Origin: Mustelus asterias
Taxonomy: Eukaryota
DNA: 35,552 nucleotides
Assembly: GCF_964213995.1 (NCBI RefSeq)
Contig: NW_027590197.1
Location: 744,001 to 779,552 of the forward strand
Direction: 5' to 3'
Positions within the stretch are counted from its first letter, which is position 1. Every line of letters starts with the position of its first letter. The position numbers were made by a program, and so were the translations under genes. Under the pieces are notes generated by a model. That model was not told where the DNA came from, did not search any database, and saw nothing but the letters and a program-made list of their open reading frames with translations. Shown piece by piece: positions 1 to 35,552 of this stretch.

Positions 1-36
1 AGGAGCAAAACCTTAGATTACAGGACGATATCGACA

Positions 37-338
37 GGGCGGCACAGAGGCACTGCTGCCTCACAGTGCCAGGGACCCAAGTTTGATTCCCGGCTTGCGT
101 CACCCTCTGCGTGGAGTCTGCACGTTCTCCCCATGTCTGCGTGGGTTTCCTCCGGGTGCTCCGGTTTCCTCCCACAGTCCAAAAGATGTGTTGATTAGGT
201 GCATTGGTCATGCTAAATTCTCCCTCAGTGTACCTAAACAGGCGCTGGAGTGTGGCGACTCAGGGATTTTCACAGTAACTTCACTGCAGTGTTAATGTAA
301 GCCTACTTGTGACACTAGTAAATAAACCTTAAAACTTT
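37..338 (+). mobile_element. HE1-like tRNA-derived V-SINE
   Basis: Head gggcggcac...gcactgctgcctcacag..ccagggacc, V-domain ttctccccatgtctgcgtgggtttcctccgggtgctccggtttcctcccacagtcc, AT-rich tail. Confidence 0.9.
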
Positions 339-648
339 AGTTAGATGGGCAGAACAGTGGCAAGTGGAATTCAACCCTGAAAAGATTAGGTAATTTTTGG
401 AGGACGAGCAATGTAATGGAATGCGCAATGAATGGTCAGATCCTAGGAAGTACAGAGGATCAGAGGAACCTTGGTGTGCATGTCCATAGATCTCTGAAGA
501 CAGTAGGACAGTTACATAAGGTGGTTCAGAAGGCACATGGGATACTTGCCTTTATTAACCAAGGCATTGAATATATGGCTGTAGAGTTTCACATTCTAAT
601 CAGTATTCTGTCACTTGATTTTGTGCCTCTGTATGCCCTGTTTCCACT

Positions 649-685
649 CCATCTGACGAAGGAGCAGCGCTCCGAAAGCTTATGG
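649..685 (+). ncRNA. Minimal type-I hammerhead ribozyme motif
   Basis: CCAT-CTGACGA-A-GGAGC(agc)GCTCC-GAAA-GC-T-T-ATGG: intact core, stem I CCAT/ATGG, stem II of 5 bp, palindromic stem III (AGCT). Confidence 0.75.
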
Positions 686-807
686 TATTTGCTACCAAAT
701 AAACCTGTTGGACTTTAACCTGGTGTTGTGAGACTTCTTACTGTGTTCACCCCAGTCCAACACCGGCATCTCCACATCATGGCCCTGTTTGAGAGCAGAT
801 ATCCACT

Positions 808-844
808 CCATCTGACGAAGGAGCAGCACTCTGAAAGCTAATGG
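808..844 (+). ncRNA. Minimal type-I hammerhead ribozyme motif, second tandem copy
   Basis: CCAT-CTGACGA-A-GGAGC(agc)ACTCT-GAAA-GC-T-A-ATGG: core intact, stem II weakened by CpG-type changes. Confidence 0.7.
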
Positions 845-1654
845 CATTTGCTACCAAATAAACCTGTTGGACTTTAACCTGGTGTTGTTAAAACTCTTAC
901 TGTGTTTACCCCAGTCCAAGGCCACATCATTGAATATAAGGGCAGGGAGGTTATGATGGAGCTGTCTAAAACACTGGATAGGCCACAGCTGGAGTACTGT
1001 GTGCAGTTCTGGTCGCCACACTATAGGAAGGATGTAATTGCACTGGAGAAGGTGCAGAGGAAATTCCCCAGGGTGTTGGCTGGGCTGGAGTGTTTCAGCT
1101 ATGAGGAGAGGCTGGAGAGGCTGGCATTGTTTTTCTTGGAGCAGAGAAGGGTGAGGGGGACCTGATTGAGGTGTATAAAATTCTGAGGGGCACAGATAGG
1201 GGGCATAGGAAGGAACTTTTCTCTTTAGTCGAGAGGTCAATAACCAAGGGCATGGATTTAATTTCAGGAGCAGGAGGTTTATAGGAGAAATGAGGAGAAA
1301 TCTTTTGACCCAGAGGGTCATGAATCTGGAACTCAGTGCCTGAAAGAGTGGTAGAGGTGGGAACCTTCACAACATTTAAGAAGAATTTAGTTAAGCTTTT
1401 GAAATGCCTTAGCATACAAGGTTACGCACAAAGAGTGGAAAATGGGGTTGGAATAGAACGGTCCTTGATGGCCGGCACAAACACGATGGGCCGAAGGGCC
1501 TCTTTCCATGCTGTAAAACTCTATGACCACCCACGTTGGCAGCAAGTTCAATATCATCATCAGTCACAACCCCCCTGTATCTTCACTAACTGAATCAATC
1601 CATTTAAAACATTCTTAGTTGAGGTATGTAGCCATATTTCTGTTTGGCCGGCAT

Positions 1655-2274
1655 CCTGCATGGAGATTTCCAGCTCTCTGTGTCCAGGACAGGAAGCAGT
1701 GAGCACGGATCTGTCAATCAGCCTCAATCAGCACCTTCAGGAGAATTGGGAGGGTGAATATTAGATACAGCAGAGTGAGAATGGAGGGAGAGTGTGTGGG
1801 ATGGAGATTTACAGCTTTTGGAGAATAAGAGAGGAAAGAATGTTCCAGAGAAACTACAATTGTTCTGAATTTCTATCTTGTAATGACACTGATCACTTTT
1901 GTAAACTCCTTTTACAGGATATTGGAAGGGGAGGATTTACAGACAGAAATCTCAAACCTAATGTCACATCAACATCTGACATCCTCACTCAATTCATCGG
2001 GGTCTGAATCTATCGATCTTTGATTCTCGAAGGAGAAATGTTTCCCTGTTCTGTCTGCTTCAAAAACTTCAATCATTTGTGTGACTGGAAAAGCACCAAG
2101 GCACTGATACACCCGAGTGAGAGTGTTCCAGTGCACTGAGTGTGGAAAGAGCTTTAACCAGTTACATTGCCTGAAAATACATCGCAGCATTCACAGCGGG
2201 GAGAGACTGTACCCGTGTTCTGTGTGAGATTTAACTGATTGTTTAACCTGGAGAGTCACAAGGACACCCACACC
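1655..2274 (+). repeat. Shared ZNF upstream cassette (intron end, acceptor at 1917, 5' UTR with relic fingers), unit 1
   Basis: gatctgtcaatcagcctcaatcagcaccttcaggagaattggg...ttttacag|GATAT recurs, whole or in part, before each ZNF ORF (near 9465, 15893/16206, 21090 and 27700). Confidence 0.85.
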
Positions 2275-2865
2275 ATGGAGAAACCGTGGAAATGTGGGGA
2301 CTGCGGGAAGGGATTCATATCCCCATCTCAGCTGGAAGCTCATCAACGCAGTCACACTGGAGAGAGACCATTCACTTGCTGTGTCTGTGGCAAGGGATTC
2401 AGTCAGTTATCAAATCTGCGGACACACCAGCGAGTTCACACTGGGGAGAGACCGTCCACCTGCTCTGTGTGTGGGAAGGGATTGACTGACTTATCCAGCC
2501 TGCGAGGACACCAGCGAGTTCACACTGGGGAGAGACCATTCACCTGCTCTCAGTGTGGGGAGGGATTCACTCAGTCATCCACCTTGCGGAGACACCAGTG
2601 AGTTCACACTGGGGAGAGACCATTCACCTGCTCTCAGTATCTAAAGGGATTCACTCAATTATCCCACCGACAGACACACCAGCGAGTTCACACTGGGGAG
2701 AGGCCATTCACCTGCTCTCAGTGTGGAAAGGGATTCACTCAGTCATCCACCCTGCGGAGACACCAGCGAGTTCACACTGGGGAGAGACCATTCACCTGCT
2801 CTCAGTGTGGGAAGAGTTTCAGAGCTTCATCCGCCCTGCTGAGACACCAACCAATTCACGAGTGA
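2275..2865 (+). pseudogene. C2H2 zinc-finger gene unit 1 (7 fingers), probable pseudogene
   Basis: Starts [12 protein letters not shown]. In-frame TGA at 2599-2601 (CGA>TGA) between the His residues of finger 4. Finger 5 has Cys>Tyr (CSQYLK). The frame continues to the family stop at 2863-2865. Confidence 0.85.
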
Positions 2866-4127
2866 TTCCAGGGGTTGGATTCTGCTGTTATTGTTTCTGC
2901 TCTCAATTACATCCAGGACTGCATTTTGTTCATTCTCACAGTTGGTCAATGGGGAGGGTCGGAGGGTTTCTTTCTGCTGGACTGGCTGGTCTCATGACTT
3001 TGCCTCCAGTGGCTGAGTCTTGTTGCGAATCCCTGGTTTCAGATTTCACACGGATCACAGAGTGACAGGGCGATTGGAAGTTCAGACATGTTCAGTCAGC
3101 ATTTCTATTTGAAACTCCCCCAGATGCCAATCGAATTTCCTTTGCAATAGTTTGTTGTCTCCAATTCCTCCACGCTCGTAGGCAGCGGGTTCCAGAACAT
3201 TACCATTCACTGCATCAAAATATTCTTCCTCACATCCCCCCCCTGCATCTCTGACCCAAAACCATAAATCTGTGTCCCTCTCGTCCTTGTCCCGTCAGCG
3301 AATGGGAACAGCTTTTCTTTGTCCACCTTATCTCAACCTGTCAGAATCTTGTCCACCTCTATCAAATCTCCCCTCAACCTCCTTTGCTCCAAGGAGAACA
3401 ACCCCAGCCTGACATTGACAATAAAGAACAAACGAATAGAATATGTTAATACCTGAGATCAAATGGGAATGTTTAATTTCTGATTTAAAGATGTTGTGAA
3501 TATATTGTCCTGGACAATCAAGGAATTTGAACAACTCACCTTGGGTGTGGTTGAATGGAATATATCAATCTGGTATCCACCTTCATTCTGGTGAAAGTCT
3601 GGAATGTGTAGCTGGAAATCCCTCCCTAACCACACTGTGGGTGTACTTACACCTCAGGCATTGTAGCAGTTCAGGAAGGCAGTGTTGGCGCTGATCGTGG
3701 CCGAGGCAGCTACATACAGCCACATATTCTGTTATAATTGAAGGACTGCCGATTGAATGTGAGGCATTATGGGACTGGACTATCTTGACCACATTCCTGT
3801 GACTGCTCAGTTTCTGCATTCACGGACCATTAAAACTGCTTAGCAGGGCCCTGATAGAGGACCTGGTGAGAATATTTACTCAGAATGAGTTAGAATTAAA
3901 CTTATTCCAGGACCGGCTGGTGTTCAGCAGCTGATACACCCGAATTTGTAAAAGGAGGGTCTGACCAATCATCAAACAGTGGTAGGTAGTTGGTTAAGAA
4001 GTGAAGAAGCGTTCTCAGGCATTGTTTAAATTATTTTATCATAAATTTGTGATAAGAACTGTGAGGGACTTGTGACCCGATAGTCGGTGAAGTGACGGTA
4101 TACTCCAAGTAGCACTGGACTGAAAAG
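2857..4127 (+). repeat. Segmental duplicate of 17630-18893 (3' UTR/flank of ZNF units 1 and 3), including an inverted CR1 fragment at about 3105-3410
   Basis: Colinear high similarity from cacgagtgattccaggggttgg to ccaagtagcactggactgaaaag. Confidence 0.9.
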
Positions 4128-4268
4128 CAGAGCTCTGAGAGTGGATTCTAATGGTTATAATCCTACCCAAGCATGGCCAGTGAAAAATCAGAGCTCAACT
4201 GGGGACAGGACAGGTCTCTTACCTGCCATTTGGAAACTAAGAACAAGAAACATATCGATAAAATAATT

Positions 4269-4446
4269 AGAGAATAGAGCCAATGTTTCAAGCCTGAATG
4301 ACACTTCGTAAGAGCTCTTATGAAGGGACATCTAGACTCGAAATATTGGCTCTATTCTCTCTCCACAGATGCTATCAGACCCGCTGAGATTTTCCAGCAT
4401 TTTCTGTTTTCTTTTCAGATTCCAACACCCACAGTATTTCACTTTT
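4269..4446 (+). mobile_element. Penelope-type short element, family 2, with a 92-bp palindrome (4269-4360) made of two degenerate hammerhead motifs
   Basis: Arms agagaatagagccaat / attggctctattctct centred on agag|ctct, then ccacagatgct..cagacc.gctgag.tttccagcattttctg. Confidence 0.65.
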
Positions 4447-4554
4447 ATGATTAAATGATTCGGTCTGATTGGAATCCCCACGACCCTCCCGCATTGTTCT
4501 GACTCTACCAGCTGGGCTGTGGAATTAATTGGATAGATCTTCCAATAACAGAAA

Positions 4555-6442
4555 GGAAAGATAGATTATGAAACTAAACTAGCTCTAAACATAAAAAATA
4601 ATAGTAAAAGTTTTTACAAATATATAGAAAGGAATAGAGTGGCTAGAGTGAATGTTGGACCCTTGGAGGACGAGAGGGGGGATTTAATACTGGAATACGA
4701 GGAAATGGCTGAGACTTTAAATAGGTTTTTTGTGTCGGTCTTCACGGTGGAAGACACAAATAGTTTACCAAATATTCACGATTGAGTGTTGGTAGGAGGA
4801 GAGATACTCAATACAATTATTGTTACTAGAGAGGCAGTGCTTGGTAGACTAACGGGACTGAAGGTGGACAAGTCCCCGGGCCCGGATGGAATGCATCCCA
4901 GGGAACTGAAAGAAATGTCAGAGGTAATAGCAGATGCGTTAGTGGTTATTTATAAAAATTCACTGGACTCTGGGGTAGTGCCAGCTGATTGGAAAACGGC
5001 TACTGTTACGCCGCTGTTTAAAAAAGGAAGTAGACAAAAGGCGGGTAACTACAGGCTGGTTAGCTTAACGTCTGTAGTTGGGAAAATGTTGGAATCCATC
5101 ATTAAAGAAGAAATAGCAGGCCATCTGGATAAGAATGGTTCGATCAAGCAGACGCAGCATGGATTCATGAGAGGAAAGTCGTGTTTGACGAACTTACTGG
5201 ATTTTTATGAAGATGTGCCTAGTGCGGTTGACAGAGGGGAACCAGTAGATGTGGTGTTTTTGGATTTCCAAAAGGCATTTGATAAGGTGCCTCACAAAAG
5301 TTTGCTGCAGAAGATTGGGGCACACGGAGTTGGGGGTGTGGTGTTAGCGTGGATTGGGGATTGGCTATCCAACAGGAAGCAGAGAGTTGGAATAAATGGG
5401 TGCTTTTCTGGTTGGCAGATGGTGACTAGTGGCGTGCCACAGGGATCGGTACTGGGGACTCAACTGTTTACTATTTACATAGATGATCTGAAGGAGGGGA
5501 CTGAGTGTAGGGTAACAAAGTTTGCTGATGACACGAAGATAAGTGGGAAATTGAATTGCGTGGAGGAAGCAGAAGGTCTGCAGAGAGATTTGAATAGGCT
5601 GAGTGAGTGGGCGAGGATCTGGCAGATGGCGTATAAAGTTGGCAAATGCGAGGTTATTCACTTTGGAAGAAATAATAGCAAATTGGATTATTATTTAAAT
5701 GGAAAAAAATTACAACATGCTACTGTGCAAAGGGACCTGGGGTTCCTTGTGCATGAGTCGCAAAAACTCAGTCTGCAAGTACAACAGGTGATCAAGAAGT
5801 CAAATGGGATGTTGGAATTTATCGCGAGGGGGAGAGAATATAAAAGCAGAGAAGTCTTGCTGCATTTGTACGAGGCATTGATGAGGCCGCAGCTGGAATA
5901 CTGTGTGCAGTTTTGGTCCCCTTACTTGCGAAAGGATATATTGGCCTTGGAGGGAGTGCAGAGAAGATTCAGCAGGTTGATATCGGAGATGAGGGGTGTA
6001 GATTATGAGGAGAGATTGAGCAGATTAGGTTTGTACTCGTTGGAGTTTAGAAGGGTGATCTTATCGAGACCTATAAGATAATGAAGGGGCTGGATGGGGT
6101 TGAAGTGGAGAGATTCTTTCCACTTTGAAAGGAAACCAGAACTAGAGGGCACAGCCTCAAAATAAAGGGGAGTCAGTTTAGGACAGAGTTGAGGAGGAAC
6201 TTCTTCTCTCAGAGGGTGGTGAATCTCTGGAATTCTCTGCCCACTGAAGGAGGCTACCTCATGAATATGTTTAAATCACAGATAGATGGATTTCTGATCG
6301 GCAGGGGAATTAAGGGTTATGGGGAGCAGGCAGGTAAGTGGAACTGATTCACTTCAGATCAGCCATGATCTTATTGAATGGCGGGGCAGGCTCGAGGGGC
6401 TAGATGGCCTACTCCTACTCCTATTTCTGATGTTCTTATGTT
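4555..6442 (+). mobile_element. CR1-clade LINE, 5'-truncated, RT domain still open (ORF 4786-6081)
   Basis: [50 protein letters not shown]; frameshift near 6055; 3' tail gatgttcttatgtt. Confidence 0.95.
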
Positions 6443-6769
6443 CCAGAGAGCCAGCAGAGACATAATGGACCAAATGATTTCTATTTATGCTGTATCATTC
6501 TCTAAAAGAGTGAACATTCAGTATCAGGGACAGAGAGAAGAACCAGTGACTGTGCGATTGAACCCAGCCAGAATCAGCACCATAAAGGGAGGAGTGAGAG
6601 GGACACGGTGTAAAAGCTTTGAAACCATTGCATGGTCCTGCAGCAGAACTTTGAGAAATGGAGCACAGCAGATCACCAATTCTCAATATTTCATTAATTT
6701 ACCTCAAATGCTAACAATGTTATTTTGAATTTACTGTGTGAGGTTTCAATGGCAGTTATTACCCAGCAT

Positions 6770-7200
6770 TCGCTGCGGGTGTGAAAGTGCCCTATTCATC
6801 CACAGGAGCCCAGTACGCAGGCGCAGCGCTGTATCTGGTTCATGCGCAGTGTTACTTTGCTCGGAGGCCTACGAGTGCGGGAGACACTTATTTCAAGGGG
6901 TGAGAATCGGTGGGGCGGCGGGAGGAATGGAGCCGGGATTCGGGGTGGGGAGGGAACAGAGGCTTCACAAACATCTGCTGTAGGCCGCAAGGCCTGAATA
7001 AGAGCCTTCCGGTCCCGGGTTTGCGGCTCCGGGGATTTTATCCGGGATCAGGCCTAGTGCCGTGGCCGCCATCTTTGTTCAGCGGGGAGCAGAGCGCATG
7101 CGCAGCAAGTGGGCGGAGCTTCAGGATTTGGGTGACCAGGAGAGACAATGTTTGAGTCATTGACTGACAGGCCGGGTTCATGGATGCTGCCTTTCCCGGG
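6770..7200. promoter_or_regulatory. CpG-island promoter, probably of ZNF unit 2
   Basis: CpG-rich stretch with a YY1-type GCCGCCATCTTT (~7065), an NRF1-type GCGCATGCGC (~7094), a GC box gggcggag (~7111) and catgcgcagt (6841). Confidence 0.65.
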
Positions 7201-7806
7201 GGAAGGTGCTGCAGGGGGAATAACAGAATAAAAACATGATCAAAATTAGGAGCAGGAGGGGGCATCTAGACCCATCGAGGCTGCTCCGCCATTCAGTAAA
7301 CACATGGCTTAACTCAATTTTCCTCCAGCCCCAACCTCTCTATCTCATCACTCCCTGGTCGGTAAAATTGTATATAACACAGCTTTGAATATACTCAATG
7401 AGCCGGCCTCTCCTGTTCAATGAGGGAGAGAATTTCACAGCTTACTTAACTTCTGAGAGAAGCAATTTCTCCTCATCTCTGTCTTAGATCATTATTTTTA
7501 AATTGTTCTCGCAGTTCCAGATTCCGTGTTGAGGGGTAAACCCTTTCAGCATTCACTCTGTCAAGCACCTTCAGAATCTCATATGTTTCAGTAAGATCAC
7601 GTCTCATTTATCGAAAATCCAATGAGCATAGATGCACCCTGCCGAACCTTTCCTCATAAAACAGACCCCTTCATGCCCGAAATCAGCTCATGAACCTTGT
7701 CTGAATTGCTTCCAATGTAAGTATATTCCATCTTAAGTAATCTTATGCGAGAAAACAGGAGGGGAGAATGTTATGGATTTATATTCAGGACTGACAAATG
7801 ACTGTT

Positions 7807-8156
7807 GGGGGTGACACAGTGGTTAGCACTTCTGTCTCATAGCGCCAGAGACCCGGTTCAATTCCAGCCTCGGGTGATTGTCTGTATGGAGTTTGCACAT
7901 TCTCCCTCTGTCCATGTGGGTTTCCTCTGGGTGCTCTGGTTTCCTCCCACACTCCAAAGATGTGCAGATTAGGTTGATTGACAGTGCTAAATTGTCCCTT
8001 TGTGTCCCAAGATGAGGGGGAAGGAAAGGGGAGGATTAGTGATGTACGTACATCAGGTTACAGGGATAGGGTCTGAGTAAAGGTGCTCTGTTAGAAACTT
8101 GATGCAGACTCAATGGCCCAAAAGGCCTCCTTCTGCACTGCAGAAATTCTGTGATT
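7807..8156 (+). mobile_element. HE1-like V-SINE
   Basis: cacagtggttagcac head, V-domain, CR1-like tail ggcctccttctgcactg. Confidence 0.9.
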
Positions 8157-8274
8157 TTGGAATCTCCTTGGTTAGAAGAAGAGGATTTTCAAGCAATCTC
8201 AAACCCCCAAAAAATGTGTATCTCTTAATTTCAAGCCACAATTAACACATGACTCTTGTAATCTCCTTTTGCAG

Positions 8275-8375
8275 GGAGTTAGAATATTTGAAGATTGCAA
8301 TTCTTCTCTGATTCCAGTGCTTCTGACTTTCCAGCCGCAGGTTTCAAATTAGAAAACAGTGAAATTGTTTCAGAG
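8275..8375 (+). other. Candidate non-coding 5' UTR exon
   Basis: Acceptor tctccttttgcag ending at 8274 and donor GTGAGT at 8376. All three frames contain stops. Lies between the CpG island and ZNF unit 2. Confidence 0.4.
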
Positions 8376-8559
8376 GTGAGTATTGTTGAACATTTACCTA
8401 TAATTTTGAATTTTCGTGCTGTGCTCTGTTATCTGTACTCTGGTTCCACGTCTCTGGGGCTGGTGTGACTCCGTTACTGTGGATCTGAATCCATGTCCAT
8501 CCATTGCTTTGTTTCACCCCTGCCCTCCCTGATCACCTCTCTGTCATTGTCAGTTCAGA

Positions 8560-8955
8560 GAAGGATCTGCAGGTTGATACGTGGGATGAAGGCGTTGTTT
8601 TGTGAGGAAAGTTTGGGCCTGTACTGACTGGAGTTTAGAGGTGACCATAGTATTGACATCACATTGTGAGGTAGTGATTAGTATAGATGAAGAGAGGATG
8701 TTTCCAATGTTGGGGATTCCAGAATTAGTCGGCAGATTGTCAAAATAAAGAGTCCCCCATTTCTGATGGCGAGGAGGAGAAATGTCTTCCCTCAGAGGGC
8801 TGTTAGTCTTTGCAAGTCTCTTCCCCAGAGAGCAGTGGAGGCTGCATCATTAAATATACTCAAAATACAGAGATTTTTGATCGAAAAGGGAGTCAAGGGT
8901 GACAGGAAGAAAAGTGGAGTTCAGATCACAATCAGATCAGCCATGATCTTGATGG
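8560..8955 (+). mobile_element. Degenerate CR1 3' fragment
   Basis: RRNVFPQRAVSLCKSLPQRAVEA motif; agatcagccatgatct tail. Confidence 0.8.
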
Positions 8956-9393
8956 GAGACGATGGCCTTGTGGTATTATTGCTAGACTATTAATTCAGAA
9001 ACTCAGCTAATGTTTTGGGGACCCGGGTTTGAATCCTGCCATAGAATCATAGAAATCCTACAGTACAGAAGGAGGCCATTCAGCCCATCGAGTCTGCACC
9101 GACCACAATCCCACCCCATAGCAGCTGGTGGAATTTGAATTCAATTAAAAATATCTGGAATTAAGAAATGACTGATGACCATGAATCCATTGTCGATTGT
9201 CGGAAAAACCTATCTGGTTCACTAATGTGCTTCAGGGAATGAAATCTGCCATCCTTAACTGGTCTGGCCTACATGTGACTCCAAAGCCACAACAATGTGG
9301 TTGACTCTCAACTGCCCTTCAAGAGCAACTCGGGATGGGTAATAAATGCTGGCCAGCCAGCAACATCCATGTCCCATGAATGAATAAAAAAAA
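8956..9393 (+). mobile_element. SacSINE1/DeuSINE-like tRNA-derived SINE with a nested inverted HE1/CR1 tail (about 9040-9120)
   Basis: B-box-like gggtttgaatcc; 3' end aataaatgctggcc...cccatgaatgaataaaaaaaa. The nested piece is flanked by a ccatag direct repeat. Confidence 0.65.
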
Positions 9394-9514
9394 TTCACTT
9401 GAGCAGCTTGGTGGGCTGAATTTCGAACTATTTCTTACGATCTGTCAGGAACATGAAATGGTGAGTGTCGATCAGCATTAATTAGCACCTTCAGGAGAAT
9501 TGGGTCGTGTATAT

Positions 9515-9781
9515 TAAAGTTTAAAGTTTATTTATTAGTCACAAGTAAGGTTTATATTAACACTGCAATGAAGTTACTGTGAAATTCCCCTAGTTGTCAC
9601 ACTCCGGCACCTGTTCGGGTCGATGCACCGAACCAGCACGTCTTTCAGAATGAGGGAGGAAACTCATGCAGACACGGGGAGAACGTGCAAACTCCACACA
9701 GACAGTGACCCAAGCCGGAAATCGAACCCGGGTCCCTGGCACTGTGAGGCAGCAGTGCTAACCACTGTGCTACCGTGCTGC
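9515..9781 (-). mobile_element. HE1-like V-SINE inserted into the unit-2 upstream cassette
   Basis: Reverse complement of the SINE head and V-domain; cassette sequence lies on both sides. Confidence 0.9.
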
Positions 9782-10085
9782 AGAATGCTAAATGGAATGA
9801 GAGAGAGAGTGTGTATGTGTGAGGGGCGTGGGTGGAGATTTAAAGAATGTTCCATAGAAACTACAATTGTCTGTTTTGAATTTCTATCATGTGCTGACAG
9901 TGATGATTTTATTGGAAGGAGAGGTTTTGAAAACGGAAATCTCAAAAGAGTCACTTGATTCATAAGGACGTGAAAATCATCAGCCTTTTTAACATCAGTG
10001 TGACTGGAAAAGCGCTGAGATTCACACACCCGTATCAGAGTGTTCCAGTGCACTGATTGTGGAGAGACACAAGGACTCCGACACC

Positions 10086-10820
10086 ATGGAGAAACCATGG
10101 AAATGTGGAGACTGTGGGAAGGGATTCAGAGCCCCATCTGAGGTGGAATCTCATCGACGCAGTCACACCGGGGAGAGACCGTTCAGATGCTCCACTTGTG
10201 GGAAGGGATTCAATCATTCATCGAATCTGCTGAGACACCAGCGAATTCACACTGAGGAGAGGCTAGTCACCTGCTCACAGTGTGGGAAGGGATTCAGAGA
10301 TTCATCCACTCTGCTGACACACCAAAAGGTTCACACTGGGGAGAAGCCATTCACCTGTTGTGTGTGTGGAAAAGGATTCAGAGATTCATACACTTTGCTG
10401 ACACACCACCTAGTTCACACTGGGGAGAAGCCATTCACCTGCCCTGAGTGTGGAAAGGGATTCACTCAGTCATCTAACTTGCTGACACACCAGAGAGTTC
10501 ACACCGGGGAGAGGCCGTTCAACTGCTCAGTGTGTGGAAAAAGATTCACTCAGTCATCCGCTCTCCTGACACACCAGCGAATTCACACTGGAGAGAGGCC
10601 GTTCACCTGCTCTGTTTGTGGAAAGAGATTCACTCTGTCAGCCACCCTGATAGCACATCAGCGCATTCACACTGGGGAGAGGCCTTTCACCTGCTCCGTG
10701 TGTGGGAAGGGATTCACTCAATCATCAAATCTGCTGAAACACCAGCAAATTCACTTGGACACAAGCCTTTCACCTGCTCTGAGTTTGGGAAGTGATTCAG
10801 TGATTCATCCCAGTTGCTGA
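10086..10820 (+). CDS. C2H2 zinc-finger protein unit 2 (8 intact fingers; ninth finger frameshifted)
   Basis: accATGg start, 8 x C-x2-C-x12-H-x3-H with TGERP-type linkers. After 10755 the relic finger [25 protein letters not shown] is in another frame. Confidence 0.8.
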
Positions 10821-11144
10821 GACACCAGAGAGTTTACAAGTGATAACAGGGGTCGAATTCTGTTGTACTGGCCAGTGTAATATTGTAATAGGTGGATCTT
10901 CATTTTAAAAATTCAAATTGTATAACCTGAAATGTGAGAAACTGCAGAGCTGGCAGAAATTGTTTAAACAAACAACTAATTTTTAAAAGCTACTGGACAT
11001 CATATTCTGCCAAACTCCAGCTCAAAAATAAGGCTCATTATATAATCTGATCAAGATCAGCAACAGAGAAAGCTGCAGACTCGATGGGCTGAATGGCCTC
11101 CTTCTGCACTGTAAGATTCTATGATTCTATGAGTTCACAAAATT

Positions 11145-11410
11145 AAAGTTAAAAGTTAAATTTATTTATTAGTCGCAAGTAAGGCTTACATTAACACTGC
11201 AATGAAGTTACTGTGAAATTCCCCGAGTCGCCACAGTCCGGCACCTGTTCAGGTCAATGCACCTAAACAGCGCATCTTTCAGACTGTGGGAGGAAACCAG
11301 AGCACCCGGAAGAAACCCACACAGACACGGGGAGAATGTGCAGACTCCACACAGACAGTGACCCAAGCTGGGAATTGAACCCGGGTCCCTGGCGCTGTGA
11401 GGCAGCAGTG
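11145..11410 (-). mobile_element. HE1-like V-SINE
   Basis: gactgtgggaggaaaccagagcacccggaagaaacccac... reverse-strand V-domain. Confidence 0.9.
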
Positions 11411-11594
11411 CAGACAGACAGTCAAGAAATCATCAATTCCACTCCCACCCGGAGCTATGGGGATATATTTATACATTATCTCATTTCACAATAAAACCCA
11501 CACACTGAGTTTCTGATTTGCTTCTGTTATTATTTTGGTGCCCAGCAGGTGGTCTCAGTGTGTGTGTGCGTGCGTGTGCGCATGAGTGCAGAAA

Positions 11595-11760
11595 GATAGA
11601 AACTAGAAGCAGGAGTAGGCCATTCGGCCCTCCGAGCCTGCCCCACCATTCATTTTGATCATGGCTGATCATCGAATTCAATATCCTGATTCCCCCCTTC
11701 CTCCCATATCCCTTGATCCCTTTAGTCACATGATCTATATCTAATTACTTCTTGAAATCA
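11595..11760 (-). mobile_element. CR1 3'-end fragment
   Basis: gaagcaggagtaggccattcggccc...gatcatggctgatc is the reverse complement of the CR1 tail. Confidence 0.75.
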
Positions 11761-11828
11761 TATATGCGTGTCTGTGAATGTATTTGTGCATCTGTGAGTT
11801 TGTCTGTATCTAGAATCATAGACGATTG

Positions 11829-11917
11829 ACTCACCTGATGAAGGAGCAGCGCTCCAAAAACTTGTGATACCAAATAAACCTGTTGGATTTTAACCTGGTG
11901 ATGTGAGACTTCTAACT
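11829..11917 (+). mobile_element. Penelope-type repeat, family 1, with an inactivated hammerhead motif (11831-11867)
   Basis: TCAC-CTGATGA-A-GGAGC(agc)GCTCC-AAAA-AC-T-T-GTGA (GAAA>AAAA), then accaaataaacctgttgga. Confidence 0.75.
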
Positions 11918-11918
11918 C

Positions 11919-12238
11919 GAATCATAGAATCCAACAGTGGAGAAGGTGGCCATTCGGCCCATCGAGTCTGCATGACCACAATCCTATTCAGGCCCTATCC
12001 CCTTAACGCCATGCATTTACCCTAGCTAGTCCCCCTGACACTAAGGGGCAATTTAGCATGGCCAATCCACATAACCCGCCCATCTTTGATCTGTGGGAGG
12101 AAACTGGAGCATCCAGAGGGAACCCACGCAGACACGGGGAGAATGTGCAAACTCCACACAGACAGTGACCTGAAACTTGAATCGAACCCGGGTCCCTGGC
12201 GCTGTGAGGCAGCGGTGCTAAGCACTATGCCACAACGC
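11919..12238 (-). mobile_element. HE1-like V-SINE, near full length
   Basis: Reverse-strand head, V-domain and tail. Confidence 0.9.
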
Positions 12239-12240
12239 AG

Positions 12241-12516
12241 TAATCCAGGGAACTGGATTAATTGTTGGATTACACAGTGATATGTTACAGAGCAGGAATC
12301 CAGGGGAACTGGATTAATTGTTAGATTACACAGTGATATGTTACAGAGCATTAATCCAGGAGAACTGGATTAATTGTTAGATTACACAGTGATATGTTAC
12401 AGAGCAGAAATCCAGGAGAACTGGATTAATTGTTAGATTACACAGTGATATGTTACAGAGCAGTAATCCAGGAGAACTGGATTAATTGTTAGATTACACA
12501 GTGATATGTTACAGAG
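12241..12516. repeat. 56-bp minisatellite, 5 copies
   Basis: Unit aatccaggagaactggattaattgttagattacacagtgatatgttacagagcagt starting at 12242, 12297, 12353, 12409 and 12465. Confidence 0.95.
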
Positions 12517-12619
12517 TCTTAAAATCTGAAATAAAACAGTCAATGTCACAAATAGTCAACAGGCCCAGCAGCTTCTATGGAGGCAGAAACAGAGTGAAAC
12601 ATACAGCCAAACATCCATA

Positions 12620-12865
12620 TGAATGAGGAGCAGCAGTGGACCATTGGGCCCCTCTGCTCCAGCATTTGACAAGATCCCGACTGATCTGATTGAGGTCAGA
12701 ACTCCACATTTCTGTCTCCCCCCAAATCCTGACTCTCTTGTCAATCAGGAATCCATTTATTCAGCCTTAAAAATATTCAATGACTCTGTCTCCACTCCTC
12801 TCTGGGGAAGAGAATTCCACAGACCAAAGACCCTCTGAGAGAGAGAGAAAAATCTCGTTCTCTCT
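12620..12865 (-). mobile_element. Degenerate CR1 3'-end fragment
   Basis: ggggaagagaattccacaga...accctctgagagaga..aaat is the reverse complement of the FSQRV..LWNSLP region. Confidence 0.7.
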
Positions 12866-12921
12866 GTCCCTAACGTTTCAAGTCCAATGCGCTCTCCAGA
12901 GCCACACAAAGAAAATCAGGA

Positions 12922-13058
12922 TAAAAGCAAATTACTGTGAATGCTGGAATCTGAAACCAAAAGAGAAAATGCTGGAAAATCCCAGCAGGTCTGGCAGCAT
13001 CCGTCAGGAGAGAAAAGTGCTGACGTTTCGAGTCCAGATGACCCTTTGTCAAAGACTG
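12922..13058 (-). mobile_element. Penelope-type short element, family 2, degenerate hammerhead
   Basis: Reverse complement reads ttgacaa-a-gggtc(atctg)gactc-gaaa-cg-tc-agc...gatgctgccagacctgctg. Confidence 0.65.
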
Positions 13059-13199
13059 ACCTCTGAAGAATTGAGAGAGAGAGGAGACAAAATGAAAGAT
13101 CTGCAAACTGACAAATGTTTCATGGCCCAAGACCAAAGCGAGTTGTAATGGGACAAGTAAAGACACAAAAGATGTTCTGGATGAGGTGTGAATAGCCGG

Positions 13200-13467
13200 T
13201 GAGCAATAGTCTGGGGAGTAGGTACAGAGGAGATGTCAGGGGTAAGTTTTTCACTCAGAGGGTGGTGGGTAGTGGAATCGGCTGCCGTCAGTGGTGGTGC
13301 AGGCAAACTCAATACGGTCTTTTAAGAGACTTCTCGATGAGTACATGGAACTTAATAGGATTGAGGGTGATAGGTAAGCCTATATATAAGCCTAGGTAGG
13401 TAGGGACATGACCGGCGCAACTTGTGGGCCGAAAGGCCTGTTTGTGCTGTATTTTTTTCTATGTTCT
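13200..13467 (+). mobile_element. CR1 3'-end fragment
   Basis: RYRGDVRGKFFTQRVV motif; tail ttctatgttcta. Confidence 0.8.
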
Positions 13468-13922
13468 AAAAAACTCAATCAAATTTGTGAGACATGATTT
13501 TCCACTCACAAAGCCATGCTGTCCCGAATCAGTCCTTCCATCTCTAAATGCCTGTAGATCCTGTCTCTCAAAATATCTTTGAGCAACTTAGCCACTGCAG
13601 ATGTGAGGCCCACCCACCAGCCTGTAGTTCCCAGACTTTTCCCTGCAGCCCTTCTTAAACAAAGGCACAACATTTGCCACCGTCCAATCTTCAGGCACCT
13701 CACCTGTGACTATCGATGATTCAAATATCTCTGCTCGGAGATCCGCAATTTCCTCTCTAGCCTCCCACAATGTCCTGGGATACACTTCAGCAGGTCCCCG
13801 GGATTTATCTACCTTGATGCACTTTAAGACTTCCAGCACCTCCTTCTCTGTTATATGTACACTCCTCAAGACATCACTATTTATTTCCTCAAGTTCCCTA
13901 ACATCCATGCTTTTCTCAACAA
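13468..13922 (-). mobile_element. CR1 internal ORF2 fragment, same subfamily as 33795-34250
   Basis: KVDKSRGPAEVYPRTLWEAREEI...ANVVPLFKKG, near-identical to the terminal LINE of this window. Confidence 0.9.
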
Positions 13923-13934
13923 AGGATTTCTCAA

Positions 13935-14558
13935 AGGATTGTGAATGAAGCCCAGTCCATTGCGCAAACCCGCCTCCCATCCATTGACTCTGTGTACACA
14001 TCCGGCTGCCTCGGAAAAGCAGCCAGCATAATCAACCCTCGCACCCCGGACATTCACTCTTCCACCTATTTCCTTTGGGAAATGAAACAAAAGTCTGAGC
14101 TCACGTACCAACCAACTCAAGAACAGCTTCTTTCCTGTTGCCGTCAGACTTTTGATTGGACCTATCTCGCACTAAGTTAATCTTTCTGTCCACCTTAGCT
14201 ATGACTGTAACACTAAGAACATAAGAAATAGGAGCAGGAGTAGGCCATCTGGCCCTTCGAGCCTGCCCCGCCATTCAACAAGATCATGGCTGATCTGAAG
14301 CGAATCAGTTCCACTTACCCGCCTGCTCCCCATAACCCCTAATTCCCTTATCGATCAGAAAACTATCTACCCGTGATTTAAACATATTCAACGAGGAAGC
14401 CTCCACCACTTCAATGGGCAGAGAATTCCAGAGATTCATTACATCCTGCACTCTCTCCTTTCCTTCTCTATGAACTGTATGCCTTGTCTTGATAGTGTGC
14501 AAGAAACAATTCTTTTCACTGTATACTAGTACATGTGACAATAATAAATCTAATCAAG
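13935..14558 (+). mobile_element. Rex1/Babar-like LINE 3' end, interrupted by an inverted CR1 tail (about 14214-14440)
   Basis: LPSIDSVYTSGCLGKAASII and LKNSFFP.AVRLL motifs; ends aataataaatctaatcaa. Confidence 0.6.
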
Positions 14559-14559
14559 T

Positions 14560-14808
14560 GCATCCTCTGATCTTGTGGAAGGGTGGGGAAGAAATTGCAG
14601 AGGCTCTTGCAGAGATATTTGCTTCATCCCTTTCCACTGGTGAAGTTCTGGAAGACTAGAGTGTGGCTAATGTTGTTCCGTTGTTTAAGAAGGGTTGCAA
14701 AGAGAAGCCTGGTAATTACAGGTCGGTGAACCTGACAACAGTGGCGGGTAAGTTACTGGAGAGGATTCTGGCCAACCTTTGGATAATCAAGGTCTGGTTA
14801 GGGATAGT
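14560..14808 (+). mobile_element. CR1 internal ORF2 fragment
   Basis: EEIAEALAEIFASSLSTGEV.ED*SVANVVPLFKKG.KEKPGNYR. Confidence 0.8.
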
Positions 14809-15416
14809 TGTCAGAGATCCTGGGTACCAGCAACTTTAGGCATTCTTAGTCGACTTGAGTACAAACAGCACTGGACACCAGGCATAATCCAATGTGGGGC
14901 CTTTAATGACTTGTGCACAAGGAGAAACCCTGTGCAGCTGTCCCGCAAGTGGTTCTGATGTTACAGAAAAATAACTTGGCAATAATAGTCAATTACAGCA
15001 AATCAGAAACCAGGAATGTTTCTAATCCTTCATTGACGGACATATTCGCCAATTAAATCCTAGCTTTTCGCCCTTTCGCGTTCAAAATTGACTTCTGCTA
15101 ATCTTTTATTTGCATAGCATATCCCCATATCTCGCCTTTGGTATTTGTTATGGAGAAATCTCGTCTTGCTCACCCTCTGGTGAAGGCCGAAAAGCAGAAT
15201 GTTCTGGGGCCTACGTCAGTGAAGATTAGCCTGTTCATGCTGAAATAGCAGACACTGACTCCTTTGAAGGTCTGCAAGCCGATAAACATTTTCACGAGCT
15301 GTTAAAGAGAAGGCAGGAAACTTTAATCTGAGCATTTCCACATAGTCAGCACTGCTTCGTGCATGTGTTAGAGTGGGCCAAGGCTGAGGCAGCTGTCGTA
15401 TATATATTTATAGAGT

Positions 15417-15593
15417 GAGAATAGACTAACATTTCGAGTCTGGATGACCCTTTGTCAGAGCTCTGATGAAGGGTCATCCAGACTTTAAATGTTGGCTCTA
15501 TTCTCTCTCCACAGATGCTGTCAGACCTGCTGACATTTTCCAGCATTTTCTGTTTTTGTTTCAGATTCCAGCATCCGCAATATTTTGCTTTTA
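15417..15593 (+). mobile_element. Penelope-type short element, family 2, with a palindrome (15417-15505) of two degenerate hammerheads
   Basis: Centre agag|ctct at 15460/15461; right arm ctgatga-a-gggtc(atcca)gactt-taaa; homologous to 4269-4446. Confidence 0.7.
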
Positions 15594-15891
15594 TCTGTAT
15601 TTATATATCCAAATGTGCTATGTTAACAAAATGGACCGTTACTAACCGTAATATAAAGCATCATGTGATTTAGCTGACTTGACCATATTCCTATAGTTAT
15701 TCAGTCATTAAAGACACAGTCATGGAGCATTAAACTTGCCGAGCAGGGCCCCTTGTATCAACACACAGGCAGCTGCTTTGTGAGACTGCTGGCAGCACAG
15801 ACAAGTCAGAGATTAGAGTGTCTTGAGAAGAGAGATTCATTGTGAAAGCTCAGGGACGGTTGATAAGATGTAGCAATTCTATGATTCTAAT

Positions 15892-16048
15892 GAACATTCT
15901 TTCCTCTCATTCCCCAAAAGCTGTGAATCTCCATCCCACACACTCTCCCTCCATTCTCACTCTGCTGTATCTAATACTCACCCTCCCAATTCTCCTGAAG
16001 GTGCTGATTGAGGCTGATTGACAGATCCATGCTCACTGCTTCCTGTCC
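15892..16048 (-). repeat. Inverted 5' half of the ZNF upstream cassette, unit 3
   Basis: Reverse complement of about 1687-1845 and 27735-27893. Confidence 0.9.
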
Positions 16049-16627
16049 ACCACACACAAATCATAAGAAACAGGAGCTGCAGTTGGCCATTCAGCCCATC
16101 GAATTGCCTCAACCATTCATTGAGAATTGGCTGATCTACCGCAGCATCATTTCCCACGCTATCCCCCAGATAGAGAGAGAATAGAGCCAATGTTTGGAGT
16201 CTGGAGAGAGGAAAGAATGTTCCATAGAAACTAGAATTGCGTGTTCTGAATTTCCATCCTGCACTGACACTGATGACCTCTGTAAACTTGTTTTACAGGA
16301 TACTGAAAGAGGAATCACAGGCTGAAATCTCAAACGTCACATCTAGATCTGACAGAGTCACATTCCTTGGGACCTGAATATCATCGGCCTTTGAATCGAG
16401 GAGAAATGGTTGTCCGGTCTGATGACTTGAAAAGATTTCAAACATCAGTGACTGGAAAAGTGCCAACACACTGCCAGACTGGAGTGAGTGTGTTCCAGTG
16501 CACTGAGCTTGAACCAGTTACACAGCCTGAATAAATATCACACCATTCACAGCGGTGGGGAGGGGCGGGGACTGTTCTGTGTGTGGACGAGTCTTCAACT
16601 GAAGAGAGAGGAAAGGACACCTGCACC

Positions 16628-17638
16628 ATGGAGAAACCATGGAAATGTGGGGACTGTGGGAAAAGATACAAAGTCCCATCCCTGCTGGAAGCTCATCGGC
16701 GCAGCCACACTGGGGAGAGACCATTTACTTGCTCTCAGTGTGGGGAGGGATTCACTCGGGTATCCCATCTGCAGAGACACCAGCGAGTTCACACTGGGGA
16801 GAAACCGTTCACCTGCTCTCAGTGTGAGAAGGGATTCACTGATTTATCCACCCTGCGGACGCACCAGCGAGTTCACACTGGGGAGAGGCCGTTCACCTGC
16901 TCTCAGTGTGAGAAGGGGTTCAGTCAATTATCTAACCTGCAGACACACCAGCGAGTTCACACTGGGGAGAGGCCGTTCACTTGCTCTCAGTGTGAGAAGG
17001 GATTCACTGATTTATCCACCCTGCGGACGCACCAGCGAGTTCACACTGGGGAGAGGCCGTTCACCTGCTCTCAGTGTGAGAAGGGGTTCAGTCAATTATC
17101 TAACCTGCAGAGACACCAGCGAGTTCACACTGGGGAGACACCGTTCACCTGCTCTCAGTGTGGGAAGGGATTCACTCGGTCATCCAGCCTGCAGGCACAC
17201 CAGCGAGTTCACACTGGGGAGAAGCCGTTCACCTGCTCTCAGTGTGAGAAGGGATTCACTGATATTTCCACCCTGCGGAAACACCAGCGAGTTCACACTG
17301 GGGAGAGGCCGTTCACCTGCTCTCAGTGTGAGAAAGGGTTCAGTCAATTAGCTAACCTGCAGAGACACCAGCGAGTTCACACAGGGGAGAGACCTTTCAC
17401 CTGCTCTCAGTGTGGGAAGGGATTCACTGATTTATCCACTCTGCGGAGACACCAGCGAGTTCACACTGGGGAGTGGCCATTCACCTGCTCTCAGTGTGGG
17501 AAGGGATTCACTGATTTATTCACCCTGCGGTGTCACCAGCGAGTTCACACTGGGGAGAGGCCGTTCACCTGCTCTCAGTGTGGGAAGGGATTCATAGTTT
17601 CATCCCAGCTGCTGAAACACCAGCGAGTTCACGAGTGA
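16628..17638 (+). CDS. C2H2 zinc-finger protein unit 3 (12 fingers, homogenised 84-bp array)
   Basis: accATGg start; 12 intact fingers, 11 with FTCSQC; acceptor ttttacag at 16298. Confidence 0.9.
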
Positions 17639-18893
17639 TTCCAGGGGTTGGATTCTGCTGTTATTCTTTCTGCTCTCAATTACATCCAGGACTGCATTTT
17701 GTTCATTCTCACAGTTGGTCAATGGGGAGGGTCGGAGGGTTTCTTTCTGTTGGACTGGCCGGTCTCATGTCTTTGCCTCCAGTGGGCTGATGCTCTTTGA
17801 GTCTTGTTGCGAATACCTGGTTTCAAATTTCACACGGATCACAGAGTGACAGGGTGTTAGGAAGTTAAGAGTCACTATTTCTGTTTGAAACTCCCCCAGA
17901 TGCCCATCCAATTTCCTTTGTAATTGTTTATTGTCTCCACTTCCTCGACCCTCGTAGGCAGCGAGTTCCAGGTCATTACCATTCACTGCATCAAAATATT
18001 CTTCCTCACATCCCGCCTTCCTCTCTGACCCAAAACCATAAACCTGTGTCCCTCTCATCCTTGTCCCGTCAGCTAATGGGAACAGCTTTTCTTTGTCCAC
18101 CTTATCTAAACCTGTCAGAATCTTGTCCACCTCTATCAAATCTCCCCTCAACCTCCTTTGCTCCAAGGAGAACAACCCCAGCCTGTCATTGACAATAAAG
18201 AACAAACGAACAGAATATGTTAATACCTGAAATCAAATGGGAATGTTTAATTTCTGATTTAAAGAAATCATGAATATATTGTCACGTACAATAAAGGGAT
18301 TTGAATAACTCAGCTTGGGTGCAGTTGAATGAAATGTATCAATCTCGTATCCACCCACAGTCTAGAGGAAGTATGGAATGTGTAGCTGGAAATCCCTCCC
18401 TAACAGCACTGTGGGTGTACTTACACCTTCGGCATTATAGCAGTTCAGGAAGGCAGTGTTGGCGCTGATCGTGGCCGAGGCAGCTACAGACAGCCACATA
18501 TCCTGTTATAACTGAAGGACTGCAGATTAAATGCGAGGCATTGTGGGACATGACTATCTTGACCACATTCCTGTGACTGCTCAGTTTCTGCAATCATGAA
18601 CCATTAAAGCTGCTTAGCAGGGCTCTGAAAGAGGACCTGGTGAGAATATTTACTCATAATGAGTTAGAATTAAACTTATCCCAGGACCGGCTGGTGTTCA
18701 GTGGCTGAGATTCCTGAATGTGTAAAAAGGGGGTCTGATCAATCAACAAACAGTGGTAGGTAGTTAGTTAAGAAGCGTTCTCATGCATTATTTGAATTAT
18801 TTTATCATAAATTTGTGATCAGAACTGTGAGGGACTTGTAACCCAATAGTTGTTGAATTGACGGTAAACTCCAAGTAGCACTGGACTGAAAAG
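17630..18893 (+). repeat. Segmental duplicate of 2857-4127
   Basis: Colinear similarity including the same inverted CR1 fragment (about 17880-18185). Confidence 0.9.
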
Positions 18894-18949
18894 GGGGTCT
18901 GACCAAGAAGTGAAGTGATCTCAAGGCATTGTTTAAATTACATCATCAT

Positions 18950-19260
18950 TGGCCAACTTCCCCTTTGTGATGTCACAGTGGAGCCATCCTTGAATCAGCC
19001 AATAGGAATCACTCTGCTCCGCGGTGACGCCCCGGGTTCCAGTGAGCAGGCCCGGGCGCGCGGACCCGGGAGCCCCGCCCCCACCCATCGTTCCCCTCCC
19101 CCTGCACCACATCGAGCTAAGGTTTCCAGGCTGGCGGCTCCGGCCAGAGTGAGAAGCCGCTCGGTGATCTCCCCCTCCCCCCGGCCCGGGACTGCGCATG
19201 TCCAAGGGAGGGGGAAGCTGCGAATTGCAGGGCAGATCCTGCCCCCTGACCTTCTGAGGT
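18950..19260. promoter_or_regulatory. CpG-island/promoter-like region
   Basis: CCAAT (cagccaatagg ~18999), tgtgatgtcaca, GC-rich tract, NRF1-like actgcgcatg (19191). Confidence 0.45.
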
Positions 19261-19394
19261 GTTGATTAATAGGAAGAGTTGAAGGACCGGAAGGACTCTG
19301 GTCCTCCAGCTGATCAGAGCGCGGGCTTTGCGTGAATGAAGATTGAGCTTCAGACAGACTGAAACTTCCTCCTGTCTCCAACATCAGAGAGGTT

Positions 19395-19467
19395 GTTTCT
19401 GTAGTGAAGTGGTTGTCACGTTTGCCTGACACGCGAAAGGTCCCCGGGTCAGAACCGGGCAGGAATG
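19395..19467 (+). tRNA. tRNA-Val-derived gene with anticodon GAC, probable pseudogene
   Basis: Aligns without gaps over 73 nt to the vertebrate tRNA-Val(AAC/CAC) consensus. Anticodon GAC at 19428-19430. B-box altered (GGGTCAGAACC). Confidence 0.85.
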
Positions 19468-19522
19468 TTAATTTGTTAATTCCAGCATCTGAAAGTGGGA
19501 AGGGGGAGGAAGGTGAGCTGTT

Positions 19523-19620
19523 GCCTGCCTGCCTGCTGTCCGGCCTGCCTGCCGTCTGGCCTGCCTGCCGTCTGGCCTGCCTGCCTGCCGTCTGGCCTGC
19601 CTGTCTTCCGTCCGTCCGCC
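19523..19620. repeat. (GCCT)n-derived compound microsatellite (GCCTGCCTGCCGTCTG units)
   Basis: Visible directly in the sequence. Confidence 0.9.
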
Positions 19621-20091
19621 CACTGGAGGGTGCTCTCTCCCTGGAGGGAGAGAGGACACGGAGTGAGTTTCTTTCTTTTTTCTTTCCATCTATGGGAGGG
19701 AGGACTGCATGTTTCAACATCGAGGGACTGAGTGGTTGGGCTGGTGCCCTCATCATCAGAAGGTCGGTGCCTGAAAGGGATGGGGGGGGGGGTGAAGTAA
19801 ATTCAGACTGTTTTTTCCATCTGCGGGCGGGCGGGGTGAAGACACCCCGGACTTGAACTGTTTGCGCCCAAAAGGGCTGGAGGAGTAAAGTCCCCCACCC
19901 ACTGCTGCTGCCCCCAACACCGGCACCCCCTCCCCTCTTTCCCCCTGACTGGGGCACCGGCCCCCCTCCGTGCCTTGTCCCTCGTCCTCCCTCCTGCTCC
20001 TCCGACCTCCTCTCTCGCTCCGGGGAGAGAGCACCTAGATCCCCATCCACCTACCCTACCCTACCCTCCCTTATTTTTCCCTCCTCTTATA

Positions 20092-20331
20092 CGCCCTGCC
20101 GTGGCAGAGCCTTCTCGGCCCACCTATGCGGGCGTGGCAGCTGCCAGAGCCCCCGCCGCTCCCAAGGCCCTGCCACCTTTTTCGTTGCTCACGCGGCAGC
20201 TCGGGGTGAAGTGCTACGCCCACCCCGACATGTCCATCGAGGCCTGTGTCAAGGCAATGGCTGGGGTTGTCGGCCCCTCAGCCATTGTCGCGGCCTCTAA
20301 GATGTCCGGCCGGGCCGTATTCTTTTTGAAG
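20092..20331 (+). mobile_element. Tx1-clade non-LTR retrotransposon ORF1 N-terminal fragment (5' UTR probably extends upstream towards 19500)
   Basis: TYAGVAA...LTRQLGVKC...SIEACVKAMAGVVGPSAIVAASKMSGRAVFFLK resembles Xenopus Tx1 ORF1 (VVGPSAIVAASKM motif, recalled). Similarity stops abruptly at 20331. Confidence 0.8.
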
Positions 20332-20339
20332 GCCACCCA

Positions 20340-20770
20340 CCCGCCACATTTATCATTCCCCGCGCGCCGCCCTCTACCTTGTATTGTTCTCGCTTCCAAG
20401 TTGAAACCGTCCGTCCGCCGCCGCCGCCATTACCCGCACTGCGCATGCTTCAGGTCCCGCCCCTCATTCACTCCGATTGGTTGGAGGACCAGCCGCTCCC
20501 GCTCGGTCCTCCAGTCCCGCCCCCTCTTCCTATTGGTCCGGAGCTGGCGTCAATCAGCGCCCGGGCATTGTGATGTGGAGCATGCGCAGTGTCATTGCTG
20601 TCCTTGGCGCTTGTTTGTCCCGGAGAAGCGGAGTCAGCGTTAGGCGGTGGCTGGGAGGATTTGGAAACACTTTGTGGATCCGCAAACCCTTCAGAATCAT
20701 TGTCAGCTCCCTGGTTTGCAGCTGCGGGGCTTCTCCCTCCCTCCCTCCCGGGAACAGACCCAGGTTAACG
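20340..20770 (+). promoter_or_regulatory. CpG-island promoter/first exon, probably of ZNF unit 4
   Basis: Two ATTGG (reverse CCAAT) boxes, each next to a tcccgcccc GC box (20455-20540); NRF1-type tgcgcatgc (20440) and gcatgcgca (20580). Confidence 0.65.
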
Positions 20771-21583
20771 GCCCCATCCTGGCTCAGCCACTGGAGGATG
20801 GTTCACATCAGAGGATGGGGGAGGGGGACAATAAATAAGAGGTTACACTTTGGCCTCAGATCAATGAGGACTCTGATCTCTGGGAAGGAAGGAAACCCTG
20901 GGAGGTGGGCGGGGAGGATTCACAAACACCCGCTGGAGGCCCCAACACCCCCAATAAGACCCATTGGTTTTATTGTCAGTCTGCAGACAGGAGCTGGAGA
21001 ACTGAACCCAGACAGAGGAGAGGGAGGGAGAAAACTGGGAGTGGAGGAAAGAAATGGTGAGATGGATTTGGATTTCAGCCCAGGGAGGAGGGAGAGTGTG
21101 TGGGACGGAGATTTACAGATTTGGGGGAACAAGAGAGGAAAAAATGTTCCAGACGAACTAGAATTGTCTGTTCAGAGTTTCTATCGTGTTCTGACAGTGA
21201 TGACTTTTCTAAACTGTTTTTACAGGATATTGGAAGTGAAAGATTGGCAGACAGAAAATTCAAACCGGACATCACATCTGACAAAGTCATTCAGTTCCTT
21301 CGGAGCTGAATATCATTGGTCTTTGAATATAGAAAGAGAAATATTTGTCTGTTCTGCCTGTGGGCAAAGAAATTAAACATCAGTGTGACCGGAAAAGCAT
21401 TGAGACAAACACACACCCGAGTGAGAGTGTTCCAGTGAACTGAATGTGGAAAGAGCTTTAACCAGTTACACAGCCTGAAAAAACATCACAGTTCACAGCA
21501 GGGTGAAACTACGTGTATGTTGTGTGTGTGGATGAGGCTTGAACTGATCATCCAACCTGGAGAAACACAAGGACACCCGCACC

Positions 21584-22564
21584 ATGGAGAAACCGTGGAA
21601 ATGTGTGGATTGTGGGAAGGGATTCGGTTTCCCATCACAACTGGAAGTTCATCGGCGCAGTCACACTGGGGAGAGACCGTTCACCTGCTCCGTCTGTGGG
21701 AAGGGATTCACCCATTCATACAACCTTCTGACTCACCAACGGGTTCACACTGGGGAGAGGCCGTTCACCTGCCCTGTGTGTGGGAAGGGATTCACTCGCT
21801 CATCCCACATTGTGACACACCAACTTGTTCACACTGATGAGAGAATGTTTACATGTTCTGACTGTGAGAAGAGTTTTAAATGCAAAAAGGATCTGCTGAC
21901 ACACCAACGAATTCACACTGGGGAGAGACCGTTCACCTGCTCTGTGTGTGGGAAAGGATTCATTCAGTCATCCCACTTGCAGACACATCAACTTGTTCAC
22001 TCTGATAACAAACTTTTTAATTGTTCCCACTGTGCGAAGAGCTTTAAAAATAAAAAGGATCTGCTAACGCACCAATATGCTCACACTGGGGAGAGGCCAT
22101 TCACCTGCTGTGTGTGTGGGAAGGGATTCAGCCGTCCATCTGCCCTATTGAACCACCAGAGAATTCACACTGGGGAGAGGCCCTTCACCTGCTCAGACTG
22201 TGGGAAGGGATTCACTCGTTCATCCAACTTATTGAATCACCAGCGAGTTCACACTGGGGAGAGGCCGTTCACCTGCTCTGTGTGTGGGAAGGGATTCAGT
22301 CAGTCATCCAACCTGCTGACACACCAGAAAGTTCACAGTGCGGAGAGGCCACTTACCTGCTCTGTCTGTGGGAAGGGATTTTCTCATTTATCTTATCTTC
22401 TGAAACACCAGCGAGTTCACACTGGGGAGAGGCCGTTCACCTGTAATGTCTGTGGAAAGGGATTTATTCAGTCATCCCACCTGCTAACACACCAGCGAGT
22501 TCACAAACGACTGCAAGGTTTGGATTCTACTCTTAATGATGCTGTTAATCATATCCAGGACTGA
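21584..22564 (+). CDS. C2H2 zinc-finger protein unit 4 (11 fingers plus an 18-aa C-terminal tail)
   Basis: Intact 326-aa ORF; acceptor at 21225; AATAAA at about 22612. Confidence 0.9.
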
Positions 22565-23639
22565 ATCGTGTTCACTCTGACAGTCTTCATCCGTTGAGGT
22601 TTAATATTCTGAATAAATATGAAATAGACCAGCTTTGTTTTTTAAAATTGTTGTAGATTTTTGTCTTTCCCACCTGACTGTTTAACATCACCAGGCTGGA
22701 GCTCAGAAAAGACAATCGGGGGTGGATCATATGGCAAACAGGACGCAGTCCTTCAGGGTCACAGAGGGACAAACAGCACTTTGCTCTTCCTCGTCTCTCT
22801 TCACGACAGCAAAGTACCCGTGTGGTTTAATCCTGAGATGTGCAAGAATCTCAGTCACTCCCTTCTATGTTTCAGCGCTCCTAGACCAGGAACAGAAGTT
22901 CCTTTACAACTGTGTTTAGAGTCAGGAAGAACAACAGTGAATGCTGGAAGCATGCTGCTAAATCAGAGATTGGTGCAAAACTGGGATCTGTTCCTGACTG
23001 AGAGTGAAATGGCAGGATTAGATTTCCAGACTGAAAATGCAGAAAAGTCTAAAATATTTTAATGTGTTTGTGTGTCAGTGCCAGTTTATTGAACAGAAAC
23101 CAGCTCAAAATAAATTGGTTAAAGTCTGCATTAAAGTAGCAGCTGGAGAGTTCAAAGGAACCTGTTATCTGCTGGGACAATTAGACAACAATTTGATTCC
23201 CACTGAGACCCACAGTGAATGAGGCTCCCGCGGGCCTCATACAAAAAGTGACGCAGACGTTTCAGGGTCAGAGAAAAAGAGTCGGATCTCAACGAAAATG
23301 CGCAGGAAATGAAGGCCACAATACAGCCCCAGCTGAATAATATTCCCCCACTGAGCTCAGCCATTGTCAGTGTTGTGAAATGTCACATTTGCCATCCTAT
23401 TATTCCCGGATCAAATCCAACCATTCTCCGATCCCATCCGCACAAAATCTGCAGATTACCCCGGGTGAATAACTTCCTTAATCTGTACTTAGAAAAATTC
23501 TGGATTCGGTGCCTATCTGCCCGGCGACACATTTTAAAAGTGATCTATTATCAAATGCAGCCTCAGAATTGTTCCATTTTCAAGTCCGTGGAGCAGAAAT
23601 AATAACTGATTGAAATCAGAGCTTTTCTATTTGGGGAAT

Positions 23640-24092
23640 AGAGGGGTACAGTGAAGATTTACTATGCTGATTCCTGGGATGGCAGCTCTGTCATATGAGG
23701 AGAGATTAAATCCGTTAGGATTATATTCACTGCGGTTTCGAATAGTGAGAGGGGGTCTCATAGAAACTTATAAAATTCTAACAGGGTTCGACAGGGTAGA
23801 TCCAGAAGACTGTTCCCAATGGTGGAATCCAGAACCATGGGTCATCTTTTGAAGATAAGGGAAAAACTGAGGTGAAGGGAAATTCCTTCATCCAGAGAGT
23901 GTTGAATGTATGGAATTCAATACCACCGAATGTAGTTGAGGCCAAAACGTTGTCTGATTTCAAGAAGAAATTTGATATAGCTCTTGGGGCTAAAGGGGTC
24001 GAGGGGGAAGGAGGATCAGGATATTGAATTCCATGATCAGCTATGATTACGATGAATGGCGGAGAAGGCTCCTGCTTCTAGTTTCTATGTTA
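23640..24092 (+). mobile_element. CR1 3' fragment
   Basis: LIPGMAALSYEERL..LGLYSL...RGGLIETYKIL. Confidence 0.85.
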
Positions 24093-24218
24093 TGAGTCCG
24101 TGAAATATTTCCTGGTGCAGAGTTGAGTGACTACTTATCCCCGGTATACTTACAGCACTAACTATTAATTATGTTGAGTCCTGGATGCTACTCATTAATC
24201 CCTGTACGTTAGGCTGCT

Positions 24219-24523
24219 GAATCATTGAATCCCGACAATGCAGGATGGAGCCTGTCCCGACAACAATCCCACCCAGGCCCTATCCCCGTAACCCACATAT
24301 TTACCCTGCTATCCCCTGACACTTAGGGTAATTTTGCGTGGCCAATCCAGCAAACCTGCACAGTTTAGGAATGTGGAGGGAAACTGGAGCACCTGAGGAA
24401 ACCCACGCAGACACGGTGAGAAAGTGCAAACTCCACAGAGACAGTGACCCGAGGCTGGAATCGAACCCGTGTCCCTGGGGCTGTGAGGCAACAATGCGAA
24501 CCACTGCGCCACCGTGTCACCCA
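24219..24523 (-). mobile_element. HE1-like V-SINE
   Basis: Reverse-strand head and V-domain. Confidence 0.9.
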
Positions 24524-24748
24524 TAAATGATTAAATTAGAAAAAAGGATCTGCCTTAAGAAAGATTGATGGACTGAGTTCTGAGGAAAGCGAGTTAACCA
24601 GTTAATGAGACAGAATAAGTGATGATGTGGGAGAGAGCAGAGAGAGAGCAAAGACTTTAGAAATAAGTTTACGGCCAGGGAAGGAATGTGATTGGAAAGT
24701 GCCAGCTATATTAAATCATTAACTAACAGTGATTGGTTCACTGGTTAC

Positions 24749-25071
24749 GGGGCGGCATGATGCCACAATGGTCAGCGCTGCTGTCTCACAGTGTCAGGGA
24801 CCCGGGTTCAATTCCGGCTTCGGATCACTTTCTGTCTGAGTTTGCATGTTCTCCCAGTGTCTACGTGGGTCCCCTTCGGGTTCTCCTGTTTCCTCCCACA
24901 GTCCAAAGATGTGCAGGTTAGGTTGATTGGCCATGCTAAATTGACCCGAGCGTCAGGGGATACGCAGGGTAAATACATGGAGTTGCGGGAGTGGAGCCTG
25001 GGTGGTATTGTGACCGGTATAGACTCGATGGGGCGAATGGCCTCCTTCTGCACTGCAGGGATTTTATGATT
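24749..25071 (+). mobile_element. HE1-like V-SINE ending just upstream of the TCR V promoter
   Basis: Head ggggcggcatg..., V-domain, tail attttatgatt. Confidence 0.9.
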
Positions 25072-25074
25072 CGC

Positions 25075-25180
25075 AGCTGACGTCAGCTCAGGGAGATGAG
25101 CCAATCGCAGCACTGAGAAACGCCTCCCTGTTTCTGAATACTTGAAGCTGCCTCTGATCTGAGTTCACTCTGTGATATAA
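25075..25180 (+). promoter_or_regulatory. TCR V promoter: CRE, CCAAT, TATA
   Basis: TGACGTCA at 25078-25085 inside the 14-bp palindrome AGCTGACGTCAGCT; CCAAT at 25101-25105; TATAA at 25176-25180. Confidence 0.7.
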
Positions 25181-25238
25181 GACTAGAGGCAGCAACTTAT
25201 TGTAAACATTGTCGCTGCTTACTGTCCAATCAGGAACC

Positions 25239-25284
25239 ATGTATCTCCTGTGTGCTTTACTGATAACAATGACCACGCTGCCCG
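25239..25284 (+). CDS. TCR V leader exon (L-PART1)
   Basis: MYLLCALLITMTTLP(G), hydrophobic; phase-1 donor GTGAGT at 25285; intron 25285-25369 ends ttgttgcag. Confidence 0.9.
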
Positions 25285-25369
25285 GTGAGTCTGAGCTCAG
25301 ATCCTCAGTGTGTGTTTCATGGGTTATATTTGTTCACAGATTTCTCACACATTCTACATTTTGTTGCAG

Positions 25370-25676
25370 GAATCAATGGCCAAGATTCAGTTTCCCAGGA
25401 CCCGGCTGAATTAACGGTTCAGGAAGGATTGAACGTAATAGTGAATTGTAATTACACAACAACGGATGCTTTTCCAAATCTCTTCTGGTACATCCAGTAT
25501 CCCGGGGAAGCTCCGAGATATTTACTGCAGAAATATAGCACGGGGGGCGGAGAAAAGTCTCCAGATTTCCCTGACCGGTTTTCTGCTGATTTGGACAAGG
25601 ACAAGAAAACAGTTCCTTTAAATATCACTGGGGTCCATGTCTCTGACTCTGCCGTATATCACTGTGCGCTGAGCCC
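25370..25676 (+). CDS. TRAV: T-cell receptor alpha/delta-type variable gene segment (V exon)
   Basis: In frame with the leader: (G)INGQDSVSQDP...NCNY...LFWYIQYPGEAPRYLL...DRFSADL...VPLNITGVHVSDSAVYHCALSP. Both Cys and the Trp of the Ig V-set fold are present, with no stops. Confidence 0.9.
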
Positions 25677-25715
25677 CACACTGCTACAGAGGCGCAGTGA
25701 GCCCGTACAAAAACC
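25677..25715 (+). other. Recombination signal sequence, 23-bp spacer
   Basis: Heptamer CACACTG (25677-25683), 23 nt, perfect nonamer ACAAAAACC (25707-25715). Confidence 0.95.
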
Positions 25716-25914
25716 TGCAAAGGCACTCTCACCTCCTCTCACTGAATCAGATCTGTGACCTGGATTGTGAACTGTTAATACAAACAGAACAATTGTATAA
25801 CGAAGAGTTAGTCCGAATGTTCTCATTCCATGGTGCTGAATGTGCCATTCTTGTTTAAACACTCTGCAATGCTGAGACTGGGAGAAGTGAACAACAGGGG
25901 GCAGCATTGCAGCT

Positions 25915-27010
25915 TCCATTTTACTATTATTCCTTCCAAAGTGGATAAGCTCACACTTACCAACGCTATACTCCATCTGCCAGATCCTCGCCCACTCACT
26001 TAGCCTATCCAAATCTCTCTGCAGACTTACCGCATCCTCCACGCAATTCACTTTCCCACTCATCTTTGTGTCATCCGCAAACTTTGTTACCCAACACTCG
26101 GTCCCCTCCTCCAGATCGTCTATGCATATGGTAAATACTTGAGGCCCCAGCACCAATCCCTGTGGCACGCCACTAGTCACCAACTGCCAACCAGAAAAGC
26201 ACCCATTTATTCCAACTCTCTGCTTCCTGTTAGATAGCCAATCCCCAATCCACGCTAACACTTTACCCCTAACTCCGTGCACCCTGATTTTCTGCAGCAA
26301 CCTTTTGTGAGGCACCTTATCGAACGCCTTCTGGAAATCCAAAAACACCACATCCACTGGTTCCCCTCTGTCAACCGCACTCGTTACATCAACATAAAAA
26401 TCCAGTAAATTTGTCAAACACGACTTTCCCTTCATGAATCCATGCTGCGTCTGCTTGATCAAACCATTTTTTTCCAGGTGTCCTGCTATTTCTTCCTTAA
26501 TGATGAATTCCAGCAATTTCCCAACTACGGACGTTAAGCTAACCGGCCTGTAGTTACCCGCCTTTTGTCTACCTCCTTTTTTAAACAGTGGCGTCACATT
26601 AGCTGTTTTCCAATCAGCCGGCACTTCCCCAGAGTCCAGCGTATTTTGATAAATTACAACCAACGCATCCTCTATTACTTCTGCCATTTCTTTCAGTCCC
26701 CTGGGATGCATTCCATCCGGGCCCGGGGACTTGTCTACCTTTAGTCCCATTAGCCTCCCAAGCACTACCTCTTTAGTAATAGTAATCATTTTAAGGACCT
26801 CATCCCCTACAGTCCCATGACCGTCAATTTTCGGTAAGCTATTTGTGTCCTCTACCGTGAAGACTGATACAAAAAACTTGTTTAAGGCCTCAGCCATTTC
26901 CTCGTTTCCCATTATTAAATCCCCCTTCTCATCTACTAAGGGTCCAACATTTACTTTAGCTACTCTTTTCCTTTTTATATATTTGTAAAAACTTTTACTA
27001 TCTCTCTGTC
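25915..27010 (-). mobile_element. CR1-clade LINE RT fragment, truncated at both ends, same subfamily as 4555-6442
   Basis: Open RT frame with DFQKAFDKVPH, SGVPQG and FADDTK; similarity ends at HFGRNNSK with no 3' tail. Confidence 0.95.
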
Positions 27011-27205
27011 CCTCCCCCCCCCCCCCTGGGCTTTGCCCCCCCCCCTGGGCTTTGCCCCCCCCCCCCCCGGGCTTTGCCCCCCCCCCCGGGCTTTGCCCCC
27101 CCCCGGGCTTTGCCCCCCCCCCCCGGGCTTTGCCCCCCCCGGGCTTTGCCCCCCCCGGGCATTGCCCCCCCCCGAGCATTGCCCCCCCCCGAGCATTGCC
27201 CCCCC
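27011..27205. repeat. GC-rich tandem repeat (GGGCTTTG-C7..12)n, about 10 units
   Basis: Visible directly; G-runs on the minus strand. Confidence 0.9.
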
Positions 27206-27272
27206 AACCCACACATCCTGGGACACTAAGTGGCAATTGAGCATGGCCAATCAACCTAACCTGTACATCTTA
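27206..27272 (-). mobile_element. HE1-like SINE internal fragment
   Basis: gacactaagtggcaattgagcatggccaatcaacctaacctgtacatct. Confidence 0.75.
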
Positions 27273-27277
27273 TAAAC

Positions 27278-27433
27278 AGTAAGAAGTCTCACAATACCAG
27301 GTTAAAGTCCAACAGGTTTATTTGATCGCACGAGCTTTCGGAGCACTGCTCCTTCATCAGGTGAATGGCCACTCACCTGATGAACCTGGTGTTGTGTGCC
27401 CACCCCAGTCCAACGCCGACATCTCCACGTCAT
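27278..27433. mobile_element. Penelope-type repeat, family 1: minus-strand copy (27278-27364) joined to an internally deleted plus-strand copy
   Basis: Homologous to 645-780 in both orientations. Confidence 0.8.
27328..27364 (-). ncRNA. Minimal type-I hammerhead ribozyme motif
   Basis: Reverse complement TCAC-CTGATGA-A-GGAGC(agt)GCTCC-GAAA-GC-T-C-GTGC: intact core, CUC cleavage triplet. Confidence 0.75.
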
Positions 27434-27696
27434 CTTATGGACTGCAGATTGATTCTCTGGAGAATCCTGTTCTTTCTCTCTATCAACATTCCTCTGCAAG
27501 TTTTATTTCCTTCAAGTACCCATCCAATTTCATTTTGAAATGATTGAATCTTCTGTTCCACCATCCTCATAGGCAGCGAGTTCTAGATCATGTGCTCTCC
27601 CTACCTAAATATAAATCTTCCTCAAATCCCTGCTCTACCACTACTCAAGTAATGTCCTGTATGTTACACTTTTATCCAGTATTATAGACATCTGTC

Positions 27697-28750
<1,054 letters not shown>

Positions 28751-29104
28751 TGACAGGGGTTGGATTCTGTTTTATTGCTGCTGTTAATCACATCCAGGAC
28801 TGAACCATGTTCATTCTGACAGTTGGTGAAGTGGGAGGGTCGGAGGGTTTCTTTCTGCTGGACTGGCCGGTCTCACGACTTTGCTTCTAGTTCGCTGATG
28901 CTCTTTGAGCCTGGGAGAGCACATTGCCACTGAAATGATCCACAAAAGCTGATGAAGGACATTTATTTTATCCTGGATAGTAAATAGTGTTTTTCCTACC
29001 ACTACAGGTAGATTTAAAATAAATACAGAAAGGACTGGAAAAACACAACACGTCTTGCAGCATCTGTGGAGAGAGAAACAGTGTTAATGTTTCACACTAC
29101 TGGA

Positions 29105-29285
29105 TTGGGAATCAATCTTGTAAACCTCCTCTGAACTGCTTCCAATGTATTTATATCCTTTGTTTAATAGGAGACAAAATTGTACCCTGTGTTCAAGGTG
29201 CAATCTCAGCAACGCCCTGCACAACTGAAGCATAACATCTTTACTTCTATGTTCAATTTCTCTCAGAATAAAGGATAGCATTCCA
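29105..29285 (-). mobile_element. Degenerate CR1 fragment
   Basis: MLSFILREIEHRSKDVMLQLCRALLRLHLEHRVQF. Confidence 0.75.
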
Positions 29286-29606
29286 TTTATAAGAACTTTG
29301 ATTTGTTTGAACTAAGATTTATGAGGGTTCTCTTGTTTACAATAACCTCCCCAATCGTAAATCACACCAGGTTCCAGTGACTTAATCATATGGCAAGAAA
29401 GAACACTTTAAATGGTGAATTCAGAAAGTTTATTAACCATTAAAAATGTAACGAGTCAGAAAGATAAAAAAGCAAAGTATCGATCAACAGCAAAAGGAGG
29501 AGAGCTTAACTTCAACTTCTCCATCCTTCTCAAACCAGGACATGAAGTGATGGCTCTGAAAACGTGGATAACTTGTAAAACCAGCAGCTCTCAACGTCTC
29601 TCTGTA

Positions 29607-29900
29607 GGGCACAGTGTGAGGCACTGCTGCCTCACAGCAGAGGGTTCGAGTCCCGGCTTGGGTCACTGGCTGTGCGGAGTTCGCCCATTCTCCCCGTGTC
29701 TGTGCAGGTTTCCTCTGGGTGCTCCGGTTTCCTCCCACAGTCCGAAAGACGTGCTGGTTGGGTACATTGGCCATGCTAAATTCTTCCTCAGTTTACCCAA
29801 ACAGGCACCAGAGTGTGGCGACTGGGGGATTATCAGAGTAACTTCATTGCAATGTTAATGTAAGTCTATGTGTGACACTAATAAACAAACTATAAAAAAA
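29607..29900 (+). mobile_element. HE1-like V-SINE, same subfamily as 37-338
   Basis: V-domain and identical tail type. Confidence 0.9.
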
Positions 29901-30556
29901 GTTAACTTTTAAAAACTTCTACCAGATTGGTTTCTCGAATCCCCTTTTTTATACTTTCAAAATGTAGAAAGCCATCCTCAGCTAATTGTTAGGAATTAGC
30001 CAATTGGTCTATAACTTGTCAATAATGAAATTGATTTGGTTTTTAGCTAATTGCACATATTGTCTTAATTTTAAGACATACCTTTCTCTCAAACGATATC
30101 TCTTAGCTTGGGGTAGCCCAAGTGTTGACCGATAATTGGTTCACATCAGTCATTCAATGTTGAGACATCTTGAACAGGAGCCGATTCATTCCCTCCAGTC
30201 AAGGTTAACAAGTCCTTTCATCTTTCTTTATTCTGTCAGCATGGGAAGGGAACATCTTATAATTCCCACAGCATTTTAACCATTCTTAAAGTGTTTATAA
30301 TTCTAAAAGCTATAAACCTGTGTTCAAATTTATATTTCCAGCCTTTATAACATATGTATTAATGAATCATTTATTATTTAATTGTCTCACAATTAATGCT
30401 GTCTATTTAACTAATCTGGCTGCTTTCCAATTGTGGGAACTTCAGGCCACAAAAAAGGTAGTTAGAGTCGTAGAGGTTTACAGCATGGAAACAGGCCTTT
30501 CGGCCCAACTTGTCCATGCTGCCCAGTTTTTACCACTAAGCTAGTCCTAATTGCCC

Positions 30557-30706
30557 TGGAATATTACTCATGATCTGTGCTTCCAAGCATTTTGAATGTG
30601 CATCTACAACAAGCAAAAACATGTGATTCATGAAAGGCCCCCCAAAGTCCACATGTAGTCTGGACCACGGCCTATCAGGCCACTCCCGAGGATGAAGTGG
30701 TAATGT
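30557..30706 (-). mobile_element. Ty3/Gypsy LTR-retrotransposon integrase fragment
   Basis: PLHPREWPDRPWSRLHVDFGGPFMNHMFLLVVDAHSK, the start of the rve core. Confidence 0.85.
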
Positions 30707-31400
30707 ACCCAGTGTGTTGTGGGGAATGAACTCAGAAGAATCATTCAACACTCAAACCTGATTCAATCGACAAACAGTTTATTGAGTTACGCCAGCGGGG
30801 AGAAGCCACAGGGGCTGACCATGTGCAACTCCACCCAACAAAGAATATCATCAATTCTTATCCAGTTACTCAGCCCATCCCGGCTGGACACAATCCAATC
30901 AGAATGGTGATAGATTACATACATTATAGGTTCAATAAAATTAGTATCTGGGCATTATGGGGCTTTGTGATCATCTCATGGACAGATAGGTGCCCCCATC
31001 ATGATGTTTTCCAGACCCCCTCGTCTACCATCCTTGGGGTTTTCTTTGTACATAGACTCAGTTTGAAAAGGGGTGGATTAAAAATTCTCAAATGGATGTC
31101 AGCACCCTTCCTTTGTTTCAATCTAATGACCACACGGTCTGGGAACATTTCTATTTAATAATCTCTCCTTTTAAACTCTGTTCTTCAGTATCCAATTCCA
31201 GAATTTTCCTTTTCATTGTGTTAATTGTGTCAGGATTAAATCTTTGGACCTGACAGGAAGTTTAACCCAAGATCAATCCAACACAGGATTGGTCAGAATC
31301 GTTTCATATGTACCAAATTTTAAATAACTGAAGGGGGCGACCTTTATGCTTAATATCATGGATATTTTTACGTGTGTATATCAAATTTATTTTAAAATAT

Positions 31401-31905
31401 TGTCAACAGTTCACAGCAATGCGATGACTCATGGAGAGGCTCCTTGCACCCCCTAATCACTTCAGACAGCCTTAATCACTTTAGACTCCAAGCAGGGAAA
31501 CACAGACAATAGCTCAACTGATTAGATTATGCAAGAAGCTCAAATCACAAAGGGAGCCCTCCAGAAACAGATCAGCCCAGGGGAAATGGGATCAGCTCCA
31601 CCTATCTATAATGGCTGTTTTAATATCTCGCTATTGTGCCACTGCTTTGTGTTATGAGCTGGTACTGATCATGTAACTTGTCGTAAATGTTGAACCTATT
31701 ACCATATGTTTGGCATGAAGTTCAAAACCCTATAAACTGTAAAGCGCATAATGGCCAGGCAGAGCAGTTGACGAGCAGCTGTCTCTCCCCAGGCCTGCGG
31801 TTTTGTTATTTTAAACAGAGAATAAAATTTGTGTTGCCTTTTTGTACTGTACTCATGTCTGCTTGTCTTTCATGCTGGTAGGAAGTGAGAAAACTTCCCC
31901 TTACA
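31401..31905 (+). mobile_element. Possible solo LTR
   Basis: TG...CA ends, TATAAA (~31731), AATAAA (31821); flanks atat/ataa give only an imperfect target-site duplication. Confidence 0.3.
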
Positions 31906-32769
31906 ATAACCATGACAAATTAAAACTCTCAATTTCATGAGTGAGTTTTATCTGGATTAAAATTCCCACACGTTTAGTAAAATATCCTGGAATCCTGTCT
32001 CTGGACAGTAAATATGGCTCCAGGTTCATAACTTTTGAAAAAAAAAGCTTTATTCATTACACTTCCATTTTAAAAATCTGTTTGATTTAAATCACAGACA
32101 AAAAACCTCAAAGCTTAAAGCGTTCAACCCACAAATATCATCCACACACCAACAGAGAAACTTAGCATGTGCTTTACAATAATAACCAAAATTAATTACT
32201 TAAGCATTCTTCTGATTCTGTTTTTAAACTCCCAAAAATGCCTTTAATTAAAGACTCAAGGTAAGGTTAATTCCCCAGAAAGATAAACCTTAACAAATGT
32301 AGCCCAAAACAATGATAAAACACATCTACAAACATCCACACAAAAACAAACAAAACACACAGATTCTCACAGCTTGTAAATTTCAAACAATGAATCCTCA
32401 GCATTCTCTCTCGCAGCTATAACTTCTTAAAGCGACAGAGCACTACAAGCTCACAACTCCTTGATTAAAATAAGATGCAAGATCCTTCATTGTAACTTAA
32501 CCCTTTTTAAGCCAACTTCCAAGGCCTGATTTTATCAGCAACATCTAATCTTTGTTAATTTAAAATCCCAAACACGTTACCACCTGCAAACTCTTTGTTC
32601 TTTATCTGGTGTTGAGGTGACAACAAAATAAAATTCTCAGTTATTCCAAATTCCTCCAGGGTATGCTTAAAATTTCCACATTTAACTGGCTCCAATAAAT
32701 CCACAATTATAAACTAAAATAGACACGAGTTTCTGGGTGATTTAAAAACAAGTTAAAAACAAGATGCCA

Positions 32770-35470
32770 GAGGAAAGATAGAACAGGAGGAAAGAAAGGA
32801 GGGGGAGTTGCACTTTTGATTCAGGAAAACATCACGGCAGTACTGAGAGGGGATATATCCGAGGGTTCGCCTACTGAGTCAAAAGGGTTGAACTGAGAAA
32901 GAAGGGGGAAATCACTTTGATATGGTTGTACTATAGGCCCCCAAATAGTCGGTGGGAAATTGAGGAGCAAATATGTAAGGAGATTACAGATAGTTCCAAG
33001 AAAAATTGGGTGGTAATAGTCGGGGATTTTAACTTTCCCAACATTGACTGGGACAGCCATAGTATTAGAGGCTTGGATGGAGAGAAATTTGTTGAGTGTA
33101 TTCAGGAGGAATTTCTCATTCAGTATGTGGATGGCCCGACTAGAGAGGGGCAAAAGTTCACCTCCTCTTGGGAAATAAGGAAGGGCAGGTGATAGAAGTG
33201 TGAGTGAGGGATCACTTTGGGACCAGTGACCATAATTCCATTAGTTTTAAGATACCTATGGAAAATGATTGGTCAGGTCCAAAAGTTAAAATTCTAAATT
33301 AGGGAAAGGCCAATGTTGATGGTATCAGGCAGGAACTTTCGACAGTTAACTGGGGGAGTCTGTGGGAAGGCAAAGGGACGTCTGGTAAGTGGGAGGCTTT
33401 CAAAAGTGTTTTAACCAGGGTTCAGGGTAAGCACATTGCTCTTAGAGTGATGGGCAAGGCTGGTAGAAGTCGGGAACCCTGGATGACTCGAGATATTGAA
33501 GCCCTCGTCAAGAAGAAGGAGGCACATGACATGCATCGGCAGCTGGGATCAAGTGGATCCCTTGAAGAGTTTCGAGGGTGTAGGAGTAGAATTAAGAGAG
33601 AAGTCAGGAGGGCAAAAAGGGGACACGAGATTGTTTTGGCAGATAAGGCAAAGGAGAATCCAAAGAGGTTCTATAAATACATAAAGTGCCAAAGAGTAAC
33701 TAGGTAGAGAGTAGGGCCTCTTAAGGATCAACAAGGTCATCTATGTGCGGATCCACAAGAGATGGGTGAGATCATAAATGAATATTTTTCATCATTATTT
33801 ATTGTTGAGAAAAGCATGGATGTTAGGGAACTTGGGGAAATAAAGTGATGTCTTGAGAAGTGTACTTATAACAGAGAAGGAGGTGCTGGAAGTCACAAAG
33901 CGCATCAAGGTAGATAAATCCCCGGGACCTGATGAAGTGTATCCCAGAACACTGTGGGAGGCTAGGGAGGAAATTGCGGGTCTCCTAGCAGAGATATTTG
34001 AATCATCGATAGTCACGGGTGAGGTGCCTAAAGATTGGAGGGTGGCAAATGTGGAGCCTTTGTTTAAAAAGGGCTGCAGGGAAAAGCCTGGGAACTAAAG
34101 GGCGGTGTGATTCACATCTGTAAGTTGTCAGAAGGTATTTGAGAGACAGGATCTACAGGCATTTGGAGACACAAGGACTGATTAGGGACGGTCAGCATGG
34201 CTTTGTGAGTGGAAAATCATGTCTCACAAATTTGATTGAGTTTTTTGAAGGGGTAACCAAGAAGGTAGATCAGGGCAGTACAGGTGATGCTGTCTACGTG
34301 GACTTTAGCAAGGCCTTTGACAAGGTACCGCAAGGTAGGTTGTTGCTTAAGGTTAAATCTAATGAAATCCAGGGTGAGTTAGCCAAATGGATACAAAATT
34401 GGCTTGATGACAGAAGACAGAGGGTGGTTGTAGAAGGTTGTTTTTCAAACTGGAGCCTGTGACCAGCGGTGTGCCTCAAGGATCGGTGCTGGGTCCACTG
34501 TTATTTGTCATTTATATTAATGATTTGGATGAGAATGTAGGAGGCATGTGTAGTAAGTTTTCAGATGACACCAAAGTTGGTGGCATTGTGGACAGTGGAG
34601 AAGGCTATCTAGGATTGTAGCGCGATCTTGATCAATTGGGCCAGTGGGCTGACGAATGGCAGATGGAGTTTAATTTAGATAAATGCAAGGTAATCCATTT
34701 TGGGCGATCGAACCAGGACAGGACTTACTCAGTTAATGGTAGGGTGTTGGGGAGAGTTACAGAACAGAAATCTAGGGGTACAGGTACATAGCTCCTTGAA
34801 AATGGAGTTGCAGGTGGACAGAGTGGTGAAGAAGGCATTCTGCATGTTGGTCAGAACATTGAATACAGGAGTTGGAATGTCTTGTTGAAGTTTTACAAGA
34901 CATTGGTAAGGCCACACTTGGAATACTGTGTACAGTTCTGGTCACCCTATGATAGAAAGGATATTATTAAACTAGAAAGACTGCAGAAAAGATTTACTGG
35001 GATGCTACCGGGACTTGATGATTTGAGTTATAAAGAGAGGCTGGATAGACTGGGACTTTTTTCCCTGGAATGTAGGAGGCTTAGGGGTGAACTTATAGAG
35101 GTCTATAAAATAATGAGGGGCATAGATCAGCTAGATAGTCAATATCTTTTCCCAAAGGTAGGGGAGTCTAAAACTAGAGGGCATAGGTTTAAGGTGAGAG
35201 GGGAGAGATACAGAAGGGTCCAGAGGGGCACTTGTTTCACACAGAGGGTGGTGAGTGTCTGGAAAAAGGTGCCAGAGGTAGTAGTAGAGGCAGGTACAAT
35301 TTTGTCTTTTAAAAAGCGTTTAGACAGTTACATGGGTAAGATGGGTGTCGAGGGATATGGGCCAAACGTGGACAATTGGGATGAGCACAGGGGTTAAAAA
35401 AGGGGCGGCATGGACAAGTTGGGCTGAAGGGCCCGTTTCCAAGCTGGAAACCTCTATGACTCCATGACTA
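32770..35470 (+). mobile_element. CR1-clade LINE, endonuclease to RT to tail, multiply frameshifted
   Basis: YYRPPNS...VIVGDFNFPNIDW (APE endonuclease), RT motifs, tail ctctatgactccatgact. Confidence 0.95.
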
Positions 35471-35552
35471 AATCAACTGTCTGCTGAAAGGGTTAACTTT
35501 TCTACAGAACCGAAAGGGGTGGGGAGTGAGAAGAAACTTGGCACACAGTTAC

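Follow-up and report, generated by a model that had tools for sequence, protein, structure and literature searches.

The window analysed here, a stretch of 35,552 nucleotides from Mustelus asterias, carries near its left end a 352-bp insert (576-927) which breaks a LINE ORF2-like reading frame and is flanked by the two copies of an 11-bp target-site duplication (Table 1). The frame resumes beyond the insert, and around it the identity to a LINE ORF2 protein is 45-65%; we take this LINE to be of the CR1 type. The joint of the empty site, in which position 564 is followed by 928 with 11 shared letters, was found in contigs of runs X19 and X21. The original prediction had described an insertion of about 355 bp, flanked by a direct repeat inside a CR1; the repeat and the LINE context stood, and the length had to be corrected to 352 bp.

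Two hammerhead cores lie within the insert at a spacing of 159 nt (653 versus 812) and share an AGCU palindrome, exactly as had been claimed. In the first motif, CUGACGA (653-659) is followed by an extra A660, by GAAA (674-677), by GC and by the doublet U680-U681; all five pairs of stem II (661-665/669-673) can form, and stem I (649-652/682-685) has 4 bp. The second motif consists of CUGACGA (812-818), GAAA (833-836) and U839-A840, with stem I at 808-811/841-844, and its stem II (820-824/828-832) contains a C.A mismatch and a G.U closing pair at 10.1-11.1, where the first motif has the G10.1-C11.1 pair. Both present the features of the min-HHR, namely the CUGANGA/GAAA/UH core, the extra nucleotide at 9-10.1, the palindromic 15.2-16.2 and the short helix I. 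With a helix I of 4 bp and a loop 2 of 3 nt they are minimal, without the loop 1-loop 2 contacts of canonical type-I hammerheads. A search of the window with Rfam, which had been proposed as a check, returned no hammerhead match, even at E 10, a result that is uninformative for minimal motifs.

Table 1. Features of the insert and of its immediate flanks, in window coordinates.
Feature	Position	Strand	Basis and remarks
Outer target-site duplication, left copy CATTGAATATA	565..575	+	In CR1-type (presumed) LINE ORF2 fragment; empty-site joint 564->928
5' part of the host element, a Penelope-like 3' UTR/pLTR of subfamily B truncated on its 5' side	576..643	+	3 mismatches to B copy L028 versus 8 and a gap to A copy L023; colinear with uninterrupted paralogue L383
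Left half (CTG) of the symmetric target that the endonuclease probably prefers (CTG-N17-CAG when uninterrupted)	629..631	+	Model from 82 ordinary insertion sites; intact in L383
Inner target-site duplication, left copy GCCCTGTTT	635..643	+	Single copy in L383
Nested insert of 138 bp: pLTR end of subfamily A, truncated on its 5' side, whose 30-40-nt tail stops at the ORF start codon (CATCATG)	644..781	+	2 mismatches to A copy L023 versus 8 to B copy L028; absent from L383
First minimal hammerhead, undamaged, with UU as cleavage doublet and a cut predicted after 681	649..685	+	Motif and stem pairing
Inner target-site duplication, right copy GCCCTGTTT	782..790	+	Sequence comparison
Host element, 3' part, subfamily B	782..927	+	3 mismatches to B versus 14 to A
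CAG half of the same target, now displaced	796-798	+	Target model
Minimal hammerhead 2, stem II damaged, predicted cut after 840	808..844	+	Identical changes in single-hammerhead paralogue L383
Outer target-site duplication, right copy CATTGAATATA	928..938	+	Sequence comparison

The surroundings of the insert are rich in repeats. Upstream of the LINE fragment lies another repeat (about 30-310), presumably SINE-like. Two further fragments of the same Penelope-like family occupy 11832-11917 and 27276-27438, and a third hammerhead core is found at 27360 on the minus strand, with a UC doublet and a C-G closing pair. Arrays of C2H2 zinc fingers with an 84-bp period are located at 2184-2939, 10163-10828, 16706-17632, 21661-22505 and 28406-28745, the first of them with an in-frame stop. 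A near-perfect hairpin of about 90-110 bp (4257-4368), giving weak, below-gathering scores to several miRNA models, is probably a small fold-back repeat. The window belongs to a block for which at least 14 paralogues exist on small contigs.

The parent Penelope-like family

A genome search with the insert yielded 42 scored matches from 2,399 candidates. Most of the matches spanning the whole insert have both window flanks, and the others cover only its first 205 nt or so, contain one hammerhead and run upstream into a GIY-YIG-like ORF. In these other copies the upstream ORF encodes a reverse transcriptase followed by a C-terminal GIY-YIG endonuclease, and it is broken in every copy seen. Its reverse transcriptase matched Pfam RVT_1 above the cut-off (38.2 bits, E 1.7e-9); its endonuclease region, in which YIGET and the C-C-H-H residues are visible, scored 19.4 and 18.2 bits against Pfam GIY-YIG, under the curated cut-off of 22.6, with an E of 0.0013 for the 19.4-bit match. 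The description of the insert as Penelope-type, with minimal type-I hammerheads, is borne out, the motifs being the usual 3' end (pLTR) of this family. A degenerate 32-nt core pattern had at least 25,094 matches in the genome and none for the reversed control, so that the hammerhead motif exceeds chance; the pattern of the 3' tail had 41,672 matches. The flank of one copy (L027:1-1115) contains open frames, which we take to resemble integrase and envelope-like fragments of LTR retroelements.

Copies of the family carry a 30-40-nt tail, 5' truncations, inverted 5' copies and target-site duplications, and their hammerhead is situated about 113-125 nt upstream of an ATG at which the tail ends; the same ATG opens an ORF (MATIDT..) in L048-L064. 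A full-length, decayed pLTR-ORF-pLTR copy (L107, 1304-4503) was identified, with its 5' pLTR at 1304-1513 and its 3' pLTR reaching 4503. Its cores at 1389 and 4376 set the distance from hammerhead to hammerhead at 2,987 nt, and its two pLTRs belong to two subfamilies, which suggests that reverse transcription jumps from one RNA to another during tandem formation. The 3' ends of the family cluster at two places about 37 nt apart (window equivalents 742-745 and about 781), a tail signature explained in the accessible text of PMC11167929. Between reverse transcriptase and endonuclease, L024, L029 and L107 have the motif CHSNLCKTC, which conforms to the CX2-5CxxC linker given as common to Neptune and Nematis in the available part of PMC8557442; judged from sequence, this CX4CxxC linker points to an element of the Neptune/Nematis type. 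The hammerheads of the insert belong to the minimal motifs already known from Penelope pLTRs (accessible portion of PMC4209133), and the insert itself works like an EN+ Penelope-like element, of which it represents a fragment.

Compared with what the available texts report of other systems, the family is conventional in most respects. With the Neptune/Nematis EN+ elements (Craig et al. 2021, PMC8557442; Arkhipova et al. 2013, PMC3846280) it shares the reverse transcriptase with C-terminal GIY-YIG, the CX4CxxC linker, 5' truncation, partial tandems, the inverted 5' pLTR, the one-sided 30-40-nt tail and target-site duplications, and the same texts mention one Penelope family inserted secondarily into another in Adineta. 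The preferences reported there are AT-rich or microsatellite, whereas the present family has a symmetric CTG-N17-CAG target, duplications of 12-14 bp and, unlike them, a fixed recurrent target in its own pLTR. With the anole Poseidon element PAc (Frangieh et al. 2024, PMC11167929, consulted in its accessible portion) it has in common two reverse-transcription start sites bounding the tail, and it would share the cutting and extension of both strands, a predicted dimer, a proposed cutting in its own pLTR and a hammerhead needing protein help. PAc differs in using AT-rich ATT sites instead of CTG..CAG and in having a hammerhead that overlaps the start codon, which here lies about 113-125 nt downstream. 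The min-HHR of metazoan Penelope-like elements (Cervera & De la Pena 2014, PMC4209133) differ from those of the present family, in which helix II is 5-6 bp, and the available text of that study does not describe same-strand pairs about 160 nt apart arising by nesting. An open-access literature search returned nothing relevant on hammerheads of shark Penelope-like elements and no described self-target or symmetric target for this class.

Nested insertion and target choice

When compared with copies of the two subfamilies, the insert divides into three parts, B, A and B (Table 1), separated by the two copies of a 9-bp inner duplication. This duplication, the different subfamilies of the halves and the damage to core 2 were all absent from the first reading. 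A paralogue (L383, G000:C104) whose flanks are 96-97% identical has the same outer duplication and contains the B copy alone, uninterrupted; it already carries both stem II changes of core 2, so the damage to this core predates the nested insertion. The host 3' part (782-927) has a 9-nt deletion near its end which is not found in the closest paralogues L002-L004. The exact junction occurs 15 times in the genome, and 13 of these occurrences have the window flanks and are segmental duplicates; both cores are broken in 8 of the 13, as read from the alignment rows. Genome searches with the insert and with the junction revealed no dispersed family of the 159-nt unit, and among the first 100 of the 25,094 core matches listed, inspected by eye, none has a same-strand neighbour within 300 nt.

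The simplest history is a B insertion, its decay, the insertion of A into B and a segmental amplification. A subfamily-B end with one hammerhead entered the CR1-type LINE with an 11-bp duplication and acquired the two stem II changes; the 138-bp A end then inserted 31 nt upstream of the hammerhead, as L383, with its empty site, and the inner duplication show; and segmental duplication multiplied the region, with loss of both cores in most duplicates. Target-primed reverse transcription is the likely origin of such a nested pair. We consider it very probable that the locus is a dead nested insertion of truncated Penelope 3' ends and not a mobile ribozyme unit. The inner duplication, at 9 bp, is below the family mode of 12-14 bp, a difference that could be explained by TTT microhomology where the 5' joint lies. 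The B-only state of L383 could in principle result from precise excision between the 9-bp repeats instead of being ancestral.

The same arrangement recurs elsewhere. The tail was found 5-35 nt before a hammerhead in 58 matches, which, after merging 13 duplicates and one array, represent 45 loci. At 32 of the 45, the host resumes at one site, 29-32 nt upstream of the core. In the adjoining 31 positions on the upstream side 19 matches were found, mainly long tails or unrelated joints, and in the stretch that follows the core there were 25, representing 20 loci. A host left part with a duplication of 7-14 bp was recovered at 24 of the 45 loci, and locus-private rare variants are present in both duplication copies at L092, L099, L100 and L101. 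The pattern of the left junction had 40 matches, and 23 of the 30 fetched have a resumption-like match within 1.5 kb (two of them being the insert's own sequence). Of 66 ATG-N0-3-CCYTRTTT junctions, 55 run into a pLTR and 11 do not; for the gapless ATG|CCYTRTTT form the figure, counted by eye, is 39 of 40, where 0.05-0.3 would be expected under random placement. Penelope-in-Penelope insertion thus repeatedly makes hammerhead pairs 153-168 nt apart which mimic retrozyme dimers: two intact cores at this distance are present at 20 of the 45 loci, and they differ in 19 of these 20, mainly by subfamily, unlike rolling-circle copies of one monomer. Six loci (L086, L087, L090, L122, L123 and L125) have a weaker nested site, which precedes the core by about 22 nt, and a spacing of 153 nt. 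The junction common to L015 and L037 had hinted at a master element in which the 3' end is an A+B duplication; this was discarded, L037 being an independent nesting whose insert measures 753 bp and whose duplication measures 12 bp. The host left part and the duplications likewise ruled out that GCCCTG marks a fixed RNA 5' end, or transcription start.

A model of the target was built from 234 loci, selected through patterns within the element and independently of the target. Among 105 ordinary insertions with a detectable duplication, 71 have one of 12-14 bp (mode 13 bp), and the consensus of the flanks is CTG(G/T)N-[13]-N(C/A)CAG. At 30 sites with 13-bp duplications, CTG is present in 13, CAG in 20 and both in 8, against a background of 188 of 374,111 positions for CTG and CAG together. 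The family would therefore seem to prefer CTG-N2-[13 bp]-N2-CAG, as expected of a dimeric GIY-YIG enzyme nicking both strands 13 bp apart, and by analogy with the anole element, for which both-strand cutting and a predicted dimer are reported in the accessible text of PMC11167929, the symmetry of the target fits such an enzyme. The B pLTR contains an exact CTG-N17-CAG at -31, its best-scoring site, within the top 0.27% of the background; the same position scores below background in subfamilies A, C and D. A second high-scoring site, predicted at -22/-23, matches the minor 153-nt class. The B 3' UTR would thus offer a near-optimal target, whose TG is also identical to that in the ATG end of the template tail. 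With at least 8,230 intact B targets, 38-39 hits at the exact position were seen, and a hand calculation predicts from about 3 (flank matrix) to 13-25 (motif counts). General preference together with the TG microhomology covers much or all of the hotspot; an extra self-recognition at the B site is possible and not needed. The hotspot and the target rule are modestly new. Three insertions (L214, L217 and L220) share one site of another repeat family, CCCTTATTTTTAAACAGTG, possibly a second hotspot outside Penelope-like elements.

Hammerhead function and conservation

Several observations concern the ribozyme in the family at large. The closing pair 1.1-2.1 of stem I covaries between subfamilies (U-A in 147 and C-G in 106 of 267 copies); the extra A is present in 266 of 267 copies and GC in 257, the core letters having been fixed by the search pattern. 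In 22 distinct rows, picked as common variants, 3 of 9 pairs change on both sides and pairing stands at 94.9%, versus 25-47% when the strands are slid, and the main U-A/C-G change may represent one or few events. This covariation, a feature of the sequences, is consistent with selection in active masters. In inserted copies, conservation of the core does not exceed that of a control stretch: 5 of 210 core positions are changed versus 12 of 780 in the control, for 30 copies chosen on an upstream motif. Excess conservation of the core is therefore absent from these copies, one of the outcomes that the original prediction had itself taken to speak against its retrozyme family. The hammerhead would be selected in active master lineages for processing pLTR-to-pLTR transcripts of about 3 kb, probably as a dimer with protein help, and would be a passenger in inserted copies.

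The 5' ends of copies show no pile-up at the cut: 7 of 92 truncated copies start exactly there within a flat distribution (p 0.49), in a test on 100 sampled copies over a 14-position stretch from which 8 were dropped as internal indels and whose anchor left out some subfamilies. By subfamily, 13 of 39 copies of type C start at 0 to +2, with no clear peak, and in a tail-selected set of 102, one of 20 truncated copies starts at the cut. At loci with a tail-to-3'-pLTR junction the count is about 5-6 of 20, confounded by the TG microhomology. Head-to-tail arrays of 3-4 units of 91-111 nt, made of the pLTR end without the core, were observed at L283, L284, L285 and L289; those of L283-L285 start at the predicted cut site or within 2 nt of it.

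For the window itself, a constrained double-hammerhead fold is free of pseudoknots and all its helices can pair, at a cost of 12.4 kcal/mol above the ensemble, the folding energies leaving out tertiary contacts and protein help. If the locus is transcribed, such a fold would be possible but disfavoured. In it, cleavage after 681 would depend on a UU doublet and on the stem II that is damaged, so that poor release of the 159-nt monomer is predicted; the dimer geometry used here comes from the available part of PMC4209133 and from general knowledge. The 159-nt circle has a folding energy of -35.6 kcal/mol, which among 200 shuffles corresponds to a z of -1.3, a self-pairing that does not clearly stand out.

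Competing explanations and significance

Two other origins can be proposed for the pair in the window, and both appear very improbable. Template switching would produce B, A and B in one step, the B RNA being left for the tail of an A RNA at the TG microhomology and then resumed, with no second DNA insertion. Template jumps are common in the family, as the different subfamilies of the pLTRs of L107 and the tail-to-internal joints at many positions indicate; L383, however, which at the same outer site has only the B copy, largely refutes this reading. Elsewhere, target duplications with locus-private variants flank the inner piece, inner pieces often have their own inverted 5' end, and some (L152, L156, L159, L394) look opposite in orientation. 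The other origin, and the one put forward by the original prediction, is a non-LTR retrozyme whose tandem hammerheads free a 159-nt monomer, which circularises and is re-inserted after rolling-circle reverse transcription. The locus resembles the retrozymes described in the accessible texts of Cervera & de la Pena (2020, PMC7229834) and Li, Clavereau & Pollet (2026, bioRxiv 10.64898/2026.07.22.740005) by its two direct type-I hammerheads (150-450 nt apart in those elements), by being non-coding and by its relation to Penelope-like elements, and it formally contains two head-to-tail hammerhead units. The available text of the latter study proposes a derivation from pLTRs, reports retrozymes from one chondrichthyan genome and gives one of nine predicted dimers as cleaved in vitro. 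The pairable, pseudoknot-free double fold, the 20 or more loci with two intact cores and the repeated identical units of L084 speak in the same direction. Those retrozymes, however, are homogeneous tandem units with mainly canonical hammerheads, expressed as circles, whereas the present locus is a chimeric one-off dimer of minimal motifs: its exact junction is essentially one segmentally multiplied locus, its units differ by subfamily where a circular template would yield identical ones, its paralogue L383 has a single hammerhead, both cores are lost in most duplicates, and no homogeneous unit has been amplified as such. Tandem Repeats Finder did not report a 159-nt repeat in the window, the self-pairing of the circle does not clearly stand out, and in the full-length copy the natural spacing is 2,987 nt, with a GIY-YIG/RT ORF upstream. 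The proposal of a shark retrozyme family with a 159-nt monomer is consequently not supported.

Why the hotspot exists is a separate question, and a further proposal made for it does not conflict with nesting. In true homing, the endonuclease or its RNA would read its own pLTR beyond the short consensus, and selection would keep the site so that copies land beside a promoter or a partner ribozyme. The near-exclusive continuation of gapless junctions into pLTRs, an excess of about 1.5-13 fold over the general-preference estimate and the cutting in vitro, by the anole protein, of a target from its own ORF-pLTR junction (accessible text of PMC11167929) agree with it. The site is nevertheless confined to subfamily B, self-hits make up about 0.1% of tails (about 42 of 41,672), and the ratio needs no homing since about 0.6 non-Penelope junctions are expected and one was seen, an estimate from 8 background hits. 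We regard homing as unlikely. Rather less likely still, nesting at the symmetric site 31 nt upstream could act as a recurrent dimer factory that provides a minimal ribozyme with its necessary partner and in which some of the 20 or more intact pairs release circularising RNAs of about 160 nt and retrozymes are born from pLTRs, the 157-nt array of L084 being an incipient one.

With nested Penelope insertion as the preferred reading, the locus itself is an ordinary fossil. Its interest is that nested Penelope insertions can underlie tandem hammerheads called as retrozymes, because a target at a constant position ahead of the ribozyme creates look-alike dimers of near-constant spacing again and again. 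The CTG-N2-[13 bp]-N2-CAG target and the pLTR hotspot provide a precise substrate for examining how Penelope-class GIY-YIG enzymes cut (as a putative dimer making two nicks 13 bp apart), a poorly understood step, and the hotspot offers a concrete testable route from pLTR to retrozyme. The nearest thing seen to an incipient retrozyme-like array is L084/L112 (G000:C3:13497677-13497888), which has three same-strand hammerheads 161 and 157 nt apart; its last two units, 157 nt long, are near-identical with the same junction, and nesting alone does not explain this array of B units.

Follow-up and report, generated by a model that had tools for sequence, protein, structure and literature searches.

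An intact TCR alpha/delta V segment on a piece of V array inside a ZNF cluster of Mustelus asterias, present in thirteen near-identical duplicated blocks

Introduction

Orphons of immunoglobulin (Ig) and T cell receptor (TCR) genes are V segments that were copied from their array together with flanking DNA and that are found elsewhere in the genome than the locus, in most cases on a different chromosome. In elasmobranchs, V exons that belong to the TCR alpha/delta type have been described between IgH clusters, spread over megabases and in both orientations, and one TCR alpha C per species is given in the 30 of 32 'TCRa' rows of Table S1 of that study that were covered (PMC12227049, main text and supplement files). 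In the human IGL locus, ZNF280A, ZNF280B, PRAME and GGTLC2 separate V segments from J-C, and they are deleted on distal V rearrangement (PMC9282919). Two further systems concern rearrangement at V segments itself. VH replacement makes use of a 3′ cryptic RSS with the heptamer TACTGTG, which is embedded in the V and lacks a conserved nonamer (PMC3526766, accessible part), and germline-joined shark Ig genes contain V-J joints that have lost the RSS and that show possible P bases (PMC2193156, accessible part).

The present study deals with a window from the genome of Mustelus asterias, i.e., the whole stretch of 35,552 nt that was analyzed. A sequence-only reading had described a complete TCR alpha/delta V segment alone within a C2H2-ZNF cluster and had treated this as surprising. 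The surprise was overstated, because scattered shark V exons (PMC12227049, in the parts named above) and ZNF passengers in human IGL (PMC9282919) had already been published. In the accessible part of PMC10751288, ZNF genes are mentioned around MHC-Ia-like genes only. A literature search, mostly without subscription papers, yielded neither an interleaving of TRAV and ZNF genes in sharks nor two shark TRAC, which is weak evidence for absence.

Results

Anatomy of the V segment and its ZNF neighbors

The V segment, its promoter motifs and the two ZNF genes next to it were directly observed in the window:

25074, plus strand: E-box CAGCTG
25078, plus strand: CRE TGACGTCA, the sole CRE of the whole window
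25101 and 25176, plus strand: CCAAT and the TATA-like TATAAG, respectively
25074..25181, plus strand: V promoter motif block (E-box, CRE, CCAAT, TATA-like)
25239..25284, plus strand: leader exon, ATG at 25239
25285..25369, plus strand: GT-AG intron, 85 nt
25370..25676, plus strand: open TCR alpha/delta V exon (window scan, Pfam, PDB matches)
25677..25715, plus strand: 23-RSS of the intact V (CACACTG, 23 nt, ACAAAAACC)
21548..22564, plus strand: C2H2-ZNF open frame with 11 fingers, the upstream neighbor, co-duplicated with the V and common to other copies
28292..28750, plus strand: C2H2-ZNF open frame with 5 fingers, the downstream neighbor, co-duplicated with the V

The earlier description of an intact V segment with promoter, leader, GT-AG intron, open exon and near-consensus 23-RSS was borne out by the sequence scan, Pfam and PDB, and so was the presence of ZNF paralogues on either side, i.e., C2H2 arrays with 6, 8, 12 and 11 fingers upstream and 5 fingers downstream. 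The leader frame is maintained in the V exon, which is free of stops and contains the Cys, the Trp and the D-x-A-V-Y-H-C motif. The exon matched the Pfam V-set (1e-17), and its best single-domain PDB matches were TCR alpha V domains. The heptamer of its 23-RSS has one mismatch, and the nonamer is perfect. The segment thus has the structural features of a functional TRAV/TRDV segment, namely a split leader, a GT-AG intron, an open exon, Cys/Trp/Cys, and a 23-RSS with CAC heptamer and nonamer. The PDB matches and a relative upstream of D/J on contig C546 place it closer to TCR alpha/delta V than to Ig V. A search for longer, full-length protein relatives of the V gave no scored match.

The CRE, CCAAT and TATA motifs are all present in 13 of 13 copies of the segment (see below) and in 15 of 17 relatives from V arrays, while the CRE is missing from the other two. 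Because of this conservation in the array relatives, the promoter motifs are not chance matches.

It had also been stated that no other V, D, J or C segment was recognized in the window. A six-frame scan of the window indeed detected neither a V exon other than 25370-25676 nor a J motif. However, two signals passed an RSS scan, 25677-25715 and 23211-23249, and the latter, which is preceded by a V stub of 10 nt, had been overlooked.

The V segment lies on a moved piece of V array

The second RSS marks the left end of a piece of foreign origin:

23201..27198: piece of TCR alpha/delta V-array origin, about 4 kb
23201..23210, plus strand: left junction, terminal 10 nt of an upstream TRAV fused to the ZNF 3′ flank (comparison of copies, array and host)
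23211..23249, plus strand: orphan 23-RSS of the lost upstream V (CACAGTG, 23 nt, ACAAAAAGT)
25914..27002, minus strand: CR1-like LINE fragment, 5′-truncated (RVT_1; Pfam and array comparison)
27014..27205: C-rich minisatellite, 79-83% like the minisatellite in array locus L062

The donor was identified as V pairs repeated in tandem within dense arrays, the copies of which align over 23201-26717 at 93-97% identity and have a whole V upstream. This second V was complete in five of the five array copies shown, and of this V the window retains no more than the terminal 10 nt and the RSS. Because the RSS at 23211-23249 bears the final 10 nt of another V, the intact V represents the remaining member of a V pair. 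The spacer of the orphan RSS is an inverted repeat, and the signal is situated on the strand of an intact ZNF frame, about 650 nt past its stop. If the signal were used, ZNF 3′ DNA would be joined to a J, and no receptor would be made.

The left junction is exact. Seven of eight array copies align to exactly 23201, the junction is the same in all 12 other carriers, and 17 of 17 non-carrier host paralogues run on with host sequence past this point. The host continuation was not found anywhere later in the window. The dinucleotide CA is common to host and donor, i.e., there is a microhomology of 2 nt, and the donor break is situated 0-2 nt behind an embedded heptamer, TACTGTG, without loss and without added bases. 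A clean insertion or transposition with target duplication was rejected from the comparison with the host paralogues; there is no target duplication.

The right junction is approximate. The final C-run of the minisatellite (27199-27205) is likely, as judged from the alignments, to be the junction with ZNF-cluster DNA, and four of the four host paralogues shown align from 27199/27200. Six array copies share this LINE insertion, in a shorter form than that of the window. Shared derived alleles extend to 26671, and therefore the LINE represents one insertion that was later shortened in the six sampled array copies. As a different right junction, a LINE-LINE crossover was considered and rejected, because the alleles that window and array share against dispersed LINE copies reach 26671. 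Among the top 40 matches, no array copy combined the longer LINE with the minisatellite, and for this reason we infer, rather than observe, that 26718-27198 also belongs to the V-array piece and that the piece ends there. Taken together, the junction comparisons revealed a moved piece of about 4 kb that links two distinct ZNF-cluster sequences, each end having a short stretch of homology.

Thirteen copies of the block originated from one capture

The genome of the animal itself was searched with the V protein, and 150 of 1888 candidates were scored. Among these 150 matches, 13 were 100% identical in protein, each on a different contig, and the next 20 had identities of 92-95% and were situated on contigs rich in V hits. 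The segment had been regarded as a lone one, which is contradicted by 13 near-identical copies on 13 contigs. Comparison of the copies yielded one further feature:

21062..35552: segmental duplicate core common to the copies, continuing past the window end in most of them

The 12 other copies are 97.5-100% identical to the window over at least 15 kb, including both ZNF neighbors, except for the copy on C1203, which is truncated by the end of its contig. The outer flanks diverge at differing places. The block is thus larger than 1 kb, more than 90% identical, present at several places and surrounded by distinct flanks, as is expected of a segmental duplication. The question raised in the sequence-only reading, whether other V copies have the same ZNF neighbors, was therefore answered positively for all 13. 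Within the TCR-derived part, 11 copies were compared with the window and exhibited 0-10 differences per 3517 sites, and the divergence among copies is about 0.1-0.3%. The copy on C242 is near-identical to the window over 14 kb; these two may be alleles, and the number of loci is thus possibly smaller than 13. The copy on C89 has no ATG. Twelve of the 13 copies, including that of the window (contig C165), are on unplaced contigs, and the carrier flanks that were read contain no gaps.

When 30 promoter-to-RSS sequences were arranged in a tree, the 13 copies formed one group with 100/100 support against the 17 array relatives. The single group, the shared block and the common junction demonstrate one capture, which was followed by recent segmental duplication.

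The group has a fixed divergence of about 2.4% from the array copies. The V exon contains 1 fixed difference per 307 nt, which is synonymous, in comparison to 38 per 1560 non-coding nt (Fisher p 0.014). The tract of low divergence extends into non-coding DNA, with 0 fixed differences at 25716-26137. As the tract enters non-coding DNA and array polymorphism lowers the counts, gene conversion from the array explains the conservation of the V exon as well as selection does. In the leader, 5 of 46 nt differ between the group and all 17 array relatives. The group leader, MYLLCALLITMTTLPG, is thus a useful marker for repertoire data.

V islands, ZNF arrays and two TRAJ-TRAC blocks

The genomic surroundings of the V family were characterized as well. 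Nineteen of 20 other dispersed V loci contained 2-4 V-like hits per 10 kb, and two of the 20 had a ZNF array. Many other dispersed V hits contain stops. A five-finger ZNF piece was present in two of 35 array loci. These two pieces are situated within the dense V array of contig C232 (L128:6085-6421 and L132:5445-5781), and their arrangement is the reverse of that in the window. C1-set exons, probably of IgH, occur scattered over C71 and contigs related to it.

J-C blocks were reached via a perfect 12-RSS and by scans for J signals and motifs. Two TRAJ-TRAC blocks that look complete were found. The one at C71:18,371,970-18,431,900 (L149-L155) comprises a C exon and 35 J motifs, and the one at C546:137,546-242,100 (L159-L170) comprises a C exon and 130 J motifs. 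These were the only two TRAC-like exons found; each is accompanied by a transmembrane exon, and a search with Pfam PF09291 did not detect TRAC. The two C domains are 75% identical, which is too distant for alleles, and the sequences suggest that the TCR alpha locus may be duplicated. Such a duplicated locus may even be of higher interest than the V among ZNF genes.

The sequence-only reading had also proposed a look for TRAJ and TRAC on flanking DNA, and they were found on C71, the scaffold that bears one of the copies, where ZNFs immediately precede the Js. ZNF arrays are located 10-30 kb upstream of the J block, and the 120 kb read there are gap-free. The C71 copy of the V is on the same strand as the J block and 3.2 Mb upstream of it by scaffold position, C71 having gaps, e.g., in L117. 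By this position it lies in cis with TRAJ/TRAC, and it is thus not an orphon in the sense of a segment outside the main locus and unlinked to J and C. On C546 a V relative is situated upstream of D/J, ZNFs lie between V and D-like segments, and a gap divides these from the J block. The D-like segments with RSS are found at 113.6, 120.8 and 121.3 kb (C546:113,600-129,749; L171, L158) and are followed by the scaffold gap. The motif scan of C546 before the first J revealed no TCR delta C exon. From this organization we infer that the contigs are parts of the shark antigen-receptor chromosome, whose V islands are interspersed with Ig clusters and ZNF arrays, all of them reshuffled by segmental duplication.

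Presence in read data and expression of the V family

Contigs from runs X7 and X9, which belong to two studies, were equal to the window at sites that separate the group from array copies, and the diagnostic sites (4 and 7 in X7, 5 in X9) were matched without difference. None of the 32 pieces listed spanned either junction. In runs X6-X8 contigs of array type or of other alleles prevail in many places, and such contigs cannot prove absence.

No RNA run among those listed contained the V of the window, and a rearranged transcript of this copy was not seen. In four runs of another organism, which are RNA by guess, relatives of the V were present at 90-99% identity, and the cover was restricted to the V exon. 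In one of the four, the leader of a relative was joined directly to the V exon at the same acceptor. No J was seen with the relatives in these four runs. The exon-only cover and the leader-exon splice make it likely that the V family is expressed. As far as sequence data can tell, the family is thus likely in use, a claim that covers the relatives and not the copy in the window.

Stub scans, other breakpoints and signal joints

A local scan of 1.56 Mb found one stub type among 120 distinct RSS contexts. For the whole genome, the first stub pattern demanded a strict heptamer and nonamer, and only about 42% of random flanks pass it. It had 74 matches: 13 were junctions of the window type, 20 were light-chain J signals on C8 (2 viewed), 18 looked like V genes with extended ends (both of the 2 that were checked proved to be V), 1 was a signal joint, and 22 were scattered. 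A genome-wide pattern for families with 8-nt stubs had 0 matches. Most other V islands exceed the 10 kb that were read, and the end of L117 falls in a gap.

A V-family piece of 376 nt was discovered in LINE-like DNA on a large contig (C24:38,776,763-38,777,138; L110:4764-5139). It extends from mid-leader to FR3 and includes the intron, is 94% identical to an array copy, and has neither end at an RSS.

Two perfect 12/23 signal joints were also observed. One of them, with two heptamers head to head, is a single copy at C122:398,901-398,967 (L258:5002-5068) and is followed by stacked 23-RSS copies with a spacing of 61 nt. The other is located at C8:50,402,750-50,402,816 (L261) between an intact light-chain V and J that belong to one cluster, and it is missing from the one sister cluster that was viewed. 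Both joints may be germline or somatic.

Discussion

We favor, with a probability of roughly 0.7, the reading that an intact V was moved on a piece of V array of about 4 kb to a place between ZNFs, was likely joined there by microhomology, and was then copied together with the ZNFs into 13 near-identical blocks. One or two ordinary end-joining events would form both ends, with the CA (2 nt) on the left and the C-run on the right, and host DNA would be lost at the joining without a target duplication. Segmental duplication would then copy the V piece together with its ZNF neighbors, so that these, and not service in a receptor, would drive the copy number. Copies in cis with a J block could be used as distal V segments, and, from geometry only, distal V-J joining would be predicted to delete or invert the intervening ZNF genes as bystanders. 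The sequence-only reading had offered two possibilities. The first, a V array interdigitated and co-duplicating with ZNF genes, is supported by the 13 copies with the same ZNFs, by other V islands beside ZNF arrays and by the TRAJ-TRAC block, preceded by ZNF genes, on the scaffold of the C71 copy. The second, a recent intact orphon, is no more than a loose fit: the piece left a dense V array, but the contigs still bear V and C1-set exons and, on C71, TRA J/C.

Whether the copies are of any use to the animal is a separate matter. They might be useless passengers beyond the reach of the TRA enhancer and the J block, which are intact only through their youth, and we regard this as a serious possibility at somewhat less than even odds. 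The 0.1-0.3% divergence among copies represents too few differences to require selection, the C89 copy has lost its ATG, the leader has its five fixed changes per 46 nt, 12 of the 13 copies are on unplaced contigs, and stops occur in many other dispersed V hits. Against this, none of the 13 copies has damaged promoter motifs or a damaged RSS, and the V exon has a low number of fixed differences, with which selection or gene conversion is in accord. The passenger reading concerns use only and is compatible with an origin by microhomology capture. An assembly artefact, or a somatic rearrangement in the sequenced tissue, would in contrast remove the finding altogether. The region is repeat-rich and mostly unplaced, and no listed contig bridges the junction. 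However, the junction is alike in every one of the 13 copies, which have distinct SNPs and differing outer flanks, and hence the assembly chimera that had been named as a possible refutation is very unlikely. In addition, the carrier flanks read were gap-free, the group has its fixed divergence of about 2.4% from the array copies, and the diagnostic alleles are present in runs of two studies. This explanation is already largely refuted, and its probability is very small.

The left end deserves separate consideration, because ordinary repair leaves its coincidence with the border of a cryptic heptamer unexplained. It could be that RAG in the germline cut the upstream V at the embedded cryptic heptamer or, equally, at the forward CAC 10 nt before its true heptamer, that the freed end was joined to a break in the ZNF cluster, and that duplication amplified the product; we consider this unlikely. 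A random break would fall within a 3-nt window at such a border with a chance of about 0.06% and within a 20-nt window with one of 0.4% (72 V-RSS per 350 kb array), yet this is a single event that was spotted post hoc, and none of four other resolved ends (the right end of the window piece, the left end of L108 and both ends of L110) is at an RSS or a cryptic heptamer. The cryptic heptamer has no nonamer (0/9 match at 12 nt and 4/9 at 23 nt), which is likewise missing from the known VH-replacement signal TACTGTG (PMC3526766, accessible part), and the intact 23-RSS only 10 nt away stayed uncut. RAG-like joining in shark germ cells has been argued for (PMC2193156, accessible part), and in mouse B cells RAG-released fragments join RAG-independent breaks (PMC5339680, accessible part); but at the break the host DNA lacks a CAC, N/P bases, a partner RSS and a target duplication are absent, the right end is at a C-run, and the 2-nt microhomology suffices for ordinary end joining. 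The assembly does contain the two perfect 12/23 signal joints, one of them on a V-bearing contig, but they are single copies and possibly somatic, and the genome-wide patterns revealed no second stub. A literature search, mostly without subscription papers, found nothing on germline cuts at cryptic heptamers, which again is weak evidence for absence. That shark germline RAG moved a working V into a ZNF cluster, where it was amplified 13-fold, and that RAG is still reshaping the antigen-receptor chromosome and seeding usable V islands, is therefore a doubtful proposition. If the left junction were nevertheless a RAG product, germline RAG would act not only in Ig V-J joining but also in joins that involve non-immune DNA, and junction positions across shark genomes would offer a countable test of RAG as a germline evolutionary force, a long-open question.

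The favored reading, capture by ordinary end joining and subsequent segmental duplication, provides a base-level picture of how TCR alpha/delta V segments are scattered in sharks: an excised V pair leaves its tandem array and is then carried along by duplications of a ZNF cluster. It helps to account for the poor assembly of the chromosome and for the occurrence of one V in a dozen identical copies, which matters when somatic mutation is called in shark TCR alpha.

Comparison with known systems underlines these points. VH replacement involves the same heptamer, a break at its 3′ border and a short V stub that is left behind (PMC3526766, accessible part), but it is a somatic V-to-V event in B cells, whereas the partner in the window is a ZNF flank, the product is inherited, and a role of RAG is putative. 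With the germline-joined shark Ig genes (PMC2193156, accessible part) the locus shares an inherited rearrangement at antigen-receptor segments; in contrast to these genes, the junction in the window retains the RSS and forms no coding joint. The scattered V hits and C1-set exons of C71 and its related contigs resemble the elasmobranch complex of PMC12227049, while the main text and two supplement files of that study contain no mention of ZNF genes, no V-ZNF co-duplication and no junctions; and the genome of Mustelus asterias has two TRAC-like C in comparison to the one per species in those 30 rows of its Table S1. As in human IGL (PMC9282919), V segments are set apart from J-C by ZNF genes, but there a few single genes are found within a V array, whereas here the V lies in large ZNF arrays and was amplified with them. 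The V was copied out together with its flanks, as is typical of orphons, and, unlike orphons, at least one of its copies shares scaffold and strand with a TRAJ-TRAC block.
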